From assembly GCA_023422005.1 (NCBI GenBank), contig JAEZSC010000151.1, positions 25,182 through 89,181 on the forward strand: DNA of 64,000 nt. The letters run 5' to 3'. Each line of letters opens with the position of its first letter. Position 1 is the first letter of the stretch. Under the pieces are notes generated by a model. That model had not been told where the DNA came from. It worked only from the letters and a program-made list of their open reading frames with translations, and searched no databases. The DNA comes from Bacillota bacterium (lineage in GTDB: Bacteria > Bacillota > Clostridia > Christensenellales > UMGS416). Positions 1 to 64,000 of this stretch are shown here, in pieces. The position numbers and the translations under genes are program-made.

Positions 1-323
1 GCTGTATTCGGATGCGAAACAAGGATGTAAAAGAACTCTACAACATGGTGGAAGTCGGGACGCCTGTCATTATCCGCAATGGGCCATATGGGCCATTTGG
101 CATGGGGTTTAAAGTTTTGCAGCCAGGGCAAAGAGGTGCGGATGTTCTGGCAGTACAGGTACGGCTAAAGGAATTGGGCTATTATGAGGGATATGAGTCA
201 GGTATTTATAATGAGAGCTTGAAGACGGCTCTACATCTATTTCAACGGGAGCGTGGATTACCTGTTGAAAACAAAATAACCCATGACGATTATACTGCCA
301 TGGGCTTCGTCGAATTCGAATGA
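1..323 (+). CDS. L,D-transpeptidase (YkuD-type) C-terminal fragment with a peptidoglycan-binding domain; the 5' end lies outside the window
   Basis: The frame is open to the window edge. The first codons read C-I-R-M (the catalytic GCIRM-type YkuD motif). A PG_binding_1-like segment follows (GADVLAVQVRLKELGYY...LHLFQRERGL). Confidence 0.75.
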   Translation, partial: CIRMRNKDVKELYNMVEVGTPVIIRNGPYGPFGMGFKVLQPGQRGADVLAVQVRLKELGYYEGYESGIYNESLKTALHLFQRERGLPVENKITHDDYTAMGFVEFE

Positions 324-423
324 TTTAACTTTGAGGACTGAGCGCTAAAGCTGCTCATATCCAGCGCTTCGGTTTGACAAACCTTGCCTTTGTGGGTATA
401 ATAAAAATGATCCAATGCCATTT

Positions 424-499
424 GCGCCTGTAGCTCAGCGGATAGAGTGCCCGACTCCGACTCGGTAGATCGCAGGTTCGATTCCTGTCAGGCGCGCCA
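424..499 (+). tRNA. tRNA-Arg (anticodon CCG), CCA encoded
   Basis: Hand-folded cloverleaf. Acceptor GCGCCTG/CAGGCGC, D arm GCTC-AGCGGATA-GAGT, anticodon loop CT-CCG-AC, T arm GCAGG-TTCGATT-CCTGT, then G-CCA. Confidence 0.9.
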
Positions 500-540
500 A
501 AAGGAAAGCCCCCTCTGTAGAGGGGGCTTTCCTTTTGGCT
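500..540 (+). terminator. Intrinsic terminator after tRNA-Arg
   Basis: Long perfect hairpin AAAGGAAAGCCCCCT...AGGGGGCTTTCCTTTT ending in a T run. Confidence 0.8.
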
Positions 541-776
541 GGCTTCCGGCAGGTAAGAATCTGCCCCGCAAGCATAGACAGGGCCGAACACGACCTGCGC
601 AGCAAGGAACCCTTAAACTCCGCACAAAACCCGCCAAGGTGGCCGCAAGGCCAATGCCCGCCAGGTACCTTTTAAGCGCGTAAACCCCGAATTGGTCCCT
701 AAAAAATATCGGTATTTGGCTCTTCACCGGGCCTTTATTTCGCCCTATCATAAGACAAAAGACAGGAGGTAGAACG

Positions 777-1748
777 ATGAGCGCAACTAGAAATCTGGGC
801 CGCTCCGGCATTGCGGTGAGCGCCATGGGCATCGGCTGCTGGGCCATCGGCGGCGATAGCTATGGCACGGTGGACGACAAGGAATCCATCCGCGCCATCC
901 ACCGCGCGCTGGATCTGGGCGTAAACCTGCTGGACACCGCCAACGTGTACGGCAGCGGGCACAGCGAGACCGTCTTGGGCCGGGCGCTGCCGGGCAGAAG
1001 GGCGCAGGCCGTCGTGGCCACCAAGTTTGGCTATGGTCCGGAAAACGAGGGCATCTTAGCTGGCGGCAAGGCCTGCCGGGAAGCCATCGCCCATGCCTGT
1101 GAGGATTCACTAATGCGCCTGCGCACGGACTACATCGACCTGTATCAGCTGCACCTGGGCGCCCTGAGCGGCCCCGTGGTGGAGGACGTGATAGAGGCAT
1201 TGGAAGGCTTGCTGCGCGACGGCAAGATACGCACCTACGGCTGGAGTACCGATACCGTGGATAACGCCAGTCGGTTCGCGGCGCTGGAGCACTGCTCGGC
1301 CATACAGTATCAGCTCAACCTGTTCTATGAGAATGCTGAGATCGCCCACATCTGCGACGAAGAAGGCGTGGCCGGGCTCATCCGTGGACCGCTGGCCATG
1401 GGCACGCTGACCGGCAAATACAACAGCGCCGCGCCGCTTGCTCAAAGCGACGTCCGCGGCAGAAACATCGAGTGGGTCCCCTACTTCAAGGACGGAAAAA
1501 TGACGCCGGAGTTCGCAGGCAAGGTGGACGCCGCCAAGGAAGTACTGACCAGCGGCGGACGCACACTGGCCCAGGGCGCTCTGGCCTGGCTGTGGGCCAG
1601 GAGTGCCAGCGCCATACCGATCCCCGGCTTCAAGAGTGTGGCCCAGGTGGAGGAGAACATCGGCGCGCTGCGCTTTGGGCCGATGGAGCCCGGGCAGATG
1701 GCGGAGCTGGCCCGGTTGATCCCGCCGCTGCAATGGTCACAGATGTAA
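777..1748 (+). CDS. Aldo/keto reductase family oxidoreductase
   Basis: 323 aa. AKR N-terminal signature (LGRSGIAVSAMGIGCW...LDTANVYGSGHSE). RBS AGGAGG lies 7 nt upstream of the ATG. Confidence 0.9.
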   Translation: MSATRNLGRSGIAVSAMGIGCWAIGGDSYGTVDDKESIRAIHRALDLGVNLLDTANVYGSGHSETVLGRALPGRRAQAVVATKFGYGPENEGILAGGKACREAIAHACEDSLMRLRTDYIDLYQLHLGALSGPVVEDVIEALEGLLRDGKIRTYGWSTDTVDNASRFAALEHCSAIQYQLNLFYENAEIAHICDEEGVAGLIRGPLAMGTLTGKYNSAAPLAQSDVRGRNIEWVPYFKDGKMTPEFAGKVDAAKEVLTSGGRTLAQGALAWLWARSASAIPIPGFKSVAQVEENIGALRFGPMEPGQMAELARLIPPLQWSQM

Positions 1749-1756
1749 ACCCGCCT

Positions 1757-1953
1757 TTCGCCGCCGACGCTGTAGTGTCGGCGGCGATTTAGACGGGTTG
1801 CTCTACGTTTGCCTGCCGCCGATAGTCGCAGGCGGGCCTTTGATTGCCCATCCCATACTGGTTTATAAAGGTGCGGGGTCGCCTGTGGGCGGATTTTGAA
1901 ACGGCCTGCCTCTTGCTCTTTGCTTTCCTCCGCCGAATAAATCGGCGATCGGC
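1757..1953 (+). repeat. Copy A of the four-hairpin intergenic repeat family
   Basis: Hairpin 1 at 1759-1786 (CGCCGCCGAC/GTCGGCGGCG). Linker ATTTAGACGGGTTG. Hairpin 2 GCCTGC/GCAGGC (1811-1833). Hairpin 3 CGCCTGTGGGCGG followed by ATTTT (1880-1896). TTTCCTCC at 1924-1931. Hairpin 4 CGCCGA-ataaa-TCGGCG (1931-1947). Collinear with copies at 3885, 26966 and 37598. Confidence 0.6.
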
Positions 1954-1989
1954 TACATGCCCTATTCACCAAATCTATTCTTTTAGTAC

Positions 1990-3732
1990 CTATAGCCCCG
2001 CATTCAGCAACGCCTTCACCCGCTGCACGATCTGTCCCTCCGCCTGAAGGGCGGCCCCCAGCAGGGCGATCTGCTCGGCCCTCAGTTTCGCGGAGATCGC
2101 TTTGGTGCTGATGTCGTTGTAATGCACCGCCGCGCCCTCCCCCGCCTTGAGCCGGCCGCGAAGGTCCGCCAGCTTCCCGGCGATGTCGCCGTAGATCGCG
2201 GCGGCATCACAAAGCACCTGTGCTCCCTCTCCCGCCAAAAGACTGGCGGATTCGCCCAGGTATGCCGCCGCGCACCGCCGGGCGTCTATCAGGTTCAGCA
2301 GCAAAGCATCATTGACACCTGCGCGGCGCTCCACATCGGCCTGGGACGCGGCGGCGCTCCACAGTGCGGCGCTGCCCAGGCCCTCCATCCACCGCTCATA
2401 GGCCTGCGCGCCCTGATGGTAACCGCGGGCGCTAGGTGCCTCGAAGGAATCCACCAATGCCCGCAAGGAAGCAACCAGGTTCTGAGCCTGTGAAGGTTGT
2501 TCTGTTCGCTCGCCGAAATGGGTGATCAGGAAGGGCCAGAAGTCGCTCTCCAGATAGTCTCCGGCTTCATTGAGGTGCTCGCGGTCAAAATACGTGCGGC
2601 AGTAGAACGCCTTGCCGCTCTCCCGGTAGCCGGTGATGAGGCCCCACTCCGGCGCGATGCGCAGGTTGATGGCCAGCACGGGCTTGCCATTGTCGATGTC
2701 CGCCACGATCCGCTTGCGCTCGAGGCCGCGGTCGTCCTTCTCCAGCCGGGCGGCCCACACCGGCTCATAGCCTATAGCGCGGAACAGGATGCTGGAATAA
2801 TCAAAGGCCACCAGCGCGTCGGTGGCGCTCCAATCCCACACGTCGGTGAAGGCCAGGCGATAGCACGCGCCGGACATGCCCATGATCTGCTCATAGGAAT
2901 AACGCTCGCCCATGTACCGCAGCGCCGCGTGCATGGCCCCGGCCCAGGTGCAATCCTGCCCGGCTTCCCACCGCAGCGGCGGTATGCCCGTCAGCATACA
3001 GGCAGAGGTGTCCTTAAGGCAGAGCTCCGTACGGTCAGGCGCATAGCGCAGCGTCTCGTTCTCCTGGCAGCTGATCACGTGGATGCCCTTGCCGTTGAGG
3101 TAGATCAGCGTCAGGAATTCCGGCTCATCCACACCCGGCGAGCTGGGGAAGCGCTCATGATCCACATGGATCTCCTGCCAGCGGAAGTAGTCGTAGTGCC
3201 GTATTTTGGTCATGGCCGATTGATAGGCCTGTGCGTTTCCGTAATAGGCTCCCACGACCTCGAAGGGCTGCTTGGTCTGCAGACCGTCGTCACCCACGCC
3301 GGCGGTCAACGGCTGGTCCTGCACGGCGTAGGCATAGTAGGCGCCGCCGGGCGTCTGGTACTTGACCGTCAGTATTCCCAGCCGCGGGCTATCCAGCGCT
3401 ACGCCCAACTGCTGCGCGCCGGCCAGCACATGCAGCCGGTTGTCGCGCACATGCAGGCGCACGGTCTCGGTCACGTCCAGGTGCTTCACACCGTCGGAGC
3501 AAACGGCGCTCAGCACGATGAGCTCCTGGGGCATCAATAATGAATCGATAGATGTGCCGAGAATGCGGGCCACTTCCGGCAGCAAAGATGTTTCGGGCAG
3601 GCTTTTGCCATTCTCCCACTTGGATACCGCCTGGGGCGAGACGCCCAGCAGCTCCGCGAAGCGTTCGCCGGTGAGGCCCTTCTCCCGGCGGAAGAGCGCG
3701 ATACGGTTGCCGATTTTGTGTTGGTCCAGCAT
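1990..3732 (-). CDS. XRE-family HTH protein fused to a large uncharacterised C-terminal region (beta-rich repeats plus a papain-like/BtrH_N-like module)
   Basis: Start moved to MLDQHKIG (ATG at 3732), which has GGAGGG 6 nt upstream. The N-terminus is a classic Cro/C1 HTH (GLTGERFAELLGVSPQAVSKWENGKSLP). The C-terminal region is paralogous to CDS 43386..44333 (APEWGLITGY versus IPEWGVVTGY). Confidence 0.8.
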   Translation of the reverse strand: MLDQHKIGNRIALFRREKGLTGERFAELLGVSPQAVSKWENGKSLPETSLLPEVARILGTSIDSLLMPQELIVLSAVCSDGVKHLDVTETVRLHVRDNRLHVLAGAQQLGVALDSPRLGILTVKYQTPGGAYYAYAVQDQPLTAGVGDDGLQTKQPFEVVGAYYGNAQAYQSAMTKIRHYDYFRWQEIHVDHERFPSSPGVDEPEFLTLIYLNGKGIHVISCQENETLRYAPDRTELCLKDTSACMLTGIPPLRWEAGQDCTWAGAMHAALRYMGERYSYEQIMGMSGACYRLAFTDVWDWSATDALVAFDYSSILFRAIGYEPVWAARLEKDDRGLERKRIVADIDNGKPVLAINLRIAPEWGLITGYRESGKAFYCRTYFDREHLNEAGDYLESDFWPFLITHFGERTEQPSQAQNLVASLRALVDSFEAPSARGYHQGAQAYERWMEGLGSAALWSAAASQADVERRAGVNDALLLNLIDARRCAAAYLGESASLLAGEGAQVLCDAAAIYGDIAGKLADLRGRLKAGEGAAVHYNDISTKAISAKLRAEQIALLGAALQAEGQIVQRVKALLNAGL

Positions 3733-3884
3733 GGTTCCCTCCTGTTGTATGGATTTAGCAGGACCAGAATAACTCAAGTGCAGACCGCAACCCATACACG
3801 CGGCGTGAAGGTTTGCCGATTGCTATCAACTTCAGGTTGAGTTCATAGGCTGTCAAAATACCCTGCGGGATTTTGACAGCCTTT

Positions 3885-4086
3885 CGCAGATGACGCCGCG
3901 GCGCCATCTGCGATTCAGACGACTTGTCATGACTGCCTTTTATCGCCTGCCGCGCATGTCGCCAGGCGATATCTTTACTTTTACTCTCATTTTCCGTTCT
4001 AAAAGGCGTTTTCGCCTGCGGGCGGTTTCTTTATTTACCCTCTGCTCATTCTCTGTTTCCTCCCGCCGGATGAACCGTCGGTCGGC
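3885..4086 (+). repeat. Copy B of the four-hairpin intergenic repeat family, preceded by an extra hairpin at 3848-3881
   Basis: Hairpin 1 CGCAGATG/CATCTGCG (3885-3912). Linker ATTCAGACGACTTGTCA. Hairpin 2 TATCGCCTG/CAGGCGATA (3941-3971). Hairpin 3 CGCCTGCGGGCGG followed by TTTCTTTATTT (4013-4035). TTTCCTCCC at 4056-4064. Hairpin 4 CCGCCGG-atgaa-CCGTCGG (4063-4081). Confidence 0.6.
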
Positions 4087-4167
4087 ATCTTGTTGTTCTT
4101 CACTTATGGGTTCTTTAACAAGAAGGAGGGCTCAATCACAGGTTAAGTTTACGATATCACAAATGGT

Positions 4168-4506
4168 TCACTTCAGTATGACCACAGTAACGCCCTCGTT
4201 GTTGGCGATCTGTCGGTCATACTGCGAGAGCTCCGAGCAGATACCCAGCAGCTCGCGCTTGCGGTAGTGCCACTGGGTGCCGCCGGCGGCGGTGCGCACC
4301 ATGGGCGCGATAGCGGGGCTGGCCAGCGCCGTGCCCAAAGCCTGCTTGATGCGCCCGCCCTGGCCGGTGGAGCCGTAGCCGTGGATCACAACCAGCGCCC
4401 TGCCGCCAACGCGGCGATGGGTGATCAGCGCGTCGGAAAAGCGGCGCATCGCCACATCCACCGTGGGCCATCCAGCCTCCAGATTTACCATGGCTACCTT
4501 TCCCAT
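4168..4506 (-). CDS. Small Smr (MutS2-related) domain protein
   Basis: Only the last 112 codons of the 614-aa track ORF are credible. Smr-like VVIHGYGSTGQGG...ALG segment. ATG at 4506 is preceded by a GGGGGTG RBS. The rest of that ORF is antisense to glyQS. Confidence 0.75.
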   Translation of the reverse strand: MGKVAMVNLEAGWPTVDVAMRRFSDALITHRRVGGRALVVIHGYGSTGQGGRIKQALGTALASPAIAPMVRTAAGGTQWHYRKRELLGICSELSQYDRQIANNEGVTVVILK

Positions 4507-4586
4507 ACACACCCCCATCCATCGGATACATCCATTATACCCGTTGTTTCCCCACGGGCAACGGCACCAGCCGATCTTTTTTGCGC

Positions 4587-4614
4587 TTGACAAACTGCTG
4601 GCGTTTGGTAGAAT
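4587..4614 (+). promoter_or_regulatory. Sigma-A-type promoter for the glyQS leader
   Basis: TTGACA (4587-4592), a 16-nt spacer, then TAGAAT (4609-4614) with TGG just upstream. Confidence 0.6.
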
Positions 4615-4619
4615 ATACT

Positions 4620-4819
4620 GCAACAACCAAAATGCGCGAGGACGGAACAAACGGCCCGCACAGGCGGCACACAGCGAACCGGGGATAGTGGGAGCCCGGC
4701 AGCGCCGGCGGATTCGGAGGCATTCCTGAGCGAACCAATCAAGGTGGGCCGCAAGGCCAAAAAGGGTGGAACCGCGAAAGCACAGCCTTTCGTCCCTTTG
4801 TGGGACGGAAGGCTTTTTG
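4620..4819 (+). promoter_or_regulatory. T-box leader (riboswitch) controlling glyQS
   Basis: Conserved T-box sequence AAAGGGTGGAACCGCG (4761-4776). It is followed by the terminator AGCCTTTCGTCCC-tttgt-GGGACGGAAGGCT and TTTTT (4784-4819). It sits between the promoter and glyQS. Confidence 0.85.
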
Positions 4820-4848
4820 TATTGTCTGATAAAAAAGGAGGAATGGAT

Positions 4849-6231
4849 ATGGAAAACTTCATGGACAAACTTGTGGCGCTGTGCAAAGGGCGCGGCTTCG
4901 TGTTCCCCGGCTCGGCCATCTATGGCGGCCTGGCCAACTCCTGGGACTATGGCCCGCTGGGCGTGGAGTTCAAGAACAACGTCAAGCGCGCCTGGTGGCA
5001 GAAATTCGTGCAGGAGAGCCCCTACAACGTGGGCATGGACAGCGCGATCCTGATGAACCGCGAGGTGTGGGTCGCCTCCGGCCACGTCGTGAACTTCAAC
5101 GACCCGCTGATCGACTGCAAGGCCTGCAAGATGCGCCACCGTGCCGACAAGCTTGTGGAAGAGTACAACGCCGGGCACGGCATCGCGATGCAGGTGGACG
5201 GCATGAGCAACGACGCGCTGACCGCCTATATTCAGGAGCACAAGGTCACCTGCCCCGGCTGCGGCAAGTCGGACTTTACGGCCATCCGCAAGTTCAACAT
5301 GATGTTCAAGACCCATCAGGGCGTCACCGAAGACAGCCAGACCGAGGTGTACCTGCGCCCGGAGACGGCCCAGGGCATCTTCGTGAACTTCAAAAACGTG
5401 CAGCGTTCCACACGCAGGAAAGTCCCCTTCGGCATCGCGCAGATCGGCAAGAGCTTCCGCAACGAGATCACGCCGGGTAACTTCATCTTCCGCATCCGCG
5501 AGTTCGAGCAGATGGAACTGGAGTTCTTCTGCAAGCCCGGCGAAGACCTTGAGTGGTTCGCCTATTGGCGCAATTTCTGCCACCAATGGCTGCTCAGCCT
5601 GGGCATGAAGGACGAGAACCTGCGCCTTCGCGACCATGACAAGGAGGAGCTCTCCCATTACTCCAAGGCGACGACGGACTTCGAGTATCAGTTCCCCTTC
5701 GGCTGGGGCGAGCTGTGGGGTGTCGCCGACCGCACCGATTTCGACCTGAAGCAGCACAGCCAGCACAGCGGCGAGGCGATGGAATACATCGACCCGGTGA
5801 CCAACGAGCGATACATCCCTTACGTGATCGAACCAAGCCTGGGCGCCGACCGTGTGGCGCTGGCCTTCCTGTGCAACGCCTACGAAGAGCAGAAGCTGGA
5901 AGGCGACGACAGCCGTGTCGTACTGCACCTGCACCCGGTGCTGGCCCCCTTCAAGGCCGCCATCCTGCCGCTGCAGAAGAAACTTGATGCACCCGCAACA
6001 GAGCTTTATCACAAGTTGCTCAAGCGCTTCATGGTGGATTATGACCTGACCGGCTCCATCGGCAAGCGCTACCGCCGCCAGGATGAGATCGGCACCCCCT
6101 ACTGCATCACCTTCGACTTCGACAGCCTGGAGGATAACGCCGTTACGATTCGTGACCGCGACAGCATGACACAGGTTCGTGTGCCCATCGATGAGGTGGA
6201 GAGCTGGCTGGCGGAGAAGGTAACATTCTAG
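4849..6231 (+). CDS. glyQS: Glycine--tRNA ligase (homodimeric class II type)
   Basis: 460 aa from [38 protein letters not shown], a typical GlyQS N-terminus. AGGAGG lies 8 nt upstream of ATG 4849. Confidence 0.95.
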
Positions 6232-6246
6232 TTAGAGGCCAAACGC

Positions 6247-6288
6247 AAAAGAACCCCGTTTTCCAGAGAGGAAAACGGGGTTCTTTCC
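6247..6288. terminator. Bidirectional terminator between convergent glyQS and pyk
   Basis: Hairpin AGAACCCCGTTTTCC-agaga-GGAAAACGGGGTTCT. The T run is best on the minus strand (TTTTGCGTTT). Confidence 0.75.
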
Positions 6289-6299
6289 TATAATGAACT

Positions 6300-8054
6300 C
6301 TACAGCAGCGCCGAGCGTCCCTTATACACATACCCCGTCTTGGGGTCCACGGTGACCAGCAGGCCGTCCTGTAGGGCGTCGGGCAGGTTGCCCGCGTCGA
6401 ATATGACCGGGATATCCAGCGCCAGGCCCACGACCACGGCGTGGCCGTTGGGGCTGGCGTCGGCTGTTATGATGCCGGCGCAGCGCTTGAGAAGCGGCAC
6501 ATAGCGGTTGTCGGTGGCGTCCACAGCCAGTATGCAACCATCCCGGAACTTGGCGGCGGCCTCCTCGGGGCTTAAGGCCATGCACACGGTGCCGGACACA
6601 GCCCGCTCGCCCACGCCGCGGCCGCGGATCAGCAGCTCGCCCACGTGGTGGATCTTGATAAGGTTTGTGGTGCCCGCGCGGCTCACCGGCACGCCGGCGG
6701 TGATGACGACGATGTCGCCGTTGCGGGCCAGACCGGCCTGTACCGCCGCCTGCACCGAATCATCGATCATGTCGTCGGTATTGGATACGTTGGCGGTCAT
6801 CAGCGGCTGCGTGCCCCAGATCAGCGACAGATGGTAGAACGTAGAAACTTCTGTCGTGGTGGCCAATATCGGCGAAGACGGCCGGTGATGGGCGATGGCG
6901 CAGGCCGTGACACCGCTCTTGGTGCACGTGACGATGGCGGCAGCGCCCAAATCCATGGCGGACATGCACACCGCGTGGCTGATGGCGCCTGTCACGGTGC
7001 CCACTTCGCCGCTTTGCTGCAGCTGGAAGCGCCCGCGGTAATCGATGCTGCGCTCTATGCGCTCGGCCACGCGGGCCATCGTGGAGAGCGCTTCCAAGGG
7101 ATATTTGCCGGCGGCGGTCTCCCCGGAGAGCATGATGCAATCCGCTCCTTCCTGCACGGCGATGGCCACGTCGCTGACCTCGGCGCGGGTGGGCATGGGG
7201 TTGCGGATCATGGAATCCAGCATCTGGGTGGCTACGATGACCGGCGTGGCGTGCTGGGCGCAGCTGCGTATGATGCGGCTCTGCTCCACCGGCACGTCCT
7301 CCATGGGTATTTCCACGCCCATGTCGCCGCGGGCCACCATCACCGCGTCGGACACGGAAATGATCTCGTCGGCGTTGTTGATGCCCTGGCGGTTCTCGAT
7401 CTTCGCGATAACCTGTATGCGCTTGCCACCGTTCTGTTCCAGGAACTGGCGCACCTCCAGGATGTCCTGGGCCTGGCGGGTGAAGCTGGCAGCCACGAAG
7501 TCCACGCCTTTCCCGATGCCGAAGAGCAGATCGGCCTTATCCTGCTCGGTGAGCCCCGGCAGCGAAACGCTGACGCCGGGCAGCGTCAGCTTCTTGTGGT
7601 CGGATATCTCGCCGCTGTTCATGACCGTACAGTGGATATTGCCGTCCTCGATGCTGTCTATGCGCAACTGGATAAGCCCGTCGTCCAGCAGAATGATGTC
7701 GCCGGCGTGAGCATCCTGGGGCAGCTCGCGGTAGTTGACCATGGCACACTGCGCGTCGCCCTCACAGGGCTCGGTGGACAGCGTAAAACGCTGTCCCTCC
7801 ACCAGGCTGACATGCCCGCCGGCGAAGTTGCCCAGGCGTATCTCCGGCCCCTTGGTGTCCAAAAGGATGCCGATGGGCAGACCCAGCCGCTCCCTCACGC
7901 GCTTGACGGCGTCGATGGTGGCGCCGTGGGACGCGTGGTCTCCGTGGGAAAAGTTGAGCCGGGCGACGTTCATGCCACCGCGGGCCAGTTTTTCGATGAC
8001 ATCCTCCGTGGAGCTGGCCGGCCCCAGCGTGCAGATGATCTTGGTTCTTCTCAT
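6300..8054 (-). CDS. pyk: Pyruvate kinase with a C-terminal PEP-utilising (mobile) domain
   Basis: 584 aa. MRRTKIICTLGPAS...MNVARLNFSHG...KGPEIR motifs. The C-terminal extension of about 100 aa matches Bacillus/Geobacillus-type Pyk. Confidence 0.95.
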   Translation of the reverse strand: MRRTKIICTLGPASSTEDVIEKLARGGMNVARLNFSHGDHASHGATIDAVKRVRERLGLPIGILLDTKGPEIRLGNFAGGHVSLVEGQRFTLSTEPCEGDAQCAMVNYRELPQDAHAGDIILLDDGLIQLRIDSIEDGNIHCTVMNSGEISDHKKLTLPGVSVSLPGLTEQDKADLLFGIGKGVDFVAASFTRQAQDILEVRQFLEQNGGKRIQVIAKIENRQGINNADEIISVSDAVMVARGDMGVEIPMEDVPVEQSRIIRSCAQHATPVIVATQMLDSMIRNPMPTRAEVSDVAIAVQEGADCIMLSGETAAGKYPLEALSTMARVAERIERSIDYRGRFQLQQSGEVGTVTGAISHAVCMSAMDLGAAAIVTCTKSGVTACAIAHHRPSSPILATTTEVSTFYHLSLIWGTQPLMTANVSNTDDMIDDSVQAAVQAGLARNGDIVVITAGVPVSRAGTTNLIKIHHVGELLIRGRGVGERAVSGTVCMALSPEEAAAKFRDGCILAVDATDNRYVPLLKRCAGIITADASPNGHAVVVGLALDIPVIFDAGNLPDALQDGLLVTVDPKTGYVYKGRSALL

Positions 8055-8073
8055 GGTTCCTCCGTTGCGTTGA

Positions 8074-8988
8074 TTAAAAAGAGTCCAACTCGCTGCCCCG
8101 GCATTGGCCCCATTTTACGGCCAGCGCTTCGGTCGAGTCTATGGCTTCGCCCTGCCATACAAAGGGAGCGACAAGGCGGATCATTGTATACTCATTGGCA
8201 TGGAGCCCCGTGTTGGTCGCGGCGGTGGGCAGCCAAGCCGGCGCCGTGAAGGGCTGGCTCTCGCGGCCCTCCCGCCGGGCGGCGGCGGCGCACAAGCCGT
8301 CGAACCGGCCCTCTCTGCCCGGTTCGCAGCCAAACTCCACGACCTCCCAGCTGTCGCCATGCAGCGTGTAGGCCAGCCAGGCCTCCAGCCGGCCCTGCTC
8401 CGGGGCCACCAGCATCTTCTTCTGGGCAATCTCCGCGGCCATCCACTTGTGCCAATATTCGTCGTTTTCGCGCACGACGGACCAATCGCCGGGCTTTGCG
8501 CGCTGCGCCAGCGCCCATATGGCCGTCAGATCCTCCGGCGCGCCCTCGCGGCATTCGCAAGGCACGCCCTGCGCGCCGGGGTAGCGGCGTTCAGCGCGGG
8601 GAATCTTTCGCCAGCCGTAGCGCTCATAGTGGCCGTGCAGGCCGGTGTACAGCACCGACACCTGCATGCCTTCGCGCTGCATATAGCCGATGGCCCGTTG
8701 CAGCAGCTCGCCGGAAAGGCCCCGGCCGCGGTATGCCTCCTTGGTGGATAGCTCGCCGATGCCGCCCATGGGCACGGCCTGCCCGCCCAGCCACACCTGG
8801 CGGCGGAACACGCGCACCGTCGCGGCGATCTGGCCAGCCTCCACGGCGACAAAGATGCCGTTTATATCGCGCCACGGGTCGTTGTGGTAGTGGCGCAGAA
8901 AGTATTCCCGCCCCGCGCCTTGGAACACCGTCTCGCAATGGATGGCCCAGGCATCCAGCTCTTCTGGCAGCAATGTGCGAATTTCCAT
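8074..8988 (-). CDS. GNAT family N-acetyltransferase (Eis-like, with a C-terminal extension)
   Basis: Start set at MEIRTLLPEE (ATG 8988, GGGAGGA RBS). GNAT motif A RGRGLSGELLQRAI. Confidence 0.8.
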   Translation of the reverse strand: MEIRTLLPEELDAWAIHCETVFQGAGREYFLRHYHNDPWRDINGIFVAVEAGQIAATVRVFRRQVWLGGQAVPMGGIGELSTKEAYRGRGLSGELLQRAIGYMQREGMQVSVLYTGLHGHYERYGWRKIPRAERRYPGAQGVPCECREGAPEDLTAIWALAQRAKPGDWSVVRENDEYWHKWMAAEIAQKKMLVAPEQGRLEAWLAYTLHGDSWEVVEFGCEPGREGRFDGLCAAAARREGRESQPFTAPAWLPTAATNTGLHANEYTMIRLVAPFVWQGEAIDSTEALAVKWGQCRGSELDSF

Positions 8989-9116
8989 GATTCCTCCCGG
9001 CAAAGGTCGAAATTACTTCGATTATATTATACCCTTAAACGGATAGGAATCAAATGGCAGAAAATGGCCGCCCGGCATGGGCGGCCATAACATGAATAAT
9101 CCAATTGCAAGGAGGG

Positions 9117-10094
9117 TTACCAAGCGTAGGCCTGCGGCGCTTCTCCTCCGGGCCCTGGGAAGATGGCGTCCAATCTGTCCATCAGGCCATCGTCCATCTT
9201 CACGTCCAGCACATGCAGCGTGTCTTCCAGCTGCTTCAACGTGCGCGGCCCGATGATGGGCGCGGTGACGGCGGGGTTGGCCAGCATCCAGGCCAGCGCC
9301 AGGTCTGCTTCCTTCTCCCCCGCTTCTCTGGCCAGCGCGGCGAAGGCCTGCAGCTTGGCGCGGGTGGCTTCGTCCAGATGGTCGGCGCTGGCGCGGGCGC
9401 CGGCGCGCTGTTCAAAGGCGTGGCCGCCCAGCAGGCCGCCGGCCAGCGGGCTCCAGGGGATCACGCCGATGCCATGCTCCAGCGCGGCGGGCAGCACCTC
9501 CAGCTCCGGCAGGCGGCACAACAGGTTGTATTTGTGCTGTTCGGACACCAGGCCCAGGAAATTTCGGGCCTTGGCCTCGTACTGCGCCTTAACCAGGTCT
9601 CGGGCCGCGAAGTTGGACGCGCCGATGTAATCGATCTTGCCGTGGTTCACGGCGGCCTCAAAAGCGCCCCACAGCTCATCCCAGCTCACGGAGCGGTCCA
9701 CATGGTGCATCTGGTAAAGCTCGATGTGGTCGGTCTGTAGGCGCTTGAGCGACCCGTCCAGATGGCGGCGAATCTTGTAGGCCGACAAACCCCGGGGAGC
9801 GTTGGGTCCATCCTCGGCATTCTCCATGTCACCGTATACCTTGGTGGCCAGCACCACGCGCTCCCGCCGGCCGCCGCCCTGGGCAAACCAGCGGCCTATG
9901 ATCTCCTCGGTGCGGCCATGGTTGCCCGCGCCGCCGTACACGTTGGCGGTATCGAAGAAGTTGATGCCCGCGTCCAGCGCCCGGTCCATAATGGCGAAGG
10001 ACTCCTTTTCGTCGGTGGCATTGCCAAAGTTCATCGTGCCCAGGCTCAGGCGGCTTACCAGCAGGCCGGATCGGCCCAATTTCGTATATTCCAT
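9117..10094 (-). CDS. Aldo/keto reductase family oxidoreductase
   Basis: 325 aa. MEYTKLGRSGLLVSRLSLGTMNFG...FFDTANVYGG signature. GGAGGAA RBS. Confidence 0.9.
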   Translation of the reverse strand: MEYTKLGRSGLLVSRLSLGTMNFGNATDEKESFAIMDRALDAGINFFDTANVYGGAGNHGRTEEIIGRWFAQGGGRRERVVLATKVYGDMENAEDGPNAPRGLSAYKIRRHLDGSLKRLQTDHIELYQMHHVDRSVSWDELWGAFEAAVNHGKIDYIGASNFAARDLVKAQYEAKARNFLGLVSEQHKYNLLCRLPELEVLPAALEHGIGVIPWSPLAGGLLGGHAFEQRAGARASADHLDEATRAKLQAFAALAREAGEKEADLALAWMLANPAVTAPIIGPRTLKQLEDTLHVLDVKMDDGLMDRLDAIFPGPGGEAPQAYAW

Positions 10095-10144
10095 GGGAAA
10101 TTCCTCCTTATGAGCGTTTCATTCGCGCACAGTATAGCGCAACG

Positions 10145-10180
10145 AAAAAACGCGCTCTGTGGCTGAAATCACAGAGCGCG
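10145..10180 (-). terminator. Intrinsic terminator ending the efflux ABC operon
   Basis: On the minus strand: CGCGCTCTGTG-atttcagc-CACAGAGCGCG followed by TTTTTT. Confidence 0.75.
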
Positions 10181-10200
10181 TAATATCTTTGGTGGTTTGG

Positions 10201-11124
10201 TTACTCCGCTTGCTCGGGCTGCTCATCCTTGCGGGGCTCCTGGGGGTTGAAGAGCACAACCTTGCCGTCCTGCATCTCCACGCGCACCTTGGAGCGGCCA
10301 TGGATGCCGATCTGCTCCAGATAGTTCCGGGGCACTTGCAGGCGGCCGGTGGCGTCTACCACGGCCAGTTCCACGTGCTGATCACGCTCCTGCTCGGTGT
10401 AGGTGTTCAGATGGCGGATCTCATCGATATAACTGCGGCGGCGCAGGAATTCGCTGGACGTACGCCCGTCGCGGATGGCCACGATGCGGTCCACCTTGCG
10501 CGAGAGCGATTGGTCGTGGGTCACGATGACGACGGTCTGGCCCAGCTGGCGGTTGACATCGCGGAAGATGTCCATGATCATGTCCGCCGTGCGGCTGTCC
10601 ACCGATCCTGTGGGCTCGTCGGCCAGCAGCAGCTGGGGTTTGTTGGCGATGGCAATGGCGATGGCCACCCGCTGCTGCTCACCGCCGGAGAGCTGGCTGA
10701 GCTTGTTGCGCCAGCGGTGCTCCAGGCCCACGATCTCCAACAGTTCCCGCGCGCGCTCATTGCGCTGCTTGGCGCTGGTGAGCACCATGGGCAGCTGCAC
10801 ATTCTCCAGCGCCGTCATATAGGGGATCAGGTTGCGGGCGTTGTTCTGCCAGATGAAGCCCACGGACTCCCGCTTGTACTTGATGTAATCCTTCTCGGTG
10901 AACTTCAGCAGGTTTTTGCCATCCACAACCAACGTGCCGGCGCTGGGACGGTCCAGCCCGCCGATCATGTTGAGCAGCGTGGACTTACCCGAACCGGAGT
11001 TGCCGATGATGGCCATCAGCTCTCCCTTTTCCACGCACATATCCAGGCCTTGAAGCGCCACTACCTCGGTCTCACGGGTCTTGTAGATCTTAACGAGATT
11101 TTCACAAAGGATCATTTCGCTCAT
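10201..11124 (-). CDS. ABC transporter ATP-binding protein (MacB/LolD-like) with a C-terminal extension of about 80 aa resembling an AbrB/SpoVT swapped-hairpin domain
   Basis: Walker A GNSGSGKST, signature LSGGEQQRVAIA, Walker B LLLADEPT. The tail GRLQVPRNYLEQIGIHGRSKVRVEMQDGKVVLFNP fits the AbrB/MazE pattern. Confidence 0.9.
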   Translation of the reverse strand: MSEMILCENLVKIYKTRETEVVALQGLDMCVEKGELMAIIGNSGSGKSTLLNMIGGLDRPSAGTLVVDGKNLLKFTEKDYIKYKRESVGFIWQNNARNLIPYMTALENVQLPMVLTSAKQRNERARELLEIVGLEHRWRNKLSQLSGGEQQRVAIAIAIANKPQLLLADEPTGSVDSRTADMIMDIFRDVNRQLGQTVVIVTHDQSLSRKVDRIVAIRDGRTSSEFLRRRSYIDEIRHLNTYTEQERDQHVELAVVDATGRLQVPRNYLEQIGIHGRSKVRVEMQDGKVVLFNPQEPRKDEQPEQAE

Positions 11125-11843
11125 AACGCTTCACCCACTTCCTCAGGGAACGTGTTGAACGTCTCTTCGACGATGGCGCCATCCTCCAGGCTGTAGACAT
11201 GGTCGGCCAGCTCCATCATGTTGGGGTCATGGGTCGTCATGACGATCGTGATACCCTCTTTGCGCACCAGCTGGCGGAACAGCTTCATAACCTGCAGGCC
11301 CATCATCGTGTCCAGCTCGGCGGTGGGCTCGTCGGCGAAGATGACGCGGGGCCGGTGGGCGATGGCTCGGGCGATGGCCACGCGCTGCTGCTCGCCGCCG
11401 GAAAGCTCGCCCGGGCGGTGGCGCATGCGCGCCTTCAGGCCGATGAAGCTTAAGCACTCCTCCACCCTGGGCTTCCACTCCTTGCGGGGCGCACCGCTCA
11501 AGCGCAGCGAAAACTCCACGTTTTCATAGGCGGACATGGAACTGATGAGCGCCACGGACTGGAACACGAAGCCGATGTCCTTCAGCCGCAGCGTGTCGCG
11601 CTGCACCTCGGGCATCGCCGTGATCTCGCGGCCGCCGAAGAACACCTTGCCGTCGTTGGGCTTGTCCAACGCGCCAAGGATGTTCATAAGCGTGGTCTTG
11701 CCGCTGCCGGAGCGCCCCTTGAGTACGGTCAGCGTGCCCGGCAGCACGTCCAGCGTGATATCGCGCAGCGCGTGTATGGTCTCTCCGCCGGAGTGGAAGA
11801 TACGGTTGACGTTGTCCGTGGAGATGATTGGTTTGGGCTGCAT
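11121..11843 (-). CDS. ABC transporter ATP-binding protein (MacB/LolD-like)
   Basis: 240 aa. GRSGSGKTT, LSGGEQQRVAIARA, VIFADEPT. A 4-nt overlap with the downstream ATPase gene. Confidence 0.9.
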   Translation of the reverse strand: MQPKPIISTDNVNRIFHSGGETIHALRDITLDVLPGTLTVLKGRSGSGKTTLMNILGALDKPNDGKVFFGGREITAMPEVQRDTLRLKDIGFVFQSVALISSMSAYENVEFSLRLSGAPRKEWKPRVEECLSFIGLKARMRHRPGELSGGEQQRVAIARAIAHRPRVIFADEPTAELDTMMGLQVMKLFRQLVRKEGITIVMTTHDPNMMELADHVYSLEDGAIVEETFNTFPEEVGEAL

Positions 11844-11846
11844 GGC

Positions 11847-14684
11847 TCAATCCTCCCCGAGTTTGATGGCCTGGGCAATCTTGATGCGCGACACGAGCAC
11901 GCCCAGCAAGCCAAGGCCGGAAACCAGCATGAAGCCGATGACCGAATAGAGCCGGATGTAGTCGGCGCGGCTGGCGATGACATGGAACGGGGGCACCTGA
12001 TCGGCAGAGCTGTAGACCAGGCCCAGCAGCGGCACGAACAGCTGGCACATGAGCCCGCCTATAACCAGGCCCACGACGATGGAAGCGCCGGAAATCATGA
12101 TTTGCTCACATACCAGCGTCAGGATGACGCGGCCGGAGCTCATGCCCATGGCGCGGAAGATACCGAACTGCAGCGTGCGGCTCTGCAGGGACAGTATCCA
12201 GTAGATGAAGAAGCCGATCATGCTGATGGCCATCGTCACGACAAAGCCCAGCGTCATGGCGCCGTTGGTGCCCAGCAGCAACGGGTCGTTCTTCTTAGCC
12301 GTAATGTCCTGTTTGGCGTCGGCGAAGCTGGTCAGCGTCATCTTCTTGGCCTCGATGTCGGCGTAGATCTGCTCGCTGGTGGCGTTCTCGGCGCGCTTAT
12401 ACCAGATCTGATAGGGCTGCAGCATCGTGGAGCTCTGCATGTAGCGCAGGTTGGAGACCACGAAATACTTGCTCTCGTCTTTGAAGGGGTTGATACCCGG
12501 CCAATAGTCCACCGCGGCGTATACGACGCCTTCCACCGGCTGCTTGGCGATATTGTAATAGATTGTGTCGCCGGGCTCCAGGTTGTAGTCGGCCATCAAA
12601 GCTCTGGACACCAGCACCGCGTTGGGCGCAGTAGACAGCAGGTTCAGATAGTCGTTGATGTGGTATTGACCGTACAACCCATTGGGCGTCCAGGCCACCT
12701 TGCCGAACTTGTCCGGCTCGATTGCCATCACAACGCCGTTTTTTGAGTTGCTGTTGTTACGGTCGGAGATCAGCGTTTGGTCGGCCAGATAAACCTTGGC
12801 GGCGGCAGCCGTGCCATCCAGTTTGCTGTAGACGTCGAAATCCGGCTCGATATACGTGATGACCGATTGGGGAATGGAAACATCGGCGGTGGGCGGGCCC
12901 ATTTGCGGGCCGCTGGAGGAATACTCCTTCTGATCGCTCACCCACTTCATCTGAAGGGTGATGTCCGCGCCGGCGGCGTAGTTCACCCGGTCTTCAATGT
13001 TCTGGTTGATGGTGCGCGCCGAGTTGGCGCTGAACACGCCGATGGACACCGTTAGGATCAGGAACAGCATCAGGAACTGCTCGCGCCCGGTGGAGCGACC
13101 GACCTGTATGAAGGACGTGTAGAGCACCGGTGTCCAGATTGTGCGGCCCGCCCAGGAGATGAAGCGGATGAAATAGGGATACAGCCGCAGGAACAGCATG
13201 CCCGCGCCCAGCACGAACAGCGTGGAAATCAGGAACAGGAAGGGGTCGATGGGCACATCCATGCCTTCGGCGGCGGTCACCATCACGGTCTGCTTGCGCA
13301 GATTGTAGCTGTAAAGCCCATAGAGAGAGACACCGATGAATACAAAATCCAGGAAGAACTTCTGCCAGATCGGCGCGTTCCACCGGCGGGATTTCTTTTG
13401 CTTGTGCTCCACGATGGTGGCCTGGGAGGCCAGCAGCGCCGGCACCATCATCATGGCCACCGAGAACACGCCGGCATACAGGGCGTAGAGCAGCGTCTTG
13501 CCCGTCATGCGCAACGGCAGCGCCGTGCGCGAGACGAACTCCAAAAAGCCGTTGGAGGCGCCCAGCACGCGGCAGATCATCATGCCTACGATGGGCCCCA
13601 GCACCACGGCCGCGCCGCTCAGCAGCAGGCTCTGTAGGAAATAGCTGCCGAACACTTGAGCCCGCCCGGCGCCGCGGCTTCGAAGCACAGCAATCTCGTT
13701 TTTGTCATTCTCCACGATGAGCTGCGTCACCATAAAGATGTAGAAAGCCAGCATCAGCAGGATGGGCACCTGCAACACCCAAAGCGTGAGCTTGAGCTGC
13801 TGCTCGCGCACCAGATACTTATCCAATATCCTGAGCGCCGGGAAGTCCCACGAGGTGCCGCGGAAGCTGGTCATGTATTCCTGCTGATCCTTGAGCATCT
13901 GCAGGGTGGACTGCAAGCCCTCCACAGTAATCTTGGAATAATCCACCGCGAAGTACCAATAGCCGCTGACCACAGCCTTGTTCTTATAGACGAGGTCGCG
14001 CATCATCAGATCATAATCCATGAACAGCGCGCTTTCATACAGGCGCGTATGCTCGCTCCAATAGGCATCCTCGCCGGGAGCCTGCTGGAAGATGCCCACG
14101 ATCTTGTAAGTCATTTCCGGCAGCTGTTTGGTCGTGTCGGTCACGACGATCTCCTCATCCAGATAGAGATCGCACACGCTTTGGGCCGCCGCGTCGATCA
14201 TGACCTCATAGACGCCGTTCACCGGCTCCTTGGCGGGCAGCCGTCCGGCCAGCAGCTTCACATGCCTGTCGATATCGGTCATGCCGAAGGTGCTCATATA
14301 GACCTTCTGCGGCTCTTCCGTTTTCTGAACCTTGGGCAATACGGACATGTGGTCCATACCCACACGGGTCACACGGCTCAGATAGGGCAGATCCAGCTTG
14401 TCGGCCATCTTGGCGCCGACGGTCTGGTCGAAATAACGGTAAGCGTTCAGGCGTTCATCGCCGCTATAATAGGTGAACGCCTTCAGCTGCATGACATAGC
14501 GGCCGGGATAATAGCCGGTGTTGGCCTGAAACTGCTCCAAATCCTTGGTCAGCATGCGCTGCAGAATGCCGTCGGTATACAGCGGTATGGAGCTGACCAT
14601 GGCCACCGCCAGCACGGATCCCACAACCAAACAGGCCATCAGCCACTTGTTGTTGAATATCTTTCTTAGAACAAGAAAGAACAA
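11847..14684 (-). CDS. Large FtsX-family ABC transporter permease (two FtsX modules)
   Basis: 945 aa with hydrophobic clusters at the N-terminus, middle and C-terminus. TTG start with a GGGGGGA RBS. It lies between the membrane-fusion protein gene and the ATPase genes. Confidence 0.85.
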   Translation of the reverse strand: MFFLVLRKIFNNKWLMACLVVGSVLAVAMVSSIPLYTDGILQRMLTKDLEQFQANTGYYPGRYVMQLKAFTYYSGDERLNAYRYFDQTVGAKMADKLDLPYLSRVTRVGMDHMSVLPKVQKTEEPQKVYMSTFGMTDIDRHVKLLAGRLPAKEPVNGVYEVMIDAAAQSVCDLYLDEEIVVTDTTKQLPEMTYKIVGIFQQAPGEDAYWSEHTRLYESALFMDYDLMMRDLVYKNKAVVSGYWYFAVDYSKITVEGLQSTLQMLKDQQEYMTSFRGTSWDFPALRILDKYLVREQQLKLTLWVLQVPILLMLAFYIFMVTQLIVENDKNEIAVLRSRGAGRAQVFGSYFLQSLLLSGAAVVLGPIVGMMICRVLGASNGFLEFVSRTALPLRMTGKTLLYALYAGVFSVAMMMVPALLASQATIVEHKQKKSRRWNAPIWQKFFLDFVFIGVSLYGLYSYNLRKQTVMVTAAEGMDVPIDPFLFLISTLFVLGAGMLFLRLYPYFIRFISWAGRTIWTPVLYTSFIQVGRSTGREQFLMLFLILTVSIGVFSANSARTINQNIEDRVNYAAGADITLQMKWVSDQKEYSSSGPQMGPPTADVSIPQSVITYIEPDFDVYSKLDGTAAAAKVYLADQTLISDRNNSNSKNGVVMAIEPDKFGKVAWTPNGLYGQYHINDYLNLLSTAPNAVLVSRALMADYNLEPGDTIYYNIAKQPVEGVVYAAVDYWPGINPFKDESKYFVVSNLRYMQSSTMLQPYQIWYKRAENATSEQIYADIEAKKMTLTSFADAKQDITAKKNDPLLLGTNGAMTLGFVVTMAISMIGFFIYWILSLQSRTLQFGIFRAMGMSSGRVILTLVCEQIMISGASIVVGLVIGGLMCQLFVPLLGLVYSSADQVPPFHVIASRADYIRLYSVIGFMLVSGLGLLGVLVSRIKIAQAIKLGED

Positions 14685-14700
14685 TGGAATCCCCCCTTGC

Positions 14701-15717
14701 CTAGCGGATAACCTTCTCGCCTTCGGTCAAACCGCTGACGATCTCAGACTCGGTGCTGGTTTCTATGCCGACTACGACATCCTTCTCGACCTTGATGCCG
14801 TTCTCCAGCACGCCCACGTAGCGGCGGCTGTTGAAGGTTTTGACCACGCTCCTGGGCAGCACAAGCACGTTATCGGCCTGGGCCACAATCAGCTGCAGGC
14901 GCGCCTCGTCGCCCACCAGCGTCTTGGCCATGATGTCGTCGGGCACCTTGATGAACAGCATCTTGTCCAGGTCTTCTTTGTTGACCTTGTCGCGGTCAAA
15001 GGGGGCGGACACGACCACACCCTCGGTCGTCGTGCCATCCTTGAGTGTCACATTGACCTTGGAACCGATCTGGAACATGGCCCGGTTCTGCTCGTTGACA
15101 TAGGTCAGCATCTTGGTGGCCTGGTCTTCGATCTTGACCAGCGTGGCATAAGAATCCACCCACGAGCCCTGGGACGCCGTTGTGATATAGGTGACCTGAC
15201 CGTCGATGGGAGCCCGCAGAAGACTGTCTTCCATCTGTTTTCTAAGTTGGTCCAGCTGGATCTGCGCAATCTCCAGGTCGATTTCCGCGTTTCGGAGTTG
15301 CGCCTTTCTCAAATACCGTTTGTTCTGTTCAAAATTGAGCTTCTGCTGCTCCATGCGCAGCTCGGCGATCTTCAGGTTCATGGCCAGATCGTCGTTGGTC
15401 AGCTCCATGAGCACGTCGCCCTTTTTGACCATGTCGCCAATCTTGACGTTGATCTTCTTAATGCGGCCGCCGCTGGCGGTGTAGTAGACATCCTCACGGT
15501 AAACCGACTGGAACTTGCCAGTGCCGGTCACGGAGTCCACGATGCTGCCCTTCTTGACCTCCACCGTGGAGTAGATGACATCCTTGGGCTCCACCAGCGG
15601 AGGCGCCTGCAGCTTCTCCTCTTTGGGCAGGATGTACTGACAGCCGGCCATAGCAGCGACCAGCAGCGCCGCGACGAGGAGTGACAGAACTTTTATCGTC
15701 TTTGCGACAGCGTTCAT
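14701..15717 (-). CDS. HlyD/MacA-type periplasmic adaptor (membrane fusion) protein
   Basis: Start set at MNAVAKTIKVLSLL (signal-anchor, AAAGGGG RBS). Coiled-coil segment (LKIAELRMEQQKLNFEQNKRYLRKAQLRNAEIDLEIAQIQLDQL) flanked by beta-barrel regions. Confidence 0.85.
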   Translation of the reverse strand: MNAVAKTIKVLSLLVAALLVAAMAGCQYILPKEEKLQAPPLVEPKDVIYSTVEVKKGSIVDSVTGTGKFQSVYREDVYYTASGGRIKKINVKIGDMVKKGDVLMELTNDDLAMNLKIAELRMEQQKLNFEQNKRYLRKAQLRNAEIDLEIAQIQLDQLRKQMEDSLLRAPIDGQVTYITTASQGSWVDSYATLVKIEDQATKMLTYVNEQNRAMFQIGSKVNVTLKDGTTTEGVVVSAPFDRDKVNKEDLDKMLFIKVPDDIMAKTLVGDEARLQLIVAQADNVLVLPRSVVKTFNSRRYVGVLENGIKVEKDVVVGIETSTESEIVSGLTEGEKVIR

Positions 15718-15759
15718 ATGGCGAACCCCTTTCAACGATAGATAGACGTAAGCGCAACC

Positions 15760-15788
15760 ATTATAAACGCATAAGTGCATAAACGCAA
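15760..15788 (-). promoter_or_regulatory. Candidate sigma-A promoter of the efflux operon
   Basis: Minus strand: TTGCGT, a 17-nt spacer, then TATAAT, about 40 nt upstream of the adaptor gene start. Confidence 0.45.
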
Positions 15789-15878
15789 GAATGCACCACG
15801 GCCATGTGAAAATCGACCGTGTAAACGTTTCTATACCTGGCTTTCGTCACGGTTATGGAAGTGAACAGGCAATCCTGT

Positions 15879-17066
15879 CTAGACAACAATCAGCGTTTCG
15901 GACAGCCCTGTCAGGCAGCGCGTCTCCTCTTTTCCCACAAAAAACGTATTTTCGCGGCCCACCATGCCAAAACCCGCAATGCCCTTTTTGGGCTCTACGG
16001 CGAAGGCCATGCCAGCCTGGATGGGCTCGCGGAAGCCCTCGGCCAACACCGGCTGCTCGTCTATCAGCAGCCCCACGCCGTGGCCCAGGAACTTGACGCG
16101 CCGGGTGCCAAAGCCCATGAAGTTGCGCTGAAAATCCTCATCCAGGCCGGCTATGACGGCACGGTAGATGCTCTCGGGCGTTTGCCCCGGCCGCAGCATT
16201 TGGGCGACCTGCTCCTCGATGGCGGCGCAGGCGGCGTCAGCCTGCACGGCCTGCCGCGGCGGTTTGCCGCCGAACACATAGGTCATCGTGCAATCGGTGT
16301 GGTAGCCCTCCACGCCGCAGCCCACGTCGATAAAAATCAGGTCGCCGTGACGCAGGCGGCGCTCCCGGCTGCCCAGCACCGGCGCCGCGGTGGTCAGGCC
16401 AACGGACCCGCCGGGGCCGTTGAAGCTGGTACCGGCCAGCGAATGTTCTCCAAAGGCCAGCTGACCCACGGCGAATTCAGCGCCAAACATGCCAAAGCGG
16501 CTGACGCCGTGATGACCGGCGTCCACAAGCTCCTGATAAATGGCCATGGCCAGATCGGCCTCGCTGATGCCCTCGCGCAGAAGCGCCGGCACACGCTCCA
16601 CCATAACCCGGCGGTGGATGGCACCGGAGCGTTCCATGAGCTCGCGCTCGTAAGGGGTTTTCACCGCGCGGGCATAGCTCAGTACCGCATCCATGGGCAG
16701 CGCCTGGGCAAAGCCGAAGGCCTTCTGCAGCCGCTGCACCATGGCCAGCGGAGCGGTTTCCACTTCCATGTGCACGGTCTGCGCGCCCAGCGGCGCGGCT
16801 GCCGCGGCGTCGCGGTAGCTCTCCATAGGCAGGATCGGCTCAAAGAGCGACTCCTCGCGGGCGCGCTCCAGACTGCGGCGCACGAAGAGCACCGGCTGGT
16901 CCCCCCGGCGGATGACCAGCAGCCCATCCTGCACACAGCCGGTCAGATAATACTGGTTGACGCGGCTGGTGACCAGCGCCGCCTGCCAGTCCGGGCAGCG
17001 GGCGTCCATCTGGGCCAAAAAAGCGGCCATATGCCGCTGCAGCTCCTCACGCGGTACTCTGTGCAT
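15879..17066 (-). CDS. M24 family metallopeptidase (Xaa-Pro aminopeptidase/creatinase fold)
   Basis: Start set at MHRVPREEL (GAGGAGG RBS). Pita-bread-fold metal-ligand context HGDLIFIDVGCGVEGYHTDCT...GHGVGL...VEP. Confidence 0.85.
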   Translation of the reverse strand: MHRVPREELQRHMAAFLAQMDARCPDWQAALVTSRVNQYYLTGCVQDGLLVIRRGDQPVLFVRRSLERAREESLFEPILPMESYRDAAAAAPLGAQTVHMEVETAPLAMVQRLQKAFGFAQALPMDAVLSYARAVKTPYERELMERSGAIHRRVMVERVPALLREGISEADLAMAIYQELVDAGHHGVSRFGMFGAEFAVGQLAFGEHSLAGTSFNGPGGSVGLTTAAPVLGSRERRLRHGDLIFIDVGCGVEGYHTDCTMTYVFGGKPPRQAVQADAACAAIEEQVAQMLRPGQTPESIYRAVIAGLDEDFQRNFMGFGTRRVKFLGHGVGLLIDEQPVLAEGFREPIQAGMAFAVEPKKGIAGFGMVGRENTFFVGKEETRCLTGLSETLIVV

Positions 17067-17076
17067 TCCTACCTCC

Positions 17077-17883
17077 TCAACCATAAAGCAGCCCCAGTAT
17101 CCAGTTGAATGTGCGGTCGGGCAGCAGCCGCTTCAAGAACAGCACCAGCTTATAGAACGTGCCCACAGCCACGCGCACCGGCGGGTGGCTGCGACGGGCC
17201 ATCCGGCATACGACGGCGGCCACGGCCTGTGGCGGGGCGCCGTTCTGTTCGTCGTGCTCCATGCGCTTAAGAGACCGGCGCAGCCGCGCCTCGTGATGGG
17301 GACTGACCGTGGCGGTCAGCCGCCGGGCCGTGGTGAAGCCCGTACGCGTGTCGCCGGGCAGCACGCTGGTCACCCGCACGCCCTGGGGTGCAGCCTCTAT
17401 GCGCAGCGCCGCCGACAACGCCTCCAGCGCCGCTTTGCTGGCGCTGTACATGGCCTGATAAGCGATGGGCGTGGCAGCCGCCACGGAACTGATGTTGATG
17501 ATGATGCCGCCGGTCTTGTTCAGATTGGGCAGCGTGGCGCGGCACACCCGCACAACGCCGAAAAAGTTGGCGTCGAACTGGGCGATGGCCTCGGCGGCGC
17601 TGGTGTCCTCTATGGCTCCGGCGATGCCGCTGCCGGCGTTGTTCACAACCGCGTCCAGCCGGCCCTCCCGGGCCAGGATCAGGGCCACGGCAGCCGACAC
17701 CGAATCATCGTCGGTGACGTCCATGCGCACCATGGCGATGCCGTTCCCCTCGACGACCTCGCCGACGGCCACACCGCGCGAAGTGCCATACACGCGCCAG
17801 CCCTCCCGCGCCATACCCCGCGCCACAGCCTGGCCGATGCCGCCAGACGCGCCGGTAACCAGCGCAACCTTCCTGTTCTCCAT
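17077..17883 (-). CDS. Short-chain dehydrogenase/reductase (classical SDR)
   Basis: Start set at MENRKVALVTGASGGIGQAV (TGxxxGIG Rossmann motif). YSASKAAL catalytic motif. Confidence 0.9.
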   Translation of the reverse strand: MENRKVALVTGASGGIGQAVARGMAREGWRVYGTSRGVAVGEVVEGNGIAMVRMDVTDDDSVSAAVALILAREGRLDAVVNNAGSGIAGAIEDTSAAEAIAQFDANFFGVVRVCRATLPNLNKTGGIIINISSVAAATPIAYQAMYSASKAALEALSAALRIEAAPQGVRVTSVLPGDTRTGFTTARRLTATVSPHHEARLRRSLKRMEHDEQNGAPPQAVAAVVCRMARRSHPPVRVAVGTFYKLVLFLKRLLPDRTFNWILGLLYG

Positions 17884-18083
17884 GCTTGCCTCCCCGCGGC
17901 GCGAGCGGCTATACGCGCGCCGCAAGCCACAATATACAGTATCCCACATGATAAGGTGACATTCGGGGAAATACAAGGTGTTTTCCGCTCAAACAAGTCC
18001 GTATTGTTGGTGTTGCATGGCTGATGTGGTATAATGCGTTCAATATCCGCATCATTCATCTTTCATAAATCAGGAGGAATTTC

Positions 18084-19259
18084 ATGGACATCTTCGAGCG
18101 GTGTTTCAACTACACCGAAGCCGAGGACGCCAGGGCGTCCGGGCTGTATCCTTACTTTCACGCTCTGCAGACTGCCCAGGACACCGAGGTCGTCATCGAC
18201 GGTAAACGCATCATCATGATCGGCTCCAACAACTATATGGGCCTGACCCATGACCCGCGCACGGTGCAAGCCGCAAAGGATGCGCTGGAACAGTATGGCA
18301 CCGGGTGCTCGGGCTCCCGCTTCCTCAACGGCACGCTGGTGCTCCACGAGCAGCTGGAAACGGAACTGGCCGACTTCTTCCACAAGGACGCGGCGCTGAC
18401 GTACAGCACGGGCTTCCAGACCAACCTGGGCATCGTGTCCACGCTGATGGGCTGGCATGATTACATCATCAACGATGAGGAAAACCACGCCAGCATCGTG
18501 GACGCCTGCCGCCTGAGTTTCGCAAAGAAGAGCCTGAAATACCGCCACAGCGACATGGCCGACCTGGAGGAGACGCTGGCCCGCCTGCCCGAAGAGGCCG
18601 GCAAGCTCATCATCACCGACGGCGTGTTCTCCATGAGCGGCGACTTGGCCAAGCTGCCGGACATCATCCGCATCGCCCGCAAGTACGGCGCCCGCGTCAT
18701 GGTGGACGACGCCCACGGCGTGGGCATGGTGGGCGACTGCGGCCGCGGAACGGCCTCCCACTTCGGCCTGGATGACGAGGTGGACCTGATCATGACGACG
18801 TTCTCCAAGTCGCTGGCGTCGCTGGGCGGCTGCGTGGCCGCCAGCAGGAAAGTCATCGACTATATCAAGCACAAGAGCCGACCCTTCATTTTCAGCGCTT
18901 CCATCCCGCCGGCCAACGCAGCGGCGGCCCTGGCGGCGCTGCGCATCATCCGCAGCGAGCCCCAGCGGGTCAAGGCCCTCATCGACATCGCCAGCTATAT
19001 GCGTGCCCGCCTCAAGGAGGCAGGTATCCCGATCATCGACGGCGACACCGCCATCATTCCCATATACACTTACGACATGAACCGTACATTCCTGATCACG
19101 AAAATGCTTTTCGACGAAGGCGTATATGTAAACCCGGTGATCCCGCCGGCGGTGCCCCAGGGCCAGTGCATGCTGCGCACCAGCTACACCGCCACCCACA
19201 CCCGCGCCCAGATGGACGAGGCAGTGGAAGCCTTCAAGCGCGTGTTTGCCAAAGTATAA
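18084..19259 (+). CDS. PLP-dependent alpha-oxoamine synthase, closest by eye to serine palmitoyltransferase-type members rather than BioF/Kbl
   Basis: 391 aa. GSNNYMGL, GTGCSGSRFLNGT, DDAHGVG and the PLP-lysine context TTFSKSLASLGG, then RPFIFSASIPP. AGGAGGAA RBS. Candidate promoter TTGGTG-17-TATAAT upstream. Confidence 0.85.
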   Translation: MDIFERCFNYTEAEDARASGLYPYFHALQTAQDTEVVIDGKRIIMIGSNNYMGLTHDPRTVQAAKDALEQYGTGCSGSRFLNGTLVLHEQLETELADFFHKDAALTYSTGFQTNLGIVSTLMGWHDYIINDEENHASIVDACRLSFAKKSLKYRHSDMADLEETLARLPEEAGKLIITDGVFSMSGDLAKLPDIIRIARKYGARVMVDDAHGVGMVGDCGRGTASHFGLDDEVDLIMTTFSKSLASLGGCVAASRKVIDYIKHKSRPFIFSASIPPANAAAALAALRIIRSEPQRVKALIDIASYMRARLKEAGIPIIDGDTAIIPIYTYDMNRTFLITKMLFDEGVYVNPVIPPAVPQGQCMLRTSYTATHTRAQMDEAVEAFKRVFAKV

Positions 19260-19279
19260 GCTAATTATTTACAATGGAG

Positions 19280-19311
19280 CCGGCCTTCCCCATGGAACGG
19301 CCGGTTTTTTT
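19280..19311 (+). terminator. Intrinsic terminator after the oxoamine synthase gene
   Basis: CCGGCCTTCC-ccat-GGAACGGCCGG followed by TTTTTTT. Confidence 0.8.
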
Positions 19312-19392
19312 ATGGGGATAATTCCCATCTGATGGGTTTACTTCCATTCTATTGTGGTATATAGAGAGAAGCAATCATGTCAGGGGTATCCT

Positions 19393-20634
19393 ATGGACTT
19401 GTATGTGGCGCGCCAGCCTATTTTTGATGCTTCCAAAAACGTTGTGGCATATGAGCTGCTGCACAGGGACAGCCAGAACACCAACCGCTACGAGGCCGAA
19501 GACGACGACCAGGCCACCTCCAGCGTGCTGACCAGCGGCTTTCTGACGCTGGGCCTGGACATGCTGACAGAGGGCAGGATGGCCTATGTCAACTTCACGC
19601 AGTTTCTGCTGACCCAGGGCATCCCCACGCTTCTGCCCCACGAGCAGCTGGGCATAGAGCTCTCCCCCGACGTGCTGACCAGCGATGATGCCTACAAGGC
19701 CGCGTGCGCGCTGAAATCCGCCGGTTACACGATCGCATTGGACAACTTCACCGCCGAGCACAGACAAAGCCGGCTGTTCTCTCTGGCGGATATCATCAAA
19801 GTTAACGTGCAGCAATGTTCGCTGGCCGACCAACAGGCTCTTTTGGCCGACCGGCATGGCAGCACCCGCTTCCTCGCTCAGCGTGTGGAATCCGATGTGG
19901 CCTTCGACGCGGCGCAAATCATGGGGTATTCACTGTTTCAGGGCTATTTTTTCGCCCATCCGGTCATCTACACCGCCAGCACCATACCGATCAGTAAATT
20001 GGGCTATATCCAGCTCATACGGGCGGTCAACGAGGAACAACCGGATTTCCAGAGCATCATCATAGCCATCGAAAACGATGTTGCCATGTCGTTGGAAACC
20101 ATCAGGCTTGTGAACTCCGCTTACTTCGCCCGCCGCTACAAGATCTATTCGGTCAAGCAGGCCATCGTGACATTGGGCATAGAGGGCGTGCGCAAATGGA
20201 TCACGCTTTCCACGCTGACCAAGCTGGGCAAGAACAAGCCCGACGTGCTGGTGAGCACATCGCTGATCCGCTCAAAATTCCTGGAGCTGCTGGCTCGCGC
20301 ATTGGGCTTGCACCGGCGGGCGCCGGAGTTCTACATGCTGGGGTTATTCTCGCTGCTGGACGCGCTGACCAGTTGCCCCTTTGACAAGATGCTGACCAGC
20401 CTCAACATCTCCGACGAGGTCAAGGCTGTGCTGCTGCAGACGGAAAAGACATCCGCCATGGCCAGCGCCTATGCGCTGATGCAATGCTACGAGCGCGGGC
20501 ACTGGGAAAGCGCAGCCTCATGTGCACAGGCGCTGGGGCTGCCGATGGACACCGTTGCCGATGTCTATATTCAATCTCTGCGATGGTACAACGACCACAT
20601 CTGGTTCAGGCAGGCTGCCAACCAGCCAGGCTGA
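19393..20634 (+). CDS. EAL-like plus HDOD domain protein (putative c-di-GMP phosphodiesterase or sensor)
   Basis: Start set at MDLYVARQPIFDASKNVVAYELLHR, the N-terminal signature of the EAL-HDOD (COG3434-type) family. The HDOD-like C-terminal half contains LVNSAYF...GIEGVRKW. Confidence 0.85.
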   Translation: MDLYVARQPIFDASKNVVAYELLHRDSQNTNRYEAEDDDQATSSVLTSGFLTLGLDMLTEGRMAYVNFTQFLLTQGIPTLLPHEQLGIELSPDVLTSDDAYKAACALKSAGYTIALDNFTAEHRQSRLFSLADIIKVNVQQCSLADQQALLADRHGSTRFLAQRVESDVAFDAAQIMGYSLFQGYFFAHPVIYTASTIPISKLGYIQLIRAVNEEQPDFQSIIIAIENDVAMSLETIRLVNSAYFARRYKIYSVKQAIVTLGIEGVRKWITLSTLTKLGKNKPDVLVSTSLIRSKFLELLARALGLHRRAPEFYMLGLFSLLDALTSCPFDKMLTSLNISDEVKAVLLQTEKTSAMASAYALMQCYERGHWESAASCAQALGLPMDTVADVYIQSLRWYNDHIWFRQAANQPG

Positions 20635-20693
20635 TCTCACAGAAAAAAACGCAATAGCCGGCAATGGCGCCGGAAGATCGCGAGGAGTCGCCC

Positions 20694-21929
20694 ATGCAGT
20701 TGCATGTTGCAAGGCAGCCCATCTTCAACAGGCACAAGAGCATCGTCGCCTATGAGTTGCTGCACCGGGAAGCCCCCGGGGCTTCCGCTTACACTACCCA
20801 GGATGGCGACTACGCGACTTCCTGCGTTATCACTAGCGCATTTTTGTCCTACGGGCTGGACGTGCTGGCCGACGATACGGTGGCCTATATCAACTTCACC
20901 GCCTGCCTGCTGGTGCAGGGCGTGCCGATGCTTCTGCCCCGCGAACAGGTCGTCGTCGAAATTCTGGAAACCGTAGAGCCCACCGAGGAGGTGCTGGCCG
21001 CCTGCCAGGCGCTCAAAGCCGCCGGATACACGCTGGCGCTGGACGATTACGTGCTGCAGCCGGGCTATGACGCGCTCGTGGAGCTGGCCGATATCATCAA
21101 GGTGGATTTCCGAGCCAACGACGCCGGCCAGCAGCAATCCATCATAGAGCACTACCGCAGCAGAAAGCTGTGCTTTCTGGCCGAAAAGGTGGAAACCGAG
21201 GCCGAATTTGCCCATGCGATGCAGCTGGGATACGATCTGTTCCAGGGCTATTTCTTTGCCCGGCCGGTCACGTTGAGCGCCAGAGCCGTGCAGCCTACCA
21301 AGATGGCCTATGTGCAGCTGATGCAGGCCATTCATGTGCCCTCGCCGGACTTTGCCAAGATTATCCAGGCCATAGAAAGCGACGTGGCCTTCTCTCTGGA
21401 CACGATCAAGCTCGTAAATTCCGCCTACTACGCCCGGCGCAACAAGCTCTCGTCGGTGAAGGACGCCGTTGTAATGCTGGGAATAGAAGGCGTACGCAAG
21501 TGGGTGAACATGTCGGTGCTCACCCGCCTGGCCAGAAACAAGCCGGACGTGCTGATCTCCCACTCGCTGATCCGCTCCACGTTCCTGGATCTTGTGGCCC
21601 GGCGCACCGGGCATGCCGGGCAAAGTGCCGAGTATGCGCTTCTGGGCCTGTTCTCATTGCTGGACGCGCTGACCGGCTGCACCTTCAAAAGCCTGCTGGG
21701 CTGCCTGAACCTTTCCAATACGATCAAGGCCATCCTGATCGACGGCGACCTATCCTCCGCGCTGGGCAGAACCTATGCCATGATGCTCTACTATGAGCAG
21801 GGCAAGTTCGACGAGGCCGCGACGCTGGCAGCGGGCCTGCAGCTGTGCATGGACGATGTGGCGCAGATCTATATGGATACGCTGGAGTGGTACAGCGACG
21901 TGTCAGCCAAGACCCGGGCGATAAGCTAG
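20694..21929 (+). CDS. EAL-like plus HDOD domain protein; tandem paralogue of the preceding gene
   Basis: Start set at MQLHVARQPIFNRHKSIVAYELLHRE (GAGGAG RBS). Collinear with 19393..20634 over its full length. Confidence 0.85.
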   Translation: MQLHVARQPIFNRHKSIVAYELLHREAPGASAYTTQDGDYATSCVITSAFLSYGLDVLADDTVAYINFTACLLVQGVPMLLPREQVVVEILETVEPTEEVLAACQALKAAGYTLALDDYVLQPGYDALVELADIIKVDFRANDAGQQQSIIEHYRSRKLCFLAEKVETEAEFAHAMQLGYDLFQGYFFARPVTLSARAVQPTKMAYVQLMQAIHVPSPDFAKIIQAIESDVAFSLDTIKLVNSAYYARRNKLSSVKDAVVMLGIEGVRKWVNMSVLTRLARNKPDVLISHSLIRSTFLDLVARRTGHAGQSAEYALLGLFSLLDALTGCTFKSLLGCLNLSNTIKAILIDGDLSSALGRTYAMMLYYEQGKFDEAATLAAGLQLCMDDVAQIYMDTLEWYSDVSAKTRAIS

Positions 21930-21957
21930 CCGGGCGGAGTATCGCCGCCGCGCGGCC

Positions 21958-23184
21958 CTACCGCTGGCCTTCCTGAATCACTTCCCCCGGCTCCGTACCC
22001 CGCTCTTTATTTTTGAATATGCTGAGCAGCAGCGCCGCCGTGGCTACGGCGCTCAGAGCCGCCATGCACCAGAAGGTGTTACGCATGCCGATGGAGCCCG
22101 ACAGCACGCCGCCCAACAGCGCTCCCACGACCCTGGAGAGGCTGACCACCGCAGAATTCACGACGGCCTGGCCCGTGGCCGAGAGCTCCTCGGGCAGCTC
22201 GTCGCTGACATAGCAGGACAGCGCAAAATACACGACGATGATGCCCCCGCCATGCAGCACATACAGCGGCAGCAGTTGAACCCAGGTGCTGCACAACGCC
22301 GTGAGCGACCAGCGCAGCACGAAGGCGAAGCCCGGCAGCAGCAGCATCTTGCGCACGCTCAGGCGCTTCATAAGCCTGCCGCTGCCCAGCAGAAAGGGCG
22401 TCTCCGCTGCGGCCATGGCGAAGATACCCAGCCCATACACCCAGCTGGGAGCGTTCAGATCGGCAAAATAAAGCGGCAGAAAGCAGATGGACAAGCTGTG
22501 GGTGATATGCAGGCACAGGCTGAAGGCCACAAAGAACCAAAACTGCCTGTAGCGCAAAAGCTCCCGCAGGCCCATGCGGCGGCTCTTGGCCTTCTGCGCG
22601 CCGGGCACACGGCCCATGAGCAGGCTTACCGGCAGCGCGGCCAGGCTGACCGCCGCGCACAGCACGAACACCAGGTTCACACTGCGGCCCGCCAGCACAC
22701 CCGCCAGCGCCGCCGACAGCGCGAAACCCCAGGAGTAGCTCAAACGCACCGAGCCGAAGCGCTCCACCGCATCGTCCCTGCGCAGGTTGTCCAATATCAC
22801 CGCGTTGGAGAGCGCCAGCGCCGCGCCCTGCACCGCCGTGTAAGCAGCCATGACCGCCGCCACTGCCACCCAGTGGCGCGCCCACAGGTGCAGCAGCGCA
22901 GCAGCAGCCTGCGCCGCAAGCAGTGCCCACAGCACCGTGTTCTTGGCGCGGCTGCGGTCGGCCAGCAAGCTCAGAGCCGGCTGGGCCACGAAGGCCGCCA
23001 GAGCGCTGCTGGAGCTCAAAACGCCGATGAGCATGGGGCCCTGGCCCAAGGCGCGGCTTTGCCACAGGCTGACAAAGCTCGTGTACGCGCTCAGACTGGC
23101 CGCGAACAGAAAGAAGTACGCCGACATGCCAGCCACGCCGCGGGAACCTTTCCTGTTTTTAGAGCTTCCCACAAATGTTCTCAT
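21958..23184 (-). CDS. MFS transporter
   Basis: About 400 aa, about 12 hydrophobic segments, MFS loop motif LLADRSRAKN. The true start may be the internal Met at 23127 (MSAYFFLF). Confidence 0.75.
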   Translation of the reverse strand: MRTFVGSSKNRKGSRGVAGMSAYFFLFAASLSAYTSFVSLWQSRALGQGPMLIGVLSSSSALAAFVAQPALSLLADRSRAKNTVLWALLAAQAAAALLHLWARHWVAVAAVMAAYTAVQGAALALSNAVILDNLRRDDAVERFGSVRLSYSWGFALSAALAGVLAGRSVNLVFVLCAAVSLAALPVSLLMGRVPGAQKAKSRRMGLRELLRYRQFWFFVAFSLCLHITHSLSICFLPLYFADLNAPSWVYGLGIFAMAAAETPFLLGSGRLMKRLSVRKMLLLPGFAFVLRWSLTALCSTWVQLLPLYVLHGGGIIVVYFALSCYVSDELPEELSATGQAVVNSAVVSLSRVVGALLGGVLSGSIGMRNTFWCMAALSAVATAALLLSIFKNKERGTEPGEVIQEGQR

Positions 23185-23297
23185 TACAAATCCACAATTC
23201 GGGCGGTTATTGTTGCATTACGGTGGCGACATGAGTAAAATAGACGCGGTTTCACCCTTTTTGCCGCAGCGCCAAACTAGTTTTCGCAGAGCGGGGA

Positions 23298-25094
23298 ATG
23301 CTATTCCGGACTTCCCTGCCGGAGAGAGTTGCATTGGATAGTTTCAAGCGCATCCTCAGGTTAATCAAGCCCTATCGTGGCAAGTTCATCTTCGCATTGT
23401 CGCTTACCCTCGTATTCGTCGCCACGTTCATCGCCGGCCCCTATGTTTCCAAATTCCTTGTGGACGAGGTCATCAAGGGCGGTCACACCGAGTATTTGAT
23501 CGGCGTGCTGGGCTTGCTGGTTGGGCTGTCCCTGTCCCGCGCGCTGGGAGCTTTCGTGCGCGGCGTCACCTTTGAGCGCATCTCCCAGAATATCATCTTC
23601 GATTTCCGGCAGAGCCTCTATGACCATCTGCACGAGCTGCCTTACCGCTTCTACGACAACCACCGCATCGGCGAGATCATGAGCCGCATGACCGGCGACA
23701 TGGACGCCGTGCGCATGCTGCTGGCCGGCGGCCTGCCCATCATCGCCGAGCACGGCATCTTCCTGGTGGGCTCGCTGATCGCCATGTACACGCTGGACTG
23801 GCGCCTGGCGCTGGTCGTTACCGCCGTGATGCCGGTGACCGCCTTTCTGGCGTGGAAGTTCGACCGTACCGCCCGGCCCCAACAGCGGGAGATCCGTGAG
23901 CAGAACGCCGTTCTCAACACCCGCGCCCAGGAAAACATCTCCGGTGTGCGCGTCGTGAAGGCCTATGCCCGCGAGGACTACGAGGTCGATGCTTTCAACG
24001 AGCAGAACCGCAAGCATCTGGACATCGGCATCCGCATCACCCGCACCAATGCCAACTTCAACTCCGCGCTGGATTTCATTGGCGCACTGCCCAGCGTGCT
24101 GGTGCTGATCATGGCCGGGTATCTGGCTGAGCAGGGCATCGTGACGCCGGGCATGCTCATCGCCGCCATCGGCTACATCTGGATGATCATGATGCCGCTG
24201 CGCAACCTGGCCAACACCGTCAACATGGTCACCCAGGCCATCAGCTCCGGTGACCGCCTGTTCTATTATCTGGACTTCGGCTCAGAGATCCGCGAACCCG
24301 AAGACGCCCGCGCGCCCGAGACCTTCACCGGCCTCGTGGAGTTCCGCGACGTAACCTTCCGTTATGAGGACGAGCCGGTGCTGCGCCACATCAACTTCAA
24401 AGTGAAACCCGGCCAGACGCTGGCCATCATGGGCGCCACGGGCTCCGGCAAGACGACCATCGTAAACCTGCTGGGTCGCTTCTATGATTGCGGCGAAGGC
24501 GCCGTGCTCGTGGACGGCATCGACGTCAAGCAGTACAAGCTCAAGGAGCTTCGCCGCCGCATCGGCTATGTGATGCAGGAAACCTTCCTGTTCAGCGAGA
24601 CGCTGGAGAACAACATCGCCTTTGGCAACCCCGACGCCACGCCTGAAGAGCTGGACGCTGCCTGTGAGGCCGCCTGCGCCAGCGAGTATATCGCCAAGCT
24701 GGACGACGGCTACAACACCATCGTGGGCGAACGCGGCATGGGCCTGTCCGGCGGGCAGAAACAGCGCGCCGCCATCGCCCGGGCACTGTGCTACAACCCG
24801 AGCATTCTGGTTTTCGACGACGCCACCAGCGCCGTGGACATGGAGACCGAATACGCGATACAGCAGGCGCTGGCCAAACGCGCCGCCCAGCGCACCACTC
24901 TGCTGATTTCCCACCGCATCTCCGCCGTGAAAGACGCCGACGAGATCCTCGTGCTGGAGAATGGCGCCATCGCCGAGCGCGGCACCCACGGCGACCTGCT
25001 GAAAAAGCGGGGCCTGTACTGGGGTATCTACATGGACCAATACCGCGACTTCGAAGAAGCGCTGGGCGAAAGGGGGATGGCTCTGGATGCCTAG
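23298..25094 (+). CDS. ABC exporter, fused permease/ATPase subunit (heterodimer partner 1)
   Basis: 598 aa with a six-TM N-terminal half. GATGSGKTT, LSGGQKQRAAIARA, LVFDDATSAVD. An alternative TTG start at 23334 has a better-placed RBS. Confidence 0.9.
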   Translation: MLFRTSLPERVALDSFKRILRLIKPYRGKFIFALSLTLVFVATFIAGPYVSKFLVDEVIKGGHTEYLIGVLGLLVGLSLSRALGAFVRGVTFERISQNIIFDFRQSLYDHLHELPYRFYDNHRIGEIMSRMTGDMDAVRMLLAGGLPIIAEHGIFLVGSLIAMYTLDWRLALVVTAVMPVTAFLAWKFDRTARPQQREIREQNAVLNTRAQENISGVRVVKAYAREDYEVDAFNEQNRKHLDIGIRITRTNANFNSALDFIGALPSVLVLIMAGYLAEQGIVTPGMLIAAIGYIWMIMMPLRNLANTVNMVTQAISSGDRLFYYLDFGSEIREPEDARAPETFTGLVEFRDVTFRYEDEPVLRHINFKVKPGQTLAIMGATGSGKTTIVNLLGRFYDCGEGAVLVDGIDVKQYKLKELRRRIGYVMQETFLFSETLENNIAFGNPDATPEELDAACEAACASEYIAKLDDGYNTIVGERGMGLSGGQKQRAAIARALCYNPSILVFDDATSAVDMETEYAIQQALAKRAAQRTTLLISHRISAVKDADEILVLENGAIAERGTHGDLLKKRGLYWGIYMDQYRDFEEALGERGMALDA

Positions 25095-26892
25095 AGCAAG
25101 ACGGGCGCTGCTGCTGGACGACGAGAAGTTTGTCAGCAATTTCAATACCAACTACTTCCTGCGGGTGCTGAGCTACCTGAAGCCCTACAAAGGCTTGGTG
25201 GCTGCCAGCATCGTCGCGATGGTCATCAACATGCTGTGCGGACTGGTGTCGCCCTACATGATCAGCCTGGCGCTGGACCGCAGCATCACCGGCGGTGATT
25301 ACTCGCTGCTGCCGTGGATCGTGGCGGCCATATTGGGAGCGGCGGCGCTGGGCTCCGTGATGCTGCGCACCAAGGTGCGCCTGATGAACGTGACTGGCCG
25401 CCGGGCACTGGCCACACTGCGCGAGGAGCTCTTTTCCCACATCCAGACGCTGGGCTTCGATTTCTTCGATTCCCGCCCGGCGGGCAAGATCATGCTGCGC
25501 GTCATCAACGACGTGGATTCGCTGCTGGGCCTGTTTTCCCAGGGCATCGTCAACATGCTGACCAACGCATTGTCGCTGGTTGCCATCGCCACCATCATGC
25601 TGGTCATCAACTGGCGGCTGGCACTGGTTGCCTTCGCGGTGGTGCCGCTGCTGCTGATCATCGTGTTCGTACTCAAGCCTCACATCCGCTCGGCATGGCG
25701 CGAGGTGCGCTGGAAATCCAGCACGATGAACGCCTATTTGCACGAGAGCCTGGCCGGCATGCGCGTAACGCAGGCCTTCACCCGCGAAGAGGAGAACTCC
25801 AAGATCTTCCGTGGCGCCAACAGCGAAATCCGCCGCACATGGATGAAGGCCATCAAGCTGGGCGCAGCCTTCTTCCCCGCCTTCGAGCTCGTAAGCTCCG
25901 TGGGCACATGCCTGATCTATTACTTCGGCGTGCGCTGGATCAACGCGCCGGTGGACCCGATCTCCATGGGAACGCTGTTCGCGATGACGTGGTACCTGGG
26001 CCGCTTTTGGGACCCGTTGAACCAGATCTCCAACATCTATTATGAAATTCTCTCGGCCATGGCCTCGCTGGAGCGCATCTACGAGATCATGGACACGCCG
26101 GCCATCATACACAGCAAGGAAGGCGCGCAGCCCCTCCCCCCCATCACCGGCCATGTGTCCTTCGATCATGTGACCTTCGGCTATGACTATGAGGACGGCC
26201 AGATCGTGCTGGATGACGTCAGTTTTGAAGTGAAGCCGGGCATGACCGTGGCGCTGGTGGGCCCCACCGGCGCGGGTAAATCCACTGTGGTCAGCCTGAT
26301 CAGCCGCTTCTATGACGTAAACCTGGGCCGCGTGCTCATCGACGGCTATGACATCCGCGACGTGGAGCTGCACTCGCTGCGCTCCCAGATGGGCATCATG
26401 CTGCAGGACAGCTTCATCTTCTCAGGCACGATCATGGACAACCTGCGCTATGGCCGGCTGGACGCCACCGACGAGGAAGTCATCGAGGCCGCCAAAGCCG
26501 TGCACGCCCACGAATTCATCATGCAGATGGAAAACGGCTACCAGACCGAGGTGCGCGAGCGCGGCAGCCGCCTGTCCACCGGGCAGAAGCAGCTCATCTC
26601 CTTCGCCCGGGCGCTGCTGGCCGACCCGCGCATCCTGATTCTGGATGAGGCCACCGCCTCCATCGATACCCGCACCGAGGTGCTCATACAGAAGGCGCTG
26701 GAGCGCGTGCTCAAGGGCCGCACGTCCTTCGTTATCGCCCACCGGCTTTCCACAATCCGCAAGGCCGACTGCATCATGGTTGTGGACCAGGGCAAGATCA
26801 TAGAAGCCGGCCGCCACGAGGAGCTCATGGAACAGAAGGGCGCTTATTATGAGCTCTGCGAGGCGCAGTACCGCTTTATGAAGGCAGTTTAA
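25087..26892 (+). CDS. ABC exporter, fused permease/ATPase subunit (heterodimer partner 2)
   Basis: 601 aa. GPTGAGKST, LSTGQKQLISFARA, LILDEATASID. An 8-nt overlap with partner 1. Confidence 0.9.
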   Translation: MPRARRALLLDDEKFVSNFNTNYFLRVLSYLKPYKGLVAASIVAMVINMLCGLVSPYMISLALDRSITGGDYSLLPWIVAAILGAAALGSVMLRTKVRLMNVTGRRALATLREELFSHIQTLGFDFFDSRPAGKIMLRVINDVDSLLGLFSQGIVNMLTNALSLVAIATIMLVINWRLALVAFAVVPLLLIIVFVLKPHIRSAWREVRWKSSTMNAYLHESLAGMRVTQAFTREEENSKIFRGANSEIRRTWMKAIKLGAAFFPAFELVSSVGTCLIYYFGVRWINAPVDPISMGTLFAMTWYLGRFWDPLNQISNIYYEILSAMASLERIYEIMDTPAIIHSKEGAQPLPPITGHVSFDHVTFGYDYEDGQIVLDDVSFEVKPGMTVALVGPTGAGKSTVVSLISRFYDVNLGRVLIDGYDIRDVELHSLRSQMGIMLQDSFIFSGTIMDNLRYGRLDATDEEVIEAAKAVHAHEFIMQMENGYQTEVRERGSRLSTGQKQLISFARALLADPRILILDEATASIDTRTEVLIQKALERVLKGRTSFVIAHRLSTIRKADCIMVVDQGKIIEAGRHEELMEQKGAYYELCEAQYRFMKAV

Positions 26893-26914
26893 ATTCGCCA
26901 ACCTCTTTTGTCAG

Positions 26915-26958
26915 CCGCTTTGCCGCCGAAGTTTAGTAGGTGGGTAAAGCGGTTTTTT
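26915..26958 (+). terminator. Probable intrinsic terminator after the ABC exporter pair
   Basis: CCGCTTT...AAAGCGG stem (large loop) followed by TTTTTT. Confidence 0.5.
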
Positions 26959-26965
26959 ACGGTCA

Positions 26966-27176
26966 GCGGGGGAACTTCTCCCCCGCCGATACCACCCCTA
27001 GCCTATGACCACCTTACTCTCTGGTTCGCGTAGCCCACTGCCGCACATGTCGCCAGCGGGCCTCCTGTTATCCGTCTATTGCTGTTTTGCCTGGAACGAT
27101 AGACCGCTACAGCGGGGTTCTTTTTTGTAGTTCTATCTTGGCACTCGTTTCCTTGGCCGGATGAACCGGCCTGCGG
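26966..27176 (+). repeat. Copy D (divergent) of the four-hairpin intergenic repeat family
   Basis: Same order of parts. Hairpin GCGGGGGA/TCCCCCGC followed by CGAT. Hairpin 2 GCCCACTG/CAGCGGGC, with loop ccgcacatgtcgc nearly identical to copy B. Hairpin CCGCTACAGCGG followed by GGTTCTTTTTT. TTTCCTTGG followed by GGCCGG-atgaa-CCGGCC. Confidence 0.4.
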
Positions 27177-27333
27177 CAATAAAGCATTCGGTTCTTGCGT
27201 ACAAGCGTAGGGCCGTATTGCATACGGCCTTCAACGGCGACCCTGAAAACCGCAATCCTTTATGCTATAATTCGAATTGACTATAGTCTGGCGAGTTTAA
27301 CTGCAAACTCTAACTATGGGAGGATTTCGTTTT

Positions 27334-28143
27334 ATGCCGGTGATTAATAATCCTAGTACAGTTCAGGAGCAATACAAAACGCAGGACAATCTTGCCGCAC
27401 GCAGGGGCCTGCATCAGAAATATGACAGGAACAAGAAGTGGGCGCACTGGCTATTCGAGAATTACCATTTCTTTGAGGGCTGCCGCATTCTGGAGATTGG
27501 CTGCGGAGACGGCTCCATGTGGGAAGGGCGTATCGAGACCCTGCCAGAGGGCGCAAAACTGGAGCTGACGGACTTTTCACCGGCGATGGTGGACATCGTT
27601 CGGGGCAAGTTTGGAAATATTGCGAATGTCACTGCCCGTGAAATGGACATCCAAAGCATAGACGCGGCGGACAACTCTTACGATGTGATCATTGCCACCC
27701 TTGTGTTGCAGCATGTTCCGGATCTCCAGAAGGCAATTGCTGAGGTTTACCGCGTACTTAAGCCGCAGGGCATCTTTTACGCTTTTACCTTCGGAAAAAA
27801 TGGCGCAATCCGATTCCTGCGGGAGAAGCTGCAGGAGTTTGACCCTTCCCTGGATGTCTATAAAGAAAGCGACTATCCCCTCACGATGCAGACCGTTCGT
27901 GAGCCGCTGAAAAAGAACTTTGAGGATGTCGTACTATACCGGTACGCCGATTTTCTGGAGGTAACCGATTCGGCGGACTTGGTGGAGTATGTACTGTCCT
28001 CAACGGCGATGGCCGGGTTTGACAGGTCGCGAGCCGGCAGTCTGCAGGTGTTTTTCGACTCATGTAAGGATGAGAATGGAATCATTTATTTTCCCAGAGA
28101 GTACGGCATGTATATGGCGCAGAAGAATTTGCGGGAACTATAA
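27334..28143 (+). CDS. Class I SAM-dependent methyltransferase
   Basis: Start set at MPVINNPS (GGGAGGA RBS). Motif I ILEIGCGDGS. GC is visibly lower than in flanking genes. Confidence 0.85.
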   Translation: MPVINNPSTVQEQYKTQDNLAARRGLHQKYDRNKKWAHWLFENYHFFEGCRILEIGCGDGSMWEGRIETLPEGAKLELTDFSPAMVDIVRGKFGNIANVTAREMDIQSIDAADNSYDVIIATLVLQHVPDLQKAIAEVYRVLKPQGIFYAFTFGKNGAIRFLREKLQEFDPSLDVYKESDYPLTMQTVREPLKKNFEDVVLYRYADFLEVTDSADLVEYVLSSTAMAGFDRSRAGSLQVFFDSCKDENGIIYFPREYGMYMAQKNLREL

Positions 28144-28588
28144 GCAAATAGCATTTGCCATTGGATGGTTAGAATGCGGGTAAAAAATAAAGTCAACGAT
28201 ACGTACGCTATATACGAAACAGGCATAAAGAAAGCTGAAATGTCCGATGAAGAGCTTTCTGTTCAATTATCGGTGTCAATATGCGACGCATATGCTGCCA
28301 ATCCTGTACCCACGGCAATTTCTGTGCTGTCGGCAACTACGACGACGAAATCTTTTGCTTATCGGATATTGAAGTAAAAACTATAGACGATATGCTTCAA
28401 CCCACAGAAGACCATGAGGAAAGTGTTGGTGCTCACTGCAGATACCACAATACAAATAATATCGATCAAAATGTTCTGGTGCTCGATGACAGGGACTATT
28501 GCAAAGGCGGACAGCATTTCCTTGGACTGTCTTGAATTTCGGAATAGTTATATTATGTTGTGGTTGGATGGATTAAGGGAGGTTTATA

Positions 28589-28963
28589 TTGTATATAAAC
28601 GAATATAACAATTATATTCTTAGAACTATTGATTGTGAGTCGCGTGCAATCATTATTAGTGACGATAAAAAAAACTATAGGAATCTTATCGATTTTGGTA
28701 ATTGTTGCATAAATTTAACGGATGAAAATGGAGATTTATATGTGTCACGATGGGAAAGCCCTGAATATCAAGCTATCTCCATTTCTGAGGACGATTTTTG
28801 GAAAATATGTGGCATTACGGACTACATATGCAACTACATAACAAATGGAGTAAAGGGGGGAATTACTGAGGCGTTTGGGTTTTGGGATGACTGGAACAAC
28901 AGCTTCCAAGTAATTGAGGTAAATAATATGTATTATGGAATCTATTGGTGGACAACAGCGTAG
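28589..28963 (+). CDS. Hypothetical protein in an AT-rich islet
   Basis: 124 aa. TTG start 6 nt after a strong AAGGGAGG RBS. No recognisable motif. Composition is rich in N/Y/I/W. Confidence 0.55.
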   Translation: MYINEYNNYILRTIDCESRAIIISDDKKNYRNLIDFGNCCINLTDENGDLYVSRWESPEYQAISISEDDFWKICGITDYICNYITNGVKGGITEAFGFWDDWNNSFQVIEVNNMYYGIYWWTTA

Positions 28964-29195
28964 TTGCGTCTCAGAAGTTTTTAGAAGCTACAGACAATTC
29001 TCACGATTAGCCAACCATACCAACGGGAGAGCAGCTGGAGAGAGGGTTCCTTACAGTCACATCCCCCATTCTAAGCACATCGAACAATCCACCGGCCCAA
29101 AACCATCAAAACTCGTCAAGGAACGGCAGCTTTCCTCGGTTGCCCCTTTGTCGGCTGTCGCATAGAATGGGTTTATATCAGTACAGGAGAACGCC

Positions 29196-29708
29196 ATGGG
29201 CATCATCGTGCGCAGCATGCTACCGTCGGATTTCCATGGGCTGTCAGAAGTCTTCCGCCGCCAGGGGCGTGACCTGGGAACAGCGGCGCTGGAACGCTGG
29301 TTCGTGCTGGCGCGCAGCGGCGAGGTTGATTTGCTGATCGTAGAAGTGGCCGGCCAGCCGGCAGGGTTCGCCCGCATTGGCTGGTTTGGCGCCGAGCAGG
29401 CCGAGGATCTGCTGCCGGAAGTTTTGGATTTTATCGTGTTTGAACCTTTTATTGGGTGCGGTGTGGCGCAGGCACTGGCTTCTGAGGCCCAGCGGCGCAT
29501 ACTGGAACGCACCGGTGGCCTGGAAGAGAACGCCCTGCTGGCCATCTACAGCCAGCGCCCTGTACGCATGCAGAAGGCCAGCTTCGTGCTGGACGGTCTG
29601 TTCATCAACCGCCAGGGGCGGTTCATTCCCTCAGCGCAGGCCAAGGCAGAACCCCACCAGGTGCTCAGCCTGTCGGGCCACCGCCTCCAGTCGCAGACAC
29701 AGCCTTGA
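29196..29708 (+). CDS. GNAT family N-acetyltransferase
   Basis: 170 aa. Acetyl-CoA-binding-like segment FIGCGVAQALASEAQRRI. ACAGGAGAA RBS. Confidence 0.7.
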   Translation: MGIIVRSMLPSDFHGLSEVFRRQGRDLGTAALERWFVLARSGEVDLLIVEVAGQPAGFARIGWFGAEQAEDLLPEVLDFIVFEPFIGCGVAQALASEAQRRILERTGGLEENALLAIYSQRPVRMQKASFVLDGLFINRQGRFIPSAQAKAEPHQVLSLSGHRLQSQTQP

Positions 29709-30636
29709 CGAGCATCTGAAGCAGGAACATCCAAAGCGGCACCGTGACCACGCTGAGCAGCGTGCTGACCAGCACCGTCTGCGCGGCGAACTGCGGCCGC
29801 ACACCGAACATTGAGGCGAAAATGGCCACGTTGGCGGCCACGGGCATGGCAGTGATGAGCACGCACGCCGCCACAGTGTCGCTGCCCAAGGCCGGCACGC
29901 CGGGCACACCCAGTGCCCATAGCGCCCAGAAGGCCAGCAGAGCCAGCGCAGGCAGCGCCACCAGGCGCACCGCCGCCCCCACGAAGGCCAGCCCCTCCCG
30001 CAGCACCTGCTTGAAATCCCCTTCGGCCACCAGCACGCCCACGATCATCATGGCCAGCGGCGTGTTCATCGCAGACACATAATCGATGGCGCCGTTGACA
30101 AAGCCAGGCAGCTGCCAGCCGGTCACAAACAGCGCAAGGCCGATGAACACGGCGATGAGTCCCGGCTGCTTGAGGACTTCCTTGATGCTGCCGCTTTTGC
30201 CGGCATAGATGCTCACGCCGATGGTCCACTGATACACGGTGAACGCCATGACATACACGGAACCGTAGACCACGCCGGTTTTACCCAGCAGGCTCATGAG
30301 CAGCGGATAGCCCATGAAGCCGCAGTTGCTGAACACCGTGGCTTCCCACAACACTTTCTTCTTGCCCGGATCTTTGATTGGCCACAGCCTGCCCAGCAGA
30401 TAAAACGCAAACATCGAGAGAAAACCGAAAGCCGCCATGATGCCCATGTTGATGAGCAAATGAGTTTCAAATTTCATCTGAAAGCTCTTGATGACCAGCA
30501 GCGGCGCAGTCACGTGGATGACGATCTTCGTCAGCAGCACCCGCCCGTCGTCGTTGATGACCTTTCCCAGCGCCAAGCCGAACCCCAGCGCCATCATCAT
30601 AATCAGTATCAATACCTGTTGCGTCAAATCGTTCAT
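29665..30636 (-). CDS. AEC (auxin efflux carrier) family transporter
   Basis: 323 aa polytopic membrane protein with a typical AEC/malate-permease-like layout. The start overlaps the trmL stop by 1 nt. Confidence 0.85.
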   Translation of the reverse strand: MNDLTQQVLILIMMMALGFGLALGKVINDDGRVLLTKIVIHVTAPLLVIKSFQMKFETHLLINMGIMAAFGFLSMFAFYLLGRLWPIKDPGKKKVLWEATVFSNCGFMGYPLLMSLLGKTGVVYGSVYVMAFTVYQWTIGVSIYAGKSGSIKEVLKQPGLIAVFIGLALFVTGWQLPGFVNGAIDYVSAMNTPLAMMIVGVLVAEGDFKQVLREGLAFVGAAVRLVALPALALLAFWALWALGVPGVPALGSDTVAACVLITAMPVAANVAIFASMFGVRPQFAAQTVLVSTLLSVVTVPLWMFLLQMLVKAVSATGGGGPTG

Positions 30637-31121
30637 CAGTATTCCCGCAGGCTCCCCTCCAGCTTCATACCCGGAAAGCCCAACTGCCGCAGCGCCTCAT
30701 ACACGACGATGGCCACGGCGTTGCTCAGGTTCAGTGAGCGTGCCTCGTCGATCATCGGGATGCGCAGCGCGTTTTCGTAGTGCTGGGCCAGCAATGCCTC
30801 GGGCAGGCCCCGTGTCTCCCGGCCGAACACCAGATAGTCGCCGTCCCGATAGGCGATGTCGGCATGGCTGTGCTTGGCCTTGGTGCTGCAGAAGAAGTAG
30901 CGACCGGGGTTGCGCGCGAACAGCGCCTCCAGATCGGGATAGCGCTGCACATCCAGCAGCGGCCAGTAGTCCAGCCCGGCACGCTTGAGGTATCGGTCGT
31001 CTATGGAAAAGCCCAGCGGCTCCACCAGGTGCAGCCGCGCGCCGGTGGCGGCGCACGTGCGGGCGATGTTGCCGGTGTTCTGCGGGATCTCCGGCTCCAC
31101 GAGTACGATGTTCAGGGCCAT
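30636..31121 (-). CDS. trmL: tRNA (cytidine/uridine-34 2'-O)-methyltransferase, SpoU/TrmL type
   Basis: Start set at MALNIVLVEPEIPQNTGNIARTCAATG, a TrmL hallmark. SLNLSNAVAIVVYEA knot motif. Confidence 0.9.
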   Translation of the reverse strand: MALNIVLVEPEIPQNTGNIARTCAATGARLHLVEPLGFSIDDRYLKRAGLDYWPLLDVQRYPDLEALFARNPGRYFFCSTKAKHSHADIAYRDGDYLVFGRETRGLPEALLAQHYENALRIPMIDEARSLNLSNAVAIVVYEALRQLGFPGMKLEGSLREY

Positions 31122-31243
31122 GATTTCTCCTGCGGGCAAAAGCCACGGACCCTATGATACCACGGAAAGCACATACGGAACACCGCATTTTAACCTTCTA
31201 TACGAAATGTAGAAAAATGCCTAAATACGGGCTGCATCCTGCC

Positions 31244-31270
31244 AAAAAAAAGAGCCGGCATCGCCGGCTC
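31244..31270 (-). terminator. Intrinsic terminator of the dpaAB-aspartokinase operon
   Basis: Minus strand: GAGCCGGC-gat-GCCGGCTC followed by TTTTTTTT. Confidence 0.8.
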
Positions 31271-31297
31271 TCAGATTGCGTATGAGTTTGAACTTTC

Positions 31298-32512
31298 TCA
31301 GCCGGCGCTCTTCGAGAGCCGGAATTCTTCATGCAAGGCCCGCACCGCCCGCTGGGCGTCCTCCGAGCGGATCAGGCAGGAGATCGTCATGTGGGAGTCC
31401 GCCGTCTGCAGCACGGTGACGCCTTCGTCGGCCAGCGCGCGGATGATGCGCGCCATGACGCCGGGCACGCCCCGCATGCGGCTGCCTATGGCGGACACCT
31501 TGCAGCAGCCTGTCAGCATCGTATAGGTGCAGCCGATGGCGTCCAGCACCCGCCGGGCACGCACGGCGCGGTCATCGTCTATCGTGAAGACGATGGAATC
31601 CGGGAACAGGTTGATCAGATCGATGCTGATGTCGGCGTCGGCCAGGCCGCGCAGCAGCCGGTTCTCGATCTCCGGTGTGGCGTGTTCCACCTTGACTTGT
31701 GTGCGCGCGCCTATGCAGGCGATAGCGGAAAGCACGTCGACGCCGTGCAGCACGCCTTCGGGCGCCTCGGTGGAGATTCGGGTGCCGGCATGGTCGCTCA
31801 TCGTGTTGCGCACAATCAACGGCACGTTGCCGCGCATGGCAATCTCCACAGCCTTGGGGTGGATGACCTTTGCCCCGTGGTCGGCCATTTGGAACATCTC
31901 ATTGTAACTGATGTCCGGCAGCACCCGCGCCTCGGGCAGCAACCGGGGGTCAGCGGTCATGATGCCGTCCACATCGGTGTAAATTTCTATGGCTTCGGCC
32001 TTGAGCGCTGAGCCCAGGATGGCGGCGGAGGTGTCGCTGCCGCCGCGGCCCAGCGTGGTCACGTCGCCGCCGCGGGTGATGCCCTGAAAACCCGTAACGA
32101 CCGGTATCACGCCGGTATTGAGCAGCTCGTTTAGCCGTGCGGTGTCCACTTCATAATAGGATGCATTGCCAAAACGGTCGTTTGTAAAAATGCCGGCCTG
32201 CCAGCCGGTCAGGGCGCGGGAGGCGTACCCGCGGGCCTCGAAAGCGCCGGCCATGACCACCGCGGAGATCGTCTCTCCGCAGGACATCAGCAAGTCCTTG
32301 TCTCTGGGGTTGATTTCCGCGCCGGCCGCCTCAAAGGCAAATTGCAGCAGCGTATCGGTGGCATAGGGTTCGCCGGTGCGGCCCATGGCGCTCACGACGA
32401 CAACAGGCGCATAGCCGCTCTTCTTGGCGGCAATCACCTTGTCGATCGCCATGGCGCGGGCCTCCGGCGTGCGCACCGAAGTTCCACCGAATTTTTGTAC
32501 CAAAATCCTCAT
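31298..32512 (-). CDS. dapG: Aspartate kinase (DapG-like)
   Basis: 404 aa. VQKFGGTSV, VVVVSAMG, two C-terminal ACT-like regions. It sits downstream of dpaAB, as in the Bacillus spoVF-dapG region. Confidence 0.9.
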   Translation of the reverse strand: MRILVQKFGGTSVRTPEARAMAIDKVIAAKKSGYAPVVVVSAMGRTGEPYATDTLLQFAFEAAGAEINPRDKDLLMSCGETISAVVMAGAFEARGYASRALTGWQAGIFTNDRFGNASYYEVDTARLNELLNTGVIPVVTGFQGITRGGDVTTLGRGGSDTSAAILGSALKAEAIEIYTDVDGIMTADPRLLPEARVLPDISYNEMFQMADHGAKVIHPKAVEIAMRGNVPLIVRNTMSDHAGTRISTEAPEGVLHGVDVLSAIACIGARTQVKVEHATPEIENRLLRGLADADISIDLINLFPDSIVFTIDDDRAVRARRVLDAIGCTYTMLTGCCKVSAIGSRMRGVPGVMARIIRALADEGVTVLQTADSHMTISCLIRSEDAQRAVRALHEEFRLSKSAG

Positions 32513-32557
32513 ATTGCGGCTCCTTGCCTTCCATAGGGTGTCCGATGTTTTCCGTTA

Positions 32558-33154
32558 TTATATCATTTCACCGGTTTTATACAATACAGGTTGAATTTGG
32601 CGGCCTTCAAAAGCTTTCTTCACCGTGGGCACGATGAGCTCCATACGGGACACCAGCGAGTTGGGTTTGCCCTGGTAGTTGTCCTGCTCATAGGGCACCA
32701 TGTAGATGTTTCGCATCGTGGAAAGCATGCCGATGTTCTTCAAGGAGTTGGTCAGACCGTCGTTGGTGCTGGGAGCCAGCACCGCCGGGCCGCCGTTGCG
32801 CAGGTGGGCTTTCACTGCCATGAGCACCGGTGTATCCACGATGCCCAGCGCCAGCTTGGCCATCGTGTTGCCCGTGCAGGGCGCCACGACCGCCATATCC
32901 AGCATGCGCTTGGGGCCGATGGGCTCGGTATCCACCACGGTGTGCAGGGGAAGCTTGCCGGTCAGGTTGTACACGCGCTCGATCAGGTCCTTGGCTTTAA
33001 AGAACCGTGTGTCCCATTCGTAGACGCTGTTGGAGAATATGGGTATCAGATCCGCGCCTTCGTCGCGCATCTGCTCGATGGCAGGAAGCACCGCTTCGAT
33101 CATACAGAACGATCCAGTCAGGCAAAACCCGATGCGTTTGCCGGTCAGTTCCAT
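32558..33154 (-). CDS. dpaB: Dipicolinate synthase subunit B (flavoprotein)
   Basis: 198 aa. GKRIGFCLTGSFC...APCTGNTMAKLA flavoprotein motifs typical of SpoVFB. Confidence 0.9.
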   Translation of the reverse strand: MELTGKRIGFCLTGSFCMIEAVLPAIEQMRDEGADLIPIFSNSVYEWDTRFFKAKDLIERVYNLTGKLPLHTVVDTEPIGPKRMLDMAVVAPCTGNTMAKLALGIVDTPVLMAVKAHLRNGGPAVLAPSTNDGLTNSLKNIGMLSTMRNIYMVPYEQDNYQGKPNSLVSRMELIVPTVKKAFEGRQIQPVLYKTGEMI

Positions 33155-33176
33155 GAATTTCCCTCCGTCCTTAACA

Positions 33177-34013
33177 TTAAAGCAATTCTTTTATGCAGTT
33201 GTAAATGATTTCTGCCGCGGTGCGCGGGAACATGCGACCGGGCAGGCTTTGATAGGGCTGGGCGTCCAGCTTGAGCCGGGCGGCAGCGTTAAAGTCCACA
33301 CCGAAGGGGCTGGACGCCAGGTCGATGATGACGACGTCACGGCGAAGGCCGCGCAGCTTGTCCTCTGTCAGCAGCACACTGGGAATGGTGTTGAAGATAA
33401 AGTTGCTGTCGCGGCAGGCTTCCGAAATGTTGTTGGTGTGCACCGAGATGACGCCGATGGCGGCGATGTCCTCCAACTGCTCCTTGCGGCGGGCGGTGGC
33501 AATGACGTCGGCGCCGAAGGCCTTGAGCAGCTTGACCAGATCCTTGCCGATGCGGCCATAACCCAGCACCGTGCACTGTGAGCCCTTGAGCGTTCGCTCG
33601 GTGCGCTCCAGCGCCACACGGATGGCGCCCTCGGCGGTTGGCCAGGCGTTGGCCTGGGCGAAACGCTCGCTGGCCAGCAGGTTCATCACACGTATACCCG
33701 CCCGTTCGGGCTCCTTTGAGAGAAAGCCACCCACCAGCCACGCGCCGTCGCGCATATCATGCAATATGACATCCAACGGATAGGCCGTGTCCATGGATTG
33801 CAGGGGCACCATGCCGTTGCGTTCGCTGGGCATGGGTAATACGACGACGTCCGCCTCTCCGGTGGCCCGGGAGATGTCCGCCAGGGTTCGGTCGGCCACG
33901 GGCAGGCCGAACGCATGCAGCTCTATGTCGGGATTCTTCTTTAAGTACTCGTAAAGATATATGTTGCGCCGGTCGCCGCCGACCAGAAGTACGCTTCTCG
34001 CGTCAGAGGACAT
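33177..34013 (-). CDS. dpaA: Dipicolinate synthase subunit A
   Basis: 278 aa. Dehydrogenase-like VLGYGRIGK nucleotide-binding motif. Immediately upstream of dpaB. Confidence 0.9.
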   Translation of the reverse strand: MSSDARSVLLVGGDRRNIYLYEYLKKNPDIELHAFGLPVADRTLADISRATGEADVVVLPMPSERNGMVPLQSMDTAYPLDVILHDMRDGAWLVGGFLSKEPERAGIRVMNLLASERFAQANAWPTAEGAIRVALERTERTLKGSQCTVLGYGRIGKDLVKLLKAFGADVIATARRKEQLEDIAAIGVISVHTNNISEACRDSNFIFNTIPSVLLTEDKLRGLRRDVVIIDLASSPFGVDFNAAARLKLDAQPYQSLPGRMFPRTAAEIIYNCIKELL

Positions 34014-34111
34014 GAACCCACCCTCTTCTCATTGATGACTCTACACTTTATGAACGCAAAGGGTTGTCCGTGAGAGGCGGCATGACGGCTTGTGGATGTG
34101 GGCGCACATAG

Positions 34112-34137
34112 AAAAAGAGCCGCCTGGCCGGCGGCTC
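34112..34137 (-). terminator. Intrinsic terminator after the methyltransferase gene
   Basis: Minus strand: GAGCCGCC-ggcca-GGCGGCTC followed by TTTTT. Confidence 0.7.
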
Positions 34138-34206
34138 CTCAATTTGTTGGGGTCCATTGGGGCAGATTCTTTTTGCGTTATTTTCAAATGCAATCCGGTA
34201 GTGTGG

Positions 34207-35004
34207 TCAGTTGGCCTTATGCCCTATATAAAGCAGATGCTCACAGCAGCCCAGCACGGCGGGCTCGGCTGCGATGGCAGCCAGCAACGCCACCCAGCGC
34301 GCAAACTGCTCTGCCGGCAGCACCATCAGCGCGGCCTCCCCCGCTGCGCCCAGGCATTCGGTGGCATAGAGCGTGCCGTCGCACAAGCCCAAGCCCTCCA
34401 TAAACGCGCGAGCCTCCTCGGGGCGGATATAGTAGGCGTCTGTGAAGCTCCCGCCGCTGGCCAGGCCGCGGCCGTCGCGCAGCCACTGGCGGAAGCGGGC
34501 GTCGTACTCGTCGATGATGTGGGGGTATTTCTTGAGCGCGTCGATGATCGGCGCGAAGGCGCTGATGAAGCTGGCCGCCAGCAAACCGCCGGGCTTCAGA
34601 CGAGCCAGACACTGCTCCATGGCCAGTGCGCGCTGGGTGTCCTCGTTCAGGTGATACAGCGGCCCCATGCACAGCACCACGTCGTATTGGCCCAGCGGCA
34701 GTGTGTCCAGCGCCAGCGCGTTGCCGTGCAGCGCCCGTATGCACACGCCGGCCGCGGCTGCCTCCTGCAGCGCGCGCTTCACGTTCTGCGCGCTCAAATC
34801 CACGAGTGTCACATCATAACCCAGGCTCGCCAGCCAGATGCTGTAGCGCCCCGGTCCGCCGCCCACATCCAGCACGGTGGCGCGCTCAGGGAGCTTGGGC
34901 TGCAGCAGCGCCTTGGTCATCTCAAATTCCAGCCGGTGGCGCACCAGGCGGTTCCACTCGTCATCGCAGATCTCATCGTAATAGCGCTCTACGACATCGG
35001 ACAT
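34207..35004 (-). CDS. Class I SAM-dependent methyltransferase
   Basis: Start set at MSDVVERYYDE (GGAGGG RBS). Motif I VLDVGGGPGRY. Confidence 0.85.
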   Translation of the reverse strand: MSDVVERYYDEICDDEWNRLVRHRLEFEMTKALLQPKLPERATVLDVGGGPGRYSIWLASLGYDVTLVDLSAQNVKRALQEAAAAGVCIRALHGNALALDTLPLGQYDVVLCMGPLYHLNEDTQRALAMEQCLARLKPGGLLAASFISAFAPIIDALKKYPHIIDEYDARFRQWLRDGRGLASGGSFTDAYYIRPEEARAFMEGLGLCDGTLYATECLGAAGEAALMVLPAEQFARWVALLAAIAAEPAVLGCCEHLLYIGHKAN

Positions 35005-35128
35005 ATATGTCCCTCCGAAGATTTTCGCAAGTATACCATGGGTGTTCGGTCTGTGCAATCGGTTATGGAAAGGCTTCCGTATCGCATATGTATGAGGGGA
35101 ATCCTTTGAGAAGTGCGGAGGTGGACCC

Positions 35129-35944
35129 ATGCGGCTGTACAGCGCGGTGATGATCTTTTTCTCGCCGACGGGATCCACGGCCGCCGTGGTGCGCGCCACA
35201 GCCCGTGGCATGGGCATCATAGATTGCCGCGAGGTCGACCTGACGCTGCCTCCGTCCCGGGCGGATTTCAGCGGCCTGTGCGAGGAGGACGTTGTGCTGC
35301 TGGGCGCGCCGGTGCATGACGGCGCGCTGCCGCAGGCGCTGGCACAGGCGCTGTCGCGGCTCTGGGCTGTGGGCCAGCCGGCTTTGTTGTGCGCGACCTA
35401 TGGCGGCCTGGGCTGTGGCTCCGCGCTGCGTGATCTGCACGCTGCGGCCACCAAGGCGCGGCTGCGCCCGGTGGCGGCCGGCCTCTTCCCCTCGGAACAC
35501 CCACTGCGGCCATGCCGCGGCAACCCAAGGCCCGACGACCATGACCTGGCGACCGCCCGGGAGCTGGGTTTCGACGCGCGCTTCCGGTTGGAACGCGGCG
35601 CTGCCATGCCGATGCAACTAACCCAGCCCAACCGGCGCGCGCCTTGCCTGCCGCAGCGGGGCTGGCCGCCGGGCACGCTGCGGGCCGTGAGCCCTCGGCG
35701 TCTGCTGCCGGTGCCCGAGGTGACTCTGGCGTGCACCGGCTGCGGCCTTTGCGCCCAAGGCTGCCCCACAGCGGCCATCTCCATGCCTGACGTGGACATC
35801 GACAACAAAACATGCATCCGCTGCATGCGCTGCGTGGACCTGTGCCCCGAAGGCGCGCTGCTGCCCATGCCCGGCGGGCTGCCCGGGCGCCTGGCAGCGG
35901 CGCTGCGGCGCAAGGCCGTGCCGGCGGACACCGTTTTGCTATAG
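35129..35944 (+). CDS. Flavodoxin-like protein fused to a 2x[4Fe-4S] ferredoxin domain
   Basis: N-terminal FFSPTGST flavodoxin-like motif. C-terminal CTGCGLCAQGCP and CIRCMRCVDLCP cluster motifs. Confidence 0.75.
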   Translation: MRLYSAVMIFFSPTGSTAAVVRATARGMGIIDCREVDLTLPPSRADFSGLCEEDVVLLGAPVHDGALPQALAQALSRLWAVGQPALLCATYGGLGCGSALRDLHAAATKARLRPVAAGLFPSEHPLRPCRGNPRPDDHDLATARELGFDARFRLERGAAMPMQLTQPNRRAPCLPQRGWPPGTLRAVSPRRLLPVPEVTLACTGCGLCAQGCPTAAISMPDVDIDNKTCIRCMRCVDLCPEGALLPMPGGLPGRLAAALRRKAVPADTVLL

Positions 35945-35964
35945 AAAACACAAAACGATTTGGC

Positions 35965-35993
35965 TTGACATAGCATTTGCGCGCTGATAGAAT
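35965..35993 (+). promoter_or_regulatory. Sigma-A-type promoter for the tyrS leader
   Basis: TTGACA, a 17-nt spacer, then TAGAAT preceded by TG. Confidence 0.6.
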
Positions 35994-35999
35994 GTGCGA

Positions 36000-36289
36000 A
36001 ACAGCAAAGCGTCGATGGGAAAGAGTACGGTTGGCCCAGCCCACGCAGAGAGCTCCCGGCTGGTGAAAGGGAGATGGGCGGCGAAACGGAATACATCCCG
36101 GAGCGGCGGACCAAACGGCCATGCGTGGCCCAGTAGGCATCCGACGGGGAGCGCCCGTTACAGCGCCGGGGAATCGCGGCATGCCGCCGTTCCCGTCAAG
36201 GCTTTCGCCGCGAGGCGCAAAGCAAACCGAGGTGGTACCGCGAGCTGATAGAATGGCCCGCCCTCTGAATGTCAGAGGGCGGGCTTTTT
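36000..36289 (+). promoter_or_regulatory. T-box leader (riboswitch) controlling tyrS
   Basis: T-box sequence AACCGAGGTGGTACCGCG (36226-36243). Terminator GCCCGCCCTCTGA-atg-TCAGAGGGCGGGC followed by TTTTT (36256-36289). A UAC (Tyr) triplet lies in the upstream stem region (GAATACATCC). Confidence 0.85.
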
Positions 36290-36318
36290 ATATACCAAAA
36301 ATCAAAAAGGAGGCAGAC

Positions 36319-37545
36319 ATGGACATCCAGGAACAGATGCGCATCCTCCAACAGGGCACGCAGGAGATTGTGAGCCTCGGCGAGCTGCGCGACAAGCTGC
36401 TGCGCGCCAGCCGGGAGGGCAGGCCGCTTACCGTGAAGCTGGGGTTGGACCCTTCCGCGCCGGACATCCACCTGGGGCACACGGTGGTGCTGCGCAAGAT
36501 CCGGCAATTCCAGAACCTGGGCCACCGGGCGGTGCTGATCATCGGCGACTTCACCGGACGCATTGGCGACCCCACCGGCCGCAGCCGCACGCGGCCTGCG
36601 CTGACCGCCGAGCAGGTGCTGGAGAACGCCCGCACCTACGAGCTCCAACTCTTCCGGGTGCTGGACCCGGCCAAGACAGAGCTGCGCTTCAACGGCGAAT
36701 GGCTGGGAGAGCTGCGCTTCGCCGACGTGGTGAAGCTGGGCAGCACCACCACCGTGGCGCGCATTCTGGAGCGCGACGACTTCCACAACCGCTTCACCGC
36801 CCAGCAGAGCATCGGCGTACACGAGCTGCTGTACCCCCTGATGCAGGCATACGACTCGGTGCACTTGCACGCCGACGTGGAACTGGGCGGCACAGACCAG
36901 CGCTTCAACATACTGTGCGGTCGGGACCTGCAGCGCGCCTACGGCCAGGAGGCCCAGTGCGCGATCTTCATGCCGCTGCTGGAAGGGCTGGATGGCCGTG
37001 AGAAGATGAGCAAGAGCTTGGGCAACTATGTGGGCGTGGACGAGAGCCCCGACGACATGCTGGGTAAGCTCATGAGCATCCCCGACGGGCTGATCTCCCG
37101 CTACTTCGAGCTGGTCACCGATATCCACCCCGACGAGCTGGCCGAAATGCGCGACGGCCTGGCCGCCGGCACGCTGAACCCCCGCGACGCCAAGCTGCGC
37201 CTGGCCGTGGACGTGACCACACTCTACCATGGCGCACAAGCCGCCGGCGATGCCCGGGAGCGCTTCGAAAGCCGCTTCTCCCGCCGGGAGCTGCCCCAGG
37301 ACGCGCCGTCGTTCGCGGTGCCCCCTTCCCTATGCGGCCCAGATGGCGCGGATTTGGCCAGGCTGCTGCTGGCGGCGGGCCTCGCGCCATCCTTAAGCGA
37401 GGCCCGGCGGCTGACCGCTCAGGGCGCGGTGCGGCTCAACGGCAAGCGCCAGAGCGGCCCGCAGCTCATTTGGCGCAGCGGCGACATCCTGCAGGCTGGC
37501 CGGCTGCGGGCTGTGCGGCTCATGGAGGACACAGACAATGGATGA
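36319..37545 (+). CDS. tyrS: Tyrosine--tRNA ligase
   Basis: Start set at MDIQEQMRIL (AAGGAGG RBS). HLGH and KMSKS class I motifs. C-terminal S4-like domain. Confidence 0.95.
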   Translation: MDIQEQMRILQQGTQEIVSLGELRDKLLRASREGRPLTVKLGLDPSAPDIHLGHTVVLRKIRQFQNLGHRAVLIIGDFTGRIGDPTGRSRTRPALTAEQVLENARTYELQLFRVLDPAKTELRFNGEWLGELRFADVVKLGSTTTVARILERDDFHNRFTAQQSIGVHELLYPLMQAYDSVHLHADVELGGTDQRFNILCGRDLQRAYGQEAQCAIFMPLLEGLDGREKMSKSLGNYVGVDESPDDMLGKLMSIPDGLISRYFELVTDIHPDELAEMRDGLAAGTLNPRDAKLRLAVDVTTLYHGAQAAGDARERFESRFSRRELPQDAPSFAVPPSLCGPDGADLARLLLAAGLAPSLSEARRLTAQGAVRLNGKRQSGPQLIWRSGDILQAGRLRAVRLMEDTDNG

Positions 37546-37565
37546 AAGCGACTACGCGTATTGAA

Positions 37566-37597
37566 GGCTCCGATCCGAGGATCGGGGCCTTTCTTTT
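37566..37597 (+). terminator. Intrinsic terminator of tyrS
   Basis: GGCTCCGATCC-gag-GATCGGGGCC followed by TTTCTTTT. Confidence 0.8.
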
Positions 37598-37801
37598 CGC
37601 CTGCGGCGCTGTTGCGCCTTGGCGATTCAGACGGCTTGTCACAATGGACGTATATCGCCCGCCGATGACGGTCGTCGGGCGATTCCTCAGCTTATTTTGC
37701 ACATACCTTGTTGTTTGGAGACGAAAACGCCTGTGGGCGGGTTTGGTGTCGTTTCTCGCTCTATACTCGGTTTCCTCCCGCCGAGTTAATCGGCGGTCGA
37801 C
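37598..37801 (+). repeat. Copy C (best preserved) of the four-hairpin intergenic repeat family
   Basis: Hairpin 1 CGCC..GGCGC-tgtt-GCGCC..GGCG (37598-37624). Linker ATTCAGACGGCTTGTCAC. Hairpin 2 ATCGCCCG/CGGGCGAT (37654-37683). Hairpin 3 CGCCTGTGGGCGG followed by GTTTGG (37728-37746). TTTCCTCCC at 37771-37779. Hairpin 4 CCGCCGA-gttaa-TCGGCGG (37778-37796). Confidence 0.6.
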
Positions 37802-37947
37802 TCTGCATTTTTATTTTTTCGCTAAGTTTGCAGAAAGTCTTATAACATCCCTAGTCTAATAACATCCCTCTTGACAGCGATGAACGACGGGGCTATATTA
37901 AGTGTGCTAGCACAGATATCACACTTGCCCCGGAAGGAGGCATCCCG

Positions 37948-38334
37948 TTGTTCACCATCGATTTGCGCAGCCGCGTGCCGATCTACGAACAGATCAAAAA
38001 CCAGACCATGGAGCTGATCCTGCTGGGTGCGCTGCAGCCCCACCAGCAGCTGCCCTCCATACGGGAGCTGGCGCGGGAGCTCCAGCTCAACGTCAACACG
38101 GTCAAAAAGGCATTCCAGGATCTGGAGGCCGACGGCGTCATCTATTCGCTGATCGGCCGTGGCAGCTTTGTGTCCGAGAACGCACTGGGCGGAGACCAGC
38201 TGAAAAAACGCGCCACCGAGGAGCTCAGGACGGCACTGCAGGCCGCCCGGGCCAGCGGGTTGACGCCGGCGCAGGCACGCGCCATCTTGCAGGACGTATA
38301 CGAAGAAAATGATGAAAGGGATGATCGTACGTGA
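37948..38334 (+). CDS. GntR family transcriptional regulator (YtrA subfamily size)
   Basis: 128 aa. TTG start after GGAAGGAGG. Winged-HTH LPSIRELARELQLNVNTVKKAFQDLEADGVI. Confidence 0.85.
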   Translation: MFTIDLRSRVPIYEQIKNQTMELILLGALQPHQQLPSIRELARELQLNVNTVKKAFQDLEADGVIYSLIGRGSFVSENALGGDQLKKRATEELRTALQAARASGLTPAQARAILQDVYEENDERDDRT

Positions 38335-39236
38335 TCGAGGTCAAAAACCTGACCAAACGCTACGGCGACTTCACCGCTTTACAGGGGCTGTCGCTGAAAG
38401 CCGAACGCGGCTCGGTCTATGGCCTGGTGGGCTACAACGGCGCGGGCAAAACCACGCTGCTCAAATGCGCCATCGGCATGTACAAGCCCGAGGAGGGCAA
38501 GGTGCTCGTGGAGGGCGAGGACGTGTTCGACAACGCCCAAAGAAAGAGGGACATGTTTTTCGTGCCCGACGACGTGTACTTTCTGCCGCAGGCCACGATG
38601 GCGCGCATGGCGCAGTTCTACCGGGGCTTCTACCCGTGCTGGAACCAGAGCACCTTCGACAAGCTGACCAAAGTGTTTCAGCTGGACCCCAACAAGCGCG
38701 TCAACGGTTTTTCCAAGGGCATGCAGAAGCAGGCGGCCATCATAGTGGCGCTGTCCACACATCCCAAGTATCTGCTGCTGGATGAGCTCTTCGACGGCCT
38801 GGACCCGGTAATTCGCAACCTTGTGCGCCAGCTGCTGATGGAGATCATCTCCGGCCGTGACACGACGGTGATCCTGTCTTCCCATAACCTGCGGGAGCTG
38901 GAGGACCTCTGCGACCACATCGGCGTCATCAACCGCCAGCACATCGTCTATAACAGTTCCATCTACGACCTGCGCAGTTCCCGCTGCCAATACCGCGTGA
39001 TACTACCCGCCGACGCCAAGGAGGATGACTTCACGCCAATCCCCTGCGCCAAGCTCAAGCTCAGCGGGCGGGTGGCCACGTTCCTCTCCCGCGGCGACGA
39101 AGCGACGATAGACGGCATGCTGGCGGCGCTGTCCCCGGTGCTGGTAGAAAAGCTGCCCATGACGCTGGAAGAGCTCTTTCTGGATGAAATGGAGGTAGGA
39201 GAATATGACTTCTCAGGTCTCTTTGACGGCGAATAG
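38331..39236 (+). CDS. ABC transporter ATP-binding protein
   Basis: 301 aa. GYNGAGKTT, FSKGMQKQAAI, LLLDELFDGLD. A 4-nt overlap with the GntR gene. Confidence 0.9.
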   Translation: MIEVKNLTKRYGDFTALQGLSLKAERGSVYGLVGYNGAGKTTLLKCAIGMYKPEEGKVLVEGEDVFDNAQRKRDMFFVPDDVYFLPQATMARMAQFYRGFYPCWNQSTFDKLTKVFQLDPNKRVNGFSKGMQKQAAIIVALSTHPKYLLLDELFDGLDPVIRNLVRQLLMEIISGRDTTVILSSHNLRELEDLCDHIGVINRQHIVYNSSIYDLRSSRCQYRVILPADAKEDDFTPIPCAKLKLSGRVATFLSRGDEATIDGMLAALSPVLVEKLPMTLEELFLDEMEVGEYDFSGLFDGE

Positions 39237-41475
39237 CAGGGTGCGGCGGTACCGCCCATGGGCCCACTCCTTCTGGCAGGCCATCGGCGAAAGCATGCTG
39301 CTGACCATACTGTGCACCATCCTCTTTTTGGCGGTAATCGTGCTGCCCACCATTGTCATTCTAACCGCGCGCAACGGGCTGGGCGAAGCCACATACAGCT
39401 CCATAAAGTATTTCTTGTTCGATGGCCCCACACTGAGCCTGCTTTTCCCGGCGCTGGCACTGCTGTCCGCATTGCTGCAGGGCGTGATGGCCTTCCGCTT
39501 CCTTTTCAACCGCAGCGCCGCCAACGTGTGGTTTGGCATGGGGCTTTCGCGCCATGAGCTGTTCTGCTCGCGCTACGCGGCGGGGGCCGCAGGCGCGCTG
39601 CTGCCTCTGGTCGTCACGATGCTGGCCACGCTGGCTGTCAACCTGGCCCTGTTTGCCGACACAGGTCTGGCGCTGGCGCGGATCGCCTTCTTTACGCTGG
39701 GCATGGGCCTGCAGATACTGGCGTTATACAGCGTAGTCGTGCTGGTGTGCTGCGCCTGCAAGACGCTGGCGGAGGGCATCGCCTATTCGGTGATCCTGAT
39801 GGCGCTGCCCACCCTGCTTGGGATGAGCCTGAACGGGCTGCTGCTGCACCTGCTGCCCGGCAACGGCTTTGGCCTGTCAGATACGCTCTACTACAGTTGG
39901 AACACAGCGCTGATCCGCGAACTGTCGGACTGGAACCCACTGATCTTCATGAGCCAATATATCAGCCGCTTCGGCAGCGAGTCGAAACTCGCCAGCACCG
40001 GCTATCAGGAATACCTGGCCAGCCTGCCTCCGCTGCCCATCCGCTGGGCTCTGATACCGGGCTGGCTGGCCGCCACGGGCGCGCTGCTGTGGTTTGCCCA
40101 TCGGGTTTTCCTGAAAACCGGGGTGGAGCACACCGGCGTGCTGGGCGCGGGCAAGGCCACCGCTTACACCAGCGTGCTGACCGTCGGCTTCTTCGCCTTA
40201 GGGCTTGTGTACATGCTGCCGCTGTATACCACGATGAAGCTTTCCACCGGCGCCATGCTGGCCATCGCGGTGGCATCAGCCAGCCTTGTGATGCTGGCGG
40301 CGGCGCTCCCGCTGCGGCTGCTGCGCCGGCGGGTTTGGATGGGCCTGCTCCCCTTGGTCACAGGCCTGGCCGCCATGCTGGCGCTCGTGGGGGTGCTCGT
40401 GTCCGGTGGCCTTGGCTACAGCGGTTTTGTGCCAAAAGCCGAAGAAGTGAAGAGCATTGAAATGTCTTATAATGGGCTGGATTTCTATATGCCTATGGGA
40501 AATGGTGGCAGCAGCGGCGGCGGGCTCGTGCCGGACATGAGCTATGAGAACTATATCACGCTAGAGGACAATGCCGACATCGCCGCAGCGATTGAGGTTC
40601 ACCGCGCGCTGACGCAGGCTGGCCTGCTGAGCCGGAACATGAAAGTGGACGGCGGCCGGGCGTATGGCGCTGTCACCCAGATCACCTACACGATGGCCAA
40701 CGGCGACACCGTGACCCGCGCCTATCAAGCGCTGACGCCGGACCTGATCAGAACCATGATGGCGCTGGACAACACCGCGGCGGTGAAGAAGGCCTATCGC
40801 GACCATCTGCTGTCGAACGAGGACGAACAGCCGAGCTGGGAAGTGGCCCCCTATCGATCCGGCAACGTCTATCTGTGCGCGCCGTTCTTTGGCAGCACTC
40901 AACTTTTGGGTTTGGATGAAGCACAGCATGAAAAGCTGCTGAAATGCATCGCTGACGACCTGGCCGCCCAGACGCCAGAGGACCGCTATCTGCCGGCGAA
41001 ACCGGAGACGTGCATCCTGACGTTTACGGCGCAGGGTGGCACGACGGAAGACGCCGGGTACGAGGGCAGGTTCGTATCCATCACGGAGCAGTTCACCGAA
41101 ACGCTGGCCTACCTGCGAGAAAATGGTTGGATGAACGCTATACAGAACACCGCGGAAATCGAGTATCTCGGCCTGTTGGATTACGACAAGATCAGCCACT
41201 CCTACGACTACAATGCGATGCACTCCTTCCCGATCTTCTACAGCGGGTTCGGGGCGCAGCAGGACATTGAGCGCTACAAGCAGTCTGACGAGTTAAAGTT
41301 CTTCCTGAGCGACAAAGTACAGCAACAGGAGGTGCTGTCCCGCTCGCGCAGTCTGTACCTAGCCAGTGAAGGCGGCTATGTCGTGTTCATCAAGTACAAA
41401 GGGGAGGATCGGGTGGTGTCTGCCTTCCTGCCGGCCAAGGACGCTCCGGACTATGTGGTGGAAGGTACTAAATAG
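39205..41475 (+). CDS. Large polytopic membrane protein, putative permease partner of the preceding ATPase, with an extracytoplasmic C-terminal domain of about 300 aa
   Basis: 756 aa. Many hydrophobic segments in the first ~440 aa and a soluble-looking tail. GGAGGTAGGAG RBS. Overlaps the ATPase gene end. Confidence 0.7.
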   Translation: MTSQVSLTANSRVRRYRPWAHSFWQAIGESMLLTILCTILFLAVIVLPTIVILTARNGLGEATYSSIKYFLFDGPTLSLLFPALALLSALLQGVMAFRFLFNRSAANVWFGMGLSRHELFCSRYAAGAAGALLPLVVTMLATLAVNLALFADTGLALARIAFFTLGMGLQILALYSVVVLVCCACKTLAEGIAYSVILMALPTLLGMSLNGLLLHLLPGNGFGLSDTLYYSWNTALIRELSDWNPLIFMSQYISRFGSESKLASTGYQEYLASLPPLPIRWALIPGWLAATGALLWFAHRVFLKTGVEHTGVLGAGKATAYTSVLTVGFFALGLVYMLPLYTTMKLSTGAMLAIAVASASLVMLAAALPLRLLRRRVWMGLLPLVTGLAAMLALVGVLVSGGLGYSGFVPKAEEVKSIEMSYNGLDFYMPMGNGGSSGGGLVPDMSYENYITLEDNADIAAAIEVHRALTQAGLLSRNMKVDGGRAYGAVTQITYTMANGDTVTRAYQALTPDLIRTMMALDNTAAVKKAYRDHLLSNEDEQPSWEVAPYRSGNVYLCAPFFGSTQLLGLDEAQHEKLLKCIADDLAAQTPEDRYLPAKPETCILTFTAQGGTTEDAGYEGRFVSITEQFTETLAYLRENGWMNAIQNTAEIEYLGLLDYDKISHSYDYNAMHSFPIFYSGFGAQQDIERYKQSDELKFFLSDKVQQQEVLSRSRSLYLASEGGYVVFIKYKGEDRVVSAFLPAKDAPDYVVEGTK

Positions 41476-41654
41476 CTTATAGCAGATAAATACTTAGGGG
41501 CTGTTGCGTTAGTAGCGAATGGCATTTTCATTCAAGAGATCGGACCGAAGGTTTCCAAAGGGCGACCGGAAAGCCCTTTGGTCGCGCCCGATGGCGCGAA
41601 ATCCGTTCCTTTGTTTGATATGCACTTTATGCGCCAGCGCGACAGCCCTCTCTC

Positions 41655-41816
41655 TTAGCTTTCCTTCTTCGCCCGGCGCTCGCACCGGGTAAGGCCGCCC
41701 CTGCCATGGTGGAAACCGCGGCATGCCTCGCAGTTGCGGTTGCGCTCGCACTTGGCGTTGGAGCACGGGCACTGCGTTGGGTCATAGAGCACCGGCTGCT
41801 CTTGTTTCTTTTCCAT
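41655..41816 (-). CDS. Small Cys-rich protein (53 aa), not in the supplied ORF track
   Basis: My translation: MEKKQEQPVLYDPTQCPCSNAKCERNRNCEACRGFHHGRGGLTRCERRAKKES. AAGGAG lies 8 nt upstream of the ATG. It starts 22 nt downstream of the GrpB stop. Confidence 0.6.
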   Translation of the reverse strand: MEKKQEQPVLYDPTQCPCSNAKCERNRNCEACRGFHHGRGGLTRCERRAKKES

Positions 41817-41837
41817 CTTTATTACTCCTTTTCACCT

Positions 41838-42383
41838 CTAGGCGTCGCTGGAGCCCGGGTGCCAGCCGGTGTTCTGGCTCCAGCGGTTGGCGCGCATGAT
41901 GATCTGCCAGATCAGCGGCCCCTTGCCGTCCACATAGTTCAGGCGGTTGTCCTTATGGATCAGCGAGAGTTCGTACTTGTTGTCTTCATAGGCGCGGGCG
42001 TCCTCAGGGTGCTCGCGCAGATAGTCGCGAAACAGCAGCGAGAACACCTCCTGAAAGCTGCCGGAGCGGCGCATGTGGATGTGGGTGCGCCGGTTGCCGG
42101 GCATCTCGCGGAAGTAGCGCTGTGTCTTGTCGGGGTTGTCTGGGCGAAAGACGAAGCCGATGGAACGCATGCCCAGCGCGATGACATCGATCTGGTCGAA
42201 GGATTTCAAAGACACCTGCACATCGATGACCGGCTTGGCGGCCAGGCCAGGGATGGCCGTGGAGCCGATGTGATCGATGCGCAGCGCCAGCGGCCCCAGC
42301 ACCGCGCGGATGCTCTTACCCACCTTCTGGAATTCCGCGGGCCAGCGCTCGTCATAGGGCGTCACGATGATCGGGTCTGCCAT
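41838..42383 (-). CDS. GrpB (UPF0157) family protein, nucleotidyltransferase fold
   Basis: 181 aa. YDERWPAEF...IDHIGSTAIPGLAAKPVIDV family signature. Confidence 0.85.
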   Translation of the reverse strand: MADPIIVTPYDERWPAEFQKVGKSIRAVLGPLALRIDHIGSTAIPGLAAKPVIDVQVSLKSFDQIDVIALGMRSIGFVFRPDNPDKTQRYFREMPGNRRTHIHMRRSGSFQEVFSLLFRDYLREHPEDARAYEDNKYELSLIHKDNRLNYVDGKGPLIWQIIMRANRWSQNTGWHPGSSDA

Positions 42384-42522
42384 GATACCTCACGTCGAAC
42401 CGGCGTCTCTCGCCGTTTGTTCCATTATACAATCTGTGGCCGGCGCGTACAATGCGCAAGAATCGTCAAACATATCCGCACATAGCCATGATATACTGCC
42501 GCTGTGGGAAGGAGGGCGGCGC

Positions 42523-43389
42523 ATGCGGTATCAGGAGCACATCCAGCGGGCGCTGGACTTCATCGAGGCGCAACTGCAGCGGGAGCTCACGCTGGAGCGC
42601 TGCGCCGCGGCGGCGGGCTACTCCCCCTACCACTTCAGCCGCATCTTCCACAGCGTGACCGGCCTTGCGCCCATGGACTATGTGCGAAAGCGGCGGCTGG
42701 CCCGCGCCGCGGCGGACATAGCCGCCGGCACAGAACCGTTGGTGGATATCGCTTTCCGTTGGGGGTTCGAATCCACGGAAACCTTCCTGCGAGCCTTCTC
42801 CACGGAGCACGGCATCACGCCGGGGCGCTACCGGGGCAGCGGCATCAGCCTGCACGTGACCGAACCCTTTCGTCTGTATGCCGAACCCATGCCCATCGCT
42901 GAGCCGGAGATTGCCGCCTATCCCGGCGGCACGGTGTGCGGCTATGGGCTGGCGGTGCCAACCGACGCCAGGCATGGCCTGGTGCCCCAGTTCTGGAACC
43001 GCTATCACACCCAGGAGTTGGCGCGCACGCTGCCCGGCTGCCCAATCGACGGGTGGTATGACGACGTGGGCTGCAGCCTGCCCAGGGCGGCCGACGGCTC
43101 CTGGCGCTATGTCTGTGGCATTTGGGGCAGACAGCCCGGCCCGTCGGGCAGCGAGCTGGTTCTCATCCCGCCGGGGCTGTACGCCGCCTTCACATCGCCA
43201 CCCGCCGACGCGCTGACCTTCGTGGAGACCATCCACCGCACGTGGGACCACGCAATCGGCCATTGGCTGCCCCGCTCAGCCTATTGCATGGATGCTGCAA
43301 GGCCCAGCTTTGAGACCTACTGTGAGAAGAGCCGCACCTTTGTTGAAAAAATCCATATACCGATCAAGCATAAGGAGGACCGGCCATGA
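42523..43389 (+). CDS. AraC family transcriptional regulator with a GyrI-like effector domain
   Basis: Start set at MRYQEHIQRALDFIE (GGAAGGAGGG RBS). AraC HTH AAAAGYSPYHFSRIFHSVTGLAPMDYVRKRRL. C-terminal SOUL/GyrI-like half. Confidence 0.85.
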   Translation: MRYQEHIQRALDFIEAQLQRELTLERCAAAAGYSPYHFSRIFHSVTGLAPMDYVRKRRLARAAADIAAGTEPLVDIAFRWGFESTETFLRAFSTEHGITPGRYRGSGISLHVTEPFRLYAEPMPIAEPEIAAYPGGTVCGYGLAVPTDARHGLVPQFWNRYHTQELARTLPGCPIDGWYDDVGCSLPRAADGSWRYVCGIWGRQPGPSGSELVLIPPGLYAAFTSPPADALTFVETIHRTWDHAIGHWLPRSAYCMDAARPSFETYCEKSRTFVEKIHIPIKHKEDRP

Positions 43390-44333
43390 AAAAACAACTG
43401 GAACGCTTCTCGTTGCTGGCCACTGAACCCGGCGAGATCCCCTTCTCCTTCACCCACATGCTGGCTTCGTCTCTGACATACTCGGGATACGCCGCGGGCA
43501 GGGAATCGGTCACCGGCGCCAGCGCCTTCGGCTTTCGCATCTGGGTGGACACCAAGGCCAACTGCCCCAGCGCCACGAGCATCTTCGATTTCAACCTGCT
43601 GAAGACCGGCGTGGAGCTGAACGGATATGACTGCACATACATCTCCCGCCTGTGGCACGAGGAAGCACAGGAATCCGAGCGCCGGGAGCAGGCCCACCGC
43701 GCCATCGTGGATGCCATAGACCAAGGCATCGCACCGGTCGTGTGGGACATCGGCATTCCCGAGTGGGGCGTCGTCACAGGCTATGACGACGATGCCCAGG
43801 CCTACGACACGCTGAGCATACAGAACAAGCGCGAGACAATGCCCTACGCGCAACTTGGAAAGCGGGAGATCCCGATCCTGTCGGTCACGGTGCCCGGTAA
43901 CCCCTCGGATGCAACCCCCGCGGAGCTGGCGCGGCGCACGATACAAACCGCGGTGGACCACACCCGGGGCCGCGAGTGGGAGGACCGGTCAAACTATGAG
44001 AACGGCCTGGCCGCCTACCCCCACTGGGCCAACCTAGTGCGAAACGTGGATCAGGCCAGCTTCTCGTCTCTATACTACATAGCCACCTACGCCTCGCTGC
44101 GCCGGGGCGCGGCCATCTGGCTGCGGGGCGTGGCCGCCGGCGACGCAACGCTGACCCCAGCGGCGGCGGCCTACGCGCAGGTGGCGGGGGAACTGCGGGC
44201 TGCCCTCTATCTGGTCCGGCTAAACCCGGCCTTCCCTACCCCTGAGCTGCTGGACGCGCTGCACGGCCACATCCTGAGGGCCTATGAGGCGGAGCAACGG
44301 GGTGTGGAGTTGCTGGAAAAATGGTTGAAATAA
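43386..44333 (+). CDS. Uncharacterised protein, paralogous to the C-terminal region of CDS 1990..3732
   Basis: 315 aa. A 4-nt ATGA overlap with the AraC gene. Shared segments with the HTH-fusion protein (DQGIAPVVWDIGIPEWGVVTGYDDD versus DNGKPVLAINLRIAPEWGLITGYRES, plus helical tails). Confidence 0.7.
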   Translation: MKKQLERFSLLATEPGEIPFSFTHMLASSLTYSGYAAGRESVTGASAFGFRIWVDTKANCPSATSIFDFNLLKTGVELNGYDCTYISRLWHEEAQESERREQAHRAIVDAIDQGIAPVVWDIGIPEWGVVTGYDDDAQAYDTLSIQNKRETMPYAQLGKREIPILSVTVPGNPSDATPAELARRTIQTAVDHTRGREWEDRSNYENGLAAYPHWANLVRNVDQASFSSLYYIATYASLRRGAAIWLRGVAAGDATLTPAAAAYAQVAGELRAALYLVRLNPAFPTPELLDALHGHILRAYEAEQRGVELLEKWLK

Positions 44334-44525
44334 GATAGAACGTTGCCTTCCCCCTCGGGGGGCTGGTCGGATGCTACGCATCCTGCTCGCCCATGCGTCC
44401 TGGAAGGTGGCGCGCAGCGCCGGATGAGAGGCGCGAGAGCAAGGTTGGCACCTCATCAGTCGCCTGCGGCGACAGCTTCCCCTCCAGGGGAAGCCTTTAG
44501 TTGACTCATATAAAGCGCCGTCACC

Positions 44526-45389
44526 TTACCGTGTCGGCGCTTCTTTCTTCTTCTCCCCGCCAGCCACGCCCATAGAGATCGCCCCATGGGGGCACACCTT
44601 TTGGCAGTCGCCGCAGCGGATGCACTCCGGCGAGTTGGGCGTTTTGTGCGGTTCGACATCCAGCTTGCAAGCGCGGGCGCAAGCCCGGCATTTGGTACAG
44701 CGGTGGGGGTCCACGGCCATGTGCACAAAGGCGATGCGGTTAAAAAGACCGTAGATGGCCCCCAGCGGGCACAGGAAACGGCAGAAAAAGCGGTACAGCA
44801 CGATACACAGCGCCACGATGACCAGCGCCAGACCCAGCTTCCAGAAGAACAGCGAACCCACCGACTGGCGCAGCGGCTCGCTGACCGCCATCAGCGGCAG
44901 AGCGCCAAAGATCGTACCGTTGGGGCAGACAACCTTGCAGAACCACGGCTCCCCGATGCCTGTGGAGCCCACGAGTAACATGGGCAGCAGCACCACCGGC
45001 ACTGCCAGCATCACATACTTGGTATACCGCAGCCAGCGAAGGCGGCGCGGCACCTTCCATTTGGGCGCGGGGATGCGGTGCAGCAGGTCCTGAAACAGCC
45101 CAAAGGGGCACAGCCAGCCGCAGATCCACCGCCCCGCGATCAGGCCGAACAACAACAGCGTGCCCAGCACATACCACGTGATCTGGTAACGGGCGCTGCC
45201 CAGCACCGCCTGCAGCGCGCCAATGGGGCACGCGGCCACCGCGCCGGGGCAACTGTAGCAGTTGAAGCCCGGAAGGCATACGGACTTGCTCTTGCCGCGA
45301 TAAATCGTGCCATCCACAAAACCGCCCAGGTTGGCGTTGGCGGCCAGTGAGGCCAGGGCTTGCACCCATACGCGCTTGATACGATTCAT
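44526..45389 (-). CDS. Membrane-bound 4Fe-4S binding protein (NapH/polyferredoxin-like)
   Basis: Start set at MNRIKRVWVQ. CYSCPGAVAACP, plus C-terminal CTKCRACARAC and CIRCGDCQKVCP motifs, with several TM segments. Confidence 0.8.
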   Translation of the reverse strand: MNRIKRVWVQALASLAANANLGGFVDGTIYRGKSKSVCLPGFNCYSCPGAVAACPIGALQAVLGSARYQITWYVLGTLLLFGLIAGRWICGWLCPFGLFQDLLHRIPAPKWKVPRRLRWLRYTKYVMLAVPVVLLPMLLVGSTGIGEPWFCKVVCPNGTIFGALPLMAVSEPLRQSVGSLFFWKLGLALVIVALCIVLYRFFCRFLCPLGAIYGLFNRIAFVHMAVDPHRCTKCRACARACKLDVEPHKTPNSPECIRCGDCQKVCPHGAISMGVAGGEKKKEAPTR

Positions 45390-45397
45390 GAGAACCC

Positions 45398-45547
45398 CTA
45401 ACCGATGCCGATGCACTGCAGACACAGCGTCGCGGCCTTACGGAAAACCTCCAGCACCTCGCCGCGCGCCACGCCAATGGCGATGGACGCGACGGCCGCC
45501 AGCAGAAGCGCCATTCGAAGCAGGTTCAGGCGGTTGATGCGAGCCAT
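45398..45547 (-). CDS. Small membrane-anchored CXXC protein (49 aa), not in the supplied ORF track
   Basis: My translation: MARINRLNLLRMALLLAAVASIAIGVARGEVLEVFRKAATLCLQCIGIG. GGGAGGAA RBS. Its stop lies 8 nt before the 4Fe-4S protein start. Confidence 0.6.
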   Translation of the reverse strand: MARINRLNLLRMALLLAAVASIAIGVARGEVLEVFRKAATLCLQCIGIG

Positions 45548-45558
45548 TGGGTTCCTCC

Positions 45559-46911
45559 CTACTCAGCGTGCCGGTGGGCGCTCATGCGCACGATCTGCGG
45601 GCAGGCCCGCGCTTGCGTAACCGTCAGCCGCAGCCCCTCGGCCCGCACCGGCCCAAAACGGCAGATCTTTTTATATCCTATGACAGTCCCAGTGAATACC
45701 TGTTGCCAGGCGCCTTCGACCAGCGCTTCCAGTGTGAAAGCTTCCACCCGTTGACCCTGTTCGATGTTCTCCATCAGCATCACAGTATCTATGACCACAG
45801 GCTGCGGCAGCAGCAGCTCCTCCGGCTTCTGCCCGTGCGTCGCGCCAGCGGCCAGATCACTGCCATAAATTGCCCGGATTCTGTCACTCAATTCCGCCAA
45901 CACGGCGACATCGGCCTCGTGGAACAGCCCCCGGCGATCCGGCGGTATGTTCAGCAGCAGCGCGGCATTGCCGCCAACGGCGTTTTCATAAATGTGCAGA
46001 AGCTCTTCGCAGGAGCGCACACGGCCATCCTCCTCGGGGTGATGGAACCAGCCGGGTCGGATGGATGTATCCACCTCGGCGGGATACCACGCCAACTCCC
46101 CAGCCCCGGCAATGGCATCGCGGCTGCCCAGGTCGTCGTCGGTCGTGTCCACGTGGCGGGAGAAGGCGCCGTCGTCGGCCTTCTGGCTCTTTTCGGCTGT
46201 GCGCTCGGCGTCGCGCAGGCTGGCCGGCACCACGCTCCATTCGCTGGGCCGGCAGCGGCCGGCCTCATTGCCGCACCAGCGCACATCCGGCCCGCAGATG
46301 GATATCACTGCGCCCGGCTGCAGCCGGCGGATCAGCGCGAACCACGCGTCCCAATCGTACACCTGGCGCTTGCCGTTGTTTCCCTCGCCGCAGGCGCCGT
46401 CCAGCCAAACGCAGAACACGTCGCCATAGCCGGTCAACAGCTCTTCCAGTTGGTTCAAATAGTAGCGGTTGTAAGCTTCGCCGTGGCCGTAGGTGGGCTC
46501 ATGGCGGTCCCAAGGGGAAAGATAGACTCCAAAGCGCAGGCCTCCCTCTCGGCATGCGGAAGCCACCTCGGCGACCATGTCGCCCCGGCCGCCGCGCCAG
46601 GGGCTGTTCTTCACCGAATGCTCCGTATATCGGCTGGGCCACAGGCAGAAGCCGTCGTGGTGCTTGCATGTGAGGATCAGCCCGGTCATGCCGGCGCTCT
46701 TGCACGCGCGCACCCACTGGCGGGCGTCAAATTCCATGGGGTTGAAGATGGCGGGGTCTTCATCGCCCAGGCCCCATTCGCGGTTGGTGAACGTATTGAC
46801 GCCGAAATGGGCGAAACCGTAGAACTCCATGCGCTGCCAGGCCAACTGTCTCGGCGAGGGGCGCACGGCCAAGGCGCTTTCAAGGATTTCCGGGAAATGC
46901 TCACCGCTCAT
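45559..46911 (-). CDS. Alpha-L-fucosidase (GH29) with a C-terminal carbohydrate-binding-like domain
   Basis: 450 aa. GH29 core signatures FGVNTFT...AKSAGMTGLILTCKHHDGFCLWPS...YLSPWD. Confidence 0.9.
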   Translation of the reverse strand: MSGEHFPEILESALAVRPSPRQLAWQRMEFYGFAHFGVNTFTNREWGLGDEDPAIFNPMEFDARQWVRACKSAGMTGLILTCKHHDGFCLWPSRYTEHSVKNSPWRGGRGDMVAEVASACREGGLRFGVYLSPWDRHEPTYGHGEAYNRYYLNQLEELLTGYGDVFCVWLDGACGEGNNGKRQVYDWDAWFALIRRLQPGAVISICGPDVRWCGNEAGRCRPSEWSVVPASLRDAERTAEKSQKADDGAFSRHVDTTDDDLGSRDAIAGAGELAWYPAEVDTSIRPGWFHHPEEDGRVRSCEELLHIYENAVGGNAALLLNIPPDRRGLFHEADVAVLAELSDRIRAIYGSDLAAGATHGQKPEELLLPQPVVIDTVMLMENIEQGQRVEAFTLEALVEGAWQQVFTGTVIGYKKICRFGPVRAEGLRLTVTQARACPQIVRMSAHRHAE

Positions 46912-46923
46912 GTTACGCTCCTG

Positions 46924-47475
46924 TTACGGGTAGTAGATGATCATGCTGACCAGCGCCTGCCGCTCGCCGTCGTTGCGGTAGCTATGGGGCCTGTCGGCCT
47001 TGAAGCGCAGCGCGTTACCCGGCTGCACGACGTAGTCTGTGTCTTCCACGCATACGGTGACCGCGCTTTGGTACACGGTCATAAACTCCTGGCTGCCCTG
47101 CAGATGCCCCTCGGCGCTCAAGGTACCGCCGGGGTCTATCTCCACCGAATACATCTCAAACCGTCGGGTCTCGTCGAAGGGAAACAGAGGATAGTTGCGG
47201 AACCTGCCACCGTCCTCCACGAAGGGCTGCACCTGGCTGCGCTCCACCAGCTCGATGTCCTGCTCCGGGCGGCTCATCAGCGCTGTGAAGCTGATCTTAA
47301 GACCATTGGCGATCTTCCACACGGTGGCCACCGTCGGGTTGACCTCGCCGCGCTCGATCTGGCCCAGCATGCTCTTGCTGACGCCGCTCAGGCGCGCCAG
47401 CGTGTCCAGGCTCAGCTTGCGCTCTTCCCGTAAACGCTTGAGATTTTCCGCAATGATGCTGTTCAGGCTATCCAC
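46924..47475 (-). CDS. XRE-family HTH regulator with a C-terminal cupin domain
   Basis: 183 aa. LSLDTLARLSGVSKSMLGQIERGEVNPT HTH, followed by a cupin beta-barrel segment. Confidence 0.85.
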   Translation of the reverse strand: MDSLNSIIAENLKRLREERKLSLDTLARLSGVSKSMLGQIERGEVNPTVATVWKIANGLKISFTALMSRPEQDIELVERSQVQPFVEDGGRFRNYPLFPFDETRRFEMYSVEIDPGGTLSAEGHLQGSQEFMTVYQSAVTVCVEDTDYVVQPGNALRFKADRPHSYRNDGERQALVSMIIYYP

Positions 47476-47586
47476 GTTACCTCACCCGTTGACAATATAC
47501 TGCACGAATCATATCATGATGTTGCACAGGACAGTATCCTGCACCAACACGACCATTATATCATACATCCGGGAGGAGGAAACCCC

Positions 47587-48174
47587 TTGCACAATCTGGC
47601 CGCCTTTTTGACCTATGCGGTGGTCACGACGTTTACACCGGGCCCCAACAACATCATGGCCATGACCAACGCCAGCAAGCACGGGTTTCGGCGCAGCCTC
47701 CCCTTCTGCCTGGGCGTGGGCGCGGGTTTCCTGCTGATCCTGGGCGCGTGCGTGGCCTTCAGCGCGGCGCTGTACAGCGCGCTGCCCAAGGTGCAGCCCG
47801 TGATGACCGCACTGGGCGCGGCCTACATGGTTTGGCTGGCGTGGAAGGTGTGGCGCAGCAAGCCCGGCACTCATGGTGAGGAAAAGACGCATCTGGGCTT
47901 TTTCGCAGCCATGGCGCTGCAGTTCGTCAACCCCAAGGGCATACTGTACGGCATCACGATCGCGACGACGTTTCTGCAGCCCGGTACACTGGGCGTGCCG
48001 GCGCTGGCCGGTGTCACGGTGTTTCTGGCTTTCCTTGGCACCGTGTCCACAGCGTGTTGGGCGCTGGGCGGTTCCTTGTTTCAACGGCTGTTCCAGCGGC
48101 ACGCCCGCGCCGTCAACGGGATCATGGCGCTGCTGCTGGTGTACTGCGCGGTGTCGCTTTTTCTCCCCCACTAA
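47587..48174 (+). CDS. LysE family amino-acid exporter
   Basis: 195 aa. TTG start after GGAGGAGG. LysE N-terminal motif TPGPNN. About six TM segments. Confidence 0.85.
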   Translation: MHNLAAFLTYAVVTTFTPGPNNIMAMTNASKHGFRRSLPFCLGVGAGFLLILGACVAFSAALYSALPKVQPVMTALGAAYMVWLAWKVWRSKPGTHGEEKTHLGFFAAMALQFVNPKGILYGITIATTFLQPGTLGVPALAGVTVFLAFLGTVSTACWALGGSLFQRLFQRHARAVNGIMALLLVYCAVSLFLPH

Positions 48175-48857
48175 ACAGTCGTGATGGGGAAAGCTTCCGT
48201 GGCCTCAATGTGATCCTCATCCACGCGGCAGATGAGCCCATGCACCCGCACGCCGGCGGCGATGGCCTCGCCCAGCAGCCGGGCGAACTCCGGGTCGGTG
48301 GCGGCGTTGGGCGCGAAGGACCGGGCGGCCGGGTGCTGCAGCACGAAGAGCACATGGCAGCCCACGCCCTGCCCCACCAGCGCCGCCAGGCCCCGCAGGT
48401 GCTTGCGGCCCCGCTCGGTGGGCGCGTCGGGGAACATCGCAACGCCGCCGCGCTGCAGCGTGGCGCACTTGACCTCGATGTACTGCGGTTGGCCATCCAC
48501 CGTGCACATCATATCGAAGCGGCTGTCGCCGTGGGCCACCTCCCGGCGCAGGGCGCGCACATCGGTGAGCCCCGGCACCAGGCCCGCGCATATGGCGTCC
48601 CAGGCCACGGCCTCAGCCAGATGGGCGTTTATGACGACCCAGTGCCCCAGGTTGTGCACCATGACCAGCGAGCACGCCGTGCGCCTTCCCTCGGGAGCAG
48701 GCCGCACCCTCACCGCTACGCCGGGCATCAGCAGCTCGGCCAGCCGGCCGGAGTTGGGCACGTGGCACAGCGCCTCATGCCCATTCCACAGCACCCGCGC
48801 GGCAAAGCGGTTGTCCCGGCGCAGGAACACAGCGTCCTGCAAACCGTCTATGAGCAT
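48171..48857 (-). CDS. sfsA: Sugar fermentation stimulation protein SfsA-like (nuclease-fold DNA-binding protein)
   Basis: Start set at MLIDGLQDAVFLRRDNRFAA. CHVPNSGRL, EVK and PDAPTERGRKHL family motifs. Its ATG overlaps the GH127 stop by 1 nt. Confidence 0.85.
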   Translation of the reverse strand: MLIDGLQDAVFLRRDNRFAARVLWNGHEALCHVPNSGRLAELLMPGVAVRVRPAPEGRRTACSLVMVHNLGHWVVINAHLAEAVAWDAICAGLVPGLTDVRALRREVAHGDSRFDMMCTVDGQPQYIEVKCATLQRGGVAMFPDAPTERGRKHLRGLAALVGQGVGCHVLFVLQHPAARSFAPNAATDPEFARLLGEAIAAGVRVHGLICRVDEDHIEATEAFPITTV

Positions 48858-50821
48858 CAGCCCTCGCGCACCCACACGAGCATCTCGCCAGGATTGCGAT
48901 TGGCCCACAGATAATACGGAATGAACATCAGCTTGGTCTGGTAATAGGTGTTTGCGACGTCGGCCAGATAGGGCTGCTCGCCCCAAGCGGCGGCGTTGGG
49001 CCGCAGGCCGTCGGCGCAGATAACGTTGCACCCGCCCAGCAGCTCTTCATCATAATCCAGCTTCAATGCGTTGCCCGCGGGCAGCACAACCTCATGCAGC
49101 TCGTCGCCGTTGTCCTCTTCCTCCAGGCAGTAGACGATGGGGCCGCACTGCACGGCCACCTTGCCGATGTCGGCTCGTATCGCCGGCGTGGCGCGCACGC
49201 GCACCGGGCGCATGGGCAGGTCCAGCTCCAGCGTGTCGCCTTCCTTCCAGATGCGGCGCACATAGGCGTAGCCGTCGCGCACCAGGCCCAGCAGCATCTG
49301 CTCCTCGCCATTGATGCGCAGCTTGGGGTTGGCGCACCACGCCGGGATGCGCAGCGCCAGCGTAAATTGCCGGGGTTGGGCTGTCGTGATCTTCATGCCC
49401 ACGGCGCCATTCCAGGGCAGCTCCGACATCGTCGTGAGCAGCACAGGGCCGCCGGCCACATCCAGTTGCACGCGCCCGCCCATATACAGATGGCAATACA
49501 CGGTGTCTCCGCCCTGGGTATACGCGTAATCGCCCAGTGAAGCCAGCAGACGCGCCACGTTGGGCGGGCAGCAGGAGCAGCCGAACCACGGCGGCCGCTG
49601 TGTGAGCACATGGCGGCGGCTGGGGTTCTTAAGCCCCGCCTCCGGCCACACTTCCAGCGGGTTTACATAGAAGAAGCGCTTGCCGTCCTGGGCGATGCCA
49701 GCCAGCACGGTGTTATACAGCGCCCGCTCCATGATATCGGCGTATTCACCCTTGGGCTGCAAGCGCAGCATGCGCTGGGCGAAGAAAATAAGCCCGATGG
49801 AGGCACATGTCTCGGCATAGATCGTGTCGTTGGGCAGGTCATAATCCATCGTGAAGGCCTCGCCGTGGGCCGTGGAGCCGATGCCGCCGGTCACATACAT
49901 GCGACGGAGGGTCATGTTGTCCCATAATGTGCGGCAGGCTTCCAGCAGGGTATCATCCTTGTTCTCCAGCGCCAGATCGGCCATTGCGGTCAGCAGATAG
50001 ACCGCACGCACCGAGTGCCCTTCCACGCTGGTCTGCTCGCGTACCGGCGCGTGGGCCTGGTTGTAGGCTGGGTTGAGCCCCGGCGCAGGCACAGGCCCCT
50101 TGGCCCAATAGCCGGTTTTTCCCCTCTTCTCCCACTCGGTGTCGAAGAAATAGGGCTGCCTGCCTCGTTCCTCAACGAAGAAGTTCGCCAATCTCAAATA
50201 CTTCTTTTCGCCGGTGGCGCGATACAGCTTGACCAGCGCCAGCTCGATCTCTTCGTGGCCATCGTAGCCGCGAATCTGGCCTTTATTGGGGCCAAAAGTC
50301 TTGTCGATGTAGTCGGCATAGCGGCGCACAATGTCCAGCAGCTTGCGCTTGCCCGTGGCCTGCCAGCACGCGATGGCCCCCTCGATCAGGTGGCCGGCGC
50401 AATAGAGCTCGTGGCACTCCCACAGGTTGGTCCAGCGGTTTCCGGGCTCCTTGACAAGATAATAAGAGTTAAGATAGCCATCCTCACCCTGGGCCTTTTC
50501 CAGTACAGAAGCCACCTCGTCCAGCAGCGCTTCCAGCTTGGGGTCGGCCTTGGTCTGCAGGCTGTAGCCCACAGCCTCCAGCCACTTGCCCACGTCGCTG
50601 TCCTGGAACACCAGGCCTTCATATTCCCCCGTTTCCAGGCCGGCAGCCACGCGCAGATTGTGCATGGCGTGGCTGGGCTCCGCGCCGGGGATGCGGTCGT
50701 TGAGCGCCTCCCACTGGTAGGGCAGAACCTGTTCGCGCACCAGGTCCTGATAACGGCTCCAGAAGCCGTCGCGTATCTTGACATCCTTTAAGGGCAGCGG
50801 GTTGCTCGTCTTTTTTTCCAT
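48857..50821 (-). CDS. GH127 family glycoside hydrolase (beta-L-arabinofuranosidase-like, DUF1680)
   Basis: 654 aa. Typical GH127 layout with the conserved CHELYCAGHLIEG segment and the C-terminal Cys cluster FGCSCCPPN. Confidence 0.9.
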   Translation of the reverse strand: MEKKTSNPLPLKDVKIRDGFWSRYQDLVREQVLPYQWEALNDRIPGAEPSHAMHNLRVAAGLETGEYEGLVFQDSDVGKWLEAVGYSLQTKADPKLEALLDEVASVLEKAQGEDGYLNSYYLVKEPGNRWTNLWECHELYCAGHLIEGAIACWQATGKRKLLDIVRRYADYIDKTFGPNKGQIRGYDGHEEIELALVKLYRATGEKKYLRLANFFVEERGRQPYFFDTEWEKRGKTGYWAKGPVPAPGLNPAYNQAHAPVREQTSVEGHSVRAVYLLTAMADLALENKDDTLLEACRTLWDNMTLRRMYVTGGIGSTAHGEAFTMDYDLPNDTIYAETCASIGLIFFAQRMLRLQPKGEYADIMERALYNTVLAGIAQDGKRFFYVNPLEVWPEAGLKNPSRRHVLTQRPPWFGCSCCPPNVARLLASLGDYAYTQGGDTVYCHLYMGGRVQLDVAGGPVLLTTMSELPWNGAVGMKITTAQPRQFTLALRIPAWCANPKLRINGEEQMLLGLVRDGYAYVRRIWKEGDTLELDLPMRPVRVRATPAIRADIGKVAVQCGPIVYCLEEEDNGDELHEVVLPAGNALKLDYDEELLGGCNVICADGLRPNAAAWGEQPYLADVANTYYQTKLMFIPYYLWANRNPGEMLVWVREG

Positions 50822-50837
50822 GTCGCACTCCCTTGAG

Positions 50838-50870
50838 CAAAATAAAGGTACGGCGCAATGCGTCGTACCT
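50838..50870 (-). terminator. Probable intrinsic terminator after the NYN gene
   Basis: Minus strand: AGGTACG...CGTACCT hairpin followed by TTTATTTT. Confidence 0.6.
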
Positions 50871-50878
50871 GATATTCG

Positions 50879-51760
50879 TTACTTGTTCTTGATGTATACG
50901 TGCCAAATGTTGGGCCGGCCTGTCTGGCGCTTGTCCACCTCGAAGGCGCTCAACGATTCGATGAGCGGCGTAAGCGTGCGGTGACCATAGTTGCGGGTGT
51001 CAAAGTCGGGCATCTTTTTGGCCAGCAGGCTGCCCACGTCGGACAGCGACGCCCATCCGGACTCCTCGGCCACGTCGGAGATGGTCGCCTGCAGGATCTT
51101 GATGAGCTTGTCTACGCTGAAGTCCTCATCCTGCGGTTCGGGCGCCGTAGCCGCGGCCACGATGGCGGCTGCCGCAGCGGCAGCGGCCTGGGCGGCCTGC
51201 ACCGCTTGGGCATTCTGCGCGGCTGCGGCCTTTCCGTTGCCGCTCTTGGGCGGGTGGGCTTGCTGGTTCGCCGCGGGCGCCGCGGGGGCAGCAGCCGTTA
51301 CCGGGGGCTCGCCGTTGCCTTCCTTCAGGTTTTCTATGTAGATGAAGCGCTCGCAGGAGGCCTTGAAGGGCACGGGGGTCTTTTTTGCGCCCATGCCGAT
51401 GACGCGCATGCCCGCCTCGCGCAGGCGCTGGGCCAGGCGCGTAAAATCACTGTCGGAGCTGACGATGCAGAAGCCGTCCACCTTTTGGGAATAGAGAAGA
51501 TCCATGGCGTCAATGATCATCGCCGAATCAGAGGAATTCTTACCGGACGTGTAGCGGTATTGCTGAATCGGTGTGATCGCGTATTCCAGCAGCACGTTCT
51601 TCCAGCCGCCGGCGGCAGGCTGTGTCCAGTCTGTATAGATGCGCTTTATGGTCGGGTTGCCGTAGCGGGCGATCTCCGCCATGATGGGCTTCACCCAACC
51701 ATAAGAGACGTTCTCCGCGTCAATGAGCACGGCCAGCTTTTGTTCATTGTGGATATCCAT
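50879..51760 (-). CDS. NYN (LabA-like) domain protein with an Ala/Gln-rich linker and a C-terminal OST-HTH/LOTUS domain
   Basis: 293 aa. LAVLIDAENVS...SSDSDFTRLAQRLREAG NYN motifs. The C-terminal region fits OST-HTH. Confidence 0.85.
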   Translation of the reverse strand: MDIHNEQKLAVLIDAENVSYGWVKPIMAEIARYGNPTIKRIYTDWTQPAAGGWKNVLLEYAITPIQQYRYTSGKNSSDSAMIIDAMDLLYSQKVDGFCIVSSDSDFTRLAQRLREAGMRVIGMGAKKTPVPFKASCERFIYIENLKEGNGEPPVTAAAPAAPAANQQAHPPKSGNGKAAAAQNAQAVQAAQAAAAAAAAIVAAATAPEPQDEDFSVDKLIKILQATISDVAEESGWASLSDVGSLLAKKMPDFDTRNYGHRTLTPLIESLSAFEVDKRQTGRPNIWHVYIKNK

Positions 51761-51856
51761 CGATTCCTCCCAGGCGCATATACGGTTTTATTATACCCCG
51801 TTTAAACGGTCCTGTCTTGATCCTGTTGAAAAATTTTGGCTTAAGCTACAGCATGA

Positions 51857-52675
51857 TCATGCCAAAACGCGCTGGATATGGGCTAGAAAATCGGGTACGG
51901 GGTTGTGGCCCAGCTGGAACAACGCCCGGCTTCCCACCATGTCCTCCAGCTCGTTGAAGCACAGCGCGCCGCCGTGGCGGATGAAGTCCACACCGGCATA
52001 ATCCAACGTGAGCGCCCCGCACACCCGGTACACCATGTCCAGCTCCTGCTCCGTGGGTTCATAGAGCTCCGCCGTGCCACCCAAAGAGACGTTGGCGCGA
52101 AAATCCGTGCGGCTGCTGCGGCGAACGGACTTCAGAGGCTGGCCGCCGATTACATAAAAGCGCACGTCCACACCGGGCTCGTCGCTCAGCCGCTGAACCA
52201 GCACCCGGTTGCCGGGGATGCGCAGCGCGCAGCCCAACAGCGCATCCTCATCCCTGGCCAGGAACACGGCGCTGCCGCCGTGACCGGCCGGGTCCTTGGC
52301 CACCACGGGGTAGCCCAAGCCATGGCGCACCAGGGCCTCGGGTGAGTTGGCGCACAGGGCGGACGGCAGCACTGGCAAGCCCAGCCGACGGGCCAGCGCC
52401 AGCCCATGGGCCTTGTCGTTGCCGCACAGGGCCGTGGCCGCGGGGTTGAACACGCGGCAGCCCATGGCTTGCAGCAGCGCCGCAAGGCCCGCGTCCCGGG
52501 TGCGGTTGATAACAAATTCGGGTTGCGCCCAACCGCCCAGCGGCAGCGTCAGTTCCTCGCTGAGCTTGAGTGCGACATCCAGCCCATATGCGCCGCCCAT
52601 ATGCACGAACAAATCCGCAAAGGGGCGGTTGCGCAGGTATTCCTCGCGGGAATACAGCAGCCAGCCGCGCTTCAT
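51857..52675 (-). CDS. RimK-type ATP-grasp ligase family protein
   Basis: Start set at MKRGWLLYS (ATGA overlap with the upstream gene). ATP-grasp core YPVVAKDPAGHGGSAVFL...FRANVSLGG...GVDF. Confidence 0.8.
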   Translation of the reverse strand: MKRGWLLYSREEYLRNRPFADLFVHMGGAYGLDVALKLSEELTLPLGGWAQPEFVINRTRDAGLAALLQAMGCRVFNPAATALCGNDKAHGLALARRLGLPVLPSALCANSPEALVRHGLGYPVVAKDPAGHGGSAVFLARDEDALLGCALRIPGNRVLVQRLSDEPGVDVRFYVIGGQPLKSVRRSSRTDFRANVSLGGTAELYEPTEQELDMVYRVCGALTLDYAGVDFIRHGGALCFNELEDMVGSRALFQLGHNPVPDFLAHIQRVLA

Positions 52676-53559
52676 CGCAACATCACCTCTCGCATGTGGC
52701 GGGCCATGGCGTCCGCCACGTCCACGCCGGTGCAGTGGTACAGGTTCTTGAAATGGGCGTTGGAATTTACCTCGCACAGCAGCGGTTGGTCCTCCGGTCC
52801 AAAGAGCAAATCCACACCGGCGAAGTCCGCGCCCAGGATGTTGCAGCAGCGCACAGCCATGTCCACGAATTCCCGCGGGGCGTCAAAGGGGTGCATGGCG
52901 CCGCCGTTGCTGGCGTTGGCACGAAAATCGTGGTCGCTGGTGCGCAGAACCGAGGCCACCACGCGGCCGCCAACAACCTGCAGGCGCACGTCCCGCCCGC
53001 AGCTTGAGGCTATGAATTCCTGCGCCAGATGGGGCGCATGCACCAACCGACGATGCAAGTCATCGAGTTCCTTCTCATTGCGCACCAGATACACCTGCGC
53101 GCCGAAGGAGCCGAAACACTCTTTGACGACCATCGGCAAGCCCAGCTCATCCATGGCACGCTGCACAAAACGCCCGTCGTGCTCGCTGTGCCCAGGGAAC
53201 ACCAGCGGCGCCACCAGCGTGCGGGGCATCGCAATGCCGCGGTTGCTTAAGGCGATGTGCGTGAGCGACTTGTCGTCGCATGTGGCCACGACCTGCGACC
53301 GGTTGAAGAGCCGCAGACCCAGCGCCTCCAGCTGCAGCGCCAGGCGGATGTCCTTGTCCCAAAACAGCACAAAATCCGGCCGGTCCGCCCGCAGGGCGGT
53401 GCTGCCTCCGTCGATCACCGCGGCCACCTGCGTGTTGCTCAGGGGCATTGGGTGCACATCATGGTCTTGCAGGCTGCGGCACAGCCACTGCACGAGCTCG
53501 GCGAACTTGGGCGTCTGCAGGGAACCGTTGTATATCAACCATGCGGTCAGAGAACTCAT
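52672..53559 (-). CDS. RimK-type ATP-grasp ligase family protein (paralogue)
   Basis: Start set at MSSLTAWLIYNG (GGGAG RBS). LPMVVKECFGSFGAQVYL...FRANASNGG...GVDLLF. Confidence 0.8.
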   Translation of the reverse strand: MSSLTAWLIYNGSLQTPKFAELVQWLCRSLQDHDVHPMPLSNTQVAAVIDGGSTALRADRPDFVLFWDKDIRLALQLEALGLRLFNRSQVVATCDDKSLTHIALSNRGIAMPRTLVAPLVFPGHSEHDGRFVQRAMDELGLPMVVKECFGSFGAQVYLVRNEKELDDLHRRLVHAPHLAQEFIASSCGRDVRLQVVGGRVVASVLRTSDHDFRANASNGGAMHPFDAPREFVDMAVRCCNILGADFAGVDLLFGPEDQPLLCEVNSNAHFKNLYHCTGVDVADAMARHMREVMLR

Positions 53560-53675
53560 TGCGCTCCCGAAAGCGATGAAATCGCGGTTTGTTCCCTCCA
53601 TCATACAGCATCCCCAGCCATGCATCAATCCGAACAATCGACGAAAAACTTTATAAAAAATGTTTGAAAAAACGC

Positions 53676-53706
53676 TTGACCCTGACGCTGCGTGATGGCT
53701 TACACT
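53676..53706 (+). promoter_or_regulatory. MerR-type promoter with a 19-nt spacer
   Basis: TTGACC (53676-53681), a 19-nt spacer, then TACACT (53701-53706), directly upstream of the MerR/TipAS gene. Confidence 0.5.
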
Positions 53707-53731
53707 GGCATTGTCAAAAGGAGGCCACCCA

Positions 53732-54487
53732 ATGACCTACACCGTACAGCAGCTGGCAAAGCTCTCCGGCGTCACCGTGCGGGCGCTGCACCACTACGAT
53801 GCCATCGGCCTGCTGCAGCCCGGCGGGCGCTCCGCCGCAGGCTATCGGCTCTACGGCCCGGCAGAGCTGGAGCGGCTGCAGCAGATCCTTTTCCTGCGGG
53901 AGTTGGATTTCCCGCTGGAGGAAATATCCGCGCTGCTGGACAGCCCCGACTTTAACCGTGAGCAGGCGCTCACGCAGCAGCGCGAGCTGCTGAACCAGCG
54001 CATCCAACGGCTGCAGCGGCTGCTGGGCACGCTGGAGCGCACACTGCAAGCCATGAAAGGAGAAATTGATATGAGTGACAAAGAAAAGTTCGAAGGTTTC
54101 AAACAGGAAATGATCGACAAGAATGAAAAGCAATTTGGCGCCGAGGCGCGAGCCAAATATGGCGACGACACCGTAAACAAGTCCAATGCCAAGGTCATGG
54201 GCATGAGCCGCGAGCAGTATGCCCGTATGGAGGCCCTCACCCAGGAGCTTAACGACACGCTCAAGGCTGCCTTCGCCCAAGGCGACCCGGCCAGCGAGCT
54301 GGCGCAAAGGGCCTGCGAGCTGCACAAGCAATGGCTGAGCTCCTTTTGGGAAAGCTACAGCCGCGAGGCCCATCTGGGCATCACGCAGATGTATGTGGAC
54401 GACCCCCGCTTCACCGAATACTATGACAAGATCGCGCCGGGGTGCGCGGAATTCTTAAGGGACGCGGTGAAAATCTACTGCAAATAG
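53732..54487 (+). CDS. MerR family regulator with a TipAS-like antibiotic-recognition domain
   Basis: Start set at MTYTVQQLAKLSGVTVRALHHYD (AAGGAGG RBS). C-terminal TipAS-like helical domain. Confidence 0.85.
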   Translation: MTYTVQQLAKLSGVTVRALHHYDAIGLLQPGGRSAAGYRLYGPAELERLQQILFLRELDFPLEEISALLDSPDFNREQALTQQRELLNQRIQRLQRLLGTLERTLQAMKGEIDMSDKEKFEGFKQEMIDKNEKQFGAEARAKYGDDTVNKSNAKVMGMSREQYARMEALTQELNDTLKAAFAQGDPASELAQRACELHKQWLSSFWESYSREAHLGITQMYVDDPRFTEYYDKIAPGCAEFLRDAVKIYCK

Positions 54488-54504
54488 CATCACAAAAAGA
54501 AGAT

Positions 54505-54532
54505 ACGCCCTCCGGCAATTGCCGGAGGGCGT
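54505..54532 (+). terminator. Hairpin after the MerR gene (terminator-like, weak T tract)
   Basis: Perfect palindrome ACGCCCTCCGGCAATTGCCGGAGGGCGT. Confidence 0.5.
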
Positions 54533-54656
54533 GTTATATCGTCATCCATGTGTCAGCAACAAATCATAAGGTTCACGTGCGGTCTTTTTGTGTCGGTCCA
54601 CACATGATCTTACGAATGTCAAATACAATGTAGTAAATATCTGCTTGGGTAGCATC

Positions 54657-55376
54657 ATGAAGTACCTCAAATTTGTGGCCACCCTTTTCTTACTGTTCCT
54701 GTTTGGATGCACTGGAGGAAAAATATCCGCACCTGCAGACACCAAACATACCTTTGACGGCCTTGTCATCGTTCTGGACCCCGGTCACGGCGGGATAGAC
54801 CATGGGGCTACCAGCGTGACTGGCGCCAAGGAAGATCAGTTGAATTTACAGGTGTGCCTTCTGGTTAGCGATCAGCTCCAGAAAGCCGGCGCCGTGGTCG
54901 TCATGACCAGGGAAAGCGCGGAGGTCGATTATTCCGGCGACGGCGAAACCCGCAAACGCCGGGATATGGCCAACCGCGCGCGGCTCATAGAGGCCAGCAA
55001 AGCCAGCGCGGTCATAAGTGTTCACATGAACAAATATCCAAACGGAAAGTTTTTTGGCCCTCAGACATACTTCCGCAAGGGCGACCAGCTGTGCAGACAA
55101 TTGGCCAGCGATATTCAGGACCAACTGCTTGACAAGCTGCCCAGCTACAAGAAATACCGGGTGATCGAAGGCAACTTTTTTATACTGAACGTTTCAGAGG
55201 TTCCGTCGGTGCTGGTTGAGTGCGGGTTCCTTTCCAACAGGGCAGACGACAAGCGCCTGCAGGATTGTTCCTACCAGCAGAAAGTAGCGGAGTGTATCTT
55301 CATGGGCATCTGCGACTACTTCGGCGTTGTATATGGCAAAAACAAAGATACCGGGTGGTCAGGAGGCTTTGCATGA
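54657..55376 (+). CDS. N-acetylmuramoyl-L-alanine amidase (Amidase_3, CwlD-like) lipoprotein
   Basis: Start set at MKYLKFVATLFLLFLFGCTG (lipobox). VLDPGHGGIDHGA...SVHMN...VECGFLSN amidase_3 motifs. Confidence 0.85.
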   Translation: MKYLKFVATLFLLFLFGCTGGKISAPADTKHTFDGLVIVLDPGHGGIDHGATSVTGAKEDQLNLQVCLLVSDQLQKAGAVVVMTRESAEVDYSGDGETRKRRDMANRARLIEASKASAVISVHMNKYPNGKFFGPQTYFRKGDQLCRQLASDIQDQLLDKLPSYKKYRVIEGNFFILNVSEVPSVLVECGFLSNRADDKRLQDCSYQQKVAECIFMGICDYFGVVYGKNKDTGWSGGFA

Positions 55377-56239
55377 AAAGAACGAAACTTGACTTCCTAA
55401 TAGCGGTCTGCGCCTTGGCTCTGCTGGTTGAGCTGGCTGTCTTCGTGTCGTCTTCGCTTTCGGCATCCGCCTCGTCGGATGCTCCTATGGACGGGGTCCG
55501 GCTGCCCATCATCATGTACCACAGCATCGTTAACGCACCAAACCGCTGGGGAACCTATGTGATCAGCTCCGATGAGCTGGAAAGCGATTTGAAGTATCTT
55601 GAAGAGAACCACTATACAACCGTTACGATACAGGACCTGATCGGATATGTATACGAGGGTAAGGCGCTGCCGGAAAAGCCCGTCATGCTGACGTTCGATG
55701 ACGGATACTACAACAACTACCTGTACGTCCTCCCGCTGCTGGAAAAGCACAACATGCGAGCTGTCATCTCAATTGTCGGGATATATACGGACAGATTCAG
55801 CGTTGCGGTGGACAACAATCCCCTTTACTCCCATGTAACCTGGCCTCAGATCAGGGAAATGGTGAATTCCGGATACGTCGAGATTCAGAATCATTCCTAC
55901 GACCTGCATAAGATCAGCAAGGATCGCAGCGCGAGCATGAAGGTCAGCGGAGAGTCCATCGAGCATTATCGGGCCATCTTGATATCGGACACCATCAAAC
56001 TGCAGTCGCTTATGGATATCAACACAGGCCGAATGCCGACAGCCTTCACCTACCCCTTCGGGCTCGTGAGCAAGGACTCCACCGCCATCATAAAGGACAT
56101 AGGCTTCAAAGCCTCGCTGTCCTGCTATTCGGGAATCAACCAGATTACCGATGATCCGGACAGCCTGTATTTGTTGAAACGATTGTTAAGGCCCCACGGA
56201 AAGCCGGTATCGCGGCTGCTGGCTGGAAAATATAAGTAG
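55373..56239 (+). CDS. Polysaccharide deacetylase family protein (PdaA/PdaB-like)
   Basis: Start set at MKRTKLDFLI (ATGA overlap with the amidase gene). NodB-type MLTFDDGY motif after a membrane anchor. Confidence 0.85.
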   Translation: MKRTKLDFLIAVCALALLVELAVFVSSSLSASASSDAPMDGVRLPIIMYHSIVNAPNRWGTYVISSDELESDLKYLEENHYTTVTIQDLIGYVYEGKALPEKPVMLTFDDGYYNNYLYVLPLLEKHNMRAVISIVGIYTDRFSVAVDNNPLYSHVTWPQIREMVNSGYVEIQNHSYDLHKISKDRSASMKVSGESIEHYRAILISDTIKLQSLMDINTGRMPTAFTYPFGLVSKDSTAIIKDIGFKASLSCYSGINQITDDPDSLYLLKRLLRPHGKPVSRLLAGKYK

Positions 56240-56455
56240 GCGGGCGAAGACCCGGCGGCAGAGGGGATCATGAGCGCGGAGCTGTTCCCCTGCCGGGTTG
56301 CACGGATATGAGGCTGGAATCTCAGGATTGCGGCAGCCATACGTGGAACGTTTCTCCAGGTTCGTGAGTCTAAGAGTTGTCGCAGAACCGGAGATTGCCG
56401 CGCTTTGTGCCGCATCGCCGAAACAAAAGAAAAACGGAGCTTAACGAACAAAGCC

Positions 56456-57841
56456 ATGAAATACAATAAAATTACGATCCTGCTGCCGGCGCTGTGCGTG
56501 CTGCTTTTAAGCGCCTGTTCGGGGATAGGCGTCTTTCTGGGCCAGGTGGCTCAATTCGAGCTGCCCGCCGCCTGGGGAATGCCTGCCAACCCCGACGCTA
56601 CAGCCGGCAAGCACCAGGAGGGCCAGCCGATGATCACCGCCGACGCTTCCGGCCATGGCCGGTTCGAACCCACACCCACCAACATCGTTGCCCCCAACGC
56701 CGGCGCAGCGGAGTGGTTGGTCAACTGCGACGAATCCGTATCCCTGCGCGAAGCGCCGGACTACGGTGCCAAGTCCATCCGCAAGGTGCTCAAGGGCGAA
56801 TCCGTGGAAGTGCTCGGGTTCATAGGGGTGTTTGCGAAGGTCAAGTACGGTTCACTGGAAGGTTATATCCTCTCAAGCTATGTGAAGCCCGAGTCCGGCG
56901 GGTTCGAAAGCGAGCTGCGCATCGTGCGCCCGGTGGAGAACTACAGCTACGGGCAAATGCTGGACGACATGGAGAAGCTCAAGAAAAAGTATCCCTCCAA
57001 GGTGACGCTGGGCAGCATAGGCCGCAGCGAGGAAGGCGCAGATATCCCGGTTATGATCGTCGGGAGCCCGGACGCCAAGCATCAGGTGCTCGTACAGGGG
57101 GCCATGCACGGGCGGGAGCACGCGACGGCCTGGCTGGTTATGGCCCAGGCAGAGTACATGCTTGCATCCGGCAGCCGCGACTTCATGGGCGGCACGATCA
57201 AAGAAGCGCTGCGGAATGTGAGCTTCCACATCATCCCCATGAGCAACCCCGATGGCGTCAAGATCAGCCAGCAGCGCGTGCTGTCGAAACAGCAGATGGC
57301 GATATACGAGAGCGACAGGGCCAAGGGGTACACAAAAAGCAGCCCCGCAGAATACGCAGCCTTATGGAAGGCCAACGCGCGCGGCGTAGACCTGAACAGG
57401 AACTTCGACGCTTCGTGGGACGAGCTGGATATACGGGATCAGCCCTCCACCGAGCGCTACAAGGGAACCGCGCCGGTGGACCAGAACGAGAGCCGGGCCC
57501 TGGCGCAATATGCGCTGAAACATTCCTTCGCGGCGACGGTCAGCTACCATGCTACGGGCTCCTTGCTGTACTATGACTACGGCGACGATGTAAGTGTCGT
57601 GAAACGATCCTATGACCTCGCCATTGCCATTCAGGATGTAACCGGATATGCGCCGACAAAGGACGATGAGCTGGATGCCGGCGGGTTCAAGGATTGGGCG
57701 ATGGCCCACGGCGGCATTCCCTCTGTGACCGTGGAGGTCGGGTGCCAGGATGCGCCGCTGCAGGAGAGGGAGATTTACGCTTTGTATGAGCGGAACAAGC
57801 TTGTCTTGCCGGCGGTGGCGGCGTGGGTTAAGAAGGGGTAA
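56456..57841 (+). CDS. M14 zinc carboxypeptidase (gamma-D-Glu-DAP peptidase-like) lipoprotein with an SH3-like domain
   Basis: Start set at MKYNKITILLPALCVLLLSACSG (lipobox). HGREHAT zinc motif, NPDG. The start is less certain because the SD is distant. Confidence 0.8.
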   Translation: MKYNKITILLPALCVLLLSACSGIGVFLGQVAQFELPAAWGMPANPDATAGKHQEGQPMITADASGHGRFEPTPTNIVAPNAGAAEWLVNCDESVSLREAPDYGAKSIRKVLKGESVEVLGFIGVFAKVKYGSLEGYILSSYVKPESGGFESELRIVRPVENYSYGQMLDDMEKLKKKYPSKVTLGSIGRSEEGADIPVMIVGSPDAKHQVLVQGAMHGREHATAWLVMAQAEYMLASGSRDFMGGTIKEALRNVSFHIIPMSNPDGVKISQQRVLSKQQMAIYESDRAKGYTKSSPAEYAALWKANARGVDLNRNFDASWDELDIRDQPSTERYKGTAPVDQNESRALAQYALKHSFAATVSYHATGSLLYYDYGDDVSVVKRSYDLAIAIQDVTGYAPTKDDELDAGGFKDWAMAHGGIPSVTVEVGCQDAPLQEREIYALYERNKLVLPAVAAWVKKG

Positions 57842-58241
57842 CTGTAAAGCCCTTATGGTTTGCTAAAATGATTTCTGTTTTTCGTGTCCACTTTTCTGAT
57901 AAGCGTTCTATTAGTGTTATTTTATCATTGTCGAACCGTATATCGTTTAAATTGTCTATACTTACTTCATAATAAGCGCTTGGTTTAACTATCTTAATAC
58001 CTGTGTCTTCGTCAAATACAATTCCTCGGTTCTCATCAAACCCCTCAATCATAAGTCTTGCACCACTAAATCGCAATCCGCAATGCTCAACTTGAAGGCA
58101 AAATTGACAAGAAGAAGTAAAATGCCTATCATAACTACTTCTATCTGTAGTCAAGTATTCTTTTATTGTAATGGTTTCGCCTTTTAGTTGCTCAAGTTTA
58201 TTAACCGTATTTTCTAGCTTTTCAATTAACTCCTTATCCAT
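57828..58241 (-). CDS. Hypothetical protein in an AT-rich islet
   Basis: 137 aa. AGGAAAGG RBS and candidate TTGTAT-17-TATAAT promoter upstream. No recognisable motif. Its 3' end overlaps the M14 gene by 14 nt. Confidence 0.5.
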   Translation of the reverse strand: MDKELIEKLENTVNKLEQLKGETITIKEYLTTDRSSYDRHFTSSCQFCLQVEHCGLRFSGARLMIEGFDENRGIVFDEDTGIKIVKPSAYYEVSIDNLNDIRFDNDKITLIERLSEKWTRKTEIILANHKGFTVTPS

Positions 58242-58432
58242 ACAGATTGCCTTTCCTGCTAAATATTAGAGGTTTGTGACACCCCTCAAGTTCAGTTCCT
58301 CATTCACCTTTGTACAAGCGCGAAAGTATGGCTATTATAATCCCAAGATATAGCAAATACAATATCATATACTAGAGTTTATGAATAAGAAGAGCATGAC
58401 GCGCCCGTATATCCTTTCAATGGCTATTAAAC

Positions 58433-58538
58433 GTGGTCACACCGAAGGGGTCTGATGATGGAATTCGAACCCCATGACTGGGCTTGTACCAAGCCCTGAA
58501 AAGCCTGCAGCACTTTGATTCTTTGCTGGCACAACCAC
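58433..58538 (-). ncRNA. Candidate tRNA-like structured RNA or degenerate tRNA remnant
   Basis: Minus strand. The ends pair over 11 bp (GUGGUUGUGCC with GGUGUGACCAC, four of them G-U). Internal hairpins are AGCA..UGCU, GGGCUU-GGUAC-AAGCCC and a T-arm-like AUGGG-GUUCGAAU-UCCAU. There is no canonical anticodon loop or CCA. Confidence 0.3.
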
Positions 58539-58544
58539 AGAGAA

Positions 58545-58578
58545 AGCAAAAACCCCAACTTGCGGTGGGGTTTTTGCT
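58545..58578 (-). terminator. Intrinsic terminator after tRNA-Thr
   Basis: Minus strand: AGCAAAAACCCCA...UGGGGUUUUUGCU followed by UUCU. Confidence 0.7.
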
Positions 58579-58580
58579 TC

Positions 58581-58656
<76 letters not shown>

Positions 58657-58683
58657 ACAAATGGTTTGTCTGGTGCGAAAGGT

Positions 58684-58712
58684 ATTATAGCAAAAGGACG
58701 GGCAAAAAGCAA
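58684..58712 (-). promoter_or_regulatory. Candidate sigma-A promoter of tRNA-Thr
   Basis: Minus strand: TTGCTT, a 17-nt spacer, then TATAAT, about 28 nt upstream of the tRNA 5' end. Confidence 0.5.
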
Positions 58713-58759
58713 CCACGAAATTTTGATGCATCGATTCAAGCCCACCCTTGCAAGTCTAC

Positions 58760-58789
58760 TTGCACGACCCTGCCAAAAAGGAGTATAAT
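58760..58789 (+). promoter_or_regulatory. Candidate sigma-A promoter of the aspS-gat operon
   Basis: TTGCAC, an 18-nt spacer, then TATAAT. Confidence 0.5.
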
Positions 58790-58871
58790 TGTATAAATTA
58801 TCATCCATCATGAAGCGTGTATGAAAGATTTTCCCGCGGAGCTCGGCAAATCCGCGGGTTTGGAGGTTTTT

Positions 58872-60188
58872 ATGGCCGTCGTCTCCGGTTTGGTCCCCCC
58901 TAAGCTCACTTTGGAAGGCCTGAAAAACGCCAATGGCCCTGTAACAATATGCGGTATTGTGCATAAAATCCGTGATATGGGTTCTTTCGCCTTCGTCATG
59001 CTGCGCACCGGGCGCTATGTGCTGCAATGCGTGGCCGACCAGGCGCTGACCGCCCAATGCCTGGACCTGCGCGAGGGCTATGGCATCCGCGCCCAGGGCA
59101 TCGTGCGCGCCGACGGGCGCGCCGCCTACGGATTTGAGATCGCCTTGAGCGCCGTGGAAGTGCTCTCGCGCTTAGCCGAGCCGCTGCCGGTGACGATCAA
59201 CAAACGTAAGAGCCACATCTCCATAGAGGCCTCACTGGAATACCGCCCGGCGGCGCTGCGCAACCCCGCCATGCGCGCGGCCTTCAAGATGCAGGAGGCG
59301 CTCAGCCGCGCCTTCCGCGAATACCTGACGGCGCAGGATTTCACCGAGATCCATTCGCCAAAGATCGTGGGCGCCGGTGCCGAGGGCGGCAGCAACCTAT
59401 TCAAACTGCAATACTTCGACCGCAAGGTGTTTTTGGCCCAAAGCCCTCAGTTCTACAAGCAAGCCATGGTGCCGGTGTTCGAGCGCGTGTTCGAGATCGG
59501 CCCGGTGTTCCGCGCTGAGCGCCACAACACCAGCCGCCATCTCAACGAATACACGAGCATGGATTTCGAGATGGGCTTCATCGACAGCATGTTTGACGTG
59601 ATGAACATGGAGACCGGCCTGCTGCGCTACACGCTGGAACTTCTGGAGCGTGAATACGCCGAAGAACTGCGCGTGCTGGACGTCAAGATGCCACGCATCG
59701 GCGGGGATGGCATTCCGGCCATCCGCTTCCACGACGCCAAGGCGGTGCTGGAGAGCAAGTACGGCCGCAAGATCACTTCCTATAACGACATCGAACCGCA
59801 GGAAGAAGTGCTGCTGTGCCAATATGCCCAAGAGGAGTTGGGCTGCCCGTTCCTGTTCGTTACCCACTACCCCACGTCGGCGCGGCCCTTCTACGTTATG
59901 GAAGACCCGGAGAACTCCGAGGTCACGCTGAGCTTTGACCTGCTGTTCCGCGGCTTGGAGATCACCTCCGGCGGCCAGCGCATCCATGATTATGACATGC
60001 AGGTGGCCAAGATGCGCCGCATGGGCCTGGACCCGGCGGATTTCGAAGGATACCTGATGACCCACAAATACGGCACGCCGCCCCACGGCGGCCTGGGCCT
60101 GGAGCGCCTGACGATGCAGCTATTGGGGCTGGACAACATCCGCTGGACGGCGCTGTTCCCCCGGGACATGAACCGCGTGGAACCATAA
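58872..60188 (+). CDS. aspS: Aspartate--tRNA ligase, archaeal/short type (probably non-discriminating, given the adjacent gatCAB)
   Basis: Start set at MAVVSGLV (GGAGG RBS). Class IIb motifs FRAERHNTSRHLNEYTSMDFE and GGLGLERL. About 438 aa, as in archaeal-type AspRS. Confidence 0.9.
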   Translation: MAVVSGLVPPKLTLEGLKNANGPVTICGIVHKIRDMGSFAFVMLRTGRYVLQCVADQALTAQCLDLREGYGIRAQGIVRADGRAAYGFEIALSAVEVLSRLAEPLPVTINKRKSHISIEASLEYRPAALRNPAMRAAFKMQEALSRAFREYLTAQDFTEIHSPKIVGAGAEGGSNLFKLQYFDRKVFLAQSPQFYKQAMVPVFERVFEIGPVFRAERHNTSRHLNEYTSMDFEMGFIDSMFDVMNMETGLLRYTLELLEREYAEELRVLDVKMPRIGGDGIPAIRFHDAKAVLESKYGRKITSYNDIEPQEEVLLCQYAQEELGCPFLFVTHYPTSARPFYVMEDPENSEVTLSFDLLFRGLEITSGGQRIHDYDMQVAKMRRMGLDPADFEGYLMTHKYGTPPHGGLGLERLTMQLLGLDNIRWTALFPRDMNRVEP

Positions 60189-60197
60189 GGAGAGCAT

Positions 60198-60485
60198 ATG
60201 GACATCACGACCGATCACGCCGCATACATCGCGAAGCTGGCCAAGCTGAGCTTTAACGAGAAAGAGCTGGAGGCCATGGCCGCCGACATGCAGAGCATAC
60301 TGGGCTTTGCTCAGGAGATCAACGAGTTGGATACCTCCAGCGTCGCCCCCATGGAGCATGTGCTGCCCATACAGAACGTGCTGCGCACCGACGGTGAGCC
60401 CTCCCCTTTCGCCCGGGAGGCGCTGCTGGCAAACGCGCCGCAGCAGGTGGACGGCTGCTTTGCCGTGCCCAAGGTGATCGAGTAG
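60198..60485 (+). CDS. gatC: Asp-tRNA(Asn)/Glu-tRNA(Gln) amidotransferase subunit C
   Basis: 95 aa. IAKLAKLSFNEKELEAMAADMQSILGF typical GatC. Confidence 0.9.
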   Translation: MDITTDHAAYIAKLAKLSFNEKELEAMAADMQSILGFAQEINELDTSSVAPMEHVLPIQNVLRTDGEPSPFAREALLANAPQQVDGCFAVPKVIE

Positions 60486-60521
60486 GCCGCGCATTGCTTC
60501 AAAAGCCGTTAAGAGGTGACC

Positions 60522-61149
60522 ATGCAGGAAGAAATCAAAGCATCGCTGCGCCTGTCCTACGACGCCAACGCCTTGGACAGGGAAAGCGGCGACATGCAGC
60601 CGTGGAAACTGCAGCCCAGATCAGCGTATCTTGAGTTGCTGGTGAAAGAGCGCAAGACTTCGCTGCTGGAGATCGGCGCCGGCCCCGGCAAAGACAGCCG
60701 CTTCTTCGCAGACCACGGTATGGACGTGACGGCCACAGATCTGTCGCCCAACATGATCGAGCTGTGCAAGCAAAAGGGCCTGCGCGCCCAAGTGCTGGAT
60801 TTCTTCCGCCTGAATGAGCTGGGACGGACCTTTGACGCCGTGTGGTCCATGAACTGCCTGCTGCACGTGCGCAAAGCCAACCTGGACGCCGTGCTGCGGC
60901 AGATCGACGGCGTGCTGAACCCCGATGGCCTGTTCCACATGGGCGTGTACGGGGACAGGGATTTCGAAGGTGTCCGTGAGGAAGATGTCTGCGAACCCAA
61001 GCGGTTCTTTTCCTTCTTTGCCCACGACCACCTGAAGGCCGTGCTAGAAAGGCATTTCGATATTGTGGAGTTCACCGTCATTGAAACCGGCGACAACGTC
61101 GCGTTCCAATCGGTTGTATTGAGAAAACGAGCCAAGGTGCAGGAGTCCT

Positions 61150-61166
<17 letters not shown>
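60522..61166 (+). CDS. Class I SAM-dependent methyltransferase inserted between gatC and gatA
   Basis: Start set at MQEEIK (AAGAGG RBS). Motif I LLEIGAGPGKDS. Overlaps the gatA start by 17 nt. Confidence 0.8.
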
Positions 61167-62622
<1,456 letters not shown>

Positions 62623-62635
62623 GCGAGGTAATGTG

Positions 62636-64000
62636 ATGAGCACTGTATACGAAACCGTCATCGGTCTGGAAATCCACTGCGAGCTGAACACCAAAACCAA
62701 GGTGTTCTGCGGCTGCTCCACGGAGTTCGGCGGCGAGCCTAACAGCCACACGTGCCCGGTATGCACAGCCATGCCCGGCACGCTGCCGGTGCTCAACCGC
62801 GAAGCCGTGGAAAAGTGCGTGACCGCAGGCCTGGCACTGGGCTGCGAAATCAACCGCCACGCCAGCATGGACCGAAAGAACTACTTCTACCCGGACCTGC
62901 CCAAGGCCTACCAAATCAGCCAGCTCTATCAGCCGCTGTGCAAGGGCGGCCTGGTGCGCTTTGCCTACACCGACGATCAGGGCAACGCCCGCGAGGGCGC
63001 GGTGCGCATCAACCGCATCCACCTGGAAGAGGACGCCGGCAAGTCGCTGCACGACGCCTATGGCCGCTCCACGCTGCTGGACTTCAACCGCTGTGGCGTG
63101 CCTCTCATCGAGATCGTCACTGAGCCGGATATCCGCTCCGCCGAGGAGGCTGGCGCCTTCGTGGACACCGTACGCGCCATACTGCAGTTTGCCGGCGTCA
63201 GCGAATGCCAGATGCAAAAGGGCAACCTGCGCGCCGACATCAACCTGAGCGTACGCCCCGTGGGTGGGCCTTTGGGCACCCGCACGGAGATGAAAAACCT
63301 AAACAGCCTGAAAGCCATCGTGCGCGCCGCCAAGAGCGAGGCCGCTCGCCAGATTGAGCTGCTGGGCGAGGGCCGCCGCGTGGTGCAGGAGACCCGCCGC
63401 TGGGACGATAACAAGGGCCGCTCCATCGCCATGCGCAGCAAGGAGGAGGCCAACGATTACCGCTACTTCCCAGATCCCGACCTGCTGCCGATCGTGCTGG
63501 ACGATGAATGGATGTCCAGGCTGAGCGCGGCACTTCCCGAGCTGCCCGAGGCCAAGCGCGCCCGCTATGTGCGCGACTACGGCCTGCCGGAATACGACGC
63601 CGCGATACTGACCACCGACCCGGCCATGGCCCGTTTCTTTGAGGAGGCCGCCGCCGGCGCCGCCAGCGCCAAGGCCGTCAGCAACCTGCTCATGGGCGAC
63701 ATCCTGCGCCGTGTCAAGGAAGACGAGAGCACGACCTTCGCCGCGCTGCCCTTCACACCGGCGAAGTTGGCGCAGCTTGTGAACCTGTTGGAGGGCGGCA
63801 CGATCAACAGCACCACGGGCAAGGCCGTGCTGGAGCGCATGTTCTCAGACGAGGGAGACCCCAAGGCCATCGTGGAAAAGCACGGCCTGGTAAAGGTGTC
63901 CGACACCGGCGCGCTGGCCGAAGCCGCCCGCCGCGTCATCGCCGCCAACGCCGACGCCGTGCGCGACCATCGCGCCGGTAAGGACAAGGTGTTCGGCTTC
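62636..64000 (+). CDS. gatB: Asp-tRNA(Asn)/Glu-tRNA(Gln) amidotransferase subunit B; the 3' end lies outside the window
   Basis: Not in the ORF track because there is no stop within the window. My translation from ATG 62636: MSTVYETVIGLEIHCELNTKTKVFCGCSTEFGGEPNSHTCPVCTAMPGTLPVLN...DRKNYFYPDLPKAYQISQ, canonical GatB. Confidence 0.9.
   Translation, partial: MSTVYETVIGLEIHCELNTKTKVFCGCSTEFGGEPNSHTCPVCTAMPGTLPVLNREAVEKCVTAGLALGCEINRHASMDRKNYFYPDLPKAYQISQLYQPLCKGGLVRFAYTDDQGNAREGAVRINRIHLEEDAGKSLHDAYGRSTLLDFNRCGVPLIEIVTEPDIRSAEEAGAFVDTVRAILQFAGVSECQMQKGNLRADINLSVRPVGGPLGTRTEMKNLNSLKAIVRAAKSEAARQIELLGEGRRVVQETRRWDDNKGRSIAMRSKEEANDYRYFPDPDLLPIVLDDEWMSRLSAALPELPEAKRARYVRDYGLPEYDAAILTTDPAMARFFEEAAAGAASAKAVSNLLMGDILRRVKEDESTTFAALPFTPAKLAQLVNLLEGGTINSTTGKAVLERMFSDEGDPKAIVEKHGLVKVSDTGALAEAARRVIAANADAVRDHRAGKDKVFGF

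Follow-up and report, generated by a model that had tools for sequence, protein, structure and literature searches.

A dispersed family of structured, non-coding intergenic repeats with four ordered hairpins in a Clostridia lineage

Introduction

The closest described systems are short, structured and largely non-coding units of bacterial intergenic DNA. BOX, RUP and SPRITE of Streptococcus pneumoniae, together with bcr1 and EFAR, are modular, hairpin-forming intergenic repeats of Firmicutes, non-coding, 100-300 nt in length, high in copy number and without a transposase of their own, and RUP additionally has inverted termini and a TA duplication. REP units, including BIME and REPIN (RAYT), are G+C-rich imperfect palindromes of 20-40 nt whose foot is conserved and whose upper stem varies; they alternate in orientation and occur as many extragenic, lineage-specific copies, often at gene ends near terminators. 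PATEs, which derive from IS200/IS605, are short and non-coding, carry two hairpins near their ends, have neither terminal inverted repeats nor target duplication, abut a short conserved flank with one end and are often co-oriented with neighbouring copies. Group IIC introns insert directly 3' of intrinsic-terminator hairpins, and IS110-family members favour hairpin or palindromic targets and targets of the inverse ribosome-binding-site type. In the IS110-family element ISPpu9 of Pseudomonas putida, the small-RNA module ssr9 is a stand-alone structured non-coding unit with extra copies at palindromic extragenic sites, and the transposase, encoded elsewhere, circularises and moves ssr9 alone (PMC12288879).

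The element described here shares features with each of these systems and departs from each. It is like BOX, RUP and SPRITE in its modular, hairpin-forming design, but has no known sequence similarity to them and a much lower pairwise identity among its copies (50-78%). It resembles REP in its G+C-rich palindromes, conserved foot, variable upper stem and genomic placement; unlike REP, it is a unit of about 215 nt with four hairpins in fixed order and orientation and with conserved loops. The likeness to PATEs seems to extend to size, end hairpins, the lack of inverted termini and of target duplication, the conserved flank at one end and the frequent co-orientation of neighbours. In contrast to PATEs, however, it has four ordered hairpins with conserved internal linkers instead of two end hairpins, hairpin 1 begins at the very boundary, no IS200/IS605 parent with matching ends occurs in the sequence sampled, and its empty sites lack the clean 'target + flank' junctions that peel-and-paste transposition predicts. 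With ssr9 it has the stand-alone, structured, multicopy character in common, yet phylum and sequence differ, no IS110-type gene was seen here, and the copy number is far higher. Group IIC introns share the insertion directly 3' of terminator hairpins, but the element is far too short and has no 5' GUGYG, domain V, Rfam group II match or reverse transcriptase. The best reading is that it represents a previously undescribed family within a known kind, the structured non-autonomous intergenic repeats of the REP/PATE/BOX type.

Results

The analysed stretch of 64 kb (the window; 60.5% G+C, matched identically by metagenome contigs in ENA) contains exactly four copies of the element, designated A to D and all on the + strand, according to a profile search built from the four (full-length nhmmer E-values 1e-47 to 1e-51). 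This bears out the initial annotation, which had regarded four + strand regions as copies of one element, since all of them align and share ordered parts, with covariance-model (cmsearch) scores of 112-202 bits. For comparison we used two strains near the window, S3 (GCA_023435775.1), which is 98% identical, and S2, which is a mosaic, as well as related species; among these, the metagenome-assembled genome (MAG) 'Bacillota bacterium OH_CBB_189' is a sister species of the window species with about 93% identity in genes. Judged by protein names, the nearest named relatives belong to Acetanaerobacterium. The features of the four copies are as follows:

1754-1959, + strand: copy A core (cmsearch 162 bits, sequence, inverted repeats)
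1758-1787, + strand: copy A hairpin 1
1784-1800, + strand: copy A linker
1880-1892, + strand: copy A hairpin 3
1924-1931, + strand: copy A motif TTTCCTCC
1931-1947, + strand: copy A hairpin 4
3847-3882, + strand: extra 5' hairpin H0 of copy B, GGCTGTCAAAA...TTTTGACAGCC, terminator-like
3880-4092, + strand: copy B core (cmsearch 202 bits; also in strain S3)
3884-3913, + strand: copy B hairpin 1
3910-3926, + strand: copy B linker
3941-3971, + strand: copy B hairpin 2
4013-4025, + strand: copy B hairpin 3
4056-4064, + strand: copy B motif TTTCCTCCC
4064-4080, + strand: copy B hairpin 4
4081-4085, + strand: copy B GTCGG
about 26987-27183, + strand: copy C, diverged subfamily (cmsearch 112 bits)
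27033-27061, + strand: copy C hairpin 2
27104-27115, + strand: copy C hairpin 3
27155-27171, + strand: copy C hairpin 4, GGCCGG ATGAA CCGGCC
37593-37807, + strand: copy D core (cmsearch 173 bits, sequence)
37597-37625, + strand: copy D hairpin 1
37622-37638, + strand: copy D linker
37654-37683, + strand: copy D hairpin 2
37728-37740, + strand: copy D hairpin 3
37771-37779, + strand: copy D motif TTTCCTCCC
37779-37795, + strand: copy D hairpin 4
37602-37864, + strand: segment present in the window strain and S2, with 28 nt in its place in S3

The locations first assigned to the copies hold, but not their ends, as the unit starts at TTCGC and extends about 10-50 nt beyond hairpin 4. Similarly, the architecture that had been described as common to all four applies to A, B and D, whereas copy C is without the canonical hairpin 1 and linker; what had been read as its hairpin 1 (GCGGGGGAACTTCTCCCCCGC, 26966-26986) is flanking DNA, which is retained without the element in a related species (L030). 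Copy C and three further loci (L001, L015 and L046) form a diverged subfamily, in which hairpins 2-4 and their loops are kept and the stems differ. Copy A occupies almost the entire gap of a convergent gene pair with stop codons at 1748 and 1990. Copy B has a tail in common with L008 that reaches about position 4122 (81% identity over 3910-4122), and its additional hairpin H0 is present at three unrelated loci (window copy B, L008 and L011), where it is always joined to the element and never found alone; the upper stem of H0 covaries.

Alignment of 21 copies with their flanks defines a non-coding unit of about 215-260 nt, composed of a conserved core of about 215 nt and a loosely conserved tail of 10-50 nt. 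The left boundary, between CCTTT and TCGCC, is sharp, unrelated sequence that mostly ends in CCTTT being followed by a near-invariant TTCGC, and the right end is diffuse. From left to right, the unit consists of hairpin 1 (conserved foot TCGC/GCGA and loop GCTGNNGC, covarying middle), the linker GCGATTCAGACGACTTG as a conserved single-stranded motif, hairpin 2 (ATCGCCYGCCG/CGCCRGGCGAT with the loop CRCATGT or ATAACCGT), a free spacer with CTCAT, hairpin 3 (TCGCC-TGYG-GGCGG), another free spacer, GTTTCCTCC with the conserved single-stranded motif TTTCCTCC, hairpin 4 (CGCCGR-RTRAA-YCGGCG, loop RTGAA) and GTCGGYWTC, after which the poorly conserved tail begins. Hairpins 1-3 have the common foot TCGCC...GGCGA or GGCGG, the stem of hairpin 2 includes a conserved C·C mismatch, which is an A-T pair in the second variant, and the loop of hairpin 3 on the + strand is often of the UNCG type (UGCG/UUCG). 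The view that hairpin 1 is entirely different between copies has to be abandoned, only its middle being variable, and the T-rich tract after hairpin 3, initially counted as part of the family, is not conserved. Conservation runs across the whole unit, internal linkers and loops included. Considered singly, the exact linker GCGATTYAGACGRSTTG occurs three times, a count that 9 of 100 shuffles also reach, so that short motifs by themselves are weak evidence. No conserved ORF was found on either strand, the small ORF behind a minus-strand GGAGG not being conserved, and a search for long-range or pseudoknot covariation gave nothing convincing.

Covariation was analysed in 20 copies (the four of the window and 16 from related genomes) with a consensus structure of 31 pairs. 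Overall, 95.2% of the stem cells are paired, compared with 25-51% in slid controls, and changes on both sides were observed for 17 of the 31 pairs, amounting to 71 doubly changed cells against 21.5 in shuffles, with none of 500 shuffles reaching 71. Extending the set to 39 distinct rows gave 21 pairs and 142 doubly changed cells. The compensatory stem changes noted at the outset are thereby confirmed, although one hairpin-2 example (ATCGCCCG/CGGGCGAT), correct in its pairing, belongs to copy D and not to copy C. Watson-Crick pairs make up 92% of the stem cells, the remainder among 619 cells comprising 17 G·T, 11 A·C and 19 other mismatches; most broken pairs occur in one copy only, and local misalignment accounts for several of them (copies A, C and L014). 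In a structure under selection as RNA, G·U would be expected to be tolerated much more readily than A·C, and the counts of 17 and 11 are too small to show such a tolerance or a strand bias, wobble pairs being uninformative for strand assignment. Between the copy D alleles of the window strain and S2, one of about 14 substitutions lies in a stem and restores the pair. Because the copies are only 50-78% identical, with no two sampled copies above 78%, and nevertheless keep 95% of their stem cells paired, the pattern supports selection on structure and not simple recent duplication, as had been proposed.

In the sequence searched, the element is restricted to a few related, uncultured Clostridia of the gut type. 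An exact-pattern scan of 185,579 species genomes returned OH_CBB_189 and OH_SBrB_79 only, plus two chance matches, and the suggested covariance-model check, run as nhmmer and cmsearch on the fetched loci, yielded about 30 further full, diverged or partial copies in these two MAGs and in other strains. Viral contigs and JGI metagenomes, scanned with the pattern, yielded chance matches only (nhmmer check), plasmids and phages had no BLAST match to copy B, and no copy was found within 21 kb and 11.6 kb of two further relatives. That the element is no named RNA family was also corroborated, copies B and D producing only noise of 12-16 bits in Rfam at E<=10, and a scan of the whole window at gathering thresholds two tRNAs only. 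In sequence not picked for the element the density is about one copy per 15 kb, based on four copies in 73 kb of the window genome and on one full and two partial copies in 15 kb around glyQS of OH_SBrB_79.

The copies adjoin mutually unrelated genes, among them mnmE, mnmG, tyrS and those for H+-PPase, acetyl-xylan esterase and an MFS transporter. The upstream gene has the same orientation as the copy in 12 cases and the opposite one in 9, for the downstream gene these numbers are 9 and 10, respectively, and L003 and L013 contain copies of mixed orientation within one locus. GC skew was too weak a signal to assign the direction of replication. A gene lying between repeats in L007 and L013, considered as a transposase candidate, is mnmE, and ten other neighbours are housekeeping genes. 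Across about 400 kb of related sequence, sampled as 8-20-kb pieces, we found neither a transposase or recombinase nor a parent element that shares these ends and bears an ORF, and no solo element ends flanking an ORF.

The element behaves as dispersed DNA that is gained and lost. Copy D is absent from strain S3, in which the left break of the empty allele coincides with the left boundary of the family, directly after the T tract of the tyrS terminator (37564-37591). The window species, at 93% identity, has neither of two OH_CBB_189 copies (L010a and L010b) in its orthologous region, and at this place its mnmG overlaps the next gene by 14 nt. Taken together, retention was 0 of 2 copies between sister species and 3 of 4 between strains; for the mnmG/Gfo site no outgroup was found, and for the A and B sites no orthologue in the sister species, synteny not being conserved. 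Other states include a 5'-half copy in L042 (window species) and a tandem pair in L001; in L003 and L013 the loop of hairpin 2 is interrupted by insertions. Some short-read contigs terminate inside copies B and D. In OH_CBB_189, the element tail partly supplies the last 19 codons and the stop of mnmG (L010 3572-3627 versus L042 5108-5157). When L017 was compared with window 37590-37925, S2 proved to match the window without a difference over 35.0-37.5 kb and 38.0-39.9 kb, whereas the 335 nt between tyrS and gntR, where copy D lies, diverge by about 7% and also contain indels. One of the differences is a tandem duplication of 17 nt, found in the window at about 37846-37862, and the divergence reflects either a short recombination patch or local hypervariability.

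For its 5' end the element prefers positions a few bases 3' of strong hairpins or pyrimidine tracts (CCTTT) that were already in place, such sites being either a terminator foot or a ribosome-binding site in reverse complement. In 11 of 26 copies (42%), a hairpin of <= -15 kcal/mol ends <=5 nt from the left boundary, compared with 10.7% of 2,160 positions taken as controls from the same intergenic sequence (binomial p 3e-5), and the count is 8 of 23 (p 0.002) after removal of the three H0 copies. At other copies the left flank CCTCC-TTT is the reverse complement of the ribosome-binding site of the opposite-strand gene. The initial annotation had named terminal inverted repeats together with target-site duplications, the marks of a classical MITE, as grounds for rejecting its view, and neither is present: the inverted complementarities are local hairpins and weak internal ones, no pair of which joins the termini, and a flanking direct repeat of >=9 nt is absent in 20 of 21 copies, the exception being L008, where a 27-nt terminator hairpin is duplicated on both sides.

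Neither of the two informative empty alleles gives a clean junction, 28-36 nt of other sequence standing in the place of the element. The mnmG site has CCTCC-TTTTCGCTGTCT-TGCTTTGCC in its empty allele and CCTCC-TTTCGCCTGCGG...GGGG-TGCTTTGACC in its filled one; at the D site the empty allele starts with TTTTTCTTGGCCAG and the filled one with TTTTCGCCTGCGG. The replacement sequence opens with 7-10 nt like the 5' end of the element (TTTTCGC(C)TG), as TTTTCGC at one empty site and in a gapped version at another, and a third site, which lies inside a 1.4-kb complex indel, has no such likeness. This likeness could be a target preference or requirement, a shared recombination core or a deletion footprint. 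T-rich similarity at the two junctions differs consistently (TTTCGCC versus TTTGACA). An outward TTGACA-like box 30-40 nt past hairpin 4 was tried as a part of the element and rejected (log-likelihood 112.6 versus a null maximum of 112.3); related sequence also occurs in the empty allele, and the box may be flank.

Discussion

We consider it probable, with a probability of roughly 0.6, that the family consists of non-coding, non-autonomous dispersed repeats, that is, of selfish mobile DNA. In the broad sense of a MITE or non-autonomous element, the copies are short, non-coding, multicopy, located at unrelated loci and polymorphic for presence and absence. The hairpins and loops would serve as a recognition structure for a putative recombinase or transposase supplied in trans, and the stem covariation would reflect selection for competence in mobilisation among those lineages that keep copying, and not a function as host RNA. 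The family may thus be a large, old, steady-state population of selfish copies, in which only lineages retaining hairpins, loops and linkers go on being copied, giving rise to covariation. Individual copies would be young relative to the family, because few stem pairs are broken and none of the copies is common to the sister species, and the lineages of the family would be deeply diverged. As to the mechanism, our guess is a movement as folded single-stranded DNA by a putative HUH/Y1-type enzyme, as for the IS200/IS605-derived PATEs or REP/RAYT, because there are hairpins at both ends without inverted termini or clean duplication, and because stem mismatches are conserved and pairs are almost exclusively Watson-Crick. 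Several observations speak against mobile DNA, namely the lack of an enzyme gene or ORF-bearing parent in about 400 kb of related sequence, the diffuse right end and unclean empty-site junctions, and the conservation of the whole unit with its UNCG-type hairpin 3 loop, which looks more like RNA. In addition, the absence of any pair above 78% identity is unusual for an active MITE-like family, and calls for a family that is large, old and in steady state, or else for selection acting on every copy.

Each copy could instead be of use to the host, either as an RNA structure in the untranslated ends of neighbouring mRNAs (a stabiliser, terminator or insulator, similar to REP/BIME or BOX) or as a free sRNA whose UUUCCUCC pairs with ribosome-binding sites; we hold this to be unlikely, although it is the chief alternative. 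The near-complete preservation of stems, loops and linkers at such low identity argues for it, as do the UGCG/UUCG-type loops of hairpin 3 on the + strand, the pair-restoring substitution between the copy D alleles, the scan that called hairpin 3 of copy B and its T-rich tract terminator-like, and copy A, which is essentially the entire spacer of a convergent gene pair. The family has, however, no conserved promoter or terminator, its orientation relative to genes is random, the neighbouring genes are without a common function, and many copies lie directly 3' of a terminator, which would block read-through into them. Moreover, G·T is no commoner than A·C, and copies fail to be retained across sister species and even across strains. 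The more specific proposal of a multicopy, trans-acting sRNA with an anti-Shine-Dalgarno seed is not supported, as no promoter is conserved on either side (the left flanks being unrelated between copies), hairpin 3 is without a conserved T tract, and neither the orientation to the upstream gene nor the balance of G·T and A·C favours it.

An RNA gene module that parasitises an RNA-using recombinase, comparable to ssr9 or left over from a bridge RNA or omega RNA, would account for the multi-hairpin structure with conserved loops over the whole length, for the insertion beside hairpins or palindromes and inverse ribosome-binding-site sequences and for the lack of inverted termini, and ssr9 provides the precedent for a stand-alone RNA module that spreads with a transposase supplied in trans (PMC12288879). 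We nevertheless judge it very unlikely: we saw neither a DEDD nor a TnpB/IscB gene beside any of the copies, Rfam gave no match, and the large internal loops, such as the guide-holding ones of bridge RNAs, are missing. Hairpin 1 as a guide to the element's own flanks was rejected too, its variable part matching them at chance level (self means 5.05 and 5.45 versus non-self 5.28 and 5.33). Arrays of binding sites for a host protein, for example a factor of nucleoid or chromosome organisation that acts on double-stranded or cruciform DNA, would fit the common foot of three hairpins, the almost purely Watson-Crick stem cells with few G·T or A·C and the single strand occupied by the four window copies. 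The gain and loss of copies between close strains, the mixed orientation in L003 and L013 and the fixed order of four different hairpins with conserved loops, which an array does not need, make such arrays highly improbable.

A more far-reaching reading is unlikely: the repeats could form a new class of structure-dependent mobile elements that home to DNA hairpins, for example intrinsic terminators, at their 3' foot. A recombinase for which no link to elements of this sort has yet been described would then use the four-hairpin fold, as single-stranded DNA or RNA, as its substrate or cofactor, and TTTTCGCCTG, the likeness of 7-10 nt at empty sites, would be the recognition or crossover core. 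If the repeats are mobile, this uncultured lineage would carry roughly a hundred copies, if not more; located at gene boundaries, these would lengthen untranslated regions, part genes from promoters and, in one species, alter the C-terminus of MnmG, and they would be associated with contig ends in some short-read assemblies. Considering the clean stem covariation at 22-50% divergence and the preference for the foot of terminators, the family would be a good place to seek a hairpin-recognising mobilisation enzyme, and a covariance model of it would keep such regions from being misannotated as regulatory RNA.

Other features of the window

Besides the four-hairpin element, the window and its relatives contain other structured sequences. 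A second, unrelated hairpin repeat of about 120-150 nt with the core GGTCCGAAGGTTTCCAAAGGGCGACCGGAAAGCCCTTTGGTCGCGCC... is located at 41494-41646, enclosed by a terminator-like stem in whose loop it lies; S3 lacks it, OH_CBB_189 has it at five loci, with two copies inverted around mnmE, and Rfam gives no match. In L030, from an 80%-identical species, the whole gntR-ABC operon segment is missing relative to window 37600-41666, and the left-hand border of this gap falls at copy D, the right-hand one at the second repeat. L001 (5701-5934) and L015 (2516-2748) share a third repeat, 235 nt in length, 89% identical and in opposite orientation, which adjoins diverged copies of the element in OH_SBrB_79.

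Upstream of the gene for glycyl-tRNA synthetase (4849-6231), the region 4587-4820 on the + strand comprises a promoter-like site, a T-box leader (RF00230) and a terminator (4784-4814); the T-box match is sub-threshold (29.9 bits versus a gathering score of 93, E 4e-5) and absent from the default Rfam scan. At 44345-44500, a hairpin-bounded segment of about 125 nt between convergent genes has the opposite orientation in S3 (counterpart L031 17669-17767, 93% identical, the window strain having about 40 bases more), which could represent an invertible or re-inserted terminator module. Finally, an AT-rich stretch of about 950 nt at 28128-29074, in place of which S3 has about 630 nt of unrelated sequence, is, to judge from this comparison, probably a small strain-specific island.
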